A program made the translations under genes and the position numbers. The notes beneath the pieces were generated by a model that saw only the letters and a program-made list of their open reading frames with translations, did not search any database and was not told the DNA's origin. A stretch of DNA of 64,000 nucleotides from NCBI GenBank assembly GCA_963737905.1, contig CAVTUQ010000025.1:256001-320000 (forward strand), read 5' to 3'. This DNA is from an uncultured delta proteobacterium. Lineage in GTDB: Bacteria; Desulfobacterota; Binatia; UBA9968. Positions 1 to 64,000 of the stretch are shown piece after piece (positions within the stretch are counted from its first letter, which is position 1; the number at the start of each line of letters is the position of its first letter).

Positions 1-868
1 CGCGCTTGATACTGAGTTTACCTCGCGCTGTAAAGAGCGTGCCGTTTCGAGCGTTGCGCGTCGGCAGGACACAATCGAACAGATCAAAACCGGCGCGGAC
101 GGCGTTCAGGAGGTCTTCGGGCCTGCCTACCCCCATGAGATAGCGTGGCCGAGCTTCGGGCAGCCATCCCACCGTGGATGCCGCGATGGAATGAAGTAAC
201 GCCTCCCCTTCCCCTACGCCCAGGCCGCCCACGGCAAAGCCGTCGAAGGGCATGGGAGCCATCTCCCGGACACACTGCTCCCGAAGATCTTTATACATCC
301 CGCCTTGAATAATACCGAACATCAATTGATCTACTTTGCTTCGGGTTCTCAGACAACGTTCAGCCCAGCGAATCGTTCTCGCCGTGGAATCTCGAACATA
401 CTCTCGGTTCGCGTCATGGGGGATACATTCGTCCAGAACCATCGCGATGTCGCTGCCAAGATCCTCTTGAATCTGAATCACACCCTCTGGGGTAAGGAGA
501 TGATAGGACCCATCCAGATGCGACTGAAAGCGAACCCCTTCTTCAGAGAGTTTTCGCATCGCGCCGAGGCTAAAGACTTGGTAGCCTCCGCTGTCTGTCA
601 AAATCGGCCCGTCCCAGCCCATGAAACGATGGAGCCCGCCCAGTTCGCGAATCAGCTCGGCGCCTGGGCGGAGATAGAGATGATAAGTATTCCCAAGCAA
701 AATCTGACAACCCATCTCTTTTAAATCTCTGGGCAGCACAGCCTTTACTGTTCCCTGAGTGCCGACGGGCATAAAGGCGGGGGTTTCCACAACGCCATGC
801 GCGGTGACCAGTCGGCCGAGACGTGCACCCGCCGGGTCCTTTTTGATGATTGCAAAGTGTGAAACCAT
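1..868 (-). CDS. tgt: tRNA-guanine transglycosylase (3' end runs off the window)
   Basis: Not in the ORF track. Manual minus-strand translation from ATG 868 gives ETPAFMPVGTQGTVK, LGNTYHL, LTDSGGYQVFSL, PRYLMGVG and DLFDCVLPTRNARNG, open to base 1. Adjacent to queA. Confidence 0.95.
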   Translation of the reverse strand, partial: MVSHFAIIKKDPAGARLGRLVTAHGVVETPAFMPVGTQGTVKAVLPRDLKEMGCQILLGNTYHLYLRPGAELIRELGGLHRFMGWDGPILTDSGGYQVFSLGAMRKLSEEGVRFQSHLDGSYHLLTPEGVIQIQEDLGSDIAMVLDECIPHDANREYVRDSTARTIRWAERCLRTRSKVDQLMFGIIQGGMYKDLREQCVREMAPMPFDGFAVGGLGVGEGEALLHSIAASTVGWLPEARPRYLMGVGRPEDLLNAVRAGFDLFDCVLPTRNARNGTLFTARGKLSIKR

Positions 869-940
869 GTCCAATTTTCGCTTGTTTGGATTTTAGGATC
901 AGCGCTTAATCTGAAAACGACAATCTAAAAATCCCAACTG

Positions 941-1978
941 TTAAAGTATGAGCATCGCATCGCCGTAACTGTAAAACCGATACCGCATTTTGATCGCTTC
1001 GGCGTAGGCGCGCCGCACCAGTTCACGTCCGGCAAACGCAACCACTAGAATCAGGGGCGTCGAAGCCGGTAAATGAAAATTGGTAATCAATGCGTCGATG
1101 ACCCGGAAAGGATCACCGGGACGGATGAAAAGACGAGCAATCCCGTGGTCCGCTTTCACCTCTCCCGTTCGTCGCACAACCCATTCGAGTGTTCGCGTAC
1201 TGGTGGACCCGACAGCGACCACACGATGACCATCCCGTTTCGTCCGATTGATCCGCGCCGCCGTCTCAAACGGCAGGGTGTAACGCTCCCCTTCCATCCG
1301 GTGGTTTTCGAGAAGCTCTTCCCGTACCGGCTGAAAGGTACCTGGCCCTACATGAAGCGTCAATAGGGTTCTGTCGATTCCCCTCGCCCGTAACGCCTCG
1401 AACAGCTCCGGAGTAAAATGAAATCCCGCGGTAGGCGCCGCGACAGCCCCTGGACTGGCGGCATAGACGGTTTGATATCGTTCCCAGTCCAACTCCGCCG
1501 TGTGCCGAGTCCGAGTAATGTAATGTGGCAGCGGCAGTTCTCCAATCGCCTCGAGTTGTTCATTGAATTCGCCCGAATGACGGAACTCCAACCCAAAGCG
1601 ACCGCCTCCGAGGTCGCCGATAACCTGGGCCGTCATATTTTCATTGAACCGAATTCGGCTGCCTACTGCCGGTTTTTTCCGCCCATTGACAATAGTGATC
1701 CACAGGCTGCGCCCCTCGGGAAAACGCTCTAATAACAAAACTTCTACCTTGCCACCGCTTTCCTTGGCACCGTGAAGTCGCGCAGGAAACACCTTCGCAT
1801 CGTTGAGCACAAGGAGGTCTCCGGGATCTAAAAAACTCCCCAGTTCTGAAAAGACGCCGTGAATCAGTTCACCCGTGTTTCGTTTGACGACCAACAGGCG
1901 TGAGGCTTGTCGATCGTGGCTCGGATACGCCGCGATCAGGGAATCTGGAAGTTCGTATTTGAACTCTTTGAGGTTCAT
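941..1978 (-). CDS. queA: S-adenosylmethionine:tRNA ribosyltransferase-isomerase
   Basis: Motifs GAVAAPTAGFHFT, LHVGPGTF, LITNFHLP, YRFYSYGDAMLI. Start placed at MNLKEFKYELP. Confidence 0.97.
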   Translation of the reverse strand: MNLKEFKYELPDSLIAAYPSHDRQASRLLVVKRNTGELIHGVFSELGSFLDPGDLLVLNDAKVFPARLHGAKESGGKVEVLLLERFPEGRSLWITIVNGRKKPAVGSRIRFNENMTAQVIGDLGGGRFGLEFRHSGEFNEQLEAIGELPLPHYITRTRHTAELDWERYQTVYAASPGAVAAPTAGFHFTPELFEALRARGIDRTLLTLHVGPGTFQPVREELLENHRMEGERYTLPFETAARINRTKRDGHRVVAVGSTSTRTLEWVVRRTGEVKADHGIARLFIRPGDPFRVIDALITNFHLPASTPLILVVAFAGRELVRRAYAEAIKMRYRFYSYGDAMLIL

Positions 1979-2087
1979 ACAAGTCTGGCCTTCGTCTGAA
2001 ACGCAGGGCCAGATCCGCCGGTAGCGCCGCCTCCAAAGGGTCGGGGCAAGCGCCAAAGGGTAGGAGATTCGCTAGCAGAAAAAATCG

Positions 2088-2846
2088 CTATGTTGAGTCG
2101 CTTTTCTTCAGGAACGGCGTGAGTAAATCGATGGGCACGGGAAATATCGTCGTTGAGTTTTTTTCCGACGCTACCTCGACGAGGCTCTGTAAGAAACGAA
2201 GCTGTAGTGCCATGGGCTGCCTGCCGATGACTTCGGCAGCGTCGGCGAGCTTTTGCGAGGCTTGAAATTCACCATCCGCATGGATCACCTTTGCGCGTCT
2301 TTCGCGCTCCGCTTCTGCTTGTTTCGCCATAGCCCGTTGCATTTCCTGGGGTAGGTCAATGTGCTTCAATTCAACCAGCACAACCTTGATTCCCCACGGA
2401 TCCGTCTGCGCATCGAGAATCTCTTGAATACGGCTATTAATCCGCTCTCTTTCAGCCAGCAATTCATCCAATTCCGCTTGCCCGCAGACACTCCGCAGAG
2501 TGACTTGCGCAAGCTGAGAAGTGGCAAACAAATAGTTCTCCACCTCACGCACGGCCTTATTCGGCTCCAAGACGCGAAAATAAAGCACGGCATTGACTTT
2601 CACTGAAACGTTGTCCCGCGTGATAACATCTTGGGGCGGGATATCCATCGTGACGGTCCGCAGGTCCATCTTCACCATTTTCTCGATACCTGGAATGACG
2701 TAAACCAACCCGGGTCCCCGGGAGCCAACCATACGGCCAAGACGGAAAACGACGGCCCGTTCATATTCTTTGAGGATCTTGACGCCGCTGATGATCGCAA
2801 CAAGAACAAGTATAATGAATGTAAGCGGTACTCCCAGACCAAACAT
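2088..2846 (-). CDS. SPFH/band-7 stomatin-like (slipin) protein
   Basis: N-terminal TM helix, [47 protein letters not shown]. Paired with nfeD. Confidence 0.93.
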
Positions 2847-2864
2847 ATTCGCCTCCCCCTCTGC

Positions 2865-4172
2865 TTACGATGATCGACCGGACAATCGCCGCACTTTGAG
2901 ACTCAGCCCTTGACCTCCGACAATTTCAACCTTTTCACCCGTGTCGATCTCGCCGTCGGCTTCAGCGTTCCACAACTCTCCACGAACGAAGACTTTTCCT
3001 GCCGGATTCAGTTTTGCTCTGACATCACCGATCTCTCCCAGCATCCCGTCGAGTCCTAACGTTGGTTTCGATTTCTGCGAGCGATAGACCAAATAGCTGA
3101 TGGCTAGGACAAAGGATGCCAGTGTGGCAACGGCGGTAAAGATAATCGAACGATCAACCCCCACGCCTGAATCCTGGGTGTCGAAAAGTAGAAAAGAACC
3201 CAGCGCAAGGGAAATCACGCCGCCGATGCCAAGCACCCCGAAGCTTGGGACAAAAGCCTCGCCGATCAAAAGCGCGACCCCGAGAAATATCAAGAAAAGC
3301 CCCGCATAACTAAAAGAAAGAACCTGCAAGGAGATTAAAGCCAAAATCAAACATATGGCGCCGGCGACGCCGGGGAAAATCACTCCAGGATGAGAGAACT
3401 CCATGTAGAGCCCGAGAATCCCGGCCATGAGCAGAAGATAAGCGATGTTCGGGTCAGCGATGATATTGATCACTCGATCCTTGAGGTTCATCTCATGCCG
3501 ACTGACTTTGACATCTTTTAGCGCGAGTGTATGGGGCCGGCCATCGAGATCCACTTTGCGCCCGTCCGATTGTTTCAGTAGGTCGTCGATGTCCTTGGCC
3601 ACGATATCGACGACGTTCAGCTTCAGGGCTTCTTTTTCGGTGATCGAAACGCTCTTACGTACCGCTTGAATCGCCCACTCCGCATTTCGGCCCCGCTGCC
3701 GCGCGATGGTTTCGCTGAACGATGCGGTGAAGTTTTCAATCTTCTCCCCCATCACGCCTTTGACTTCCTGTCCACCTCCCCCCACCGGATGGGCGGCGCC
3801 GATATTAGTGCCAGGTGCCATGGCCGCGACGTGCGCCGACATCGTGATGAATACGCCGGCGGAGCCCGCACCGGCACCGCTGGGGGCGACGTAGACGATC
3901 ACCGGAACCGGCGCGGCGAAAATTTCTTTGACGATCGTGCGTGTCGAACTGAGCAGCCCGCCTGGAGTATCGAGTTGAATGACCAGGGCTCGTGCTCCGT
4001 TTGACTTGGCGCGCGCGATGCTCTCTCGGATAAAGTCGTCTACGGCCGGATTGATGCTGCCGTCAATGACTATGAGGTCGACGTGCGGCGCTGACGCATC
4101 CTTGGGCTGCGCCAGCGCCGAGAAGCCCGCCGCCACGAAAATCATGAAGAGCGCGATTCTAAGCGTTCTCAC
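2865..4172 (-). CDS. nfeD: NfeD-family membrane-bound serine protease (ClpP-class)
   Basis: LDTPGGL, AGSAGVFI, APGTNIGAAHPV, TM block, C-terminal OB-fold GKVFVRGELWNA. Confidence 0.92.
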   Translation of the reverse strand: MRTLRIALFMIFVAAGFSALAQPKDASAPHVDLIVIDGSINPAVDDFIRESIARAKSNGARALVIQLDTPGGLLSSTRTIVKEIFAAPVPVIVYVAPSGAGAGSAGVFITMSAHVAAMAPGTNIGAAHPVGGGGQEVKGVMGEKIENFTASFSETIARQRGRNAEWAIQAVRKSVSITEKEALKLNVVDIVAKDIDDLLKQSDGRKVDLDGRPHTLALKDVKVSRHEMNLKDRVINIIADPNIAYLLLMAGILGLYMEFSHPGVIFPGVAGAICLILALISLQVLSFSYAGLFLIFLGVALLIGEAFVPSFGVLGIGGVISLALGSFLLFDTQDSGVGVDRSIIFTAVATLASFVLAISYLVYRSQKSKPTLGLDGMLGEIGDVRAKLNPAGKVFVRGELWNAEADGEIDTGEKVEIVGGQGLSLKVRRLSGRSS

Positions 4173-4920
4173 CGTTCATCTCTTTGATAACTTTCTTGAT
4201 GTCTTCCCAAACAAGCTTCTTGTCTCCGGGGTTACGCAATAAATAAGCGGGGTGAAACGTCGGCATCAGTTTGATTCCATGATAGCTATGCCAATTGCCC
4301 CGCAGTTTTGTAATTGGAACTTTGCTCTGCAGCAACGTCTGAACCGCAAATTTACCCAGAGCGATAATAATTTCGGGCCGAACGAGATCGATCTGCTTCT
4401 TGAGGAACGGCTCGCAGGATGCAACCTCATCGGGCTCAGGATTGCGATTTTCCGGCGGCCGACACTTCACCACATTGGCGATATAGACATCCTCGCGCTT
4501 GAGCCCCATCCCTTTCGTAATGATATCGGTGAGCAGTTGCCCCGCCCGTCCCACAAAAGGCTCCCCTTGCAGATCTTCGTCACGACCCGGTCCTTCGCCA
4601 ATGAACATCAACCTGGCCTTGGGATTGCCCACTCCGAAGACGAGATGTGTACGACCTGACCATAGCTTGCAGCGCCGGCAATCACCGATGGTCGCCCGGA
4701 GCTCTTCCAGAGTCTTGGTTGTGTCCGTTTCTGATGAGTCGGAAAAGAGATCCCCTTCCGTCCCGCTCAGCAAGTTTTCGTTGGTTACGGTAATAGAATT
4801 CGCTTGAGGAACCTCGTCCCTCGAAAGAAATCGGATGCCAACGCGTTCTTGCCGTTGTATATGACGGCGAAAGGACATCACCAACGTCGCCAATTCTTGC
4901 CTGTCACTGCCTGTCGACAC
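4159..4920 (-). CDS. Uracil-DNA glycosylase, family 4 (4Fe-4S)
   Basis: [38 protein letters not shown]. Confidence 0.95.
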
Positions 4921-5011
4921 GATTGAAGCATCCTATGACTGTCGAAGGATCTTAGCACCATCTGTCGAGGCGTCGCAATATCGAGTCGCTGGTTGTTTTT
5001 CGCGGTCCGAC

Positions 5012-5554
5012 TCAGCCGGCCTTCCGTAGTTGCTCGAGATAAATCGATCGGACAGAAGTTAAGAAAGCCAGCGTCTCAATCCATAGGTAATCTGGATAGG
5101 TATGCGGGCAGGCTTGAAATGCGCCATCATAGTAAAGCAAAGTCGTCTCGCCGTAGATCCCGGACTTGAGATAGATACGATGTCCGGCATTTTTGGTCGA
5201 GGCAAGAACCGCCTTGCCGGCCTCAAGATAGCCGGGGTCGATATTCACCCTTCGCCCCGTCCCCTGCGGCCCGCCGGATCTATAGTGTCGCTCCACCTCT
5301 CGGGTTTGGAGTTTGATGCCCGCCAGGTTTCCCGGCGAATTCAATTGAGAAAAAGCGACGAAGCGCCGGAGCAAGCTGGCCCCCATCTCGTTTTCATAGA
5401 ACGTGGAAAGGTTCCAGGGCAAGGTTTGACTGCGGGCGTCGATGGCCCCGAAGATAGCGGTCAGATCGGCTTCAACGGAATTCAGGAGATCAACCTCGGA
5501 CGAGAGCAAGCCAACAAAGTACTTTGCCGGTTTGGGATCTCTGGGGATTCCCAT
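5012..5554 (-). CDS. DUF4416-family protein
   Basis: YENEMG, RRVNIDPGYL, LASTKN..HRIYL, TYPDY. Confidence 0.8.
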   Translation of the reverse strand: MGIPRDPKPAKYFVGLLSSEVDLLNSVEADLTAIFGAIDARSQTLPWNLSTFYENEMGASLLRRFVAFSQLNSPGNLAGIKLQTREVERHYRSGGPQGTGRRVNIDPGYLEAGKAVLASTKNAGHRIYLKSGIYGETTLLYYDGAFQACPHTYPDYLWIETLAFLTSVRSIYLEQLRKAG

Positions 5555-5555
5555 C

Positions 5556-6761
5556 TCAACGCTGACTTTTTAGGGTAAGCAGATGATCAAGAATTTGCTC
5601 AGCGAGGTCATCTTTGCTCATGAGCGGCAATGAACGGACGGCACCGGCACGATCAAGAATCGTCGCGAGATTGGTATCAACGTCGAAGCCGGCTCCTTCT
5701 TCGCTGACGTTATTGGCGACGATCATGTCGAGGTTTTTCTCTCTAAGCTTTTTTTCAGCATTGGCTACCAGCTCTTCTGTCTCGGCGGCAAATCCCACCA
5801 ACATCTTTCCGTTCTTCCTAGCGCCGATCTCCTTGAGAATGTCAGGATTGGGTTCGAGACGAAGTTCGATCGGACCTTCACCCCGTTTCATCTTCTTGTT
5901 AACGAAACCAACCGGACGATAATCCGTGACGGCTGCTGCCATGATCACAGCCGTACACTGGGGAAACTCCTCCAGAACGGCATGCCGCATCTCGGCAGCC
6001 GTCGTCACCGCTATAAGACGAACCCCCGTAGGAGTCTGAAGCTCGGTCGGACCGCTGACGAGAAGTACCTCCGCTCCTCTTCGAAGTCCCGCGCGCGCGA
6101 GCGCATATCCCATTTTTCCGGACGACCGATTCGATAGATAGCGTACTGGATCCAACGGTTCCCGATTTGGACCCGCGGTAATCAATAGCTTCTCGCCAAC
6201 CAAATCCTTCTTTTTGAGCAAGCGGCGGATTTCATCCACGACCTTCTCTGGTTCCGGTAAGCGCCCTTTGCCCTCATAGCCGCATGCGAGATAGCCTTCG
6301 GCAGGTTCCATGAAATGGTAGCCGAGCCGCCGCAACTTCCGGATATTTTCCTGGAGGATCGGATTTGCGTACATGTGAATATTCATGGCAGGTGCGACTA
6401 AAACCGGCGCCTGGGTCGCCATAAGCACAGTTGTCAAGAGGTCGTCAGCAATACCGGCAGCGATCTTGCCGATCACATTCGCGGTTGCAGGCGCAATGAC
6501 AAAAAGATCGGCCCCATCCGCCAGATTGATGTGACCGATTTCAGATTCCTGGGTTAGATTGAATGTTTCAGTGCCAACCGGCATGCCGGAAAGGGTTTGA
6601 AAAGTCAGCGGCGTCACGAACTCCATCGCGCCCCTTGTCATGATGACCTGAACGATGAAACCCTCTTTAACCAGCAATCGGACGAGCTCGACGGCCTTAT
6701 AACACGCAATCCCGCCGGTCACGCCAAGCACCAACGCGGGTTTTTCTTGGTTAACGACCAC
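5556..6761 (-). CDS. coaBC: Bifunctional phosphopantothenoylcysteine decarboxylase/ligase
   Basis: GVTGGIACYK, APATAN, PAMNIHM, LACGYEGKGRL, DPVRYLSNRSSGKMG, VGFAAET. Confidence 0.97.
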   Translation of the reverse strand: MVVNQEKPALVLGVTGGIACYKAVELVRLLVKEGFIVQVIMTRGAMEFVTPLTFQTLSGMPVGTETFNLTQESEIGHINLADGADLFVIAPATANVIGKIAAGIADDLLTTVLMATQAPVLVAPAMNIHMYANPILQENIRKLRRLGYHFMEPAEGYLACGYEGKGRLPEPEKVVDEIRRLLKKKDLVGEKLLITAGPNREPLDPVRYLSNRSSGKMGYALARAGLRRGAEVLLVSGPTELQTPTGVRLIAVTTAAEMRHAVLEEFPQCTAVIMAAAVTDYRPVGFVNKKMKRGEGPIELRLEPNPDILKEIGARKNGKMLVGFAAETEELVANAEKKLREKNLDMIVANNVSEEGAGFDVDTNLATILDRAGAVRSLPLMSKDDLAEQILDHLLTLKSQR

Positions 6762-6966
6762 GGCCTAAAATAGCCAATTGGTCGGGTGCTTGCAAACCTT
6801 TATCACCTCGGGACACTGTCGTAGCCAAGGACCCAGGGCGACGTTAAGTGACTTCATTGGCACTTTTTGTCATTTCTCGCGGATAATGAACAGGGTTGGC
6901 CCGGCACTAGATCCAAGAAGTTCCTTAGAGTGCTAACATGCCTTTATCGTGGTTATTTTCAACTCT

Positions 6967-6982
6967 TGGCATGATTTTGGCT
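6967..6982 (+). promoter_or_regulatory. Possible sigma-54 (-24/-12) promoter upstream of the mlaA-like gene
   Basis: TGGCATGATTTTGGCT has GG-N10-GC spacing about 100 bp before the ATG. The -12 element is imperfect. Confidence 0.3.
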
Positions 6983-7082
6983 GCGTTAGGATATCGCTCA
7001 AAAACACTAATTTCCGCGCCCGATTCACGCGTTATTGACACTTGACCAAGATTCCAAGTTCATGTAAGCCTAGGAGACGAAA

Positions 7083-7922
7083 ATGAAAATTGGCTATAGG
7101 TTTCGATTATTGTGCGCCAGGCTGCTTGTACTGTTCACGATCGGGTTGGGGCTAACGTTATTTACGATGACTGTGGCCCATTCCCAGGAGGAGACAGATA
7201 GGACTGTCGGGAGCAAGGATGTCGCGGGTACGGTAGTCGCTCAGGCACCCGTTGATAAACAGGCGGCCCAAACGGATACCACGTCAATGGCCGAAGGCTC
7301 GGCAGCGGGAGGTGATTTTGAATTCGACCCTTGGGAACCGTTCAACGAGAAAATGTTTTGGTTCAACCGCGAGGTTCTGGACCGCTTTGTGCTCAAACCC
7401 GTGGCAACGGCGTGGGACTTTGTTCTTCCTACCCCGGTTCAGAAGGGAGTTCACAACGTATTTGATAATCTTGCAGTGGTGCGGCGGGTGGTAAACAATG
7501 CTCTGCAATTGAAATTTGCCGGCGCGGCAAAGGAGGCCGCTCGATTCACGATCAATAGCACGATTGGAGTTGTGGGGTTTTTTGACGTGGCAAAAGAAGG
7601 ATTCGGTATAGAGCAAAGCGACCAGGATATGGGGCTGACGTTTGGTGTTTGGGGAATCGGTCCAGGGCCCTTTTTAGTCCTGCCGTTTCTACCGCCTTTG
7701 ACAGTGCGCGACGGGATTGGATACGCGGTGGACGTAGCGATGACCCCGTATATCTATTTCATCCCATGGTATGCCAGTATAGGGAGCACAGCCACTAACA
7801 TGGTCAACGAGCGCTCGCTGAATCTCGACCGTTTTGAGCGCGTCGCGGAGTCAACGGTGGACCTCTACGGCGCGGTTCGTAATGCTTACCTCCAGAGACG
7901 AGCAGCACAGATCCGGCGTTAA
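7083..7922 (+). CDS. mlaA: MlaA/VacJ-family lipid asymmetry protein
   Basis: DPWEPFNEKMFWFN, RFTINSTIG, DMGLTFGVWG, GPFLVLPFLPP, DLYGAVRNAYLQRR. Confidence 0.9.
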   Translation: MKIGYRFRLLCARLLVLFTIGLGLTLFTMTVAHSQEETDRTVGSKDVAGTVVAQAPVDKQAAQTDTTSMAEGSAAGGDFEFDPWEPFNEKMFWFNREVLDRFVLKPVATAWDFVLPTPVQKGVHNVFDNLAVVRRVVNNALQLKFAGAAKEAARFTINSTIGVVGFFDVAKEGFGIEQSDQDMGLTFGVWGIGPGPFLVLPFLPPLTVRDGIGYAVDVAMTPYIYFIPWYASIGSTATNMVNERSLNLDRFERVAESTVDLYGAVRNAYLQRRAAQIRR

Positions 7923-8136
7923 ATCAATCGGTTAAAGAACACCTTACCTCTCATTCTTCGGCTGGTTATCGAAAGCCAGCGAATTTTCCTCAGGCCTGTA
8001 AGGAGTCGCTGTTTCGACTATTGACAACAACCCGGCTGTTCATTAAGAAAATAAGGCCCATTGGGCGGCCGCGCGGGGTTCGAATGGGGCCTTCTTCGGG
8101 CTTCGACAAATCTCTCAAGAGTGGAATTGAAAAAAC

Positions 8137-8496
8137 ATGCCAAGAACAAAAAAGAAGAGCGTAGGACGACCTGCGAAGAACCGATCTGATAACTATTTCG
8201 ACGACGCCGGCCACGACGAAGCGGAAGACGAAGATCTACCAAGCGACGAAGCGGGCAGACGCAAGATTAAGAAGAACTACGAAGAGCTGTTGGGCATTCG
8301 CATCGAGAAACTCCGGGGTCGGATCCTCAACCGCGAGAAAATCAACAAGAGCATCGATGGAGTTTATTTCATCTGCTTCGAATGCAAAAAAATCTGCCAC
8401 AATCTCGACGAAGGCTGGGTCGAGGAAGCAGAAACCCAAAATAGCTTTTGCGGAACCTGCGCCAAAGTCAAAGGCATCCGCAGCAGCGCCGCTTAG
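8137..8496 (+). CDS. Hypothetical C4 zinc-finger protein (weakly DksA/TraR-like)
   Basis: Basic N-terminus with GRP, acidic tract, helical segment, CxxC-x21-CxxC. Upstream TTGACA-N17-TAAGAA. Confidence 0.6.
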   Translation: MPRTKKKSVGRPAKNRSDNYFDDAGHDEAEDEDLPSDEAGRRKIKKNYEELLGIRIEKLRGRILNREKINKSIDGVYFICFECKKICHNLDEGWVEEAETQNSFCGTCAKVKGIRSSAA

Positions 8497-9464
8497 GGCG
8501 TCCCCTTTAAACGGTTGAGTACCTCCTCGAGTTCGACCGGCAATTTCGACTCAGTCTTGACAATCCGGCGGCTCTCAGGGTGGGAAAATTCAAGAAAACA
8601 GGCGTGCAAAAAATGGCGTTTCAAGCCAAGCTTTTCCGGGTTATTCTCGCCATAAAAGGCATCCCCAACGATGGGATGACCGATGGCCGCCAGGTGAACT
8701 CGGATCTGATGGGTCACGCCGGTGTCCATCTCGATTTCCAATAGACTCAACCCGTCAACGTCCTGCAGCTTTCGAAAACGAGTTAAGGCTTCCCAACTCT
8801 TTTGTCTCGTAGAGCGGAGCGAACTATCGGTTATCGCCCGCATCCGTCTCCTGTCGCGAAAATCGTGGGCAATGGGGTAAGTGACCGCGCCTTGAGCCTT
8901 GGTTATACCCCACACCAGCGCCCAATACTTTTTCTTAACTTGCCGCCGGCGAAATTGCAGCCGCAGATCGTCAAAAGCGACCTGCGTTTTGGCAACCAAC
9001 ACCAAGCCCGACGTCTCACGATCGAGACGATGGACCAAACCCGGCTCCCACCGGCTCATGCCGATCACCAGCAGATCGGGACGCTCTGCGGCGAGAAAAT
9101 TTGCCAGCGTATCATGGTCTCGTCCAGAGAAACCGTGCGTCGCCATTCCCCCCGGTTTGTCTACCACCAGAACGGATGCGTCTTCGTAAACGATCTTTAC
9201 CTGAAGGTGGAACTGGGAAACCGGAGTGGTTAGCAGCCAATGCTGCAACCCCTTAAATGTGACCCGATCCCCAGGCAAGAGTTTGTCTCCTTTTTCTCCC
9301 AGCCTTTTATTGATCCGGAAAAGCCTGTCACGGATCGCATTCTCCACTTCTCGACGAGAGAGATGAGGCAAACAACGACGCACGAAGGCGTCGAGGCGTA
9401 TTTCCTCCGAGTCATTGGGAACGATCCATGATCGGGTGATCGAAGGTAACGCTTGCTCCGACAT
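8493..9464 (-). CDS. RluA/RluD-family RNA pseudouridine synthase
   Basis: S4-like RLDAFV, VVDKPGG, HRLDRETSG, TGVTHQIRVH, HFLHA. Confidence 0.92.
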   Translation of the reverse strand: MSEQALPSITRSWIVPNDSEEIRLDAFVRRCLPHLSRREVENAIRDRLFRINKRLGEKGDKLLPGDRVTFKGLQHWLLTTPVSQFHLQVKIVYEDASVLVVDKPGGMATHGFSGRDHDTLANFLAAERPDLLVIGMSRWEPGLVHRLDRETSGLVLVAKTQVAFDDLRLQFRRRQVKKKYWALVWGITKAQGAVTYPIAHDFRDRRRMRAITDSSLRSTRQKSWEALTRFRKLQDVDGLSLLEIEMDTGVTHQIRVHLAAIGHPIVGDAFYGENNPEKLGLKRHFLHACFLEFSHPESRRIVKTESKLPVELEEVLNRLKGTP

Positions 9465-9512
9465 AGTTCCTACCGTACTATACGTTGGAATTATCCGAAC
9501 CGGAACACAGAG

Positions 9513-10625
9513 ATGAAACCACAATGCTACAGCGTGATCATCGCGGGCGGCAAAGGCACACGTTTTTGGCCGCTTAGCCGCTCCCTACGGCCCAAACAAC
9601 TGCTGAAGATTTTGAGTCGACGAAGCCTGATCAGTGAAACAGCCGATCGGGTGTTATCCATCAGCGGGCGAAAACAAACTCTCGTCGTCACGGTGGCGGA
9701 ACAGCTAAACGCACTCCGCAAAGAGCTGCACAATCTTCCCCGAAAGAATTTTCTGGCGGAACCCCAGGGCAATAACACCGCCCCTTGCATCGGGCTAGCG
9801 GCTTTGGAAGTTGCCGCACGGGATCCCGACGCCGTGATGGTCATCCTCCCGGCCGATCACTGGGTTACGGATATCAACGGGTTCCGAAATAAAATCAGGT
9901 CGGCCGTCGAAATTGCAACGCGTCACGATCATTTGGTAACCGTTGGCATTCGACCGGACTATCCTGAAACCGGCTACGGATATATTATGAAGGGAAAATC
10001 GTTTCGCCGACAACCCGGAATCGTATATCAAGTGAAGCGATTCACGGAGAAACCCTCAGTGTCAATGGCGCGACGACTGATTCGGCAAGGTTCTCTCTGG
10101 AATAGCGGCATTTTCGTCTGGAAAGCCTCCCTCCTCTTGGAACTGATGCAACGTTATCAACCCGTGATTGCACGGGGATTGGAGCAAATCAAAAAAGCTG
10201 CGCGCGGAAAGTCGCTCGGTGCTCCATCCCAGCGGCTCCGCAACATCATCTCGCGGGAATATAAAAAGATGCCCAACATCTCCATTGACTACGCCGTTTT
10301 GGAGAAGGCCGGCGCGGAAGGCAAAGTCATCACCTTAGAAACCGACTTCGGCTGGAGCGATGTAGGAAGTTGGGCCGCAGTCCACCGCATGCTGCCGCAC
10401 GATGAGGACGGCAATGCCGGAAACGGCAAATGGCTCACTCTGGGAGCCAAAAATTCTCTAATCCACGCTCAGGACCGCTTGGTGGTGCTCCTGGGCGTCG
10501 AGGACACCGTGGTCGTGGACACACCCGATGCCTTGCTGGTCGGCGACCTCAAGCGGTCACAAGAGGTACGTGAGTTAGTGAATCAGCTGAAGAAGAAAGG
10601 CTACGGCGCTTATACCATCAAGTAA
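9513..10625 (+). CDS. manC: Mannose-1-phosphate guanylyltransferase
   Basis: AGGKGTRFWPLSR..PKQ, EPQGNNTAP, PADH, FTEKP, WSDVGSW. Confidence 0.9.
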   Translation: MKPQCYSVIIAGGKGTRFWPLSRSLRPKQLLKILSRRSLISETADRVLSISGRKQTLVVTVAEQLNALRKELHNLPRKNFLAEPQGNNTAPCIGLAALEVAARDPDAVMVILPADHWVTDINGFRNKIRSAVEIATRHDHLVTVGIRPDYPETGYGYIMKGKSFRRQPGIVYQVKRFTEKPSVSMARRLIRQGSLWNSGIFVWKASLLLELMQRYQPVIARGLEQIKKAARGKSLGAPSQRLRNIISREYKKMPNISIDYAVLEKAGAEGKVITLETDFGWSDVGSWAAVHRMLPHDEDGNAGNGKWLTLGAKNSLIHAQDRLVVLLGVEDTVVVDTPDALLVGDLKRSQEVRELVNQLKKKGYGAYTIK

Positions 10626-10655
10626 CCGCCGCCATAAAAAGTTTCGCTATCCATT

Positions 10656-11477
10656 GTGAATCCAAAAGCTTTACGCGGGCCGTTTCTGGAAAACGAGCCG
10701 GTGGTTTTCTTGGACCGCAAAGACAGAGAATACCTGGCACGGCTCGATCGAAGCCGACCTATCGCCATCCGCGGCGGAAAAATTTTCATCGAAGATATCA
10801 TCGGTCATGAGGAAGGCAGTGTGGTCCGTTCCTCGGTGAACGAACCTTTCTTAGTTTTCCGCCCGAGTCTTTCACAGCTTATTCCCCATTTGCCGCGTAA
10901 CGCCCAGGTCATTTATCCCAAAGACCTTGGACCCATCTTGATTTGGGCCGATCTCTTTCCCGGGTCGCGCGTCGTGGAGGCGGGCGTGGGCGCCGGAGCG
11001 CTCAGCATGGCGCTGCTGCGCGCCATCGCCGGCGAAGGGCATCTTTACTCCTACGAGATTCGCCAAGACTTTGCCGCAATGGCAGAAAAAAACGTCGCAA
11101 AATATTTCGGCGCGGCACCGAACTGGACCCTGAAGATCGGGGACATATCGACGGAGTTGCACGAGAGTAACATAGATCGAATCATCTTGGATCTACCAGA
11201 GCCCTGGCAAGTGATCGAATCAGCCTGGAAGGCTCTCAGGCCGGGCGGTATTTTGCTCTGCTATCTGCCGACCGTGCTCCAAATAAAAAGCCTGGTTGAC
11301 GCGCTTCGAGACGACCAACGATTTGGTTGCATCGAAACAATGGAGACACTCATGCGCTTCTGGCACATCAAAGGGATGAGCGCCCGGCCTCAGCACCGCA
11401 TGGTGGCTCACACGGGGTTTCTTACTTGCGCTCGAAGACTGGCGGACGGCCAAAAGGACATTCCCCGAAGTCCCTGA
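10656..11477 (+). CDS. trmI: tRNA (adenine58-N1)-methyltransferase, GCD14/TrmI family
   Basis: PRNAQVIYPKD, EAGVGAGAL, LDLPEPW, RPQHRMVAHTGFL. Confidence 0.92.
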   Translation: MNPKALRGPFLENEPVVFLDRKDREYLARLDRSRPIAIRGGKIFIEDIIGHEEGSVVRSSVNEPFLVFRPSLSQLIPHLPRNAQVIYPKDLGPILIWADLFPGSRVVEAGVGAGALSMALLRAIAGEGHLYSYEIRQDFAAMAEKNVAKYFGAAPNWTLKIGDISTELHESNIDRIILDLPEPWQVIESAWKALRPGGILLCYLPTVLQIKSLVDALRDDQRFGCIETMETLMRFWHIKGMSARPQHRMVAHTGFLTCARRLADGQKDIPRSP

Positions 11478-11539
11478 GTCTTTGACGAATCTCGCCATTC
11501 AGGAAAATCTGGGGAATGTCCAGCAGACGAGCGCGTCGC

Positions 11540-12406
11540 TCACGGATAGCCCCTTTGCAACCACCACTCGGCAATTTCGATCCGCTTGGCGAACCACACT
11601 TTGGAAAAGCCCTTGGCGTATTTGATGAACTCATCGATAATCTTGGTCCGGAACGGAACACCGGATACAAAAGGGTGAAGATTGAAGGCAAAGTATTTCG
11701 GTGCCCCCTGTTCCCCTTCCCAGTAGAGATAGTCAAACTGGTCCTTCATGATCTGCAGTAGATCTCTCGGCGTTCTTCCCGTCCCATAGGTGGAGTAATC
11801 GTTACACCCGGGGACGTTATAGGGAACAACGACGACTTTTCGTCCCCGCGCTTCGAGTATATAAGGATTGTCACTGTTCAGAGGGTCCGCCCACCAAACA
11901 AAACCTGCTTCGGCTACCAGTTCCAGCGTGTTGGGTGTAGAAGCGTGGCCAGGGGAGAGGTACCCTGTGGGCTTTTGCCCCAGGACTTTTTCAAAGGCCG
12001 CTACCGTCTTTTGGATAGTTTCGCGCTCCTGCTCTTTGGTGTACATGAAGGAATATTCATGCTCATAGCTTTCGGACGAGAATTCATGGCCCCTGGCCTT
12101 GAATTCTCGGCATTCATCGGCGAATTGCTCCACTTTCAGTCCGTTCATCAGAAACGTCACCTTGAGGTTATGACGGTCAAAAAGATCTGTTATTCTCCAG
12201 ATTCCAACGCGGTCGCCGTATTCTCGCTCGGTGACCAATGCCATGTTCTGCTTAAAAACCGCTTTCGGCGGCGGCAGGGTGGCACCGCCGTGGCGCTGCA
12301 GCGATTCGTGGGTGGCAAAATTGTCCGGCCATACTTCCCACGGCACGATGAAGGTCACGCAGATTTTGGCTTTTTCCGGCCATTCTATCGGTTTTGGTCT
12401 GCCCAT
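11540..12406 (-). CDS. Polysaccharide deacetylase family (PuuE-like) amidohydrolase
   Basis: EYGDRVGIWRI, GYLSPG, DQFDYLYWEG, LHPFVSGVPFR. Confidence 0.8.
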   Translation of the reverse strand: MGRPKPIEWPEKAKICVTFIVPWEVWPDNFATHESLQRHGGATLPPPKAVFKQNMALVTEREYGDRVGIWRITDLFDRHNLKVTFLMNGLKVEQFADECREFKARGHEFSSESYEHEYSFMYTKEQERETIQKTVAAFEKVLGQKPTGYLSPGHASTPNTLELVAEAGFVWWADPLNSDNPYILEARGRKVVVVPYNVPGCNDYSTYGTGRTPRDLLQIMKDQFDYLYWEGEQGAPKYFAFNLHPFVSGVPFRTKIIDEFIKYAKGFSKVWFAKRIEIAEWWLQRGYP

Positions 12407-12621
12407 GATTTCCTCGCTTTGCAATATTTTTAGTTTGACGTGGTTGCTCTCTCAGAGTTCACAAAAAATCGGTTGACGCGAATTTTACTCTCGGTCTGAA
12501 CGAACCAAAGATATATTGTACGCGGCTTGGATCGTCAAGTGGAGGAGCACGACCGCACCAATTTTCTCAGGGAGCAATGAGCTTGACATCCCTGATGTGG
12601 CTATCTAAAGATTGAGCGCCG

Positions 12622-13410
12622 ATGGTTTCATTCATTCAAGCCCGTAACGTCAGTCTTTCGTTCAGGCCCAAAAACCGCGAACCGGTAACCGCGCTCAAGA
12701 ACTTCACGATCGAAGTTTCCAAAGGCGAGTTCGTCAGCATCGTCGGACCATCAGGCTGCGGCAAGAGCACTTTTCTGAACATCGTCTTAGGTCTCATTAA
12801 ACCTGACACCGGGGAGATACGGCTGAATGACACCCCAGTCACAGGACCGGGCCAAGAGCGGGCCATGGTGTTCCAAGAGTTCGGCCTGTTGCCTTGGAGA
12901 ACGGTGGCGGCTAATGTCGAATTAGGGCTCGAACTCAAAGGCGTTCCCGCCGCGCAAAGAGCTGATCGCGCCACGGAGTTGATAAAACTTGTGGGACTGG
13001 CGGGCTTTGAACGACACTATCCCCACGAGCTATCGGGAGGTATGAAACAGCGTGTGGGACTCGCTCGTGCCTTGGCGACAGAACCTGAGGTGTTGCTGAT
13101 GGATGAGCCATTCGCCGCGCTGGATGCGCAGACACGGGACCTAATGCAGGCGGAACTGCTGCAGATCTGGGAGCGGACCCAAAAGACCGTCCTCTTTGTA
13201 ACCCACAGTATCGAGGAGGCGGCTTACCTTTCCGACCGCGTGATCGTTATGACCGCAAGGCCGGGCCGGACCAAGAGTGTCTTGAAAATCGACCTGCCTC
13301 GGCCAAGGGACTATGAAATGAGACTGTGCGCGGAGTTCAACGATATCAAGGCCGATATCTGGAGCACGCTCAAGGACGAGCTGATCAGGAGGAGCGGCGA
13401 TGGGGCTTAA
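12622..13410 (+). CDS. ABC transporter ATP-binding protein (SsuB/TauB/NitT type)
   Basis: GPSGCGKST, LSGGMKQR, LLMDEPF, FVTHSIEEA. Confidence 0.95.
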   Translation: MVSFIQARNVSLSFRPKNREPVTALKNFTIEVSKGEFVSIVGPSGCGKSTFLNIVLGLIKPDTGEIRLNDTPVTGPGQERAMVFQEFGLLPWRTVAANVELGLELKGVPAAQRADRATELIKLVGLAGFERHYPHELSGGMKQRVGLARALATEPEVLLMDEPFAALDAQTRDLMQAELLQIWERTQKTVLFVTHSIEEAAYLSDRVIVMTARPGRTKSVLKIDLPRPRDYEMRLCAEFNDIKADIWSTLKDELIRRSGDGA

Positions 13411-14188
13411 AGGGATCTATCAAGAATATTATAGGCTGATTCTGGGATCGGCTTCCGTTTTGAGTTTTATCTTGGTTTGGGAGATTGTGTTAACCTTCCT
13501 GATTCCACTAAATCCATTTTTCTTCACCAAACCTTCCTTGATTGCGGTTGCATTCAAGGAGCAAGTCATCTATGGCGCCCTCTGGGGCGATCTGGCAGTC
13601 AGCAGCAGGGCTTTTTTGTGGGGCTTTGGCTTCGCCGTTCTACTGGGCATACCCTTAGGGGCGTTTATGGGTTGGCGACGGAGGGCCGGTTACACGCTCG
13701 ATCCCTTTTTCACCGCGCTCTACGCAAGCCCCCTCGTTGCCCTCGCCCCTCTCCTTATTGTCGTCTTCGGCGTAGGACTTTTGGCCAAATCAGTTTTGGT
13801 CTTTGCGCTCTCTGTTTTTCCCTTCATATTCAACACCTTTGCCGGCGTGCGCTCAACCGATCCGCTGCTTATCAACGTGGTCAGATCATTTGGCGGCGGA
13901 GAAAAAGATCTTTACTTTAAGGTCATCTTCCCGGCTACGCTTCCCTACATCATCGCCGGCGCCAGAATCGCGCTCGGCAGAGGACTGGTTGGGATCATTG
14001 TCGGAGAATTCTACGCGGCTTCCGAGGGAATCGGCTTCGCCATTTCCCGCTTTGGTGATACCTACCGGCTGCCCGAAATGTTCGCGGGGATATTCGTGTT
14101 GATGATCGCAGCCGTGGTTCTGACCGAAGGCATGAGGAAACTCGAAGCCGTGCTGGCCCCCTGGAGGACGAGACAGGAGACGCGATGA
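13400..14188 (+). CDS. ABC transporter permease (SsuC/TauC type)
   Basis: Six TM segments and an EAA-like loop (VVRSFGG...VIFPATLPYI). Confidence 0.9.
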   Translation: MGLKGIYQEYYRLILGSASVLSFILVWEIVLTFLIPLNPFFFTKPSLIAVAFKEQVIYGALWGDLAVSSRAFLWGFGFAVLLGIPLGAFMGWRRRAGYTLDPFFTALYASPLVALAPLLIVVFGVGLLAKSVLVFALSVFPFIFNTFAGVRSTDPLLINVVRSFGGGEKDLYFKVIFPATLPYIIAGARIALGRGLVGIIVGEFYAASEGIGFAISRFGDTYRLPEMFAGIFVLMIAAVVLTEGMRKLEAVLAPWRTRQETR

Positions 14189-14985
14189 ACCGTCTGGCGA
14201 GCTTCTATTCCGAAAAAGAGGCCCACATCCTGGGCGCAGGGTTCATTCTGCTTTTGATCGTCCTATGGGAATTGATCCCCCATCTGTTAACGCTATCGAA
14301 GGGAATGTCTCTCTTCTTTACCACGCCCTTGAGGGTCATCGAGGCGGGCTACCAGTTAATCGTCGAGAACAAAATCCAGGAACACTTATATGTGAGCTCC
14401 ATTGAGTTCCTTCTCGGGCTGGGACTGGCCATCGCCGTGGGGTTACCGGTGGGACTGATCACAGGTAGATCCCGCGTCCTGGATGCCATGGTCGATCCTT
14501 TCGTGACCGTCTTCAACGCCACCCCCAGGATCATCTTCCTGCCTCTTTTCATCCTCTGGTTCGGGATCGGGATGTGGTCGAAGATCATGATTGTCTTCGT
14601 CGGCGCCGTATTCCCGCTCCTCATCAATACCTATGAGGGCGTGAAGAATGTCGATCGAGTTCTGGTCAACGTCGTAAGATCGTTCGGAGCCAACGAGTGG
14701 CAGACGATGAAGATAGTAGTTCTGCCCAATTCGGTTCCGTATATTGTCGCCGGACTCCGCCTCGCGATTGGTCGGGCGGTCCTCGGCGTGGTCGTTGGCG
14801 AATTTTTTGGGGCCAGCAAAGGTCTCGGCTTCATGATTGCCACGGCCGCCACAAACTACAAAGTGGATGTGGTGTTCGTCGGAGTAGCGATATTTATGGG
14901 ACTCTCTCTGATCCTGACCATGGCAGTAAAAAAAATTGAATCCAACCTCGCCCGCTGGCGACCCGAGCAAGCAAAGACCTTCTAG
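14185..14985 (+). CDS. ABC transporter permease (SsuC/TauC type), second paralog
   Basis: TM segments, VVRSFGA...VVLPNSVPYI. ATGA overlap with the previous gene. Confidence 0.9.
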   Translation: MNRLASFYSEKEAHILGAGFILLLIVLWELIPHLLTLSKGMSLFFTTPLRVIEAGYQLIVENKIQEHLYVSSIEFLLGLGLAIAVGLPVGLITGRSRVLDAMVDPFVTVFNATPRIIFLPLFILWFGIGMWSKIMIVFVGAVFPLLINTYEGVKNVDRVLVNVVRSFGANEWQTMKIVVLPNSVPYIVAGLRLAIGRAVLGVVVGEFFGASKGLGFMIATAATNYKVDVVFVGVAIFMGLSLILTMAVKKIESNLARWRPEQAKTF

Positions 14986-15039
14986 GATGGTAGACTCAGG
15001 AGGCACACGTTCTTCCTGGTGCTCTTCCCCTTCTACTTC

Positions 15040-16059
15040 TTACTTCGTCACCTTCCTTCCCATCTCCTTGAGCGCTTCATTCAAGAGGTCGCGGGCGACG
15101 AATTGCTCTATGTCCGGCAACGGCTTGCCCGCTGGCCAGCCCAGTTCTGGTGTAGTCCTCGACTGAAATAGATCCATTAGCAAGTCATGGGGGATTTCCG
15201 GTCCAAACGCATTCGAGACTTGCTTGTATATCCCTTCCGCCAAAGCGGCATCTTGGATTTCAAAATACTTTTGAATCACCTCGAGGGTGCCCTGCTTGTT
15301 GTTCTTGACATAATCGTTGGCTTTGGCCATCGCCCGGATAAACCTCTTCGTCACATCGCGCTTCTCTTTGATAACGTCCCGGTGGGTGATGAACGTGCCT
15401 CCGAGCCTCGGGATGTAATCTCCTGTTTTCACCAGGATCTTCATTCCGGCCTTTTCCGCTCTTGCAGCATGGGGAAACGATAAGATCGCAGCCTGAATGG
15501 ATTTGTTGATAAGTGCGGCTACCCTGTCCGTTTCCGCATTAAAGGTGATGACCTTGTAGTCCTTACCCGGCTCCATCTTGAAGAATTTTCCGAGCACGAC
15601 TACCGCCTCGGTATAAGCAGCCGCTCCCGGCCTCTCAAGACCAACGGTTTTTCCTTTCAGATCCTCCACCTGTTTTATTTCCGGCGTAGTAGTGATCGTC
15701 CACTGGGAGATCAGAGACTCGCCCACGATAAAGGCCAGCGGCGCCCCCTTGAGCATCGCCTCAGCACCTCCACCCGGGATCGGAACAAACTCTATCTCTT
15801 TGGCGATCGCCGCTCTAACCAAGACGCTCGCGGTCGTCGTAATGAATTCGGCATCTAGGCCCTCTCCTTTGAAAAATCCCTTGTCCATCGCCACGTAAGA
15901 GGGAATATGAAATCCGCTTCCGCCGATCGTCCTTCCCACCTTGACCTTGGTTAACTGAGCGGCAACCGGCTGAGTCCCTGACAAAATAATCATAGCCATG
16001 GCGGCTGTGGCCATTCCCTTTACCCAGTTTGATATCAGACCGATACGAAAGGTTGGCAT
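15040..16059 (-). CDS. ABC substrate-binding protein (NMT1/THI5/SsuA-like)
   Basis: Signal peptide, YVAMDKGFFKGEGLD, VEDLKGKTVG. Convergent with the permeases. Confidence 0.88.
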   Translation of the reverse strand: MPTFRIGLISNWVKGMATAAMAMIILSGTQPVAAQLTKVKVGRTIGGSGFHIPSYVAMDKGFFKGEGLDAEFITTTASVLVRAAIAKEIEFVPIPGGGAEAMLKGAPLAFIVGESLISQWTITTTPEIKQVEDLKGKTVGLERPGAAAYTEAVVVLGKFFKMEPGKDYKVITFNAETDRVAALINKSIQAAILSFPHAARAEKAGMKILVKTGDYIPRLGGTFITHRDVIKEKRDVTKRFIRAMAKANDYVKNNKQGTLEVIQKYFEIQDAALAEGIYKQVSNAFGPEIPHDLLMDLFQSRTTPELGWPAGKPLPDIEQFVARDLLNEALKEMGRKVTK

Positions 16060-16217
16060 CGATTTCCTCCTTTGCCCGATCCCGCGGCACGCGTCGTTGC
16101 CGAGTTAAAAGCTACTTATCCCTTCAAGTAAACAAAGACAAGATCTTTTCGGTCAATTGACATCTGTCTATCGGATGACTTAATTTAAGCGGCGATTGGA
16201 CTAGGGGGCCAGCTAAC

Positions 16218-17165
16218 ATGAACATTTTAATTACCGGGGCGGGACTCATCGGCTCAAACTGCGCACGGCACGCCATCGATGCCGGCAATAAAGTCGTTCT
16301 CTTCGATGTTTCACCCAACCACGATTATCTCCAGAAAGTCGTCGGCAAGGACCGTGCTGATGTGGTCGCTGCGGACATGCGGGATTTGCCGGCGCTCATC
16401 AGCGCCATGGAGCGCTACAACGTTGACACCGTGGTGCATACGGCGGGCCTGATCGGTTCCCGGGTGGCGCAAAATTCCTACACCGGCGCAACGAATAATA
16501 TTTTGGGCACAATCAATGTCTTGGAGGCCAGCCGGCTGCGCCGTCTGAGACGTGTCGTCTATGTGAGTACCTTTGGCGTCTACGACCGCGGAAAAATCAA
16601 TGACAGTGCCATTCGTGAAACCCACCCCATCGGCGGGCACAACCTCTACACCGTTACCAAGATTTGCTCAGAACATCTGGTCCGTTCTTATGCGGAGCAA
16701 TACAAGCTCGACACGATCATTATCCGGCCCAGCGGAGTCTTCGGTCGGGGACACTACGTCGGGGGCTCAACGGTCGGCAAGGTCATGCGCGACCTTGCCC
16801 TGAACACGATCAAAGGGGAGCCGTTTACGATTGACGCCAAAACCTACGGTCCAAACGAATATGTGTACGGTAAAGACGTAGGTCTCGCCCTCTTCCTAGC
16901 TTGCCAGGCGCAAAATCCCAAGCAGAGAATTTACAACGCTGGCAGCGGTGTGGTCACCGCCCCTGAGGCGCTGGCACAAACTGTTCGAGAATTGGCGCCG
17001 CAGACGGAAGTCAAGCTAACGGGTGCAAGCGGCGCTCCAAGCGACAAAAGCGCCCCACTCGATCTCAGTATATCCAAAGCAGAGCTCGGCTACACACCGC
17101 GGTTTCCGCTGAAAGAGGCCCTGCGGAATTACATGGAAGAGTTGTGGGAAGAACAGAGGAGCTAG
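16218..17165 (+). CDS. NAD-dependent epimerase/dehydratase
   Basis: ITGAGLIG, VHTAG, YTVTK. Confidence 0.85.
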   Translation: MNILITGAGLIGSNCARHAIDAGNKVVLFDVSPNHDYLQKVVGKDRADVVAADMRDLPALISAMERYNVDTVVHTAGLIGSRVAQNSYTGATNNILGTINVLEASRLRRLRRVVYVSTFGVYDRGKINDSAIRETHPIGGHNLYTVTKICSEHLVRSYAEQYKLDTIIIRPSGVFGRGHYVGGSTVGKVMRDLALNTIKGEPFTIDAKTYGPNEYVYGKDVGLALFLACQAQNPKQRIYNAGSGVVTAPEALAQTVRELAPQTEVKLTGASGAPSDKSAPLDLSISKAELGYTPRFPLKEALRNYMEELWEEQRS

Positions 17166-17169
17166 GCTT

Positions 17170-17880
17170 TCAATCCGCCAACCGAAACCGAATCATATAA
17201 TACAGCGCCGCCATACCGTCCTTCCAAGTGATCTTCTTGCCTTCCTCGTAGGTGCGGCCGTGATAGGAAATCGGCACTTCGTAAAAGCGGCAGCCTCTTT
17301 TCGCCAATTTCACGGTGATCTCCGGCTCGAAGCCGAAGCGTTTTGACTTAAGATCGATGCCTTTTAAAACTTCAGCGCGGAAGACTTTGTAGCCCACTTC
17401 CATGTCAGAGAGGTTGAGATTGGTGAGCATATTGGAGAGCAGGGTCAGCATTCGATTGCCCATCGAGTGCCAAAAAAAATGGACACGGTGGGCTCCGCCG
17501 CCGGCAAAACGCGTCCCGTAAACGACATCCGCCTGTCCCGCCTGGATCGGCGCGAGCAAGCTCGGATAATCCTTTGGGTCGTATTCCAAGTCGGCATCCT
17601 GAACGATCACGATATCTCCGGTGACATGGCTGAGCGCGGTCTTGAGCGCCGCTCCCTTACCCTGATTCACCGGCTGAAAAAAAACTCTGATCTGATTCAG
17701 CGGATCCTGAGCGCGAGCTTTTTCTTCCTGTAATCGAGTAAGAATTGTCCGGCTTTGGTCCCCGGAGCCGTCGTCGACCAGAATTATTTCCTTGGGAATC
17801 TGGAAGTCGCACACGCGGCGCACGACCTCCTCCAGGGTGCGCTCCTCGTTGAAAACCGGGACCAGAACCGAGAGCTTCAC
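17170..17880 (-). CDS. Glycosyltransferase family 2 (DPM-synthase-like)
   Basis: VPVFNEE, VDDGS, NQGKGAAL, QDADLEYDP, GRTYEEGKKI. Confidence 0.92.
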   Translation of the reverse strand: MKLSVLVPVFNEERTLEEVVRRVCDFQIPKEIILVDDGSGDQSRTILTRLQEEKARAQDPLNQIRVFFQPVNQGKGAALKTALSHVTGDIVIVQDADLEYDPKDYPSLLAPIQAGQADVVYGTRFAGGGAHRVHFFWHSMGNRMLTLLSNMLTNLNLSDMEVGYKVFRAEVLKGIDLKSKRFGFEPEITVKLAKRGCRFYEVPISYHGRTYEEGKKITWKDGMAALYYMIRFRLAD

Positions 17881-18665
17881 TGCTCGAATTCGCGTTTCTT
17901 GAGTTCGCGTATGAAGGCGGAGAGTTTGGGGTCGGCGTTGACGGCTTCGTTGATCTTCGCCTGGAAATCAGCTGCCGCTCTCTCCAGCGGACTGGTATCG
18001 ACTCGGAGGCTCAGCCACTGTGTGAGCCGGAGCAACAGCGCCAACGTTCCTCTCGGATTAGGTGAAACCGCAAGATAGTGGGGCAGGGACGCCCACAAAC
18101 TGGCGTGGGGAACTGCAGCTTTGCGGGAAGCGTCCGCCAGCACGCCGATAATGCCCGTAGGTCCTTGATACCTGGAAGGCATTAAATCTAATTGTTCCAT
18201 CAATTTCGAATCCGTCGAGAAACCTGTCAAAGGCACAGGGCGCGTGTAGAGCACCTCGTCAAGGTAGGCACCCAATGTGACGATCATCTCGACGTGACAT
18301 TCACTGACGAATCGGAGCATTGTTTCAGTGAAAGTTCGCCAGCGCAGCTGCGGCTCGGCGCCGATACCAAGGACAAAATCCTTTTCGACGCCCATCCCCG
18401 AACCGTAATAAAAATCATAGGAGGGCCAGTGGATTTCGCGGAGCTTGCTTTCCGTCAATCGGACGACGGGCCGTTGCACGGAAAAGTCATAGAAATCTTC
18501 CGGGTCGATGCTGGCAAATTTCTTGGCCAGCAGCTGATCCACCAGATAGCGGACCGCCGTGGTGGCGGATGCGCCGGCATCGCTCCAGCCGGAAAAGGCG
18601 AGGAGCAGCACCGGGCTTCGGAGCGATGGACGGCTTTCAAAGGTAAGCGGCTCGCTGGTTACCAT
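17877..18665 (-). CDS. PAC2-family (proteasome assembly chaperone-like) protein
   Basis: FSGWSDAG, EDFYDF..RP, EPQLRW, YQGPTGIIG, WASLPHY...PNP. Confidence 0.85.
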   Translation of the reverse strand: MVTSEPLTFESRPSLRSPVLLLAFSGWSDAGASATTAVRYLVDQLLAKKFASIDPEDFYDFSVQRPVVRLTESKLREIHWPSYDFYYGSGMGVEKDFVLGIGAEPQLRWRTFTETMLRFVSECHVEMIVTLGAYLDEVLYTRPVPLTGFSTDSKLMEQLDLMPSRYQGPTGIIGVLADASRKAAVPHASLWASLPHYLAVSPNPRGTLALLLRLTQWLSLRVDTSPLERAAADFQAKINEAVNADPKLSAFIRELKKREFEQ

Positions 18666-18798
18666 GCAACCAATCTATCACAACTTCACCCGCTCGCTCC
18701 AGCGCTTTTATCAGAGCGACCCGAGGTGTCGGGGCAGAGGGTTACGTTGCGCCTTGTATAACTTCCGGGGCCGGTTTGCTATATTTGACTCTGCCTTT

Positions 18799-21084
18799 AT
18801 GGTTCAAGCACGCGAACATCGGACTCCTATTTTTCAGCAAAACGAGGTCTTGTTCGGCCGTGACAGCACGCCTGGCATAATCGCGTTCGAAATCGAAGGG
18901 GTGGACAAGGTCAGGCTCTTCCGCCGTCAAGACGGCAAGACCGAATCCGATATCGTTCCCTTCCGTCCTTTCATGCTTTTGGCAGGCGATAGTGCTTTGA
19001 AAGACTGGAAGGGAGAGGTGGCGCTCCAAAAGCTGGACGGCAAAGGAGCCTTTGACCATATCGCCCTATTTCCCGACTTGAATCAATTGGAGCAGGCGAA
19101 ATTTCACCTACAGAAAAAAACCGGCAGAGCCTCTTCCGCCTCCGACCTTCCGTATTGGCATTTCAGTGATCCGCTCCAGCAATTTCTGTTGCTCTCCGGA
19201 AAGACGCACTTTTTGGGCATGGCATTCCGAGATCTAAATCGGCTGCAGCTGGGCATCAAAACCTATTGCCAGACGGGATTTGAGTTTCCCAATTCAGCCC
19301 GCCAGTCGGACCGTATCACGGCCATCGCCCTCTCGGATTCAACCGGTTGGGAGCGGTTGATTTCCGGCAAAGAATTCGACGAAGCCGAGATGATTCGAGA
19401 GCTGGTGAAGGAGATCCAGCGGCGCGATCCGGATATCATCGAAGGGCACAACCTTTTTCGTTTCGATCTGGAATACATCGAAGCACGCGCCAAGAGGCAT
19501 AAAGTCGAACTAAAATTCGGTCGGAACGGTTCTCCTGTGAGGAGCCACGCATCTCGCATGCAGGTCGCGGAGCGGACGATCACTTATCGTAAATACGAAA
19601 TCTTTGGCCGGCACGTCATTGATACCTGGATCCTTGCCCAGCACTACGACGTCGCGACTCGTGAGCTGGAGAATGTCGGTTTAAACGAAATTGCCCGCCA
19701 TTTCGGCATCGCCAGCAACCATCGGACCACCATCCCGGCGGAGAAGGCTGGTTGGTATTTCGACCACGACCCCGATATCTTGTTTCGCGATGCCCTTGAC
19801 GACGTCCGCGAAACCCGCGCCCTTTCCGAGCTTCTTTCAACCAGCCACTTCGTTCAAGCGCAGATCTTTCCTTACAGCTTTCAGAATATTCCCCTGCGCG
19901 GGAACGCGACGAAAATCGATGCGCTTTTCCTCCGCGAGTATCTCCACCAAGGCCGTTCGGTACCCCGTCCCGACGAAGGCCGCGAAGTTATCGGCGGCTA
20001 TACGCATATGCAGTACCAAGGAACGGCACGGCGCGTTCTCCACTGCGATGTCACATCGCTGTATCCCTCCATTATGCTGGTCTATGACTACCTGCCGCAG
20101 AAAGATGAGCTGGGCATATTTGCCGGCCTGTTGCGCGATCTGCGCAGGTTTCGGCTCAAAGCCAAAGAACTGGCGCGCGACCTACAGGACGAGGAAAGCA
20201 AGCTCTATTTCAACGCCCTACAATCGACTTTCAAAATCCTGATTAACTCCTTCTACGGCTACCTCGGTTTCCAGATGGGCCATTTCAACGATTTCGAAGC
20301 CGCCAATCAGGTGACGGCCAAGGGTCGAGAGTTGATCCAATCCGCGGTCGCCTGGCTCACGGAAAAGGGGGCGCAGATTATAGAAGTCGATACCGACGGG
20401 ATTTACTTCATCCCGCCGCTAACCGTTAGCACCGCTGCCGAAGAAGAAAAACTCATCGCAAGTCTAAAGGAGACCCTACCTCAAGGCATTGAGTTGGAGC
20501 TGGACGGGCGCTACCCGGCGATGTTTAGCTATAAGATCAAGAATTACGCTCTGTTGGACGAGAAAGGGCGGCTCCTTATCAAAGGTTCGGGCTTGCGCTC
20601 GCGCGGCTTGGAATTGTTTCAGCGCGATTGGCTGGAAGAGATGCTGACTTTGCTTCTCAACGGGGAAAGAGAAAAAGTTCCGGAGCTCTATCAGCGCTAT
20701 CTCGACGATCTCACAAGCCATCGTAGGGACATTGCCTGGCTGGCGAAAACCGAAGCGCTGCAAGATTCCTTGGAAAGCTATCAGACAAAGGTGAAAACAA
20801 AAAAACGGAACGCCGCGGCACCTTACGAACTGGCCTTAAAATCACAGCGGCGGTATCAGCCGGGGGATCAAATTTCCTACTACGTGACCGGAGCCAAAGC
20901 GAAGGTCAAGATCAGCGAAAACTGCAAGCTCACGAGCCAGTGGAATCCGCAGGATCCGGATGAAAACATCGAACATTACAGAGGCAAGTTGAAAGAGCTG
21001 TACGAAAAGTTCAAGCCGTGGATCGAATTTGAGAATTGTCCCAGGCCAAAGGGCGAACTAGACAACGAACCGCTATTACTGTAG
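18799..21084 (+). CDS. polB: Family-B DNA polymerase (Pol II-like) with a degenerate 3'-5' exonuclease
   Basis: Polymerase motifs DVTSLYPSIM, KILINSFYGYLG, EVDTDG and KNYAL are intact. ExoII (HNLFRFD) is intact; ExoI reads GIK and ExoIII reads DALDD. Confidence 0.92.
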   Translation: MVQAREHRTPIFQQNEVLFGRDSTPGIIAFEIEGVDKVRLFRRQDGKTESDIVPFRPFMLLAGDSALKDWKGEVALQKLDGKGAFDHIALFPDLNQLEQAKFHLQKKTGRASSASDLPYWHFSDPLQQFLLLSGKTHFLGMAFRDLNRLQLGIKTYCQTGFEFPNSARQSDRITAIALSDSTGWERLISGKEFDEAEMIRELVKEIQRRDPDIIEGHNLFRFDLEYIEARAKRHKVELKFGRNGSPVRSHASRMQVAERTITYRKYEIFGRHVIDTWILAQHYDVATRELENVGLNEIARHFGIASNHRTTIPAEKAGWYFDHDPDILFRDALDDVRETRALSELLSTSHFVQAQIFPYSFQNIPLRGNATKIDALFLREYLHQGRSVPRPDEGREVIGGYTHMQYQGTARRVLHCDVTSLYPSIMLVYDYLPQKDELGIFAGLLRDLRRFRLKAKELARDLQDEESKLYFNALQSTFKILINSFYGYLGFQMGHFNDFEAANQVTAKGRELIQSAVAWLTEKGAQIIEVDTDGIYFIPPLTVSTAAEEEKLIASLKETLPQGIELELDGRYPAMFSYKIKNYALLDEKGRLLIKGSGLRSRGLELFQRDWLEEMLTLLLNGEREKVPELYQRYLDDLTSHRRDIAWLAKTEALQDSLESYQTKVKTKKRNAAAPYELALKSQRRYQPGDQISYYVTGAKAKVKISENCKLTSQWNPQDPDENIEHYRGKLKELYEKFKPWIEFENCPRPKGELDNEPLLL

Positions 21085-21103
21085 GGGATGGCACGAAAGA
21101 GCT

Positions 21104-21838
21104 ATGACAACCAAAGTCGCTTTGATTACCGGTGGCGCGCGGGGGATCGGTCGTGCCGTGGCGTTGGATCTTGCCGCCCGAGGCTGGTCCGTCGCGATTT
21201 GCTATCGCACCAGCGCCAAGGAGGCGACCGAAGTTATCGACGCCGTCAAGGCGCACGGCGTCCGGGGTTCGGCGCTGCGGTGCGATGTCTCCGATCCCAA
21301 AGCCGCAGTCGAATGGGTCCAGCGAGTGAACAAGGAAATCGGGCGCATCGATGCGCTGATCAACGGCGCCGGTCCCTATCATCGGGTGTCCTTATTGGAC
21401 GAGACCGAAGAAGGTTGGCACTCGATGTTTGACAACAATCTCCACCCGGTTTTTTATCTGAGCAAAGCGGTGATTCCGATAATGAAGGAGCAAAAGTGGG
21501 GACGGATTGTCTGCTTCAGCATGGCCAACGCCGAACAGGTGATTGCGCAACCCCAGCTTACGGCACACTACATCACCAAGGTTGGCTTGTTGGTGCTGAC
21601 CCGCTCCCTGGCTCGCCTGGCGGCGCCCCACGGCATCACGGTCAATGCCATTTCACCCGGCTTTATCGCTTCGGGCAGCGCCCCCAAGGAAGAGCTGGAG
21701 GCAGCGGCTAAACGGATCCCAGCGGGTTATGTGGGAAGCGTAGACGACGCCGCATCGGCGGTTCGTTTCTTGTTATCCGACGAAGCTCGCTACGTCAACG
21801 GCGCGAATATCCAGCTCAGCGGCGCTTGGGGAGTGTAA
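21104..21838 (+). CDS. Short-chain dehydrogenase/reductase (pteridine-reductase-like)
   Basis: TGGARGIG, INGAG, VNAISPG. The catalytic helix reads HYITK. Confidence 0.85.
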   Translation: MTTKVALITGGARGIGRAVALDLAARGWSVAICYRTSAKEATEVIDAVKAHGVRGSALRCDVSDPKAAVEWVQRVNKEIGRIDALINGAGPYHRVSLLDETEEGWHSMFDNNLHPVFYLSKAVIPIMKEQKWGRIVCFSMANAEQVIAQPQLTAHYITKVGLLVLTRSLARLAAPHGITVNAISPGFIASGSAPKEELEAAAKRIPAGYVGSVDDAASAVRFLLSDEARYVNGANIQLSGAWGV

Positions 21839-21844
21839 CAAAGA

Positions 21845-22330
21845 ATGGCGACCCAGCAAGATTACCACAAGGCCATGGAATTGGTTAAGCGAGCCATGGA
21901 CCATCAGATGGCTGGAGAGCTGGAGGACTCGATTCGGCTGTATAAGGAATCCATCGCTCTTTGTCCAACCGCGGACGCTCACACCTATTTGGGTTGGGCC
22001 TATAGTTTTCAGGGCAGAACCGACGAGGCCATCGCACAGTGCGAGATCGCGATTCGGATCGACCCGGAGTTTGGCAATCCCTACAACGATATCGGTGTCT
22101 ACCTGATGCAGCAGCAAAAATTAGATGAAGCGATTCCCTGGCTCGAAAAGGCAAAACAGGCCCGGCGTTACGAACCGCGCCACTTTCCCTATATCAATCT
22201 GGGTCGGGTTTACCTGACCCAAGGGATGATTCAAAAAGCTCTGGAAGAGTTTCGCGGTGCCCTGCGGTTAAATCCAGATGATGCGGATCTGGCCCAAACG
22301 ATCGAGGAACTGGAAACCAAGCTGCAATGA
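21845..22330 (+). CDS. Tetratricopeptide repeat protein
   Basis: AHTYLGWAY, NPYNDIGVYL, PYINLGRVY helix pairs. Confidence 0.9.
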   Translation: MATQQDYHKAMELVKRAMDHQMAGELEDSIRLYKESIALCPTADAHTYLGWAYSFQGRTDEAIAQCEIAIRIDPEFGNPYNDIGVYLMQQQKLDEAIPWLEKAKQARRYEPRHFPYINLGRVYLTQGMIQKALEEFRGALRLNPDDADLAQTIEELETKLQ

Positions 22331-22361
22331 AAGCAACAGACGTGACCTTCACTCACGCCGG

Positions 22362-23636
22362 CTATCCGGCCAATTCCACCAAAACAGCACCAAAGATTCC
22401 GACGGCGATATCCACTTCGTCCCGTTTAACGATCAAAGGTGGGCAGAAACGAATCGTGCTCTCGCCGCAGCTGAGTAGCAACAAGCCCTGGTCAAAACTT
22501 TTGTGCATGACCTGATCGCGAAACTTGGCATCGGGCTTCCCGTCGCTCTGTGCAAACTCGACTCCGATCATGAGCCCTAGTCCGCGCACATCGCTGATGC
22601 GTGGATGCAAGCTTCTTAACCTCGTTAGGCGCTGTTTAAGATAGTTTCCGACCTCGGCGGCGTTTTTGATTAACTCATCTTCCATGAGACTGATGGTGGC
22701 CAGCGCCGCGGCGCAGGCCACCGGATTCCCGCCGAAGGTCGAGCCGTGAGTGCCGCGTGTCCACATGCTAATTTCCGGCCGCGCAATCATCGCCCCCAGC
22801 GGCATACCGCTGGCAATGCCCTTGGCAACACAAAGAATATCAGGCTCGACCCCCCAATGCTCGCAGGCAAACATCTTGCCCGTGCGGCCAAATCCCGATT
22901 GAATCTCGTCCACGACCAAGAGAATGCCGTGACGTTGGCACAGCTCTTTTAGCGTGGGCAGAAATCCCTGGGACGGGACGATATAACCACCTTCCCCTTG
23001 AATCGGCTCGACGAAAATTGCCGCCACTTCTGTCGGAGTTACTTCGTGGCGGAAGAGAACGTTCTCCAGATAACTCAAACCCTCGATGCCGTACGGAACG
23101 TGATGGACGCCGGGAATCAGCGGCGAGAAATGCGCGCGATGTGAGGAACGGCTCGCCGTCAGCGAGAGCGCGCCCAAGGTACGGCCGTGAAAAGCGCCAT
23201 GAAAAGCGATGGCATGTTGGCGCTTCGTCGCGAAGCGCGCCAGTTTGAAGGCGGCTTCAATCGTCTCCGTGCCGGAATTTGTGAGAAACACCTTTTTTGG
23301 CGACCCGCCCGGTGCAATGCGGCTCAGTTTCTCGGCCAGCTCGGCCATGGGCTCGTAGTAAAAATCGCTGCCGCAGATGTGCAGAAATTTGCGCGCCTGC
23401 TCCTCGATGGCTTTGACCACGCGCGGATGCGAGTGACCCGTACTGGCAACGGCGATTCCCGCCATGAAATCGAGAAATAGATTCCCGTCCACGTCCTCGA
23501 TCACCATGCCTCTTCCCTCTTTCACGACCAGCGGATAGACACGCCCGTAGGCCGGCGCCGTATAACGCTGATCTTTCTCCACGATGGCTTTGGCCTTCGG
23601 ACCCGGCGGTGTAATTTTGATGTCAGGTACTTTCAT
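22362..23636 (-). CDS. Class-III PLP aminotransferase (GabT/ArgD-like)
   Basis: [42 protein letters not shown]. Confidence 0.92.
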
Positions 23637-23647
23637 TTACTCTCCTG

Positions 23648-23724
23648 TTTCGAGTCTCGCGTTCCGGGTTTAGATCGGCCTCTACACGGAACCCCGAGAC
23701 TTGAAACCCGAAACTCGAAACTCA
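23648..23724. repeat. Intergenic inverted array of 7-bp repeats
   Basis: Left arm tttcgag-tctcgcg-ttccggg; right arm aaccccg-agacttg-aaacccg-aaactcg-aaactca. Confidence 0.6.
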
Positions 23725-25212
23725 CTCGACGTTGTCGATCTGTGCCTTTTGCAGCTTTCCGGAGTAGTCGACGTAAATCGATTTCCACTCGCTAAAAATG
23801 TCGTACACGGTTGTGCCGGCCTCACGGTGGCCATTGCCGGTATCTTTCACGCCGCCGAAGGGGAGATGAACTTCGGCACCGATCGTAGGTCCGTTGATAT
23901 AAGTGATTCCGGCTTCGATATCCCGCATGGCGCGGAAAGACCGCTCCACATCACGCGTGTAGATGGAGCTGGAAAGACCGTAGGTCGTCCCGTTGATAAC
24001 TTCGATAGCCTCGTCGAAGCTCTTCACCTCGATAATCGAGAGCACGGGGCCAAAGATTTCTTCCTGCGCAATCCGCATCGACGGAGCCACCTGATCAAAG
24101 ATCGTCGGCCGGTAGAAATAACCATCGATCCATTTTCCCTCTTCATAGATCGATCCGCCGATGAGTAGCCGGGCGTCTTCTGACCTGCCGATTTGCACAT
24201 ATCGGTGGACCTTTTCCCGGGCCGCCGGGTTAATGAGCGGCCCCATTTCGACGCTCTCGTCGAGTCCGTCGCCGATCTTGATCTTCTCGGCGCGTGCCAC
24301 GAGCATGTCGGTTAGCTCTTTTTTGATATCGCGATGAAGGATCAAACGGCTGGTCGCGGTGCAGCGCTGCCCGGAGGTGCCGAAGGCTCCCCACAGCGCT
24401 CCCTCCAAGGCGAGGCTTAAATCAGCATCGTCCATCACGATCTGAGCATTTTTACCGCCCAGCTCCAGAGAGACCCGTTTGAGTTGCTGGCCGCAGACCG
24501 ATGCGATCTCCCGCCCCACCACCGCGGAGCCGGTAAAAGACACGAGCTTCACGTCCGGATGGCGCACCAGCGCCGCCCCGACTTCCTCTCCCCGACCATG
24601 AACCAAGTTAACCACTCCCCGCGGCACACCCGCTTCCGCCAAAATTTCAAACAATTTAACCGCAGTGTAGGGCGTATCTTCCGCGGGCTTGAGCACCACC
24701 GTGTTGCCACAGAGGAGCGCTGGAAACAATTTCCACGTGGGGATCGCCATGGGGAAGTTCCAGGGAGTAATCAAGACGCAAACCCCGACAGGCAAGCGTA
24801 CGGACATAGCGAATTTGTCCGGCAGTTCCGAAGGAGTGGTCTCGCCGAAAAGTCGTCGCCCCTCGCCGGCAACGTAAAAGGCGGTGTCAATTCCTTCCTG
24901 GACGTCGCCGCGCGTTTCTTTCAAGATTTTGCCCATCTCCCGGGTCATACCGCGAGCGATCTCTTCCTTATGGCGGTGCAAAAGCTCGCCCACCCGATAG
25001 AGAATCTCTCCCCTTTTTGGCGCCGGCACGAGGCGCCAGCGCGTAAAGGCTTTTTTCGCGGCCTGAACTGCTGCGTTTACATCCTCCAGGTTAGAGGCTG
25101 GAAATAGACCGATCAAATCGTGACGATTCGCCGGATTGCGGTTTTCAAAGGTCTTCCCCGACTCGGCGTCGACCCATGCCCCGTCGATATAATTCTTGAA
25201 GACCTGCGCCAT
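23722..25212 (-). CDS. Aldehyde dehydrogenase family protein
   Basis: [32 protein letters not shown]. Start at [11 protein letters not shown], preceded by GGAGG. Confidence 0.95.
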
Positions 25213-25473
25213 GGTCAAACCTCCCTTCGGCGCCTGCCGGGCGCCGGCAATGACATTCCATCTCATTTTTTGTAACGAACCGCAGTTTATTCTAAAGCCG
25301 GCCGGTGATGAACACAATCTTCAACGTGATCTCAAGCAGATCGTTTGTGCCGTCAGCGGATGCGAAATCTCGTTGATTTTTCAAATCCAATCAGATAGCC
25401 TCTGCCAACTTTAAGCCGCCAAGCAGGGCACCGCCTGGACATGCTTGTGCGACACAAGAGGAGAGGTCCTACG

Positions 25474-26499
25474 ATGGGCAAAAGATTTTCACGGTTGGCT
25501 CTAGCCTTGCTGATCGGTTTGGCGCAGGCTACTGCGGCATTTGCAGATGATTTCTATAAGGACAAGACCATAAGGATCGTTGTCGGTTTTTCAGCCGGCG
25601 GAGGGTTCGACACTTATGCTCGCGCGATCGCGCGCCATATGGGAAAACACATTCCCGGCGCGCCAGCCATCGTCGTGGAGAACATGACTGGGGCAGGCAG
25701 TCTGATAGCAGCGAATCACGTATACAAGGTCGCCAAACCCGATGGTCTCACCATCGGTCACTTCATCGGCGGATTGTTCCTCGGGCAGGTTCTTGGCCAA
25801 AAGGGAATCGAATTCGACGCCCGCAAATTCGAGTTCATTGGCGCGCCCATCACCGACCACGTCGTCTGTGCGCTGACCAAAGCCAGCGGTATAACGAGTG
25901 TGGAAAAATGGATGGCATCGAAGACGCCGGTAAAGATGGGCGGGATCGCTCCCGGCACCTCGACTCCGGATAACGCGACGCGGATCTTTAAAGTAGCATT
26001 GGGTCTGCCGATCCAGCTTGTTACCGGTTATAAAGGCACCGCCGACGTTAGGTTGGCTGCGGAGAGTGGTGAGATCGCCGGTGGCTGTTGGGGCTGGGAT
26101 TCCGTAAGTGTCACCTGGCGCAAAGCCCTGGACAGCGGTGATGCCATCGTCGTTTTGCAGGCCAATCGCAAAACCCATCCTGACCTGCCTCAGGTTCCCC
26201 AGGCAATCAAGCTGGCGAAGACCGAGGAGGGAAGAAAAATGATCGAAGTAGGAATCCACAGTGACAGTGACATCGTTCGTGCCTATACGCTCCCACCGGG
26301 AACCCCGAAAGATCGGGTTCAGTTGTTACGCCAAGCCTTCGAGTCGACGCTCAAGGATCCTGAGTTCATGGCCGACGCGAAAAAATCAAAACTCAATGTC
26401 GATCCGGTACCCGCCGATGTCATCGAGAAGGACATCTCGGCCCTGTTCAAGCTCGACCCGGCAATAGTGGGCAAACTCAAGGACATTCTTTATAACTAG
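25474..26499 (+). CDS. Tripartite tricarboxylate transporter substrate-binding protein (Bug/TctC)
   Basis: VGFSAGGGFD, VENMTGAG, PDGLT, GYKG, PPGTP. Confidence 0.9.
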   Translation: MGKRFSRLALALLIGLAQATAAFADDFYKDKTIRIVVGFSAGGGFDTYARAIARHMGKHIPGAPAIVVENMTGAGSLIAANHVYKVAKPDGLTIGHFIGGLFLGQVLGQKGIEFDARKFEFIGAPITDHVVCALTKASGITSVEKWMASKTPVKMGGIAPGTSTPDNATRIFKVALGLPIQLVTGYKGTADVRLAAESGEIAGGCWGWDSVSVTWRKALDSGDAIVVLQANRKTHPDLPQVPQAIKLAKTEEGRKMIEVGIHSDSDIVRAYTLPPGTPKDRVQLLRQAFESTLKDPEFMADAKKSKLNVDPVPADVIEKDISALFKLDPAIVGKLKDILYN

Positions 26500-26568
26500 T
26501 CGATCTATCACGCACGGTAAATTTTGTTCCTACAGAATCCCGCCGCCCTAGGGAGGATCTAGGTCGCC

Positions 26569-28584
26569 ATGCTGGAAATGCTTAACGCGCTGATCTCCGG
26601 CTTCTACCAGGTTTTTACCTGGTCTACCTTTAGTCTGATGTGCATAGGCATTGTCGTGGGTTTCTGGGTGGGGATTTTGCCCGGCCTAGGAGGACCAACA
26701 ACATTGGCGCTGATGCTTCCGTTCATCTTTAAGATGTCCCCGGTCGAAGCCTTTGCGTTCCTTCTAGGCATGTCGGCGGTGACCAACACGACTGGAGACA
26801 TTACCTCTATCCTTTTCGGTGTCCCGGGTGAGCCAACTACGGCAGCCACCATTGTTGATGGCCATCCCATGGCTAAGAAGGGAGAAGCGGGTCGCGCGTT
26901 GGGAGCGGCGCTCATGAGTTCTCTGGTGGGTGCGATCTTTGGCGCCGTTGCCATGGCTATCTGTATCCCCATCGTTCGTCCTTTGGTCCTCACATTTGGC
27001 TCGCCGGAATTCTTTATGATCGGCGTGCTGGGAGTGACTTTTGTGGTCTCGCTGAGCGGCGGAAACCTGGTCAAAGGCCTCGTCTCAGGAGGGATAGGTT
27101 TTTGTTTGGCTATGATAGGGCTTGACCCTATTTCAGGAATCCAGCGCTACACCTTCGGCCAGCTTTTTCTTTGGGACGGAATCGGCCTAGTGCCTATAAC
27201 CGTGGGGCTCTTTGCAATTCCCGAGGTCATCGATCTGGCAATAGAGGGCGGAAGCATTGCCAAAGAGAGTATAGGCAAACTGGGTGGAGTGATGGAAGGC
27301 GTCAAGGATACCTTTCGCCACTTTTGGCTGGTTATCCGTTGCAGCGCCTTAGGCGCCTATGTCGGCCTCATCCCTGGAATGGGCGGAGGCGTGGGTCAGT
27401 GGGTTGCTTACGCCCACGCGGTGCAGAGCTCTCCGAACAAAGAAAGATTCGGTAAAGGCGCGGTGGAGGGAGTCCTGGGACCGGGAGCAGCTAACAACTC
27501 CGTTCTGGGGGGCGCATTCATCCCTACCATCGCATTCGGTGTCCCCGGTAGTGTCGTTATGGCGATTCTCCTGGGAGCATTTATCATCCAGGGAATAGTG
27601 CCTGGACCGGACATGCTTCTCCCTCCCCCAAAAGGTAAACTCGACCTTACTTTCTCCTTTGTTTGGATCATCGTTATTTCCAATCTGATCACTGTGGGGA
27701 TTTGTTTTCTGTTTCTAAACCAACTGGCAAAGATCACCCAAATCCGGGGTAGCCTGATAATTCCGTTCATCCTCCTGCTTATCTATCTCGGAGGCTTCGC
27801 CGAAAAAAATGCTTCTGAAGATATGTTGATTGTGCTCGCCTTTGGCGCGCTCGGGTGGGCGATGGTAAAGCTCGATTGGCAAAGGCCCCCCTTACTTCTC
27901 GGCCTCGTATTGGGCCCATTAATGGAAAACAGGCTTTTTCTTGCCACCGACAACTATGGGAAAGCCTGGCTCTGGCGTCCGGGTGTGCTTATTCTTTTCA
28001 CCCTGACGCTCGTCGGTATCTTTTATCCTCTGATTAAACAGAGATGGCAGAAAAAAAAGATCGCGGAGAGCATCGTGCCAATCCAGGCTCCGGCAACCGA
28101 GATCGAGAAGGGAACGGTAAGGTTTTGGGACGTAATATTTACCCTCTTTATTATCATCGTTCTTGCCGGTGCGTTGTGGCAGAGTAAAGATTTTGGGTAC
28201 CGTGCCGGCCTCTTTCCCTGGGTGATCGGCTTTCCGGTTTTAGCCATGGCCATCGCTCAGTTAGGTTTAGAGTTGACGGGTAGGACAAAAAGAACCGTAA
28301 CCGGCGAGGGCGACATAGGGGCGGATCTACCGAAGGACGTGGTTTACAACCGCACCGCAAGCATCGTCGGCTGGATCTTGGGCGTTTTAATACTGATATG
28401 GCTTCTCGGCTTCTCCCTTGCTGTACCGGTGACAATGGTTTTATATCTTAAACTCACCGGTCGAGAAAAATGGCCGATCACAATTATACTCACTCTCATT
28501 ACCTGGGGCTTTTTCTACGGGCTGTTCGAGTATAGCCTGAGCATCCCCTTCCCGGAGGGGCAACTCTTTCAATGGCTGGGATGA
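26569..28584 (+). CDS. Fused TctA-TctB tripartite transporter membrane protein
   Basis: GILPGLG, GVPGEP, DGHPM and GAANN (TctA), followed by a 4-TM TctB-like tail ending F...LSIPFP. Confidence 0.88.
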   Translation: MLEMLNALISGFYQVFTWSTFSLMCIGIVVGFWVGILPGLGGPTTLALMLPFIFKMSPVEAFAFLLGMSAVTNTTGDITSILFGVPGEPTTAATIVDGHPMAKKGEAGRALGAALMSSLVGAIFGAVAMAICIPIVRPLVLTFGSPEFFMIGVLGVTFVVSLSGGNLVKGLVSGGIGFCLAMIGLDPISGIQRYTFGQLFLWDGIGLVPITVGLFAIPEVIDLAIEGGSIAKESIGKLGGVMEGVKDTFRHFWLVIRCSALGAYVGLIPGMGGGVGQWVAYAHAVQSSPNKERFGKGAVEGVLGPGAANNSVLGGAFIPTIAFGVPGSVVMAILLGAFIIQGIVPGPDMLLPPPKGKLDLTFSFVWIIVISNLITVGICFLFLNQLAKITQIRGSLIIPFILLLIYLGGFAEKNASEDMLIVLAFGALGWAMVKLDWQRPPLLLGLVLGPLMENRLFLATDNYGKAWLWRPGVLILFTLTLVGIFYPLIKQRWQKKKIAESIVPIQAPATEIEKGTVRFWDVIFTLFIIIVLAGALWQSKDFGYRAGLFPWVIGFPVLAMAIAQLGLELTGRTKRTVTGEGDIGADLPKDVVYNRTASIVGWILGVLILIWLLGFSLAVPVTMVLYLKLTGREKWPITIILTLITWGFFYGLFEYSLSIPFPEGQLFQWLG

Positions 28585-28628
28585 GCGCTCCGGACTTCGT
28601 TTCCCGTTGCGCTATCATTCTGTTTACT

Positions 28629-30996
28629 TCAATGATATTTTTGTCTCTGATAGCGCTGCCAGACTTTTTCCGGCGTGAGCGGCAAATGATAAAGCCGTAC
28701 CCCCGTCGCCCGGTAGACGGCGTTGCCAATCGCCGGCGCAACCGGCAGCAACCCCCCTTCTCCTGTTCCCTTGGCGCCAAAAGGTCCCGGGCCGTTGTGA
28801 TTTTCCACGAGTATGGTTTCAAAACCTATCGGCAAGTCGCTTGGCTCCAAAGGGCCCCGGGCCATTTTGATTTTCAATCAGAATCGTCTCAAATCCTTCC
28901 GGTAAATGAGCGAACGTCGGAACTCGATAGTCCACAAGATTGGGATTTAAGAGCTGGCCATCTCGATAGATCATCTCTTCAAGCAGGCTGTGGCCGATGG
29001 CGTTCATGACGCCGCCCTCGTCCTGCCCCTCGCACAGCACCGGATGGATCGCCTTGCCCACGTCGGCCAGCGAGACATATTTAATCAATTTAATTTGGCC
29101 GGTGTCGCGATCGACCTCAACTTCCGCTCCACCCCAAGAGATCTCCCAAAAAGTCGTGGGAGAGCCCAGAGCCGCCTTTTGACTCTTGATATCTTGATAG
29201 GCTCCGCGTCCAACGATTTCACCGGCCTTTGATGAAAAGACTTTGTGCAAGAGGCCTTCGAAGGAAATATTTTGTCCCTTGGAGTCTTCTATTCGTCCGT
29301 GCTTAAGCGACAATCCAGCGGGTTTCACCTTGAGTACCTTGGCCCCATGCCGTAACAACTGGCGCTTCAAATCCTGGGCGGCCCTTTGCACGGATAATCC
29401 CATCACGACGGTGGAGCTACTGGCGTTGGTGTTGACGTCATAGGGGGTCACGTCGGTATCGAGCTGGGCCACCGTGACGCGGCTCAATGGAACAGCCAAC
29501 TCTTCAGCGACGATCTGGCTCAATGCGGTGCGGGCTCCTTGCCCGATCTCGACGGTGCCGGTTAATAAAATGATGCTACCGTCAGAATTCATTTTGACCG
29601 CGGCGGAGGCAACTTTGTAGGTGCCGCCACCGTCCTTCATGCAACAGGCCAATCCTTTGCCGCGATTGGGCTTGTTGTCTTTCTTATTCCAGCCAATTTG
29701 TTTGGCGGCGCGTAGCAAACCCTCTTTGAGATCGCAATCCACCGGCGTATCCCCCGGAGTGTAGAGCTCGCCCTTCTTCAATAGATTCTTGAGCCGAAAC
29801 TGAAGCGGATCCATCGCGAGTTGCTCGGCGATGATGTCCATCTGCGACTCGTAAGCCCAGGTCACCTGCAAGGTGCCGAAACCGCGGTAAGCGCCTCCAG
29901 GAACGGTGTTGCTGTAGACCGTATGCGCATCGGTTTTGACATGGGGGATTCGGTACGGCCCGAAACAGCGATAGCCCGCCTTCTGGGTCACACGCGGCCC
30001 GGCGTCGGCATAGGCGCCCGTTTCCATGTGAATGAGACATTGCCGCGCCACAAGCTTTCCGTCCTTCGTTACTCCTGTCTTAATCTGAACTCGCGCCGGG
30101 TGGCGCGTGACCGTCTTGAAACTCTCTTCGATGGAGTGGACGAGGCGAACCGGCCGCCGTGCCTTCCATGACAGGGCCACGGCCAACGGCTCCGTTTTCA
30201 CGGCGAGCTTGCCACCGTAGGCGCCGCCGAGATACGGCACGATGATTCTTACTCTGTTCATCGGCAGATGGAAAATCTCGGATAAATGCTCCCGCAACGT
30301 AAATGGCTCCTGGGTACCGGCCCAAAGCGTGATGTGGTTCCCGTCCATGTGGGCGACCGTCGCATGGGGCTCCATGGAAAAGTGATGCACTCGCGGAAAT
30401 CTAAACGTGTCTTCAAAAATGTGATCGGCTTTCCTAAAACCTTCCTCGACGTTGCCCTTGGCGTAGCTAAAGCGATAGCACAGATTGCTGCCGGCGAATT
30501 CCTTCGGTGCTTCGTAGTGTTGTCCCATCATCTCCCCGCCGCTCGACGAGCTGTCATGCACTAAAGGAGCATCGGGAGCCAGCGCTTCCTCTATCGAAGT
30601 CACAGCCGGCAATTCGTCGTACTCGACATCGATCAGATTCAAAGCCTCTTCCGCCGTCGCTTCGTCGACAGCCGCCACCGCGGCCACGGGATCGCCCACG
30701 TAACGCACTTTGTCGATGGCCACGATGGTCTGATCTTTGTACGCGGCGCCGAACATTCCTAATCCTCTCTGATCGTCGCGAGTGATAACGGCACAGACTC
30801 CTCGAAGCCCCTCCGCTCTGCGAGCATCGACTCGTTTGATTCGAGCGTGGGCGTAGGGACTGCGAAGGATTTTCCCGTGGGCCATTCCCGGCAGTTCGAC
30901 ATCGACGGTATAAACCGCCTTGCCGGTAACTTTATCTTCCCCATCCAGTCGAGCTTCCGGCCGGCCGACGACTTGGTAAGCGCGTGCCTTTTTCAT
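28629..30996 (-). pseudogene. Xanthine dehydrogenase/CoxL-family molybdopterin-binding subunit, frameshifted chimera
   Basis: A 725-aa ORF (KVTGKA.Y, GGAYGGK, AYRGFG, EIGQG) stops just after GPFGAK. The missing C-terminus (GAKGTGEGG...LPLTPEKV) is in another frame, after a diverged 69-nt duplicate. Confidence 0.8.
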
Positions 30997-32312
30997 CTCT
31001 TAACCTCGTTGCCGTAATTCTTGATCACCCAGTCCATCGCCTCCTCGCGACTCGACAGCTCCCCTCCGAGCTGCGCTTCTTCGACTTGTTTGAGAATGGT
31101 TTGGAAACTGGGTCCGGGAGAAAACCCCATGGCAATCAAATCCCGCCCCCGCAGCAGGGGTTCAGGATGAATCTCTTCCTCTTTCAGTTCCGCAAGTTTC
31201 TGTTTGCAAAACCGGTAGTACTGGAGATCGCCGTTGGCGGAGAGTGCATCGATACGCGTCAATTCCAAGAGCTCATCAATGCCGTCCTCGCCCAGAAAGC
31301 GTTTGAGCGTGCTGAGGCGCATCTGGTTCGCCTGCATATGACGCAAGTGATTGCGGACCAAGTAGGCGACCCGTTCCCAGGTCGGTCGGCTCCGCTTCAA
31401 ACGCTTCAACATCTCTTCAGCCATTTCGGCGCCCTTTTCCGTATGGCCGTAAAAGGTAATGCGCTCCCCATCGCGCCGGATGCAAACCGGCTTACCCACG
31501 TCGTGCAGTAGACAGCCGTAGGCCAACGTCTCGGTAGGCGAATCCAGGTGGCTCAGGGTTAGCATCGTATGCGTGAAAACATCGCCCTCGGGATGGTAGT
31601 CCGGACTCTGCTCGACACCTTTCATGGCGTCGATTTCGGGCAGCAAAACCTTCAAGAGACCCGTCCGATCCAACAACTCAAATCCGGTTTGGGCCCCGCC
31701 CTCGGTTAGAATACGCGTCATCTCCTCGCCGATACGTTCCGAGGAAATTTGTTTAATGGTCGGGGCAAGATCGCGCATGGCAGCGAACGTTTCACTTTCA
31801 ACCGTGAACTCCAGGCTGGCTGCGAAGCGTACCCCTCGTACCATGCGCAAGCGGTCCTCTTCAAAACGAGAACGAGGACTACCGATGGCGCGGACCAACT
31901 TCTTCTCTAAATCCTTTCTTCCGCCGACGAGATCAATAAGTTGGTCCGCAATCGGATCATAGACCATACCATTGATCGTAAAGTCGCGCCGGAAAATATC
32001 TTCTTGCAAACTACCGTAGCGCACGTGGGTCGGCCGCCGGCCGTCCAGATACGGGCCATCGTGACGAAAGCTTGCGACCTCGAAGGGCTGGCCTTCGACC
32101 ATGACGACGATAACGCCAAACTGCGCGCCCACAGGCACAGTTTTTGGGAAAATCCTAACGATGTCGTCGGGCTTGGCATTCGTCGTGATATCATAATCCT
32201 GCGGCGTTTTTCCGAGCAGTGTATCGCGCACACAGCCACCCGCCAGATAGCTCTCATAACCTTCGTCGCGCAGACGCTTAACAATAAAGATGGCCTTGTC
32301 TTTTTGAGACAT
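30993..32312 (-). CDS. cca: CCA tRNA nucleotidyltransferase with HD domain
   Basis: AGGCVRD, DYDITT, RRDFTING, EDRLRM.R, HPEGDVF.H, LLHDVGK. Confidence 0.9.
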   Translation of the reverse strand: MSQKDKAIFIVKRLRDEGYESYLAGGCVRDTLLGKTPQDYDITTNAKPDDIVRIFPKTVPVGAQFGVIVVMVEGQPFEVASFRHDGPYLDGRRPTHVRYGSLQEDIFRRDFTINGMVYDPIADQLIDLVGGRKDLEKKLVRAIGSPRSRFEEDRLRMVRGVRFAASLEFTVESETFAAMRDLAPTIKQISSERIGEEMTRILTEGGAQTGFELLDRTGLLKVLLPEIDAMKGVEQSPDYHPEGDVFTHTMLTLSHLDSPTETLAYGCLLHDVGKPVCIRRDGERITFYGHTEKGAEMAEEMLKRLKRSRPTWERVAYLVRNHLRHMQANQMRLSTLKRFLGEDGIDELLELTRIDALSANGDLQYYRFCKQKLAELKEEEIHPEPLLRGRDLIAMGFSPGPSFQTILKQVEEAQLGGELSSREEAMDWVIKNYGNEVKR

Positions 32313-32382
32313 CGACAAACTGCTCGCTGGTTATCCTAGTAGGGAACGGCCGGCAATAAAAGAAGATCAGGGCGACAGACTA

Positions 32383-32769
32383 CTATGATGGCAGTTCGTT
32401 GTTACTCGAAGAAATGAACTCCCGTACTTTTCCCTGGAGCTCCTGAAACGTAAAGGGCTTGACGATATATCCGTTACAGCCGGCATCGAGACAACTCTTT
32501 AGATCGGAATCGCGGAATAAAGCGGTTGCCGCCAAGATCGGGATATTTTTAGTTTCCGGATTCGCCCGCAGCGTCCGTGCAGCTTCCCAACCATCCATTC
32601 CCGGCATCATGATATCCAATAGAATGAGGTTAGGCTGCTGGGCGACGGCTTTCTCCACACCTTCTTTGCCGTGCTTGGCCGGGATCGGCAGAAATCCCAT
32701 AAGCTCAATCTGCCAAGTCAGAAGCTCGCGCATATCAGCGTGATCTTCGACAATGAGGATTTTCTTCAT
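32383..32769 (-). CDS. Single-domain response regulator (DivK/CheY-like)
   Basis: ILIVED, LLDIMMP, YIVKP. Confidence 0.9.
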   Translation of the reverse strand: MKKILIVEDHADMRELLTWQIELMGFLPIPAKHGKEGVEKAVAQQPNLILLDIMMPGMDGWEAARTLRANPETKNIPILAATALFRDSDLKSCLDAGCNGYIVKPFTFQELQGKVREFISSSNNELPS

Positions 32770-32954
32770 CAAATCCGTTGCCTCGACCAAAAACGGAGTC
32801 CGTGCATTGCTGAGGGAAATCCAGCTTTCGATACTTAGCGCAAACTATGCCGCACCCTTTATCTAGCTGTCAAGCAGGCCTTGCCGAATCTCGTTTCTAC
32901 AACCCTGCGGTGTCATGAAGAGAGTCAAATAACGAGCGAGCGAAGGCTGACCTT

Positions 32955-34277
32955 TCATGAATCGCCAATTTTTTTCTGATTCGCGACAATCACCGTGATG
33001 AGCGTCTCGGGTTTAAGATAAGTCTGGGCCACGCGCTGAACATCTTCCCGCGTCACCTTTCGGATAAGATCAGGATAGCGATCCGGATAGTCCCGGCCCA
33101 ATTGAAAATATTCGACCTGTGCCAAAAAGTTGGCAACTTTGCGATTCGTGTCGAAACGCAACGGGAAGCTCCCCGTCAGATAATCTTTCGCGTCGGAAAG
33201 TTCTTCTTCGGTGACAGACTCTTCGCGCATGCGGCGCATTTCTGCTTTGGCGATGCGGATGGCTTCCAGCGCGGTTTCATTCCTTGTCTGCATGACCAAT
33301 TCGAAGGTACCGTGGCCCTTTTCAGCGCTAAAGTAACTGTAAACAGAATACGCCAACCCCCGCTCGTTTCGAATCGAGTCCAGAGTGCGCGAGGAAAAAC
33401 CGCCGCCACCTAATATATAATTCATAACTTGAATGGCATAATAGTCTGGGTTCTCCCGCCCAACCCCTTCATGGCCGAGGATGATATTCGCCTGGGTAAG
33501 ATCTTTGTTGACCCGTAGGGTCTCTGCCGCACCGGTTTTCGTAGGAGCAACAGGCGCGGTAGCCGGTTCACCTTTGGGCCAGGAGCGGAAGGCATCATTC
33601 AGTGCCTGGGCAATTTCTTGATGCGAAATATCGCCGACAACCGATAAAATTGTTCGATTGGGGCGGTAATAGCGGTCATAGAATGCTCTCAGGTTTTGCT
33701 GCTGCAGGCCCTTGACCGAAGCTTCGCTTCCTTCCACCGGCCGCCCGTACGGGCTCCGAGGATAGAGCGCCGCCGCGAATTTCCTCTCGGCAATGTCTCC
33801 AGGTCTTTCCTCTCTGGCCTTGATGGATGCAATAACCGATTGCTTCTGGCGATCCATCTCCTCTTGCGGAAAAGTCGAAGTGGTTAGCACCTCCGCCAAC
33901 AGCTCCAGCCCTGTAGCCAAATCTTTCTTGAGCACGGTCATGCTCACAGTGGCGAGATCCTCACTGCAGCCCGCGGACAGGTGGGCGCCAATAAAATCCA
34001 AGGTGTCGCTGATCTGCAATGCGGTCCGCCGCTGGGTCCCGTAGGTCAAAAGTCTGGCGGTCAAATTGGCCAGTCCTTCCTGGTTCGGGCCGTCGTGGCG
34101 GGAGCCGGAGTCGATCAAAAGCTCGATGGAAACCATCGGCAGCGCCTTTTGTTCGGACGTCAGGAGAATCATACCGTTTTCCAGGACCGACCGCTGCGGA
34201 ACCATGTTTGCCGTAGCCGGCACCGCCAGCAAACAAATCGAGAATATATGAAAGAGGCCTAGGGAGAATGCTTTCAT
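32955..34277 (-). CDS. M16 zinc peptidase, non-catalytic partner subunit
   Basis: No HxxEH. Has ILGGGGFSSR..IRNERGLAYSV and a signal peptide. Confidence 0.88.
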   Translation of the reverse strand: MKAFSLGLFHIFSICLLAVPATANMVPQRSVLENGMILLTSEQKALPMVSIELLIDSGSRHDGPNQEGLANLTARLLTYGTQRRTALQISDTLDFIGAHLSAGCSEDLATVSMTVLKKDLATGLELLAEVLTTSTFPQEEMDRQKQSVIASIKAREERPGDIAERKFAAALYPRSPYGRPVEGSEASVKGLQQQNLRAFYDRYYRPNRTILSVVGDISHQEIAQALNDAFRSWPKGEPATAPVAPTKTGAAETLRVNKDLTQANIILGHEGVGRENPDYYAIQVMNYILGGGGFSSRTLDSIRNERGLAYSVYSYFSAEKGHGTFELVMQTRNETALEAIRIAKAEMRRMREESVTEEELSDAKDYLTGSFPLRFDTNRKVANFLAQVEYFQLGRDYPDRYPDLIRKVTREDVQRVAQTYLKPETLITVIVANQKKIGDS

Positions 34278-35599
34278 GAGGCGTTTTCCTTGGTGGGAAT
34301 CAGCACGCCAACGGTCCGGCGATCACGGTCCAGGTACTGTTGAGCGACGCGCTGAACATCCTCGCGAGTCACCTTGCGGATGCCGTCCAGGTAATGATCC
34401 ATTAGCCGCCAATCGCCCGCGGCTTCATAGTAACCAATCTTCATCGCCTGTCCAAAAATCGAATCCTGACCAAAGACAAAAGCGGTTTCTATCTGGTTCT
34501 TCGCTTTCTGCAGTTCGCGGTCACTGATCAATTCCGCCTTCACTTGCTCCAATAGGCGATCGATCTCGCGCTCGATTTCCGCCGGCTCTTTTCCCGGCAT
34601 CAATTGCGCGGTTACGGAAAAGACGGATGGATCGATCGATACGCCGTCGTAGTCTGCGTCCACGCTTCTCGCCAAACGTTTCTGATAAACCAAATCGTGG
34701 TACAGCCTCGAACTCCGCCCCCCCGCGAGAACCACGCTCAGCAGATCCAGCGCGTAGCTGTCCGGACTTTTTAGATTGGGCGTGTGATAATACATCAATA
34801 CATAAGGAAGCTCCGCTTCCTTCTTCAATAGGACTCTGCGTTCGCCTTGCTGGGGCAGTTCTTCGGCTCGGACCTTCGGAGGCTCGGATCCGCGAGGTAT
34901 ATTTCCGAAGACGGCCTTGATCTTTGGCAGCATCTCTTCGGTGGAAAAATCTCCCGCCATCACAATGAAGGCGTTGTTGGGCTCATAGTAGAGCTTGTAA
35001 TGATCCACCAGGTCTTGACGGGTCAGATTTTGAATATCTTCCATCCAACCGATCACCGGCCGGCGGTAGGGATGGACCATGTACGCCACTGCACCGGCGA
35101 CTTCCCCCAACGCTGAGACCGGATTATCCTCCGTTCTCAGCCGACGCTCCTCCTGGATCACTTTTTTCTCAGGTTCAAAATAGGTTTCGCCCAGCAATGC
35201 ATTGGCCATCCGGTCGGCTTCCAATTCGATCTCAATCCCGATCTTGTCTCGGCTCATGGTCGCGAAATAAACCGTAACGTCAGAGCTGGTAAAGGCGTTG
35301 GACCGCCCGCCGTTTTTCGCGATGATCCGCGAATATTCTTCAGGCTTTGTCTTTTTTGTGCCTTTGAACATCATGTGCTCGAGAAAATGGGATAAGCCGC
35401 TTTTGCCGTCCTTTTCGTTGCGCGAACCCACGCGATACCAGACTTGGAAGGTTACAACCGGGCTCTTGTGATCCTCCAGCAGCAGTACTTTAAGACCGTT
35501 GTCCAGAACAAATTCCTGAACTTTCGTCGCGCCAGCAGGCCCGGGGAGCGCGAAAAACGCGCTAACAATAAAAATGAGAGAAAAACCAAACTGAGACAT
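34274..35599 (-). CDS. M16 zinc peptidase, catalytic subunit
   Basis: HFLEHMMFKGT, NAFT, EERR. Confidence 0.92.
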   Translation of the reverse strand: MSQFGFSLIFIVSAFFALPGPAGATKVQEFVLDNGLKVLLLEDHKSPVVTFQVWYRVGSRNEKDGKSGLSHFLEHMMFKGTKKTKPEEYSRIIAKNGGRSNAFTSSDVTVYFATMSRDKIGIEIELEADRMANALLGETYFEPEKKVIQEERRLRTEDNPVSALGEVAGAVAYMVHPYRRPVIGWMEDIQNLTRQDLVDHYKLYYEPNNAFIVMAGDFSTEEMLPKIKAVFGNIPRGSEPPKVRAEELPQQGERRVLLKKEAELPYVLMYYHTPNLKSPDSYALDLLSVVLAGGRSSRLYHDLVYQKRLARSVDADYDGVSIDPSVFSVTAQLMPGKEPAEIEREIDRLLEQVKAELISDRELQKAKNQIETAFVFGQDSIFGQAMKIGYYEAAGDWRLMDHYLDGIRKVTREDVQRVAQQYLDRDRRTVGVLIPTKENAS

Positions 35600-35761
35600 C
35601 GTGAAATCAAGGTAAAGGAACGAAGCTCCAAGTGCAAGAGAACATCCGCGACGCGTGCTTCGCATAGGGCTGATAGCTTATGGCCTACGGTTGGGCAATG
35701 CGAACCAGACGCCATAAGCCACAAGCTACACGCCAGCCGATCTGCTAGCGCACGATCCTTG

Positions 35762-35790
35762 TTGACACCTCTACCCCTCCACAATACTAT
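35762..35790 (+). promoter_or_regulatory. Sigma-70 promoter of the ubiD-like gene
   Basis: TTGACA-N17-TACTAT, followed by a GGAGG RBS before ATG 35816. Confidence 0.75.
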
Positions 35791-35815
35791 GACCTTCGAT
35801 AACGGAGGATAAAAA

Positions 35816-37249
35816 ATGTCAGACATCACGGACATGCGCGGGTACATCGAAACCCTGGAAGAGATGAAAGATCTGCGTCGACTTGAGGGCGTCGATCTCG
35901 ACTTGGAAGTTGGAGCGCTGACCGAGCGGGCAGCGGAAAAAGAAGGTTCGGCGCTGCTGTTCAGCAAGTTCAAGGGCTTCCCAGGCGGATTCAGAGTCAT
36001 CACTAACGTCTTTCGTACCTGCAAGCGCACCGGTCCGGCGATGGGAATCTCACCGGACTTAAGCGGCATAGATTATCTTCACGCTTGGAGAAAAAAACTT
36101 GCCGCTTATAAACCGGTGCCGGTTCAGCAAGTCGAAGGCGGCCCGATTTTCGAAAACCAGATGTCTGAGCATGAGGTGGATCTCTATAAGTTTCCCACGC
36201 CAAAGTGGCATGATCGCGACGGCGGGCCCTATCTAGGAACCGGTTGCGGTGTGATCACCAAGGATCCGGACACCGGCAAGATCAACATCGGCACCTACCG
36301 CGTGATGGTTCAGGATAAAAACAAGGTCTCGGTAAAGATGAATATGGGCAAGCATGGCCGGCTCGCTTTCGAACGGGCCAGAGACGCCGGCAAACCGCTA
36401 CCGGTCGCGATCACACTCGGCCAGGGGCCGGCAGTTTTCCTTGCGGCGCAAATGCCATTGCCACCCGATGTGAACGAGTTTGAGTTTGCCGGTTATCTCC
36501 AGGGGTCGCCGGTGCCCGTGGCGCGGGGAGCCGTGACCGGTCTGCCGATTCCAGCGAATGCTGAGATCGTACTCGAAGGCGAGCTTCCACCGATGAAAGA
36601 CGAGGAGATGCCCAAGGAAGGACCCTTTGGCGAGTGGCCGGGTTATTTCACAGAGGAAAACGTCGGCGAGACGCCCGTCATGGTAGTGAAGCGGATCTAT
36701 TATAGAAATGATCCGATTATGCTGGGCGCGCCGCCGCTGAAACCCCCAGCGAGTTATCTCCCGATCCCTCTCGGCGCCGCCACACTCTGGGAACAGTTGG
36801 AGAAAGCGGGAATTCCCGAAGTGAAAGGCGTTTGGGGATTCGTTTACGGTGGCCAGCCCGGCCCCTTCACCGTCATCGCTATCAAGCAGCGCTACGCCGG
36901 ACACTCTAAACAAGCGTTGCTCGTTGCCGCGGGCGCGCGTGCGGGAGCCTACGGGGGAAAGTTTGTAGTGGTGGTGGATGACGACATCGATATCGCCAAC
37001 CCCGCCGACGTCATCTGGGCGATCGCTACGCGCTGTCACGTGCGTGAAGGCTTGGACGTTGTGAAAGGGGTCTGGGCCTCCGTTTGTGAACCTGCTTTAC
37101 CGCCTGAGGAACGCTCGCCCCGCGGCTATACGTCGGACCGCGTCTTGATCGACGCCTGCCGGCCTTTTAAGTGGATGGATCAGTTCCCGGCGGTCAATGC
37201 CTTTACCAAGGAATTCAAAGATCAGATCGAAAACAAGTGGAAAATGTGA
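35816..37249 (+). CDS. UbiD-family prFMN-dependent decarboxylase
   Basis: DGGPY, NIGTYR, EGPFGEWPGY, VVVDDDID, WAIATR, IDA. Confidence 0.9.
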   Translation: MSDITDMRGYIETLEEMKDLRRLEGVDLDLEVGALTERAAEKEGSALLFSKFKGFPGGFRVITNVFRTCKRTGPAMGISPDLSGIDYLHAWRKKLAAYKPVPVQQVEGGPIFENQMSEHEVDLYKFPTPKWHDRDGGPYLGTGCGVITKDPDTGKINIGTYRVMVQDKNKVSVKMNMGKHGRLAFERARDAGKPLPVAITLGQGPAVFLAAQMPLPPDVNEFEFAGYLQGSPVPVARGAVTGLPIPANAEIVLEGELPPMKDEEMPKEGPFGEWPGYFTEENVGETPVMVVKRIYYRNDPIMLGAPPLKPPASYLPIPLGAATLWEQLEKAGIPEVKGVWGFVYGGQPGPFTVIAIKQRYAGHSKQALLVAAGARAGAYGGKFVVVVDDDIDIANPADVIWAIATRCHVREGLDVVKGVWASVCEPALPPEERSPRGYTSDRVLIDACRPFKWMDQFPAVNAFTKEFKDQIENKWKM

Positions 37250-37326
37250 TCGGATTAATGTTTTCCCAAACTGCGTCAAACTAGGAGCAAGCGGCTAACT
37301 GAACAGCTCTCAAAAAAGAGTCTCAT

Positions 37327-37965
37327 ATGGACACTCTTCAAGCACTGAGTTTGGCCATGGGGACGGCCTGGACCTCCGGTATTAACCTCTACGCCACCGT
37401 GGCAGCGTTGGGCATCGCCGGGCGGACGGAGATGATCCAGCTCCCGCCCGACTTGCAGGTCCTCACCCATGCAGCGGTCATCGCGGTGGCCTGTGTAATG
37501 TACCTGATCGAATTTTTCGCCGATAAGGTTCCCTACGTGGACAACGGCTGGGATGTGCTGCACACATTCATCCGCGTACCCGCGGGCGCAATCCTGGCGG
37601 CGCGCACGTTAGGTGATGTAAATCCGGCTTTGGAATTGGCCGCTGTTTTGGCAGGAGGAACCATTGCCTTCGCGGCCCACGGCACCAAGATGGCCACGCG
37701 GCTCGCCCTCAATGTCAGCCCCGAGCCTTTCAGCAATTGGTTCGCCAGTATCGGCGAAGACTTGGCGGTGTTCGGGAGCATTTGGATGATTTTCCATTAC
37801 CCGATCCTAATGCTCATTCTCATTGTCAGTTTCCTCGCGCTCGTTGTTTGGCTGGTGCCGAAGTTATTGCGCATGGCGAAGCGCGGATTTCGGGCACTGC
37901 GCGATCGACTGCGCGGGGTCAAACCGGATCATCCGGCGCCGACCGGTTCACCGCAGCTCGGTTAG
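37327..37965 (+). CDS. DUF4126 membrane protein
   Basis: SGINLYA, EFFADKVPYVD..WD..HTFIR, SPEPFSNW..S..ED. Confidence 0.85.
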   Translation: MDTLQALSLAMGTAWTSGINLYATVAALGIAGRTEMIQLPPDLQVLTHAAVIAVACVMYLIEFFADKVPYVDNGWDVLHTFIRVPAGAILAARTLGDVNPALELAAVLAGGTIAFAAHGTKMATRLALNVSPEPFSNWFASIGEDLAVFGSIWMIFHYPILMLILIVSFLALVVWLVPKLLRMAKRGFRALRDRLRGVKPDHPAPTGSPQLG

Positions 37966-38024
37966 AGCACCGCGGCGGGACCTGCTGGTCGCCGGCAAGC
38001 GGATTCTGAAGTGTTCGTAAGACT

Positions 38025-38885
38025 ATGGAACACGAGAAACAGCAAGCGCAGGGGAACCGGCCACCCGCCGTCCCGCTGACATTGGACGGATCTTATATCC
38101 TGCACCAGATGTTTCGGATTCGCTGGTCCGCTTGGCGCGCCCTCGGTGCATCGGATCAAAAGCACATCCTCGACAGGGCCACAGCCATGTTCGTAGGCAT
38201 GGAAAAAACCCAGGGGGATCCCAGCGCGCTCTTTTCTCTCTTGGGCCATAAAGGTGATCTGATGGTGGTGCATTTTCGGCGCAGCTTGGATGAACTGAAC
38301 CACGCCCAACTGCGCCTGGGTCACTCCAGATTGCACGAATTTCTCGAACCGACGAATTCCTACGTCTCTGTGGTTGAATTGGGGCTCTACGAAGCCTCGG
38401 TAAAACTTTACACGGAGCTGATGGCGAAGGGACTTGAACCAGGAAGCGCCGAATGGAACCGAGAGATCGAGGCAGAATTAGCCAAGCACCGTCAGGCGAT
38501 GGCGCCGCGTCTTTGGCCTGAGATTCCGCAACGGCGCTACCTTTGCTTTTACCCGATGAACAAGCTTCGCGGCGAGAGTAAGAACTGGTACAGCCAGCCG
38601 ATCACAGAACGCCAAAGGATGATGCGCGAGCATGGCATGATCGGTCGCCACTATGCCGGCCGGGTCATTCAAATTATATCGGGCTCCATCGGCTTCGACG
38701 ATTGGGAATGGGGCGTGGATCTTTTCGCCGACGACCCGTTGGTCTTCAAAAAACTCGTCTACGAAATGCGCTTCGACGAAGCCAGCGCGGTTTATGGTCT
38801 TTTCGGGACCTTTTTCGTCGGGCTTCGCTTTCCGGCGAATAATCTGGGTAGCCTGCTCGAGGGCAAAACACCGAGCTTTGCTTAA
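38025..38885 (+). CDS. chdC: Coproheme decarboxylase / chlorite-dismutase-family heme protein
   Basis: SVVEL, CFYPMNK.R, ERQRMMREHG, GSIGFDDWEWGV, MRFDE. Confidence 0.8.
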   Translation: MEHEKQQAQGNRPPAVPLTLDGSYILHQMFRIRWSAWRALGASDQKHILDRATAMFVGMEKTQGDPSALFSLLGHKGDLMVVHFRRSLDELNHAQLRLGHSRLHEFLEPTNSYVSVVELGLYEASVKLYTELMAKGLEPGSAEWNREIEAELAKHRQAMAPRLWPEIPQRRYLCFYPMNKLRGESKNWYSQPITERQRMMREHGMIGRHYAGRVIQIISGSIGFDDWEWGVDLFADDPLVFKKLVYEMRFDEASAVYGLFGTFFVGLRFPANNLGSLLEGKTPSFA

Positions 38886-38925
38886 GCTGATTTGCGACGC
38901 AACTGTCCGCTGGCGAGGAGAAAAT

Positions 38926-39687
38926 ATGAGACTACAGAACAAAGTGACGATCATCACCGGCGCGGCCCACGGCATCGGCAAAGCCTACGTGCGACGGTTT
39001 GCCGAAGAAGGCGCCCACGTCGTCATCGCCGATATCGATGAAAAGGGCGGGCAGGCGGTCGCCAATGCGCTGATCGATTCCGGGTTTTCAGCCTGGTCAC
39101 GTCACACCGACGTCCGCAGCTATCCCAATGTCGAAGGATTGATGCGCGAGACCGTCGACAAATATGGGCGCATCGACGTCCTGCTCAACAACGCGGCGAT
39201 CTACGTCACCCAGAAGCTTTGGAAAGGACCGGTGGAAGAATTGGCCTTGGAGGAGTGGGACCGCGTATTGGAAGTGAACCTCAAAGGCGTCTTCCTTTGT
39301 AGCAAAGCCGTGATCCCCATTATGAAGAAACAAAGAGGCGGCAAGATCATCAACATCGCTTCGGGCACGTTCTTCAGCGGCTCCGGAAACATGCCCCACT
39401 ACACGACGGCGAAGGGTGGCGTCGTGGCGCTCACCCGGGTCATGGCGCGACAGCTTGGTGAATGGGGAATTAACGTCAACTGCATGACGCCAGGCTCGAC
39501 GATGAGCGAGGAGTCAGTGACGGATGAAGTGCGCAAGCGGCGTGAAGAAGGCGTGGACAAGCGCGTTTTCAAGCGCATCGAAACTCCCGCGGATATCGTC
39601 GGCACGGCGCTTTTTCTCGCGAGCGCTGATAGCGATTTCGTAACTGGCCAATTGCTCGTCGTAGAGGGGGGCGCCATCATGCACTAG
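38926..39687 (+). CDS. Short-chain dehydrogenase/reductase
   Basis: TGAAHGIG, NNAA, YTTAK. Start follows a GAGGAG RBS. Confidence 0.9.
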   Translation: MRLQNKVTIITGAAHGIGKAYVRRFAEEGAHVVIADIDEKGGQAVANALIDSGFSAWSRHTDVRSYPNVEGLMRETVDKYGRIDVLLNNAAIYVTQKLWKGPVEELALEEWDRVLEVNLKGVFLCSKAVIPIMKKQRGGKIINIASGTFFSGSGNMPHYTTAKGGVVALTRVMARQLGEWGINVNCMTPGSTMSEESVTDEVRKRREEGVDKRVFKRIETPADIVGTALFLASADSDFVTGQLLVVEGGAIMH

Positions 39688-39791
39688 CCCCTTTCGATAC
39701 TTCGATATGGCTAAGTACTGGTTTTAGATTTCAGATTGTCAGAAGAGGACTTCGGCCATTCCACTACTCCGGTCTCGACTTCAGCTGCACG

Positions 39792-40262
39792 CTAAGACGA
39801 AGAATGGCCTGCGACACCGTAGACATGACCGCATTGATCGCAGAAGATTACTTGGAACGGACTGGTGATAAACTGCTTTCCCCGTGCCATGCCACTGCCG
39901 GATTTACGCGAGATCACGTGATTCATGCCTACCGCCGAACAGGTGGGGCACTGAGGTTCCGGTTCCAGTCTTTGCTTGAATTCATAGGAAAACTGCGACC
40001 CGTTGCCGGAGTTTTTCTTTCCATCGGCGCCCTTATCATTCCGGAACCCTTTGTTTTTATCGTAGTGAGCACGGCTTTCTTCGTTTGAAAGAACATCGTA
40101 AGCCGCCATGATTTCTTTCAGTTTCTCAGCGGCTTCGCGATTATCGGGATTTCGATCGGGATGATATTGGAACACCAATTTCCGATAGGCGCGTTTGATT
40201 TCGTCAGGAGTCGCTTTTGACTCTATGCCTAGGAGAGAATAATAATCGATCGAATCGTCCAA
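39792..40262 (-). CDS. J-domain protein with a C-terminal zinc ribbon
   Basis: [21 protein letters not shown], then CPTC...CDQCGH. Confidence 0.85.
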
Positions 40263-40286
40263 CGGCTCACTTCCTTACAATTTTTT

Positions 40287-40763
40287 TTAGGGGCGCCAAA
40301 TGTTCCTTGCTAATTTTCCCCTGCGCTTGTACATGTTGACACAGAGGTCGTAGATTGCCGATCCCGAGCGATCGTCTACCACGCGTTCGCCCTCTCGCGT
40401 CTCGTATTCGACTCGAAACACAACATCGGCCGCCGGGCAATCATTATTGGAAAGTCTGAGCCAACGGCCCTTTTTCTGGTCGACGTATCCGCCGATCGCC
40501 CTCAAGGTCTGAGAAAGCGTAAAAAAGTCCCCCTGATTTGAAGGTTGTCCTCTCTTTTCCGTGCCCTGGGGTTTTAATTCTTCAATATCAATCGGAGTGT
40601 AGTAGAGCGTTACCGGGGTTTCGGCGGGCGGGACTTGATACCCACAGTGGACCAAAATCCTTTCCCTTTCATTCCGTATATCAAAGGCTTTTATGCCTCG
40701 GCTTTCCAGATCTTGTCCAATGACACGAAGGATTTCGGAGTAACTTACAACGGGCACTTCCAT
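40287..40763 (-). CDS. Hypothetical protein with an internal two-fold repeat
   Basis: GGAGG RBS. SEILRVIGQDL and SQTLRAIGGYV recur about 75 aa apart. Confidence 0.6.
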   Translation of the reverse strand: MEVPVVSYSEILRVIGQDLESRGIKAFDIRNERERILVHCGYQVPPAETPVTLYYTPIDIEELKPQGTEKRGQPSNQGDFFTLSQTLRAIGGYVDQKKGRWLRLSNNDCPAADVVFRVEYETREGERVVDDRSGSAIYDLCVNMYKRRGKLARNIWRP

Positions 40764-40928
40764 GGCCTCCCTGATATGTTTAAACCGCGCCCCGAGGCCA
40801 CGGATAATTCTACTAATTATAGGGTGGGTAGGCTAGGCTGTCAAAAATAAGCCGGCGAACCCCGTGTCGGCTTCGGAGTCCCGACGGGGAGGCGAGTTAG
40901 ATACACTGGTGATTTGACGCGGGTTGGT

Positions 40929-41576
40929 TCAGGATGGCAGCATGGCAGGCAGCGCGTCCATGACGCCGATCATGCTGTCACGGGTCACGAGCTTGGCGAG
41001 TTCTGCCTCGCTCAATGCTTCCGTACCCTTGGGCCTCAAGGGGAGAACGAGATAACGGATATCGGCCGTGCTGTCGTGCACCCGTACTTCCACGTCGTCA
41101 GGCAAAACTAGGCCGAATTCCCGCATCACGGCGCGAGGATCACTCACCGCCCGTTGGCGATAGTTAAAGCTCTTGTACCAATCGGGTGGCCGCCCCAAGA
41201 TCGGCCGCGGATAACACGAGCACAAAGTGCAGACGACCATGTGGCGCACCTTTTCAGTATTCTCCAAAACCACGAAGTCGTTAATGCTGGCCGCATCAAT
41301 TCCCATCTCCGCACAGGCAATCTTGGGATCGCCAACAAGGCGAGCTTTGAAGGCCGGATCAACCCAGGCACGAGCGACGAGCTTGGCGCCATTGGCCGGT
41401 GAGCGAGCTTCCTGGTATTCGACTTGGCACTGAATATCCTTGTCGGTGATTACGCCCTTTTCAAGCAAAAGGTCACGGATCGCGTAAATCCGTTTTGCAT
41501 AGTAGCTCAGCTCATGCTTCGGGTGCTCGTGACCATGATCTTGAGGCGTCTGGCCGTTGTCGTGATCTTCGCTCAT
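40929..41576 (-). CDS. Cobalt nitrile hydratase alpha / thiocyanate hydrolase gamma-like subunit
   Basis: GAKLVARAW.DP.FK, VCTLCSCYP, RVHDS..RYLVLP.RP, VTRDSMIGV. Confidence 0.92.
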   Translation of the reverse strand: MSEDHDNGQTPQDHGHEHPKHELSYYAKRIYAIRDLLLEKGVITDKDIQCQVEYQEARSPANGAKLVARAWVDPAFKARLVGDPKIACAEMGIDAASINDFVVLENTEKVRHMVVCTLCSCYPRPILGRPPDWYKSFNYRQRAVSDPRAVMREFGLVLPDDVEVRVHDSTADIRYLVLPLRPKGTEALSEAELAKLVTRDSMIGVMDALPAMLPS

Positions 41577-41589
41577 GGAATTAGCCTCC

Positions 41590-41895
41590 TCATGCGGCGG
41601 GATCCAACCAGTGTTCGTAGATATCGACCAGAACTTTGTCCTTCGAGCCCACGGCCTTTCCCGAAACATCGGCTTGATTGAAGGCAACCAAATAGAGAGT
41701 CCGCTTGGGCAATCCGTCGCGACCGAAAGCGAGCGACTCGGGATTGAGGAAATCGCCATAAACTCGTTCAATCCAGCCGGTCTTGCCGCGAATGTACCAC
41801 GGTGTGCGAATGTGACCTGGGCGATCTTCGAATTTTACTGTAACTCGGTCTCCTGGCTTAAAGTTACCCACCGGCAAATTCACGGCTCGCCCCAT
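41590..41895 (-). CDS. SH3-like subunit (NHase beta C-half / thiocyanate hydrolase alpha-like)
   Basis: FKPGDRV.V, GHIRTP.YIRGKTG, LY.V.F, DIYEHWL. Confidence 0.88.
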   Translation of the reverse strand: MGRAVNLPVGNFKPGDRVTVKFEDRPGHIRTPWYIRGKTGWIERVYGDFLNPESLAFGRDGLPKRTLYLVAFNQADVSGKAVGSKDKVLVDIYEHWLDPAA

Positions 41896-42191
41896 TTAGA
41901 TTCAAATTCGGCAAGCTTCCGGTCGATTTCCTCTTTTGTGAGGATATTCTTCTCGACCAGAACAGTTTCAATGCTCGCAATCCAACGCTCGTAGTAAGTC
42001 ATGTCGCGGTAGGCCGCGGAATCCATCTCCTCTCGTGCCCGGCGCATCTCGTCGGTCCGTTTGATCCCGTTGGCTCCGAGCGCCTGATTGACCGCGTCTG
42101 CGAGGATTTCCCAATCGGAAAGTTCGTGTTCAGTCTGATCGATCTTTCCGGCACCGGGCAACCCGCCGATATCGTGATGTCCCCTCGGCAC
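41880..42191 (-). CDS. NHase beta N-half / thiocyanate hydrolase beta-like subunit
   Basis: HDIGG, WE, DEMRRA.E, YYERW, LVEK.IL..EE. Confidence 0.88.
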   Translation of the reverse strand: MPRGHHDIGGLPGAGKIDQTEHELSDWEILADAVNQALGANGIKRTDEMRRAREEMDSAAYRDMTYYERWIASIETVLVEKNILTKEEIDRKLAEFESKWGEP

Positions 42192-42203
42192 GATTAACTC
42201 CGT

Positions 42204-43976
42204 CTAACTATTGAGTCTGCTCGCGAGCGCTTTGTGTTCTTCCTTGATACCAGCCGGCAGGCGATCGCCGAAGGTATCGAAGAAATCGCTCTGGCTCTTG
42301 AGATTATTCTTCCAAGCCTCGCAGTCGACGGCCACCAGTTGATCGAGATCGCCCTTGGAAATTTCGAGTCCTTCGCCGCTCAGGCTCGACGCCTTGGGCA
42401 CATAGCCGATGGGCGTCTCATTGGCCTGGCCCCCGCCCTTGCAGCGCTCGATGATCCAGCGCAACACCCGCAAGTTTTCGCCAAAGCCGGGCCAGAGAAA
42501 CCGGCCACGCTCGTTGCGTTGGAACCAGTTGACGCGGAAGATCTTCGGTGGATTGCTGGCCCGCTTGGCCATTGATAGCCAATGGCTCCAATAGTCACCC
42601 ATGTTGTAGCCGCAGAACGGCAGCATCGCCATCGGATCTCGCCGCACCACACCCACGGCGCCGGTGGCCGCCGCGGTGGTTTCGGAGGCCAGTGTCGCCC
42701 CAAGAAAAGTGCCATGCTGCCAATTGAAGGATTGATAGACGAGCGGGATCATTTTTTGCCGGCGCGCCCCGAAAAGGATCGCGCTGATCGGCACGCCTTC
42801 GGGCTTCTCCCACTCTGAGGAGTAGCTCGGACATTGTTTTATCGACACAGTGAAGCGGGCGTTGGGGTGCGCCGCCGGGTGGCCGCCTTCGGGGTCCCAG
42901 GGCTTGCCGCGCCAATCCTGAGCATCGTTGGGCACGGGATCGTCGTGTCCTTCCCACCAGACGGTTCCGTCCGCTCGCAAAGCTACGTTGGTAAAAATGG
43001 TGTCTCTCGTGACTGTCTTCATGGCGTTTCGATTAGTATTCGATCCGGTCCCCGGCGCAACACCGAAGCAGCCGGCTTCCGGATTGACCGCCCAAAGTCT
43101 GCCGTCCTTGCCGACGCGCAACCAAGAAATATCATCGCCGATGGTGTGGATCTTCCAGCCTTTCATGCTTGGCGGCGGAACCAGCATCGCGAGATTGGTC
43201 TTACCGCAGGCGCTTGGAAAGGCGCCGCAGACATAGTGGATCTCGCCATCTGGGCTTTCCACCCCGACGATCAGCATATGCTCGGCGAGCCAGCCTTCTT
43301 GCTGTCCGAGTTTGCTGGCAATACGCAGAGCCAAGCATTTTTTCGCCAACAACGCGTTGCCGCCGTAGCCCGAACCAACGCTCCAGATGGTATTGTCCTG
43401 AGGGTAATGACAGATGAAGCGGCGCTCGATGTCGAGGTCGGCCTTGGAATGGAGACAACGGGTAAAATCGTCGGAACCGCCGAGATGATCGAGCGCGATC
43501 TGGCCCATGCGCGTCATGATACGCATGTTGAGCACGACATAGACGCTGTCGGTCACTTGAATTCCGACCTTGCTGAACGACGAGCCCCGCGCGCCCATGA
43601 GAAACGGAATGACATACATCGTGCGTCCTCGCATCGAGCCGGCATAAATTTTCGACAGCTTGTCGTAGGATTCCGCGGGGGCCATCCAGTTGTTGTTAGG
43701 GCCTGCATCTTCCTGCCGCTCTGTGCAGACGAAGGTCAAATTTTCGGTGCGCGCGACATCGTTGAGAGCGCTGCGATGCAAATAGCAACCTGGTAATTTC
43801 TTTTGATTCAGCTCGATTAGATCCCCGCACTGAAGGGCGATTTGTGTTAGTCGTTCACGCTCGTCCTCGGAACCGTCGCACCAGAAAACTTCGTCAGGCT
43901 GGCATAGTGCAGCTACATCTTTGACCCATTTCTGGACATGGGAATTGGACGGTACCGTTCCTGTTACTTTATTCAT
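42204..43976 (-). CDS. pckG: Phosphoenolpyruvate carboxykinase (GTP)
   Basis: GSGYGGNALL.KKC, AFPSACGKTNLAM, IGDDI, HPNARF, VNWF. Confidence 0.96.
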   Translation of the reverse strand: MNKVTGTVPSNSHVQKWVKDVAALCQPDEVFWCDGSEDERERLTQIALQCGDLIELNQKKLPGCYLHRSALNDVARTENLTFVCTERQEDAGPNNNWMAPAESYDKLSKIYAGSMRGRTMYVIPFLMGARGSSFSKVGIQVTDSVYVVLNMRIMTRMGQIALDHLGGSDDFTRCLHSKADLDIERRFICHYPQDNTIWSVGSGYGGNALLAKKCLALRIASKLGQQEGWLAEHMLIVGVESPDGEIHYVCGAFPSACGKTNLAMLVPPPSMKGWKIHTIGDDISWLRVGKDGRLWAVNPEAGCFGVAPGTGSNTNRNAMKTVTRDTIFTNVALRADGTVWWEGHDDPVPNDAQDWRGKPWDPEGGHPAAHPNARFTVSIKQCPSYSSEWEKPEGVPISAILFGARRQKMIPLVYQSFNWQHGTFLGATLASETTAAATGAVGVVRRDPMAMLPFCGYNMGDYWSHWLSMAKRASNPPKIFRVNWFQRNERGRFLWPGFGENLRVLRWIIERCKGGGQANETPIGYVPKASSLSGEGLEISKGDLDQLVAVDCEAWKNNLKSQSDFFDTFGDRLPAGIKEEHKALASRLNS

Positions 43977-44106
43977 AGCGTCGATTTTCTCCCTTACAGA
44001 CTTGGCTCTCTACTTTTCAAACTATCCGATTGAGAACGGGGATGTCAACTAACCCATCGGCTCTCAATAAATGGCAACCAAAGTCCCAAAAAAGCGGCCG
44101 AGGATG

Positions 44107-45000
44107 CTATCCTCGGAACACCCGGACCAGACGCCAACGTCCACCGGGAATATCTTCAACCCACTCTACTAATGCAACCAACCCCCCGCAGGGGTCGAGG
44201 ATGCGCGCCAGCTTCTCGGCCCCGATCGGTTTATCTAACTCCCGCAAGATTTCTTGCTGCCCCAGACGGAGTCGAGCCAGCAGTTGGTTTTCCCAGGTAA
44301 CGGCTCGAAGATGGTCCAAGGCTTTTTCCAAAGAAAGGAGGAGAGCCTTTGAATCGACCCGCTCAAGCTCGTCCAAAGTCACCGCCCGATCTACCGTCAG
44401 ATGACCGCACGCGATTCGGCGGAGGCTTTTCAGATGCGCGCCGCAACCGAGAGATTGTCCCATGTCAGCCGCCAGAGTCCGAACGTAAGTTCCACGAGAG
44501 CAGGTCAACTCAATTTCGATCTCATCTTTGCCCAACTGATTCAGTTGAAGCCTTTCAACCCTGATGGAACGCGGTTCGCGCGGCACTTCTTTACCCTGGC
44601 GTGCCAGCCGATAGAGGGGCACCCCGTCCCTCTTGAGCGCCGAGAACATCGGCGGCACCTGCCGCAGGTCACCGGAGAATTGCTGTTCGAGCTTTTCAAG
44701 TTCCGCTTTTCCTAGAGTCGGCACGGCTCGTACTTGCACAATAGTTCCGGTGGCGTCCTGAGAATCGGTTTCTACTCCCAGGACCATGATGCCGCGATAG
44801 CTCTTGGCGGCGCTCAGGAATAGATCGGCAACCTTCGTCCCCTCATTAATTCCTAAAACCAACAATCCGGAAGCAAACGGGTCCAAGGTACCCAGATGAC
44901 CAACCTTCTTCGCTCCCAACAGAACCTTGACCCTGTGCACCACCTGTGCGGAGGAGGGACCTTCTAGCTTGTCGATCAAAAGGAGGCCGCTATCCACCAC
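44107..45000 (-). CDS. truB: tRNA pseudouridine(55) synthase
   Basis: KVGHLGTLDPFASG, PPMFSALK, CSRGTYVRTL. Confidence 0.96.
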   Translation of the reverse strand: MVDSGLLLIDKLEGPSSAQVVHRVKVLLGAKKVGHLGTLDPFASGLLVLGINEGTKVADLFLSAAKSYRGIMVLGVETDSQDATGTIVQVRAVPTLGKAELEKLEQQFSGDLRQVPPMFSALKRDGVPLYRLARQGKEVPREPRSIRVERLQLNQLGKDEIEIELTCSRGTYVRTLAADMGQSLGCGAHLKSLRRIACGHLTVDRAVTLDELERVDSKALLLSLEKALDHLRAVTWENQLLARLRLGQQEILRELDKPIGAEKLARILDPCGGLVALVEWVEDIPGGRWRLVRVFRG

Positions 45001-45063
45001 GATATCGCTCCGCTTAACGACCCTTGTACTGTAAAGCGATGATAGATTGATGAAAGGAAAGGT

Positions 45064-45405
45064 CTATTGCCTAACCTGTTTCAGAAGATTTTCGATCCGC
45101 TGCGCTTCATCTTGCGTCTCGTCGTAGAAGAACTCGATGGTTGGGACAAATCGAAGGTTCAATTGTTTGCCAATCTTTGAGCGAATAAATCCGGTGGCGC
45201 TTTGCAACCCCGCCAGCACGTCTTTCCTATTCTCACGGTCACCAAAAAGATTAAAGTAAACACGCGCGTGGCGAAGATCTTTGCTGACCTTAGCAGCCGT
45301 GATCGTGACCGCGCCGAGGCGAGGGTCACGGATTTCTCTTCTCAACAGTTCCGAGATCAACTCCACGAGCAAATCACCGACCCGGTCTGAACGTTGATAA
45401 TCCAT
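45064..45405 (-). CDS. rbfA: Ribosome-binding factor A
   Basis: RSDRV, IRDPRLG, SKDLRHA, LRFVP.I.FFYD. Operon position. Confidence 0.95.
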   Translation of the reverse strand: MDYQRSDRVGDLLVELISELLRREIRDPRLGAVTITAAKVSKDLRHARVYFNLFGDRENRKDVLAGLQSATGFIRSKIGKQLNLRFVPTIEFFYDETQDEAQRIENLLKQVRQ

Positions 45406-45424
45406 GAGCGGTCACTAAGCTGCA

Positions 45425-45712
45425 TCAGCAATGATAGAACTCGATTTCGGCGCGGCCCACCTCGGCCAACCCCATATCGTCCACAAACTCCACGACCTTC
45501 TGGAGCATTGCGTCGAGGACGGGCTGACTTGTGCCGACGACGCCGAAGCCCAGGACTGCGCTTTGCCAGAGATCTTGGTCACCGCACTCAGTGACGGAGA
45601 TGTTAAATTGATTTCCAACCTGCGCCTGGATTCGTTTTAACACCCCTCGCTTTCCCTTCAAAGAGTGATTCTCGGGGAGCACAAGGTTGAGCTTGAGAAC
45701 CCCCACGACCAT
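45425..45712 (-). CDS. DUF503 (YlxP) family protein
   Basis: SLKGKRGVL, FNISV.E, QDLWQ. Lies between infB and rbfA. Confidence 0.88.
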   Translation of the reverse strand: MVVGVLKLNLVLPENHSLKGKRGVLKRIQAQVGNQFNISVTECGDQDLWQSAVLGFGVVGTSQPVLDAMLQKVVEFVDDMGLAEVGRAEIEFYHC

Positions 45713-45751
45713 CGAGGCCGAGGGCGATGGATCATGATGTCGGCTTATCGC

Positions 45752-48523
45752 TTATCCTCTACTCGCGTGCGATGCTTCTCGTCCCCCGGCGGTGGTCGCG
45801 ATACGCCTTATCACGGGGATTTTCTCGTACGCTTCGACCACGTCTCCCTGCTTGATATCCTGGAAGCCTTCGATGGCAAGACCACATTCGTAACCGGCAG
45901 CTACCTCACGGACGTCGTCTTTGAAACGTTTGAGGCTGCCTAGCTTGCCTTCGTGTACGACCACCTGATCTCTCAGCAACCGTACCAAACTTCCGCGCTG
46001 GACTTTTCCTTCAGCGACATAGCAACCGGCAACCGTACCCGCGCCGGAGATATTGAAGACCTGGCGAACTTCAACCCGACCCATAATTTGCTCGCGGTAG
46101 GTCGGTTCCAACAGTCCTTCCATTGCTGCCCTCACATCGGCTACCGCTTCATAGATGATCGTGTACAAACGAACGTCCACCCCTTCTTTAGCCGCCAGCG
46201 AAGCTCCTTTGGCTTCCGGCCGAACATTGAAGCCAATCACAATGGCATTGGAGGCTGCCGCCAGCAAGATATCACTCTCGGTAATGCCGCCAACGGACCC
46301 GTGGATCACCCGGAACTTGACTTCGTCGCTGGAGAGCCGACCTAGAGCTTCCGTTAAAGCTTCTACGGAGCCCTGGACATCCGCTTTGAGGACGACCCGG
46401 AGTTCCCTCACATCGCCCGCTTTGATCTGATCGTAAAGTTCTTCCAGCGAAACCTTGCTCGACTTAACCAGCTCGGTCTCTCTTTGCTTGCTGTGGCGAT
46501 ACTCCGCAACCTGCCGCGCCTTTGCCTCGTCGGCAACCGCGACGAAAGAATCTCCAGCCTGCGGAACACCCTGCAGGCCAAGAATTTCCACGGGGAAAGA
46601 AGGCGAAGCCGCATCTACTTTACGTCCCCGATCATCGACCATCGCCCGCACCTTGCCATAGAATACACCGCAGACAAAGGCATCACCGACGTGCAAGGTC
46701 CCCTCCTGCACGAGCACGGTTGCCACCGGTCCGCGTCCACGATCGAGTTTGGCTTCAACAATCGTCCCGCGGGCAAGTTTGTTTGGATTGGCCTTGAGCT
46801 CGAGTATGTCCGCCTGTAACAGAAGCATTTCGAGGAGATGAGGAATACCCTCTTGGGTCTTCGCCGATACCGGCGCAAAAACCGTATCCCCCCCCCAGTC
46901 CTCCGATACGAGCCCGTATTCCGAAAGCCCCCTTTTCACCCGCTCAAGGTTGGCGTCTGGCCTGTCGATTTTGTTGATCGCGACGATGATGGGCACTTCA
47001 GCGGCGCGCGCATGGTTGATCGCCTCCACAGTCTGCGGCATGACACCGTCGTCCGCCGCCACCACCAGCACGACGATATCCGTCACCTGCGCACCGCGCG
47101 CCCGCATGGCGGTGAACGCTTCATGACCGGGAGTATCCAAGAAAGTTACACTGCGGCCGTCAACTTGCACATGATACGCGCCGATATGTTGGGTAATGCC
47201 GCCGTGCTCTTGATCCGTCACATGGGTGCTGCGAATAGCGTCGAGCAACGAGGTCTTTCCGTGGTCGACGTGGCCCATAATGGTGACCACCGGCGACCGC
47301 GGCATCAGTGCCGTCTCCTGTTCTTCCACCTGGTGCTCGACTTCAAGAGCGCTGTCGGCGTCGAATGCGACATTCTCTACTTGATGGTCGAACTCCGAAG
47401 CAATCAGGGTCGCGGTATCCGCATCCAAAACCTGATTAATCGTCGCCATCATCCCGAGCCCCATTAATTTCTTAATGACCTCCCCGGCCTTGACACCCAT
47501 GTCACGCGCCAAGTCACCGACGGTAATGACTTCGGAGATTTTAATAATGCGCTTGCTGGCCCTGGGAACAGTAATCTCGGTTTTTCTTTGCTCTTTTCCG
47601 GGGAGCGCTCTCTTCTTTCTCGGGATACGCCCGGAGCGAAGCTCTTTTTCTCGAAACTCCAAGACATCTTGTTTCTTGACGACGCGCTTCTTGTGGCGGC
47701 CGGCCTTGGCTGGTTTCTCCCCTTCGGCTCCTTCTGGCTTGGGGGCCTCGCCTTCGCGAGCGGGTTTGAGAGTGTCTGCCGCCGGCCTCTGAGTTACCAC
47801 CGGTGCGCCGGGTACCGGACGCCGAGCTACGGGTGTCGGCGCCGGCTCGACTCTCGTTGTTCGCCTAAGATCGATACGGCCCAGGATCCGCGCACCGCGG
47901 GGTGCTTCTTCTTGAACGGGCGCTGGTTTTTCTTCTGCGCCCGGCTTGGGAGCGGGTTCTTCTGGCACCCCCTGCACCGAAGGCGCCGCTTCTGCTGTCA
48001 CTTCCTCAGTACCAAGAGGTTCTTCCTGAAAAACCGCATCCATCTCACCCACCAGGTGATCTGGCATTTCAATTTCAGGCGTAGATTGATCCGGCAATTC
48101 CTCGGCAGGTGCAATCGGTGCTGCCGTTTCTTCGATGGCCGGGGCGGGTGTTTTCTCGAGGCCGGGCTCGACTCCCGTCTCGGGTCTCTCAACCACCTGC
48201 GCAGCCACCTCGACCCGGCTGGTGCGGCGGCGAATGACATTGGCTCGAACCCTTCGCTCCACCACCGTTTCCCGAGCCTGAATTTCTCCGAGGTTCTCAT
48301 CCTCTGCGGTCACGACACGGTCCGCGACGACTTTTTCTTCGCCAACGTGGACCTGAGGCTTCTCTTGTCCTGCTAACACCGCCCTGAGACGAGTTACTTC
48401 GTCATCTTCCAGGGAACTCTGAGCCTTACGGCCGCGAATTCCCAGTTTGTCAAGCTGGGCAATGAGATCCTTGGTCTCGATTCCAAGTTCCTTAGCCAAT
48501 AAATGGACTCTCGTTTTTCCCAT
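45752..48523 (-). CDS. infB: Translation initiation factor IF-2
   Basis: [44 protein letters not shown]. Confidence 0.98.
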
Positions 48524-48526
48524 CTC

Positions 48527-48805
48527 TTACTCTCCGTATCGCTCCCTCAATTCTAGAATTATTTTTCCCCTTACATCCTTGCCGATTTCGACATGAAATG
48601 CCCGATGAAGACTCTTTCTCCGCAAAAAAGCCTGCCAACAGGAATGAACCGGGTGGAGATATCCTCCCCGACCGTTACCCAACCAGTCCATTTTCAGCTC
48701 ACCCTGTTCGCCGACGACCAGGCGAATTAATCTATTCTGCTCCTCTCTCTCGCCACATCCCAAGCATGTCCGTCGTGGACGATGGCCTCGTTTCGACAAA
48801 GGCAC
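48527..48805 (-). CDS. ylxR: YlxR-family RNA-binding protein
   Basis: PRRTCLGC, LIRLV, GRGGYL. Lies between nusA and infB. Confidence 0.85.
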   Translation of the reverse strand: MPLSKRGHRPRRTCLGCGEREEQNRLIRLVVGEQGELKMDWLGNGRGGYLHPVHSCWQAFLRRKSLHRAFHVEIGKDVRGKIILELRERYGE

Positions 48806-48807
48806 AC

Positions 48808-50154
48808 CTAGGATTCCTGAGGTTGTTTTTCCTCCACTGATTGCACTTCTAATTGCACTTCGCTGATGGCCGCCGCTGCTTCGGCTGCGGCTTGTGCCTC
48901 TTGTTCCTTCTTCCGCTTCTCGGCTATGTATTCCTTGGCGGATTTGTGCAATGCCTCGGCTTTATCCTTGCTTACGCCTTCGACATCGAGGATGTCTTCC
49001 AATTCGCTGTCGGCCACTTCCTCGGCAGATTTGAATCCAGCCTGGTACAGGAGCTCGGCCGCAAAATCGTTGATGCCGGGGATAGCTCCGATCGACTGCC
49101 GCGCCTGGCGTGTCTCTTCTTCGGCCTCAGCTTCGCTGCGCACATCGATCCGCCAGCCGGTCAGGCGCGACGCCAGGCGGACGTTTTGGCCCTTCTTGCC
49201 GATGGCAAGAGAGAGCTGATCGTCGGGAACAATAACCTCCATGCTGTGCTCGTCGTCATCGATGATAATTTTAGAAACTTTTGCCGGCGCCAGAGCCCGG
49301 CACACGTATTCGGCTTGATCGGGTATCCAGTGAACGATGTCGATTTTCTCGCCGCGCAACTCCTGAACCACCGACTGAACCCGCGTCCCCTTCATGCCAA
49401 CGCAGGCCCCCACAGGATCGACATCGGGATCATTGGAGACAACGGCGATCTTCGCCCGACCTCCGGGCTCACGCGCCGCGCCTTTAACTTCCACGATGCC
49501 TTCGTAGATTTCCGGAACTTCCTGCTCAAAAAGTTTTGTGAGCATGCCGGGATGGGTGCGCGACAGGACAATCTGCGGACCGCGACTCGTGATCTCCACG
49601 CTCACAATGTAGGCTCGAATCCGATCTCCTTGCCGGTATCGTTCCCTCGGCACTTGCTCCTTTTCCGGGAGAATGGCATCGGTGCGTCCCAGATTCACAA
49701 TTATGTTACGTTTCTCGAAGCGCTGCACAATGCCGTTGACCAACTGTCCTTCTCGCCCCTTAAACTCGTTATAGATAATCTCCCGCTCCGCATCTCGAAC
49801 ACGTTGGACAATATTTTGTTTGGCCGCTTGCGCGGCGATGCGCCCGAATATGCTGGAATCCAGTTTGCTCAGAAGCTCGTCGCCGATCTCGGCATCCGGA
49901 TCAAGAGCCTCTCGAGCCTCCTGCAAGGTCACCTCCACAGCCGGGTCTTGCACGTTTTCCACCACGGTTTTGGCTTCGAAGAGCTCCACCTCGCCGATCT
50001 CTGGATTGAACTGGGCCTCGATCTTTCGTTGATGACCGAAAGTCTTCTTGGCCGCTGAGATCATGGCATTTTCCAAAGCGCTGATGAGGATAGACTTGTC
50101 GATGCCTTTTTCTTTGCTTACTTGTTCGATAACTCGATTGAGATCCTGCTGCAT
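48808..50154 (-). CDS. nusA: Transcription elongation factor NusA
   Basis: FGRIAAQAAKQ, AREPGGRAKIAV, GACVG, LSLAIGKKGQNVRLA. Confidence 0.97.
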   Translation of the reverse strand: MQQDLNRVIEQVSKEKGIDKSILISALENAMISAAKKTFGHQRKIEAQFNPEIGEVELFEAKTVVENVQDPAVEVTLQEAREALDPDAEIGDELLSKLDSSIFGRIAAQAAKQNIVQRVRDAEREIIYNEFKGREGQLVNGIVQRFEKRNIIVNLGRTDAILPEKEQVPRERYRQGDRIRAYIVSVEITSRGPQIVLSRTHPGMLTKLFEQEVPEIYEGIVEVKGAAREPGGRAKIAVVSNDPDVDPVGACVGMKGTRVQSVVQELRGEKIDIVHWIPDQAEYVCRALAPAKVSKIIIDDDEHSMEVIVPDDQLSLAIGKKGQNVRLASRLTGWRIDVRSEAEAEEETRQARQSIGAIPGINDFAAELLYQAGFKSAEEVADSELEDILDVEGVSKDKAEALHKSAKEYIAEKRKKEQEAQAAAEAAAAISEVQLEVQSVEEKQPQES

Positions 50155-50155
50155 A

Positions 50156-50623
50156 TTAAGCGCTCCAATCGTGCTCGTAATTCGACTTTTCAATCATGGA
50201 AAGTGGAATCTGATAGCGTTTTCCTTCCTGCGTCAAAATCACACTGTCTCCCACCACCTGGCCCAGAATTCCCAGAAACGATCTCCGGCCATCGATCAAA
50301 TCCCGGGTGCGAACGCGAATTCGCTTGCCGACAAACCGGGCAAAATGCGCCGCTTTTTTGAGCGGGCGATTGATCCCGGGGGATGAAACTTCCAGGGTGT
50401 AGGCGCCGTCGATCGCATCTTCTGCGTCCAGCAGCTCGCTCAGCTGGCGGCTTATCCGGCTCAAATCATCGACATTCGGCCCCCCCTCTTTGTCCAAATA
50501 CAGCCGCAGCACTCGTCCGCCGCGGCTTCCCTCGTGCCGAAACTCGATATCCACAATCTCCATTCTCTCGCCTTCGACTAGCGGGCCCGCGAGCTGCCAG
50601 ACTCGCGTGAGGGTCGCATCCAT
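50156..50623 (-). CDS. rimP: Ribosome maturation factor RimP
   Basis: LRLYLDK, YTLEVSSPGINRPL. Confidence 0.95.
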   Translation of the reverse strand: MDATLTRVWQLAGPLVEGERMEIVDIEFRHEGSRGGRVLRLYLDKEGGPNVDDLSRISRQLSELLDAEDAIDGAYTLEVSSPGINRPLKKAAHFARFVGKRIRVRTRDLIDGRRSFLGILGQVVGDSVILTQEGKRYQIPLSMIEKSNYEHDWSA

Positions 50624-50640
50624 CGCAATTCCAAGTCCCA

Positions 50641-50670
50641 AAAACAAAAAAAGCGGGCAAAGCCCACTTC
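50641..50670 (-). terminator. rimP-leader-type hairpin/terminator
   Basis: Minus strand reads AAGTGGGC-TTT-GCCCGCTTTTTTTG immediately before the rimP start, matching the conserved rimP leader pattern. Confidence 0.8.
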
Positions 50671-50806
50671 GAGTGTAAACTCCTAAAGTGTAAGATTTTT
50701 TTACCACAGCGCCCACCGGAATTGCAAGGCCCGGAGCGCGCCCGCGGTGCGTTTGCTTGCCGGGGTAGATTTGCTATGATTTTCCGAATTCACACGCGTC
50801 TATGCC

Positions 50807-51916
50807 ATGAAAGTATTAAACCTTCACAGTAAACAGTCACCGTCCAAAATCTCCTGGGACCAGATTCTTGCCGCCATGGAAGATGGCGTCATCACGGTGG
50901 ACCGGGACGGAAAGGTCTCTTATTTCAACGAAGCCGCTGAGATGCTCACGGAACTTTCTGCATCCCAGGCGATCCAAAAACCCGTGATCCAGCTCTTCAA
51001 GCGAGAGCATTGGCTCATAGAACTGGTCAAAAAGAGTCAACCGCCACGACAGGAAAGCACGCGGGGCGAAGGCGAGTTGGTGACGCGCTGGGGACACAAG
51101 GTGCCCGTCAGCCTCACGGTTTCTCCTCTGCAAGACCGGCACGACAATTTTCTAGGTAGCATCCTCGTCCTACGGGATCTGAAGCATCGGAAAGAACTAG
51201 AAGAAGATCTGAAACGAGCGGATCGTTTAGCCATGGTCGGAACTTTGGCCGCCGGCCTGGCTCATGAAATTCGTAACCCCTTGGGAGGTATCAAAGGCGC
51301 CGCTCAGCTGTTGAAGCGCTGCTTGGATCGCGATTCATCGTTGCTGGAATTTGCCAACATTATGATTCGCGAAGTCGATCGGGTGGACAAACTCATCGAG
51401 CAGCTTCTTGATCTATCTCGCCCGGCAAAACTTGAACTCACGGCGGTGAATATCCACGAGGTGTTGAATGACGTTTTATTGCTGGAAGCACAAGCGGCGG
51501 AAGAGTTGAGCATCGTTGTTAAAAAACGTTTCGATCCCAGCCTGCCTCCGATCCGCGGAGACCGAGCCCAATTGACGCAAGTTTTTCTCAATCTCGTGAA
51601 AAACGCCCTGCAGGCGATGAACGGGGGCGGCGCTTTGACCGTCACGACACGGCTGGAAACCGACTTTCACATCCGCGGTCAAGGAACCGAGCGCAGTCGG
51701 CTAATTTGGGTGGACATCGAGGATCAGGGAGTCGGAATCAAAGAGGAAAACCTTCCCCATATCTTCTCCCCTTTCTTTACCACCAAGAACAGCGGTACCG
51801 GTCTCGGGCTCGCGGTTTGCTATCGAATCGTCAACGAGCACGGCGGTCTCATCCGCGTGGAGAGCGTCGAAGGGAAAGGAACCACCTTCAGGATTTCTCT
51901 CATGGAGGCAAATTAG
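50807..51916 (+). CDS. PAS sensor histidine kinase, NtrB-like
   Basis: PAS domain, LAHEIRNPLGGIKGAAQLL, NLVKNA, PFFTTK..GTGLGL. Confidence 0.9.
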   Translation: MKVLNLHSKQSPSKISWDQILAAMEDGVITVDRDGKVSYFNEAAEMLTELSASQAIQKPVIQLFKREHWLIELVKKSQPPRQESTRGEGELVTRWGHKVPVSLTVSPLQDRHDNFLGSILVLRDLKHRKELEEDLKRADRLAMVGTLAAGLAHEIRNPLGGIKGAAQLLKRCLDRDSSLLEFANIMIREVDRVDKLIEQLLDLSRPAKLELTAVNIHEVLNDVLLLEAQAAEELSIVVKKRFDPSLPPIRGDRAQLTQVFLNLVKNALQAMNGGGALTVTTRLETDFHIRGQGTERSRLIWVDIEDQGVGIKEENLPHIFSPFFTTKNSGTGLGLAVCYRIVNEHGGLIRVESVEGKGTTFRISLMEAN

Positions 51917-51920
51917 CACT

Positions 51921-53366
51921 ATGGATCAGGGAAAGATCCTGGTTACGGAAGACGAAGAATCGCTGCGCTTTGTGCTGAAGAAGGCCCTCGAAAACGAAGG
52001 CTATTGGGTACAAACCACGGCCAACGGTAATGCGGCGCGCCAGTTACTGACGGAAACACATTTCGACGTCTCACTCATGGACATTAAATTGCCCGACGCG
52101 GATGGTCTAAGCTTGCTGAAAGAAATCAAAGAAGCAGGCATCGATACTGCGATGATCCTGATGACCGCCCAGAACACCATGCGCAATGCCATCGGCGCCA
52201 TGAAGAACGGGGCCTTCGATTATATTACCAAGCCCTTTGATCTTGATGAGGTCCTGGTCCTGGTCAAACGGGCCATCGATAGCCGCAAGTTAACCCGGGA
52301 TTTCCGGGAACTCAAAGAAGAAGTGAAAAAACGTTTTGAGCCCGGCGTCAATATCATCGGCACGAGTTCCAACATGCAGAAGGTCTACAAGACCATCGGG
52401 CAGGTGGTCGATACCCATGCCACGATTTTGATTCAGGGAGAGAGCGGCACGGGCAAAGAGCTGGTCGCCAAGACGATTCATTATAATTCGCCGCGCTGGA
52501 ATCAGCCGTTTGTCGCGATCAACTGCGCAGCCATCCCTCGTGACCTGTTGGAAAGTGAGCTCTTCGGTCATGAAAGGGGTGCCTTCACGGGCGCTCTGGA
52601 TCGGCGCATCGGCAAATTCGAGTTGGCCGAAGGCGGGACGCTTTTCCTCGATGAGGTGGGCGACATCCCGCTGGAGCTGCAAACGAAACTTCTTAGAGTC
52701 TTACAGGATCGCGAGTATAGCCGTGTCGGCGGCAGGGACGTCTTGAAGGCCGATGTTCGGATTCTGGCGGCCACAAACCAGGATCTCGAGAGAGCGGTCA
52801 AAGAGAAGCGCTTCCGTGAAGACCTCTACTTTCGTCTCAAAGTGATTCCGATTTACTTGCCGCCGTTGCGCGAGCGCAAGGGCGACATTCCGCTCTTGAT
52901 CAGCTACTTCATCGACAAGATCAATCGCGAAATGGGCATCCAGATCTCTGGCATTTCTCCGGAAGCCCAGAAGCTTTTGGAAGAACACACTTGGCCCGGC
53001 AACGTTCGCGAGCTGGAGAACACGCTTATCAGAGCGGCGGTGCTCTCCTCCGGCCCTATCTTGTTTCCCAAAGATTTTACTTTACAGAACAAACCGGCGA
53101 TCGCGAACCTCGAGGTGGATCAATTGTCCTTCGAAGAGATTATCCGCCACAAACTCGAAGACTACTTTCGCCGAACCGGTGACGTGGATTTGGATAACCT
53201 TTACTCTCTAGTCATCGAAAGAATCGAGCGGCCATTGATTGAGCTGACGCTCAAAAAAACTCGCGGCAATCAAATCCGCGCGGCGCAGATTCTCGGCATC
53301 AACCGAAACACGCTGCGCAAAAAGATCGTCGACCTGCGGATTGAGGTCAAAAGAGAAAGCAGTTAA
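51921..53366 (+). CDS. Sigma-54-dependent response regulator, NtrC-like
   Basis: Receiver domain, GESGTGKE, GAFTGA, WPGNVRELEN, Fis-type HTH GNQIRAAQILGINRNTLRKK. Confidence 0.93.
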   Translation: MDQGKILVTEDEESLRFVLKKALENEGYWVQTTANGNAARQLLTETHFDVSLMDIKLPDADGLSLLKEIKEAGIDTAMILMTAQNTMRNAIGAMKNGAFDYITKPFDLDEVLVLVKRAIDSRKLTRDFRELKEEVKKRFEPGVNIIGTSSNMQKVYKTIGQVVDTHATILIQGESGTGKELVAKTIHYNSPRWNQPFVAINCAAIPRDLLESELFGHERGAFTGALDRRIGKFELAEGGTLFLDEVGDIPLELQTKLLRVLQDREYSRVGGRDVLKADVRILAATNQDLERAVKEKRFREDLYFRLKVIPIYLPPLRERKGDIPLLISYFIDKINREMGIQISGISPEAQKLLEEHTWPGNVRELENTLIRAAVLSSGPILFPKDFTLQNKPAIANLEVDQLSFEEIIRHKLEDYFRRTGDVDLDNLYSLVIERIERPLIELTLKKTRGNQIRAAQILGINRNTLRKKIVDLRIEVKRESS

Positions 53367-53373
53367 CCGCTCC

Positions 53374-54006
53374 ATGCCACAGCCTTCACGAAGGCTCCAA
53401 CTACCGCCGCTTTACGCCATTCTCGATCCCGAGCAAACCAAGGGCCGCGCCACCGAGACCGTCCTCCGCGAGCTTTTGGAAGGCGGGATTAAGCTGCTTC
53501 AATTGCGCGCCAAGGTACTAACCGCCGGCGACTTCCTCCAGCTCGCACGGGTCGCGCGCAGATTGACGCGGTCCTCCGGATGTAAAGTGATCGTCAACGA
53601 CCGCGTGGACATCGCGCTTGCCTGTGACGCCGACGGTGTCCACCTTGGACAAGAAGATTTACCCCTATACGCCGCGCGGAAGTTGATGGGCGACAGCACG
53701 ATCGGCATCTCGACCCATGCAGTGGAGCAAGCCAAAGAAGCTGAAGACGGCGGCGCTGACTACATCGGGTTCGGTCCGATGTTCGGATCCACGACGAAAG
53801 AAACAGGCTACAGCGCGCGCGGCCTGGAAATGCTTCGCCGAGTTCGTGCAGCAATCGCCCTCCCCATAGTCGCCATCGGCGGAATCACCGAAGCGAACGT
53901 TGTAGAAGTCTGGCAAGCCGGCGCCGATTCCGCAGCCATCATCAGCGATATCTTAGGCGCGGACGATATAGCGGATAAGGTCAAAAGAATTCTAGCTCTC
54001 CGTTAA
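53374..54006 (+). CDS. thiE: Thiamine-phosphate synthase
   Basis: QLRAK, IVNDRVD, GVHLGQED, GISTH, VAIGGI. Confidence 0.95.
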   Translation: MPQPSRRLQLPPLYAILDPEQTKGRATETVLRELLEGGIKLLQLRAKVLTAGDFLQLARVARRLTRSSGCKVIVNDRVDIALACDADGVHLGQEDLPLYAARKLMGDSTIGISTHAVEQAKEAEDGGADYIGFGPMFGSTTKETGYSARGLEMLRRVRAAIALPIVAIGGITEANVVEVWQAGADSAAIISDILGADDIADKVKRILALR

Positions 54007-54124
54007 GCCGTGTAAACACCTCTTCCTCGATTCGCATCCTATGGTTCTCCGTCCAAAAGACGAAAATCTCGCTCCACTGTTGCACTTGCTGGGGTGATGG
54101 CGCTCAGGGTAAACTCTCATCAGC

Positions 54125-54445
54125 ATGAGTAGAACCTTCGACAAGGTCGTGCTCTGGTTCAGCGCGCCGAAGTGAGGATATCGGACCACGGATATGATGA
54201 TGTCTGACGAAAATATCCTCGCCAGGGATGTCTTGGCCGGTGTTTTCAACGGTATTGTCGTCGAAGACTATCCGAGCTATGGCAAGGGACCATGTGTGCT
54301 TGTCCTGCAAAAAGATCTGAACCAGGAACCGATCCACGTCGTCTGGGGAATTCCGAAGGATTTATCGTCGCCGGCGGTTGTCGTGACCGCCTATAGACCT
54401 GATCCCGATATGTGGTCTGAAGATTTCACAAGGAGAAAAGCATGA
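54125..54445 (+). pseudogene. DUF4258-like putative toxin with a doubly frameshifted N-terminus
   Basis: Reconstructs as MSRTFDKV / RALVQRAEVRISDHGYD / MSDENILARDV...PIHVVWG...VVTAYRPDP across two frame jumps. Confidence 0.7.
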
Positions 54446-54657
54446 GAAAAAAGCGCCATACAAAACTAGTTCACGAGGGACAATACGTAGCCGAAGTTGA
54501 TGTTGAACTCATCGAGACCGACGAAGGTTGGTCGCCGTACTTGTCGCTGGAGGATACCTACAAGTTAGACGATGGCCGTTTTGCGCTACGTCGGGGCGAC
54601 CTAAAGAGTGCAGCGCGCCTATCGCGCCTGTTCAGCCTGACCCCAGTGCGTGCGTGA
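54442..54657 (+). CDS. Putative antitoxin partner of the DUF4258 gene
   Basis: ATGA overlap. 71 aa with KLVHEG.YVAEVDVEL...WSPYLS.ED..KLD...ALRRGD. Confidence 0.7.
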   Translation: MRKKRHTKLVHEGQYVAEVDVELIETDEGWSPYLSLEDTYKLDDGRFALRRGDLKSAARLSRLFSLTPVRA

Positions 54658-54665
54658 GTTTGATC

Positions 54666-54725
54666 GGAGAACACTCGGATGGAGCCGCCGCGATAACTGC
54701 ACGCGGCTCACCCAAAACGCTAGGC
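54666..54725 (+). mobile_element. Degenerate attC site
   Basis: GGAGAAC ... GGATGGAGCCG / CGGCTCACCC inverted arms ... GCTAGGC. 60 bp, between two ORFs. Confidence 0.65.
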
Positions 54726-54753
54726 GGATCAATAGCAGGTCCTGGACGAAACG

Positions 54754-55290
54754 ATGACTCCACTAACAACAGAGCAGATTGATGCGATGTCCGCAGGTTA
54801 TGAGTTGGATGCGCTCGTGGCCGAAAAAGTCATGGACGAAATTATGCCTACAGCGCCGCACGACCGGGCGCACCTTGAGCCGATTAGGTCTAATGGCGAG
54901 AACTGGATATGCTGGCCGGAGTACGAACACGGAGATAAGTGCGAATGGGCACCCCTTCCGTTCAGCACAGATCCGACGGCTGCTTGGAAAGTTGTGAGTC
55001 GGTTTGAGCCCTGGGTTTGCCGTTTTCAATCAGCGGACGGATTCATTCATCTTGCTTGCGGCCATTGGGCAGATCACGGAAACTGCATCGAACATGGGTG
55101 GACGGAAGAAGAGGAAAAGTTGGAAGCCGACCCAGAAGCGTGGTCGTTTCACATTCATTTGGGCCTATTGGCCGAGGGGGATAAAAGTCCGCCACATTGG
55201 AAACACGGGGATCGATTTTGCGCGTTCGGCCCCACGGCGCCGCTCGCTGTCTGCCGAGCGGCCTTGAAAGCGATCGCGACGGCGGGCTAA
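54754..55290 (+). CDS. Phage ABA-sandwich-like domain protein (cassette ORF)
   Basis: ELDALVAEKVM...FSTD..AAW.VV...APLAVCRAALKA. The stop codon lies inside GGCTAAC (half attC). Confidence 0.65.
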   Translation: MTPLTTEQIDAMSAGYELDALVAEKVMDEIMPTAPHDRAHLEPIRSNGENWICWPEYEHGDKCEWAPLPFSTDPTAAWKVVSRFEPWVCRFQSADGFIHLACGHWADHGNCIEHGWTEEEEKLEADPEAWSFHIHLGLLAEGDKSPPHWKHGDRFCAFGPTAPLAVCRAALKAIATAG

Positions 55291-55356
55291 CAAGGCCGTG
55301 AACCTGCGCCAGTCCCCGACCCTACACACGGGTCGTAGGTCAAATCAGGGCGTCAC

Positions 55357-55437
55357 ATCAAAAGTAAAGAAGGAGGCGTCCGCTTTCTAAAGACGATCAT
55401 TCCCAGCCGAAAAGCCACGAAGGAGTATCTAAAATGA
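55357..55437 (+). pseudogene. C-terminal remnant of a BrnT/RelE-like toxin
   Basis: Reads ...VRFLKTIIPSRKATKEYLK* and overlaps the antitoxin ATG. In-frame TAG at 55336 and no N-terminus. Confidence 0.7.
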
Positions 55438-55718
55438 GCGGCAACCCGCTGAAATTGGACGAAGAGGAATTGCAGGTCCTGCGTGATTTTGAACGCGGGG
55501 AGTTTGAGAGCATTCAGCATTTTCGAAAAGAGAAACGTAGTCTGGAAGCAGCCGCCAAAAGAACTCTCCAAAAGGATAAGCGCATCAACATTCGCATTTC
55601 CTCCCGCGACCTGGAGAAGCTACAAAAACGAGCCGCCATGGAAGGGATTCCCTATCAGACATTCATCGCCAGTACCTTGCATAAGTTTGTAACTGGTAAG
55701 CTCAAGGAGCCCGGCTAA
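55434..55718 (+). CDS. CopG/BrnA-like ribbon-helix-helix antitoxin
   Basis: LDEEE..L..FERGEF, KDKRINIRISSRDL...EGIPYQT.I...LH. The stop lies inside GGCTAAC. Confidence 0.8.
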   Translation: MSGNPLKLDEEELQVLRDFERGEFESIQHFRKEKRSLEAAAKRTLQKDKRINIRISSRDLEKLQKRAAMEGIPYQTFIASTLHKFVTGKLKEPG

Positions 55719-55736
55719 CTTTTGCGCTGCAACCGG

Positions 55737-55887
55737 ATCGTCGCCATCGGCGGCATTACCGAAGCGAACGTTGCCGAAGTCTGGCAAGCCGGCGCTGATT
55801 CCGCAGCCATAATCCGCGACCTCTTGGGCGCGGGCGATGTTGCGGATAAGGTCGGAAGGATTCTAGCTCTCCATCAAGCCCTGTGAA
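55737..55887 (+). repeat. Diverged direct duplicate of the thiE 3' end (copy of 53866-54016)
   Basis: 151 bp, gap-free, 21 mismatches by manual count (about 86% identity). Translates IVAIGGITEANVAEVWQAGADSAAIIRDLLGAGDVADKVGRILALHQAL*. Confidence 0.92.
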
Positions 55888-56067
55888 TATGGTTTCACAC
55901 CCTGCGCTGTCTCTATGATTTACAATCGCCATACTCGGAGAGTAACATTTGGCTCCGCGGTTTAGTCCAACCCGTTTTATTCCCCGTCGCTCCTTCGACG
56001 ATCTCTCCCAGGCTTGATTGCTTCCAGGCTTTGGGGATAAAACGCTATACGTTATAGCGCACTTGAG

Positions 56068-56682
56068 ATGGACGTGTACGGGAAATTTGCTGAGCTAAAG
56101 GAGGTAGAGCGCGAAGGCGTCGATTACTGCGTCTGTGTCGTCCGGAGAAAGCACTCGTCCACCGTCGTCTTGGCGCCCCATGGCGGAGGTATCGAGCCCG
56201 GGACCTCGGAAGTGTCGAGGAAGATCGCGGAAGACGACTTGTCCTTAGCCATATTCGAAGGGAAGAAGTCCGTGGGCAACGCTCGCCTTCACATGACAAG
56301 CACGAACTTCGATGAGCCCCGGTGTCTGGAGCTCATCCAGGCTACCGACAGTGTGGTCGCAATCCACGGCGAAGAAAGCAAAGAACCAGTCATATTTCTG
56401 GGGGGTAGAGACAAGAAGCTGGGCGCGCGATTACGTGCAGCGTTGGAGAGGCACGGGTACAAAGTCAAGGTGCACGAGAATCCTGAGCTACAAGGGATGG
56501 CTACCGCCAATGTCTGCAACCGCGGGCGCCAAGGGGCAGGCGTTCAACTCGAGCTGAGTTTTGGGTTGCGCGAGACCTTTTTCGAGTCATTGACAGCCGA
56601 AGGCCGGAAGAAGCCCATTGATGAACTGGCCAAGTTTGCAGGCGCGGTACGGGAGGGGTTGCGTGCCGCAGGTGCGCTCTAA
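56068..56682 (+). CDS. Poly-gamma-glutamate hydrolase family (PghP/YjqB-like) cassette ORF
   Basis: APHGGGIEPGTSE, LHMTS..FDEP, AIHG, N.CN, GVQLELS..LR. Confidence 0.85.
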   Translation: MDVYGKFAELKEVEREGVDYCVCVVRRKHSSTVVLAPHGGGIEPGTSEVSRKIAEDDLSLAIFEGKKSVGNARLHMTSTNFDEPRCLELIQATDSVVAIHGEESKEPVIFLGGRDKKLGARLRAALERHGYKVKVHENPELQGMATANVCNRGRQGAGVQLELSFGLRETFFESLTAEGRKKPIDELAKFAGAVREGLRAAGAL

Positions 56683-56710
56683 CCCTTGAACACCGCGATG
56701 AACGTTAAGC
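56677..56710 (+). mobile_element. Internally deleted attC remnant
   Basis: CTCTAAC ... GTTAAGC span only 34 bp. Confidence 0.6.
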
Positions 56711-56717
56711 TCCAAAC

Positions 56718-57113
56718 GTGAATCCACTATCACGAAAACTGACGACAGGTACAATTGGGGAGCTTCTCGTTCAGCTTCGCCTGCTCCAGTTTGATGTCCA
56801 AGCGGCGCCACCACTCAAGGATTCTGGCAATGACCTCATCGCAGTCCGCGGGCATGCGATGCGGGCCATACAGATAAAGACTAGCGCGGGACATGCTTTT
56901 AGCGGCCGTCGTTTACCAAGATTTTATCACATCCTTGCGGCTGTTCGCCTCGTTGGCGATGGAGAAATTCTGCACCTGGATAAGTGCGAAGTTTTCCTGA
57001 TTCCCAAGGAGGAGCTACCGACTGTTTCCCGGCAGTTCGCTCGTTTATTGGATTATCGGTTGACACGGAGCTTGGTTGATCGGTTATTCAAGCCAAGAAG
57101 ATTACACAGATGA
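56718..57113 (+). CDS. PD-(D/E)XK nuclease-like cassette ORF
   Basis: GTIGELLV...L, G.DLIA, IQIKT. Confidence 0.7.
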   Translation: MNPLSRKLTTGTIGELLVQLRLLQFDVQAAPPLKDSGNDLIAVRGHAMRAIQIKTSAGHAFSGRRLPRFYHILAAVRLVGDGEILHLDKCEVFLIPKEELPTVSRQFARLLDYRLTRSLVDRLFKPRRLHR

Positions 57114-57123
57114 GTGCCATGGA

Positions 57124-57213
57124 GCCTAACTTTTGCCCCAGCCGTTGCACCGATTGCGTCCCTGTTGGACTTCGGACACCGTGGGCGGCGCGCCACTGAG
57201 CGTTACGTTAGGC
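57124..57213 (+). mobile_element. attC site
   Basis: Perfectly complementary GCCTAAC ... GTTAGGC, 90 bp. The right arm is CCACTGAGCG; the left arm is degenerate. Confidence 0.8.
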
Positions 57214-57232
57214 CTCTTAGCTATTGATCGAG

Positions 57233-57745
57233 ATGATATATCTTCTGGGCGTCAACCATGGTGTACAGTTCGAGAGCAAGACCTCGGATATGAACGTCAT
57301 TAATGCGTTTGAGGACTACTTAAGGGATGCGTGCGCAAGGTATAACACTGACTGCATCGCAGAAGAGATGAGCATCGAATCTCTGAAGAAATGGGAAGCG
57401 ACCCGGTACGTATGTAGATCCATTGCCGACACGCTATCCATAAGACACATGTTTTGTGACCCAGACTCAAATGAGCGCAAGAAAAAAGGGATAAAACTTG
57501 AAAAGGAAGTTAGGGAGGCCTTGGGCTACGGACAAATTTTGAGCGATTCTCAGGTAGAGAAACTAGACGAGGCGTTAAAAACACAATGGCCGCTCCGTGA
57601 ACAATTTTGGTTGGAAAAGATACTCGAAGCAGAAGCAGAGCGCACCTTGTTTGTGCTTGGTAGCAGCCATATCGAGTCATTTTCAGAGCTACTAAGTCAA
57701 AAGGGTATTGGTTTTGTCATCTTGGAAAGAAAGTGGGACACCTAA
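57233..57745 (+). CDS. Hypothetical cassette protein, possible TIKI/TraB/ChaN/EreA-fold hydrolase
   Basis: LLGVNH, IAEE, RE..W, VLGSSH pattern. AT-richer than the host genes. The stop lies inside ACCTAAC. Confidence 0.6.
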   Translation: MIYLLGVNHGVQFESKTSDMNVINAFEDYLRDACARYNTDCIAEEMSIESLKKWEATRYVCRSIADTLSIRHMFCDPDSNERKKKGIKLEKEVREALGYGQILSDSQVEKLDEALKTQWPLREQFWLEKILEAEAERTLFVLGSSHIESFSELLSQKGIGFVILERKWDT

Positions 57746-57816
57746 CCCGTCACTAGGGGTCATCGCCGAGCAGCGGCGCTAGTGCTAGTTGAAGTGAACT
57801 CATAATGATTTCTCAA

Positions 57817-59141
57817 CACTACTGTCCCAACGTTGAAATCGTGAACCGGTAAAAGCTATTAAAAAGACTTAACTTTTTGTTGAAAATGCAATTTATCGAT
57901 TTGAAATCAAAAACGCTCCAAAGCCACACTTGCGTATCCCCGCGCAAGGAGATGGCTAATGAATTCAGGAAAGACGGTGTTCTCTCAACTGATGGACTTT
58001 GTGCCCTCATACGAATTCCGCCTCTGTGTGGATCGCTATCACGGCAACCACAAAGTGAAAAGCTTTTCATGCTGGGACCAGTTTCTATCGATGGCCTTTG
58101 CTCAGCTTACCTATCGCGAAAGTCTCAGAGACATCGAGACCTGTTTGAGAGCTGCGGGCGAAAAGCTTTATCACATGGGCATTCGCGGCAAGGTCTCTCG
58201 CAACACCCTAGCTCACGCCAACGAGGTGCGCGACTGGAGAATCTACCAAGACTTTGCCCAAGCCCTGATTCAAAACGCCAGAGAACTTTATGTGGGAGAT
58301 CCTCTCCAAGTTCAGCTCGATCAAACCGCCTATGCCTTAGATTCGACCGTCGTCGATCTGTGTCTGACGCTATTCCCTTGGGCGAAGTTTCGAAAGCGCA
58401 AGGCCGCCGTGAAGCTTCATACCCTTTTGGATTTACGTGCCAGCATCCCCACCACCGTGATTGTTACTACGGGAGCGGTCCACGATGTGAACATCATGGA
58501 CGAGCTTTTTTGGGAGCCAGGGTCGATCTACGTGATGGACCGGGGCTACGTGGACTTCGCTCGGCTTTACCGCATCCAGCAAGATTCGGCCTTCTTTGTC
58601 ACCAGAGCCAAGAAGAACTTTCGCTTCCAACGCCTTTACTCTCACCGAGTCAACAAAGCCACCGGCCTTCGCTGCGATCAAACCGTGGTGCTTTGCGGTT
58701 TCTACGCTCAAAAAGATTATCCCGAAAAGCTGCGTCGCATCCGTTATTTCGATCAGCAAACCAACAAAGCTCTGGTTTTTCTGACCAACAATTTTACCTT
58801 ACCGGCTTTAATCATCGCCCAATTGTATCGATGCCGCTGGCAGGTGGAATTGTTCTTCAAGTGGATCAAGCAACACCTTCGTATCAAAGCCTTCTATGGC
58901 ACCAGCGACAATGCCGTGAAGACACAGATCTGGATTGCCATCTCGATCTACGTGTTGGTGGCGATCATCAAAAAGCGCTTGAATCTCGATCACAGCTTAT
59001 ACTCGATTCTACAGATCCTGAGCGTGACAACCATGGAGAAAACTCCGCTCATACAAGTACTTTCGCAGTTCGATGAGTCGGAAAAAATGCTCGATAACAG
59101 CAAACAACTGATTTTGTTCAATTAACGTTGGGACAATAGTG
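57817..59141 (+). mobile_element. Complete IS4-family insertion sequence
   Basis: Terminal inverted repeats CACTACTGTCCCAACGTT / AACGTTGGGACAATAGTG (17/18). 9-bp target duplication ATTTCTCAA at 57808-57816 and 59142-59150. Confidence 0.95.
57959..59125 (+). CDS. IS4-family DDE transposase (DUF4372 N-terminus)
   Basis: GKTVFSQL, ALDST, MDRGY, LYRCRWQVELFFKWIKQ (YREK). Intact, 388 aa. Confidence 0.95.
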   Translation: MNSGKTVFSQLMDFVPSYEFRLCVDRYHGNHKVKSFSCWDQFLSMAFAQLTYRESLRDIETCLRAAGEKLYHMGIRGKVSRNTLAHANEVRDWRIYQDFAQALIQNARELYVGDPLQVQLDQTAYALDSTVVDLCLTLFPWAKFRKRKAAVKLHTLLDLRASIPTTVIVTTGAVHDVNIMDELFWEPGSIYVMDRGYVDFARLYRIQQDSAFFVTRAKKNFRFQRLYSHRVNKATGLRCDQTVVLCGFYAQKDYPEKLRRIRYFDQQTNKALVFLTNNFTLPALIIAQLYRCRWQVELFFKWIKQHLRIKAFYGTSDNAVKTQIWIAISIYVLVAIIKKRLNLDHSLYSILQILSVTTMEKTPLIQVLSQFDESEKMLDNSKQLILFN

Positions 59142-59250
59142 ATTTCTCAATTGTAATTATCGATGGAAGCGTTTTTCATTTTTTCCGCACGCCTTGACAG
59201 TCACCCTTGATCGTCGGGCGGACGATCACTGAGGAACGGAACCGCGACTG

Positions 59251-60366
59251 GTGAGAGTTATGGTCACGAAGTTGGGCTTCTGCGATGGACTTCTCGTTTC
59301 GCTCGATCAGTTGAGCGCGTTGAAGCGATCCAAGGAGCTTATCTGTCTCCTGCTTGACAGAGGAACGTGGACTTTTTCTCTCATTGGACCCCCCGTCGGT
59401 GATGAAAGGCGCACCTCCATCTGGAACGTTGCGCGGGAGGCGGAGGCGAGCCCTGAAGACCGACAATATTGGGCTGAACTCCGGACCCTCTGGAGTCAAC
59501 TAAAAAATTTCAGCCTCTCACCCTTCCTGGGCGATTCGATCGCCAACGGCGAAATCACGGGCCTAGACTACGCTTCCCTTCTCCAATCTTGGCGACCAAA
59601 ATACGAGGAGTTGAGCGACGTGAAGCGACTCAAGGAGGTTGTCTGCCTCCTGCTTGACAGAGGAAAGTGGCACGATTTTCCTCTGGTTGAACCACCCGTC
59701 GGTGATGAAAGGCGCACCTCCGTCTGGAACGTTGCGCGGGAGGTGGAGGCGAGCGCCGAAGACCGCCAATATTGGGATGAACTACGGAGCCTCTGGAGTC
59801 AACTGCAATATGTCAGATCCTTCCTCTTACCCTTCCGCGCCCTGCCCCAAGTGGGCGATTCGATCGTCAACGGCGAAATCACGGGCGTAGACTACGCTTC
59901 CCTGCTCCACTCTTGGCGACCAGAATACGACGAGCCAGAGAGTCTCCACTCTAGGATCCACGAGGCCCTCGAAAGGTCGCAGACCGATCCAGTTCAGTTT
60001 GACTTTGCGGGATGCTGGCTTTTCAAGAACAACCGCTATTCGATAGAGGGCCACTACGACAGCGAGGAAAAGAAACTCCTGGTCGTGGAGGAGTTCGATA
60101 AAGAAAGAAGGCACTTCGAGCGGCTACACCATAAGCACAGGTCAGCCGGTTCTGACAGCAACCAGCCAGGCCGTCCACGCGTGCCAGAAGCCGTCAGAAT
60201 CGAGGTATGGCGGAGAGACGGGGGGCAATGTTCAAGGTGCGGAAGCCGAGAGAATCTCGAATACGACCACATTGTCCCTCTTGTGAGGGGAGGCAGCAAC
60301 ACAGCGAGGAATGTTGAACTCCTCTGCGAGAAGTGCAATCGCTCGAAGGCGGATAAGATTGAGTAA
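59251..60366 (+). CDS. HNH endonuclease with two N-terminal tandem repeats of about 100 aa
   Basis: C-terminal RDGGQCSRCG..LEYDHIVP..RGGSN...N..LLCEKCNRSK. Repeats at 59311-59610 and 59611-59934. Start codon uncertain. Confidence 0.85.
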   Translation: MRVMVTKLGFCDGLLVSLDQLSALKRSKELICLLLDRGTWTFSLIGPPVGDERRTSIWNVAREAEASPEDRQYWAELRTLWSQLKNFSLSPFLGDSIANGEITGLDYASLLQSWRPKYEELSDVKRLKEVVCLLLDRGKWHDFPLVEPPVGDERRTSVWNVAREVEASAEDRQYWDELRSLWSQLQYVRSFLLPFRALPQVGDSIVNGEITGVDYASLLHSWRPEYDEPESLHSRIHEALERSQTDPVQFDFAGCWLFKNNRYSIEGHYDSEEKKLLVVEEFDKERRHFERLHHKHRSAGSDSNQPGRPRVPEAVRIEVWRRDGGQCSRCGSRENLEYDHIVPLVRGGSNTARNVELLCEKCNRSKADKIE

Positions 60367-60398
60367 GAGGAGAAAAAAGCGACATTCTGAGTTATTAG

Positions 60399-60455
60399 GC
60401 CTAACCTCTGCTTCAGACCGACGCGGAATACGCGCAGCTGAGCACAGCGCTAGGC
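60399..60455 (+). mobile_element. attC site
   Basis: GCCTAAC-ctc-TGCTTCAG...cgcg/cgcg...CTGAGCA-cagc-GCTAGGC. 57 bp, with one extra base in the left arm. Confidence 0.78.
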
Positions 60456-60462
60456 GGACATC

Positions 60463-60945
60463 ATGAACCGATCGACATTTACCACCTCCCCGGACAACCG
60501 TTATTTTGAAGATTATGTCGTCGGAGCGGTGCACGAGTTCGGTACGATCTCGGTGGAAGAAAAAGAAATCCTCGACTTTGGACAGCGCTTCGTTCCGTTG
60601 GCTTACCACATCGATAGGGAAGCGGCAAAAAAGAGTATCTACGGCGGTTTGATTGCGAGCGGCTGGCATACCGCTGCGCTCATGATGCGGCTTTACGCGG
60701 ATAACTATTTATCTAAAGTAGCGAACCTCGGCTCCCCTGGCGCTGATGAGCTGAAATGGGATAACCCGGTCTTCCCCGGCGATGAGCTGTCGATTCGCAT
60801 CACAGTTTTGGAAACCCGCCGCTCCGAATCTAAACCGGATCGCGGCATTGTCCGCTCTTTTGTCGAGGTACTGAACCAAAAACGCGAAGCCGTGATGAGC
60901 GTAAAGATGGTGAACTTTGTGCGGAGCCGAGAGACCCCGGCGTAA
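60463..60945 (+). CDS. MaoC-family hot-dog dehydratase
   Basis: YFEDY.VG, H.D..AA..S.YGGLIASGWHT, PVFPGDEL. Confidence 0.88.
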   Translation: MNRSTFTTSPDNRYFEDYVVGAVHEFGTISVEEKEILDFGQRFVPLAYHIDREAAKKSIYGGLIASGWHTAALMMRLYADNYLSKVANLGSPGADELKWDNPVFPGDELSIRITVLETRRSESKPDRGIVRSFVEVLNQKREAVMSVKMVNFVRSRETPA

Positions 60946-60970
60946 TTCCGGAAACAGCAGGAACTAAATT

Positions 60971-62344
60971 CTAGGCTTCGTCCGCCTCTTCGTAGTCGAA
61001 TTCGTCACGCGGCGTAAAATTCTCAAACCGCATAAACTCGTTCAAAAAGGTCAGTTCGACGGTATCGATGGGGCCGTTTCGCTGCTTGGCGACGATAATT
61101 TCGGCGATGCCCTTTTTTTCCGAATTCTGATTGTAAACCTCGTCCCGATAGATAAACATGATGACGTCTGCGTCCTGTTCGATGGCTCCCGATTCCCGCA
61201 GATCGGACATCATCGGCCGCCGGTCGCCGCGATCCTCAACCCGACGGTTGAGCTGCGAGATGGCGATGACCGGAACGGTCAATTCTTTGGCCAAAGCCTT
61301 TAAGGAACGTGAAATTTCTGAAATCTCCTGTTCACGGTTTGACGCGGCTCCCATGCCGCGCATCAACTGCAAGTAATCAATGACGATCAGCCCGACCTTC
61401 TTCGTCCGGTCACGCACCAGGCGCCGCGCCTTGGCGCGCAGCTCGAGAACCGAAATTGCGGGCGTATCGTCGATATAAATCGGCGCCTCGTGGAGCCGAC
61501 CAGCGGCGTTCGCCAATTTTGGGAAATCTCGTTCTGCTAAATAGCCGGAGCGAACTTTGGAATTGTTAACGTGGGCTTCGGAACAAAGCATGCGGAGAAC
61601 GAGCTGCTCCTTGGCCATTTCCAGGGAGAAAACCGCGACTCCGACTCCCGTAAATGCCGCGTTGGTGGCGATATTGAGGCTGAAGGCGGTCTTACCCATG
61701 CTGGGTCGACCGGCAACGATAACCAGGTCGGATGGCTGGAGCCCGGCGGTAAGTTTGTCCAAATCTTCGTAACCCGTGGGCACGCCGGTGACCATCTCCT
61801 TGCGTTCATACAGCCTTTCGACTGTTTTGAGCGTGTCCTTGATCATATCCCCGACGGCGACGAAGGATGCTTTGACCTTCTTTTCCGATATATCAAAGAT
61901 CACTTTCTCCGCCGTGTCCAAAAACTCATCGACGTTGCCCTGCTCTTCGTAACCTCGCGTTGCAATCTCCGTTGCCGTACTGATGAGACTGCGCAAGATC
62001 GCCTTTTCCCGTACAATACGCGCATAGTAGGAGATGTTGGCCGCTGTCGGTACAAAATCAGCCAGAGAAGCCAGGTACGCGCTGCCTCCGACCGCGTCAA
62101 GCTCGCCCCGACTTTTGAGACACTCGCTCAGCGTGATGAGATCCGCCGGCTCGCCGCGGTCCGTGAGCTCAATCATGCCGCGGAAAATCTTGCGGTGAGA
62201 TTCGCGATAGAAATCTTCGGGGCGAACCAATTCCAAAACGAGATTAATGGCGTCGTTTTCAAGCAGAATTCCTCCCAAGACGGAAGTCTCCGCCTCGAGA
62301 TTCTGAGGAGGAACCTTTCTGAGATTGTCGTCCAAAGCTGCCAT
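60971..62344 (-). CDS. dnaB: Replicative DNA helicase
   Basis: PPQNLEAE, GRPSMGKT, IDYLQL, SQLNR, DLRESGAIEQDAD, KQRNGP. No intein. Confidence 0.98.
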   Translation of the reverse strand: MAALDDNLRKVPPQNLEAETSVLGGILLENDAINLVLELVRPEDFYRESHRKIFRGMIELTDRGEPADLITLSECLKSRGELDAVGGSAYLASLADFVPTAANISYYARIVREKAILRSLISTATEIATRGYEEQGNVDEFLDTAEKVIFDISEKKVKASFVAVGDMIKDTLKTVERLYERKEMVTGVPTGYEDLDKLTAGLQPSDLVIVAGRPSMGKTAFSLNIATNAAFTGVGVAVFSLEMAKEQLVLRMLCSEAHVNNSKVRSGYLAERDFPKLANAAGRLHEAPIYIDDTPAISVLELRAKARRLVRDRTKKVGLIVIDYLQLMRGMGAASNREQEISEISRSLKALAKELTVPVIAISQLNRRVEDRGDRRPMMSDLRESGAIEQDADVIMFIYRDEVYNQNSEKKGIAEIIVAKQRNGPIDTVELTFLNEFMRFENFTPRDEFDYEEADEA

Positions 62345-62573
62345 GAATCTAATTTCAGTTTGGGATTTGCAAGCGTTCAAGCTCGCGCACAATCAATTCA
62401 TTCTTCCCCGTCGATTGGAGGACCGAACAGCAAGGCTACACGAAAGAAAACAAAAAGCAAGGAAAAATTTTACCCGGAAAGAAATTTTTGTCGCCGGGCA
62501 GCTGGAAAGCAATCGGCAACCGAAAATCTATGGATCAGACTTCTTAAAGAGCTTCGCCTGGTTAAAAAGAGGC

Positions 62574-64000
62574 TCAAAATGGATGATTATCGCCGGGCGG
62601 ATTCAGAATTTGCGCGGCATCATCCAAAGCCTTGTGGCCGCCCAAGAGAATAAGCATGTCGCCGACTGCCAACTTAAAGTCGTTGCCAACGTTGTGGTAG
62701 GATTGACCCTCCCGAACCACTGCGATGACGGACACGCCGCTCCGGGAAGGCAGGTTGATCTCTTCCAAGCTCTTGCCCGCGGCCGGCGACCTTTCAACAA
62801 TGGAAAAGATGTCGCTTGTGGTTCCCACGAGAAATTGACTCAACGCATCCAATTGTTTGCCCTGAAGCTGGATGCCACGCAACGTGCCGTAATGTTCCTT
62901 GCGGATTAGATCCACCTGTAGCGAGATCACATTGCGCGGAACATGATATTCCTGCAACACGCGGGCAAAAATCTCCACGGACGTCTCAAACTCTTCGGGG
63001 ATGACCTGGTTCGCCCCGAGGCGGTAGAGATGATCGATCTCCGCCACGTAACGAGTCCGAACGATGATGTACAGGTCGGCCCTTAACCGGCGAGCCTGCG
63101 ATACCAGCCGCGCGGTGGCGGCGGGATCAGAGATCGCGATGACCAAAACGCGGGCCTTTGCGATACTCACTTGCTGCAATATTTCCGGCCGGGTTCCATC
63201 ACCGAAAGAGATCGGCTCTCCCGCCGCTTTCGCCGAACCTACCAAATCCGGATCCATTTCGAGGACCCGATAGGGAACCCCGACTTCTTTGAGAACACGT
63301 GCCAAATTCTGCCCGTTTAGTCCATAACCAACCACAATCACGTGCCCCTCAGCTGCCCTTGTTTCGCTTGCTCCTCCCTTTGTTGGACGGTCGATCCCGA
63401 CACTCTTAAAGAGTCCCTCAAAACCAAACGCCAAACCGTGCGCCCACTGGATGAGAAACGGCGTCGCTATCATGCTCAAGATCGAGGCCGCCAAAAATAT
63501 CTGTTCGTCCGCAGGGTTCAAAAGTTTATAGTTGATACCCGCCTTGGCCAGAACAAATGAAAACTCACCGATTTGAGCCAGCCCTAAGCCCAGCACAACT
63601 CCCAATCGAATCGAGCGATAGAACCACCAAAAAACGGCAAAGAGCACCAAACCTTTGATACCAATCATCAACAGAAGATCCAGAAGAGCCATGCCAAAGT
63701 CTTGGGACAAAAGAGCGAGGTTTAATAACATCCCGACAGAAATAAAGAAGATGCCGCTGAAACAGTCGCGCAAGGGCAGAATGTCGGCGACGATCTGGTG
63801 ACTCAGTTCGGATTCAGAGATGACCAGGCCTGCAACCAGCGCTCCCAGCGCCAGCGAAAGCCCGGATTCCGAAGTTAACCAGGCAGTTCCGAAACACACC
63901 AGAACCACGAAAAGGACAAAGATCTCCCGATTTCGAAGCAAGGCGACCTGATGGAGGAGTCGCGGCAGTAATTTGCGCGCCGTCCAGACGATCACCACCA
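62574..64000 (-). CDS. CPA2/Kef-type cation:proton antiporter with TrkA-N and TrkA-C domains (5' end outside the window)
   Basis: SLALGA..AG, FFISVGM, QIGEFSFVL, VGYGLNG, GDGT, C-terminal RCK_C. Confidence 0.92.
   Translation of the reverse strand, partial: VVIVWTARKLLPRLLHQVALLRNREIFVLFVVLVCFGTAWLTSESGLSLALGALVAGLVISESELSHQIVADILPLRDCFSGIFFISVGMLLNLALLSQDFGMALLDLLLMIGIKGLVLFAVFWWFYRSIRLGVVLGLGLAQIGEFSFVLAKAGINYKLLNPADEQIFLAASILSMIATPFLIQWAHGLAFGFEGLFKSVGIDRPTKGGASETRAAEGHVIVVGYGLNGQNLARVLKEVGVPYRVLEMDPDLVGSAKAAGEPISFGDGTRPEILQQVSIAKARVLVIAISDPAATARLVSQARRLRADLYIIVRTRYVAEIDHLYRLGANQVIPEEFETSVEIFARVLQEYHVPRNVISLQVDLIRKEHYGTLRGIQLQGKQLDALSQFLVGTTSDIFSIVERSPAAGKSLEEINLPSRSGVSVIAVVREGQSYHNVGNDFKLAVGDMLILLGGHKALDDAAQILNPPGDNHPF

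Follow-up and report, generated by a model that had tools for sequence, protein, structure and literature searches.

Among the groups of bacterial B-family DNA polymerases, G3 ranks second in size and is described as experimentally uncharacterised (PMC12926913). According to the text of the same survey, which dates from 2026 and covers complete genomes only, its exonuclease and polymerase sites are conserved and the published picture is that of a high-fidelity proofreading enzyme, the exonuclease site being a trait described for the group and not the basis of the grouping (PMC12926913). A glutamate in Motif C is common to PolEpsilonN, B10 and G3 polymerases, and Salinibacter and Nostoc phages are named as the sole non-bacterial G3 carriers by Kazlauskas et al. 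2020 (PMC7544198).

In this work, we analyzed the polB gene of an uncultured soil delta proteobacterium, located in a stretch of 64,000 nucleotides (the window, by which the whole stretch analyzed is meant). An initial annotation of these letters had described a B-family polymerase with an intact polymerase core and apparently dead exonuclease motifs, and had suggested a natural proofreading deficiency rather than general decay of the gene. Table 1 gives the positions of the features discussed.

Table 1 Features of the polB locus (positions within the window)
Feature	Position	Strand	Remarks
Candidate extended -10 element, TTTGC-TATATT	18775..18785	+	Ends 13 nt 5' of the ATG; leader minimal or absent
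polB, 761-aa G3-group family-B DNA polymerase (by sequence)	18799..21084 (incl. stop)	+	Open frame, Pfam, model
ExoI, degenerate, L-Q-L-G152-I-K154-T-Y	19243..19266	+	Family consensus L-Q-L-D-I-E-T-Y; both metal-binding carboxylates replaced
ExoII, intact, G-H-N218-L-F-R-F-D223-L-E-Y	19444..19476	+	Residues 216-226
ExoIII, partly degenerate, F-R-D331-A-L-D-D335-V-R-E	19783..19812	+	Tyr to Asp, Asp D335 kept; aligned to Pfu K-Y-S-M-E-D-A
Motif A, intact, H-C-D417-V-T-S-L-Y422-P-S	20041..20070	+	D and Y invariant in 41/41 and 67/67
Motif B, intact, K479-I-L-I-N483-S-F-Y486-G	20233..20259	+	Sequence and alignment
Motif C, intact, E529-V-D531-T-D533-G-I-Y	20383..20406	+	Glu marks the EpsilonN/B10/G3 groups
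C-terminal tail, E-P-L-L-L	21067..21081	+	Modelled as disordered; possible peptide for beta-clamp binding

Family membership and active-site motifs of the window PolB

The reading frame is open from the ATG at 18799 to the stop codon at 21082-21084 and encodes 761 aa; this start was preferred over a GTG at 18559 because it agrees with most homologue N-termini and with the conserved promoter. The product matches both the polymerase model PF00136 (86 bits, E 3e-24) and the exonuclease model PF03104 (55.1 bits, E 9e-15) above their curated cut-offs (23 in each case), which makes it a member of family B. Among the traits of G3 polymerases we found (i) the canonical N-terminal, exonuclease and polymerase architecture, (ii) the Motif C glutamate, E529 in I-E-V-D-T-D-G, the Pfu counterpart being Y-I-D-T-D-G, and (iii) all of the polymerase active-site residues D417, Y422, K479, N483, Y486, D531 and D533. 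The exonuclease active site typical of G3 was not found, with G152, K154 and D331 in place of D, E and Y; as syntenic orthologues of 70-76% identity keep this site, the protein was filed as a derived G3 member. Its best phage matches were Salinibacter phages (36.6% identity, 96% coverage, 4e-136) together with Nostoc/Anabaena phages. As judged from its sequence, the window PolB most probably belongs to the bacterial G3 (Pol-epsilon-N-like) PolB group. The structure predicted from a 125-row alignment reached a pLDDT of 94.8 and was used instead of the unusable model (pLDDT 52) obtained with a shallow alignment of 21 rows.

The codons of the open reading frame confirm what had been read at the exonuclease motifs. 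ExoI carries G-I-K where D-I-E is expected (GGC ATC AAA at 19252-19260, G152-I153-K154), a single base separating GGC from GAC and AAA from GAA, and in ExoIII (F-R-D-A-L-D-D) the codon GAT at 19789-19791 encodes D331, one base away from TAT. The integrity of ExoII and of the polymerase motifs and the absence of a frameshift were borne out as well. A profile of 125 family members aligned 'lqlDIETy' to 'AFDIETL' (ExoI), 'GHnlfrfDlpyL' to 'TYNGDSFDFPYL' (ExoII) and 'ryalDDvret' to 'KYSMEDAKAT' (ExoIII) of Pyrococcus furiosus, residues which we take to be D141/E143, N210/D215 and Y311/D315 in Pfu numbering. The six columns read D, E, N, D, Y and D without exception in 67 exo-intact close orthologues, and the placement of the motifs is further supported by the confident predicted model, which has the whole fold of archaeal PolB (TM 0.79).

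An artefact, be it a sequencing or assembly error or the assignment of ExoI and ExoIII to the wrong columns, is effectively refuted by these alignments, which put the motifs on the Pfu exonuclease residues, and by two further observations. Logan contigs from four public runs of four studies cover both 19252-19260 and 19789-19791 with the same three codons and no alternative letter listed, this evidence consisting of contigs, not raw reads, and one of the four runs being possibly the source sample. Besides, close relatives in independent assemblies carry substitutions of their own at the same exonuclease columns. We give an artefact practically no chance.

Exonuclease-site losses among relatives

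In a FastTree tree of 125 rows, the window PolB fell inside a 41-row clade (support 100) in which no member (0/41) has the intact D-E-N-D-Y-D set. The 28 clade members sampled in an IQ-TREE tree of 77 rows, calculated with the six catalytic columns masked, fell together to one side of a branch whose SH-aLRT was 100; this tree required a minimum of 9 state changes, 6 of them forced by starred branches. Both trees, one from FastTree and the other from a brief IQ-TREE search, were built with no bootstraps. At least eight more losses of the exonuclease site lie outside the clade. Farther away, 40 of 112 representatives of 50%-identity clusters also have an altered site, although the alignment is less certain there (30-45% identity). 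The loss is thus clade-wide and recurrent, not peculiar to one strain. Clade relatives are labelled as Binatia, Deltaproteobacteria or Thermodesulfobacteriota MAGs and come from soil and groundwater. Dead and intact loci have a gene order in common (epimerase, GT2, PAC2, then divergent PolB, SDR, TPR and aminotransferase), which the exo-intact orthologues keep at 70-76% identity to the window PolB. Since the clade is deep, reaching down to ~76% identity, its exo-dead state appears to be long-lived.

The substitutions vary by sub-lineage. Within the clade, column 152 is occupied by D (14), N (8), A (7), K (4), H (3), S (2), G (2) and R (1), and column 331 by D (18), H (7), Y (5), A (4), N (3), C (3) and K (1); ExoII, intact in the window PolB, is also hit in sister sub-lineages. 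Exonuclease catalytic columns rank 7, 17 and 54 among the 761 by variability, whereas the seven polymerase positions are unchanged across the same 41 sequences and, more broadly, in 121 of 121 close relatives. In one clade member (P0013) and at one locus (L090) the tyrosine-to-aspartate change is the only one (D-E-N-D-D-D), and these two proteins might keep weak exonuclease activity.

Proofreading could be retained in the window PolB if D223, D335 and the new D331 rebuilt a metal site, or if a separate exonuclease acted in trans. Three acidic residues do remain near the exonuclease site, and residual or altered metal binding is possible given that N218, D223 and D335 survive; purifying selection continues to act on the domain (dN/dS 0.146), and DnaQ-type proofreading in trans is known for C-family polymerases, as the survey text mentions (PMC12926913). 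The six positions, however, take up to eight different residues (Gly, Ala, Lys and Arg among them) and show no pattern of compensation, as is expected of a site lacking a catalytic role. Moreover, exo-minus B-family enzymes are customarily made by replacing the Asp and Glu of ExoI. Retained proofreading is, in our view, unlikely.

Selection, gene content and proposed role

Purifying selection acts along the whole gene. Over 80 pairs of the exo-dead clade, dN/dS was 0.146 for the exonuclease and 0.098 for the polymerase domain, against 0.071 and 0.078 over 94 pairs of intact orthologues, the pairs being mutually dependent; the exonuclease domain of the dead clade is accordingly relaxed about two-fold, and far from neutral. 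With the six catalytic columns excluded, the exonuclease domain accounted for 16 of the 25 otherwise conserved columns with the strongest relaxation, compared with a background of 112 of 358 (Fisher p = 5e-4); relaxed columns besides the catalytic six include K296 and Y311. The two-fold relaxation fits a structural role, and a retained function of another kind would also fit.

Upstream of polB, TTTGnTATAnT is the best-conserved block among 21 aligned regions of exo-dead and exo-intact orthologues alike, which suggests TTTGC-TATATT as a candidate polB promoter, with transcription predicted to begin 6-7 nt after the element. The upstream alignment contained this -10-like block only, and an inverted-repeat scan of 18600-18830 found no SOS-box-like operator. 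In the metatranscriptome runs X17 and X18, 0.10 and 0.08 of the sampled words were present. At the other end of the protein, pLDDT drops below 50 at residues 756-761. The terminal Leu is found in 38 of 41 clade members and its column is a gap in 57 of 67 intact orthologues; the tails of other orthologues read Q-F-S-L-F or Q-F-S-L-L, many having no tail. The E-P-L-L-L tail may bind the beta clamp.

These data bear on early pseudogenisation, according to which the gene is unneeded and on its way to loss, with damage showing first in the exonuclease motifs. A dN/dS of 0.10-0.15 in all three domains (80 pairs), far from 1, speaks against it, as do polymerase residues that are invariant in 41/41 members beside exonuclease catalytic columns that are among the most variable, intact frames in 17 of 17 clade loci read, the conserved upstream -10 element and the persistence of the exo-dead state implied by the depth of the clade. 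We hold pseudogenisation to be quite unlikely, even though 44 of 87 genomes sampled from the same family (f1), including some 96-100% complete, yielded no polB, which marks its role as dispensable, one copy (genome G113) has several internal stops, and overall dN/dS in the dead clade somewhat exceeds that of intact orthologues (polymerase domain 0.098 vs 0.078). The natural proofreading deficiency proposed initially, as opposed to general decay, was supported by every computational test that we ran.

Altogether, it is likely that the window gene encodes a predicted Pol+ G3 PolB without 3'-5' proofreading, in which the exonuclease domain would be retained as a structural part of the polymerase; selection on exonuclease catalysis would have been relaxed at the base of this soil and groundwater clade, sub-lineages afterwards losing different catalytic residues. 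By established enzymology, a two-metal exonuclease cannot work without both ExoI carboxylates, and with both of them lost the enzyme should be less accurate and better at extending mismatched or damaged primer ends. The window PolB is most likely a maintained, polymerase-only accessory enzyme, and probably a naturally error-prone repair polymerase. As an accessory enzyme it might serve in translesion synthesis, gap filling or extension, alongside the DnaE2 (NF004225, 1229 bits) and Y-family polymerases (three matches) of the same genome, and we infer a part in lesion bypass or extension.

PolA was also found in this genome, which is 87% complete and in which one PolB and no second was detected; a second one could be unassembled, as DnaE1 is likewise missing from the assembly. 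The single PF07733 match was ruled out as the replicative DnaE1, since an order-wide comparison and NCBIfam identify it as DnaE2. That the loss of proofreading compensates for a missing DnaE2 was an idea that we dropped, a second, DnaE2-like match being common throughout the order whatever the state of PolB.

In a sister family (f3), the same orthologue was present in 28 of 28 genomes. Seven of its loci were read; they have V-D-A-G-G as Motif C and no longer carry KxY, yet retain intact exonuclease motifs, and dN_exo/dN_pol is 0.37-0.70 there, vs 1.29 in the exo-dead clade. We rejected the possibility that this exo-intact, pol-degenerate form is a co-resident paralogue, as each of the 5 of 5 genomes checked has a single copy, and the genome of the window has none of this form. 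It is tempting to speculate, as a tentative and rather doubtful proposal, that one syntenic G3 PolB orthologue occurs within one order in four states: bifunctional (ancestral), polymerase-only (the window clade and the eight or more losses outside it), exonuclease-only (the sister family) and absent (about half of the genomes of the window's family). If both derived forms were functional, the two activities of G3 PolB would answer to separable tasks in the cell, with the polymerase-only form as an error-prone extender and the sister-family form as an independent nuclease for DNA-end editing or repair on a polymerase scaffold, and the group would be a natural experiment on the purpose of bacterial G3 polymerases.

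Comparison with known polymerases

With G3 polymerases, which are bacterial and scattered over phyla, the window PolB shares its architecture and the Motif C glutamate, and orthologues with every G3 feature are syntenic with it at 70-76% identity, but its whole clade has lost the exonuclease site that the survey text describes as conserved (PMC12926913). These uncultured lineages of soil and groundwater appear to have repeatedly discarded the proofreading site with the polymerase under selection, and in the sister family the situation is reversed; close orthologues that are exo-intact, exo-dead or pol-dead offer testable contrasts for the cellular role of G3.

The best functional analogy is the archaeal PolB2 (Sulfolobus Dpo2), likewise a B-family enzyme without proofreading, which is reported to extend mismatches and lesions during translesion synthesis (PMC8764526). 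In B2 and its bacterial offshoot G2, ExoIII is reported to be wholly missing and Motif C to have a single conserved Asp (PMC7544198). The window PolB has the ExoIII helix (F-R-D-A-L-D-D-V-R-E-T) and D-T-D in Motif C and, since both are kept, its loss would be a separate and much more recent one.

E. coli Pol II (G1) is likewise a B-family polymerase of bacteria with an accessory, non-essential role, and the window PolB would be the natural counterpart of its laboratory exo-minus mutant; an exonuclease-deficient Pol II is reportedly the subject of a published paper. The two enzymes belong to different groups: the NCBIfam Pol II equivalog models NF004421 and NF004422 score below their cut-offs on the window PolB (105.8 bits vs 570, and 70.9 vs 1103), and in the PDB profile search Pol II gave an E-value of 6e-45 vs 3e-98 for archaeal PolB. 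The Thermococcales PolB (Pfu, KOD, 9N, Tgo) are the closest solved structures and the best sequence match among them, with a whole-chain TM of 0.79 between our predicted model and the 9N/KOD enzyme; they differ in being archaeal, replicative-type and exonuclease-active, at ~20% identity.

Since B-family polymerases devoid of proofreading are familiar, nothing fundamental is overturned by these findings; the window PolB would join the short list of such enzymes as a predicted natural exo-minus member of recent origin. Eukaryotic Pol alpha and Pol zeta keep the exonuclease fold with its catalytic residues gone, and Pol zeta is a lesion extender. The exonuclease domain of Pol zeta is described as inactivated in Kazlauskas et al. 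as well (PMC7544198). Whereas the losses in these multi-subunit enzymes are ancient and fixed, that of the window clade is recent and recurrent, and stands beside intact orthologues.

Catalytic positions of the polymerase gene

The polB gene of the window is an uninterrupted frame of 761 codons, and both B-family domains, exonuclease and polymerase, are matched by Pfam in its product (the query). The initial annotation had described altered ExoI (GGC ATC AAA) and ExoIII (GAT) codons beside an intact ExoII and intact polymerase motifs, and all of these were found as described; ExoII reads G-H-N-L-F-R-F-D-L-E-Y, and motifs A, B and C read H-C-D-V-T-S-L-Y-P-S, K-I-L-I-N-S-F-Y-G and E-V-D-T-D-G. 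A longer frame from GTG 18559 runs into the divergent upstream gene, and neither most homologue N-termini nor the promoter block described below support it.

In a single-sequence search against solved structures, the alignment begins only at residue 194, and D331 is paired with the tyrosine in Pfu K-Y-S-M-E-D-A. Alignment A2, a 125-member profile of the family, matches Thermococcales PolB full-length (E = 3e-98), pairing the family l-q-l-D-I-E-T-y with A-F-D-I-E-T-L at ExoI, G-H-n-l-f-r-f-D with T-Y-N-G-D-S-F-D at ExoII, and r-y-a-l-D-D-v with K-Y-S-M-E-D-A at ExoIII. The AlphaFold model of the query built on A2 is confident (pLDDT 94.8, pTM 0.91) and superposes whole-chain on the 9N and KOD polymerases with a TM of 0.79; a shallower alignment had given only an unusable model (pLDDT 52). 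Profile alignment and model superposition thus identify the catalytic positions: G152 and K154 stand in for the ExoI carboxylates and D331 for the ExoIII tyrosine, while N218, D223 and D335 remain.

The codons were checked over 19150-19900 in Logan contigs, rather than reads, from four public metagenome runs of four studies, one of which may be the source sample. One 4,685-nt contig covers the whole interval and shows five differences, all outside the three codons; the remaining runs each cover one of the two sites, again with no alternative letter listed. Furthermore, relatives from independent assemblies have substitutions of their own at these exonuclease columns.

Coordinates of the polB locus and of polymerase genes elsewhere (window positions unless a genome and contig are named)
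Feature	Position	Strand	Remark
PAC2-family (proteasome-assembly-chaperone-like) gene	17877-18665	-	divergent, upstream of polB
PAC2-polB intergenic region	18666-18798		conserved block A-A-T-C-T-A-T-C-A-C-A-A-C-T-T adjoining the PAC2 start
polB	18799-21084	+	query
ExoI codons	19252-19260	+	G152-I153-K154
ExoIII codon	19789-19791	+	D331 within F-R-D-A-L-D-D
C-terminal tail E-P-L-L-L	21067-21081	+	specific to the exo-dead clade; terminal Leu in 38/41
C-family polymerase, window's genome	G000:C29:23861-26638 (locus L212 5861-8638)	-	sole C-family match
PolB copy in a related genome	G113:C43:186851-189087		43-72% identity to the query, matched piecewise; several TGA and TAA stops

Loss of proofreading residues and selection on the gene

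Six exonuclease positions and seven polymerase positions were read in an alignment of 233 homologues of 650-860 aa. Among 121 close relatives, the four carboxylates (D, E, D, D) are all kept in 69 and changed in 52; the polymerase aspartates are kept in all 121, with all seven polymerase positions unchanged. A FastTree phylogeny of 125 rows places the query in a 41-row clade (support 100; here the exo-dead clade), in which at least one carboxylate is lost in 40 members and Tyr to Asp is the sole change in one, so that the loss, for which the initial annotation had left open a strain-specific or a clade-wide extent, is clade-wide (0/41 intact). In a short IQ-TREE search of 77 rows with the six catalytic columns masked, all 28 sampled clade members fell on one side of a branch (SH-aLRT 100), and at least 9 state changes were needed overall, 6 of them forced by well-supported branches. 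The sub-lineages show the six-position states GK-ND-DD, AE-ND-DD, NE-ND-DD, KQ-ND-DD, DK-HH-YD, SE-ND-HK, DE-NG-ND and HE-ND-HA, with no knock-out common to them at these positions. This diversity of lost residues suggests that exonuclease activity was no longer required at the clade base, or already earlier, and that differing residues were then lost in each lineage.

In species-representative genomes of the order, the exonuclease is intact in 27 of 40 genes and changed in 13, and the polymerase residues are intact in all 40, a count that leaves out one unpublished genome, split or partial matches and the sister family f3. Among 112 more distant cluster representatives (28-61% identity, where column placement is less certain), both sites are intact in 62, the exonuclease D-E-D-D is changed with intact polymerase aspartates in 40, the reverse state occurs in 6 and both are changed in 4.

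Of the 761 columns, the six catalytic ones are near the top in variability within the exo-dead clade (D152 7th, Y331 17th, D223 54th); in 67 intact orthologues they do not vary at all, and the polymerase columns vary in neither set. When the six columns are excluded, the exonuclease domain still accounts for 16 of the 25 otherwise conserved columns with the greatest relaxation (background 112/358, Fisher p = 5e-4), the two most relaxed being K296 and Y311. Nei-Gojobori dN/dS, from codon alignments of genome and metagenome loci with pairs at dS 0.15-1.0, is 0.161, 0.146 and 0.098 for the N-terminal, Exo and Pol domains in the exo-dead clade (80 pairs; dN_exo/dN_pol 1.29) and 0.137, 0.071 and 0.078 in intact orthologues (94 pairs; 0.83), ratios that carry no p-value because the pairs are non-independent. 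General decay of the gene, the alternative weighed in the initial annotation, is not supported by these values. They indicate that the polymerase domain is still strongly selected and that about half of the constraint on the exonuclease domain is gone, with strong conservation remaining, as expected if the domain is retained for structure. Four loci omitted from the codon analyses (L124, L040, L071, L072) have a longest open polB piece of 521-666 codons, below the matched range, which suggests frameshifts, either real or arising as long-read assembly errors.

Upstream, the block with the strongest conservation among dead and intact loci alike is TTTGnTATAnT, which ends 13 nt 5' of the ATG and suggests an extended -10 promoter whose leader would be very short. 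Both kinds of loci also have the gene order epimerase, glycosyltransferase, PAC2-family protein, then divergent PolB, SDR, TPR protein and aminotransferase; among 165 other PolB loci, many of which end at contig ends, 87 have a PAC2 homologue and 95 have an SDR homologue. The common flanking genes argue that dead and intact polB are orthologues in a vertically inherited neighbourhood rather than mobile acquisitions. The tail of exo-intact orthologues, where there is one, closes with Q-F-S-L-F or Q-F-S-L-L. Other substitutions fixed in the exo-dead clade are D243N, G249S, E353Q, F401Y and P685R.

Other polymerases and the sister family f3

The window's genome assembly (6.7 Mb, 46 contigs, 87% complete) contains one PolA, three Y-family matches and a single PolB, the point on which a second, exonuclease-proficient copy had been in question. 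Its C-family protein scores 1229 bits against the NCBIfam error-prone polymerase model NF004225 (cut-off 939), matched only from profile position 152, and scores like the second, weaker match of related genomes; we therefore identify it as an error-prone DnaE2. Replicative DnaE1, present in 119/121 genomes of the order, is thus missing from this assembly, so the single PolB match is no proof that a second copy is absent. Within f1, the family to which the window's genome belongs, searches of 87 sampled genomes (including the unpublished G080) gave no G3 PolB in 44, several of which are 96-100% complete; polB is here lost about as often as retained. Examples are G013, G016, G019, G025 and G065. 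The G113 copy could be a genuine pseudogene, or its interruptions could come from faulty assembly.

In f3, an orthologue at 45-50% identity is present in 28/28 sampled genomes, adjoins the same PAC2 gene as in the window's locus, and is single-copy in the 5/5 genomes checked, four of them with the polymerase-degenerate form. The PAC2 gene holds this position even in f3 loci at 47-50% identity. All seven f3 loci read (L073, L074, L076, L077, L079, L080 and L081, each matched over roughly 6001-8196) keep the exonuclease motifs D-L-E, N-x4-D and Y-A-L-D-D, with degenerate polymerase motifs (C V-D-A-G-G, B K-V-L-L-D-S-F-H-D-Y-L, KxY lost). Their dN_exo/dN_pol of 0.37-0.70, at a polymerase-domain dN/dS of roughly 0.3, is the mirror image of the exo-dead clade, and the f3 gene product may be an exonuclease-only protein on a polymerase scaffold.

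Group placement and proposed role

Homologues of the query run into the thousands: with 8,000 candidates scored, at least 7,857 reached E <= 0.001, the best 120 sharing 71-92% identity at a length of about 760 aa, and cluster representatives at 50% identity, searched exhaustively, yielded 5,781 matches, 721 of them below 1e-30. By record title, genomic relatives are MAGs of Candidatus Binatia, Deltaproteobacteria, Thermodesulfobacteriota, Methylomirabilota, Scalindua, Nitrospirota and Nitrospinota. PMC7544198 and PMC12926913 recognise three major kinds of bacterial PolB: G1 (E. coli Pol II), G2 (an exo-inactivated archaeal PolB2 derivative) and G3 (EpsilonN-like, uncharacterised). PMC7544198 gives a Motif C glutamate as synapomorphy of PolEpsilonN, B10 and G3, and names Salinibacter and Nostoc/Anabaena phages as the sole non-bacterial G3 carriers. 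The query carries this glutamate (E529), and among phage proteins it matches best those of Salinibacter phages (36.6% identity, 96% coverage, 4e-136) and of Nostoc/Anabaena phages. In contrast to G2 as described, it has ExoIII and both Motif C aspartates, and it falls short of the Pol II equivalog models. Taken together, these features place the query in G3, an assignment made by the published group description and the named phage carriers.

B-family polymerases without proofreading are already known, among them Pol alpha, Pol zeta and PolB2/G2. However, PMC12926913 describes G3 as having a conserved exonuclease site, which the query's clade has lost. No description of exo-dead G3 members turned up in our literature search, although the supplementary lists of PMC7544198 and PMC12926913 may include some.

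Archaeal PolB2/Dpo2 is reported to be a mismatch and lesion extender (PMC8764526). The query has lost the residues for two-metal exonuclease catalysis and retains both the polymerase site and the fold, and its gene is under selection, so that a maintained, polymerase-active and exonuclease-dead enzyme is probable; a specific translesion or extender role is a more tentative proposal, to which we give somewhat less than even weight. Such an enzyme would synthesise DNA without editing its own errors, and mismatched or lesion-paired primer ends, which a proofreading enzyme would degrade, would therefore be tolerated and extended. The disordered tail found only in the exo-dead clade may be a candidate tether to the sliding clamp. 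The closest functional analogies to the query are archaeal PolB2/Dpo2 and eukaryotic Pol zeta.
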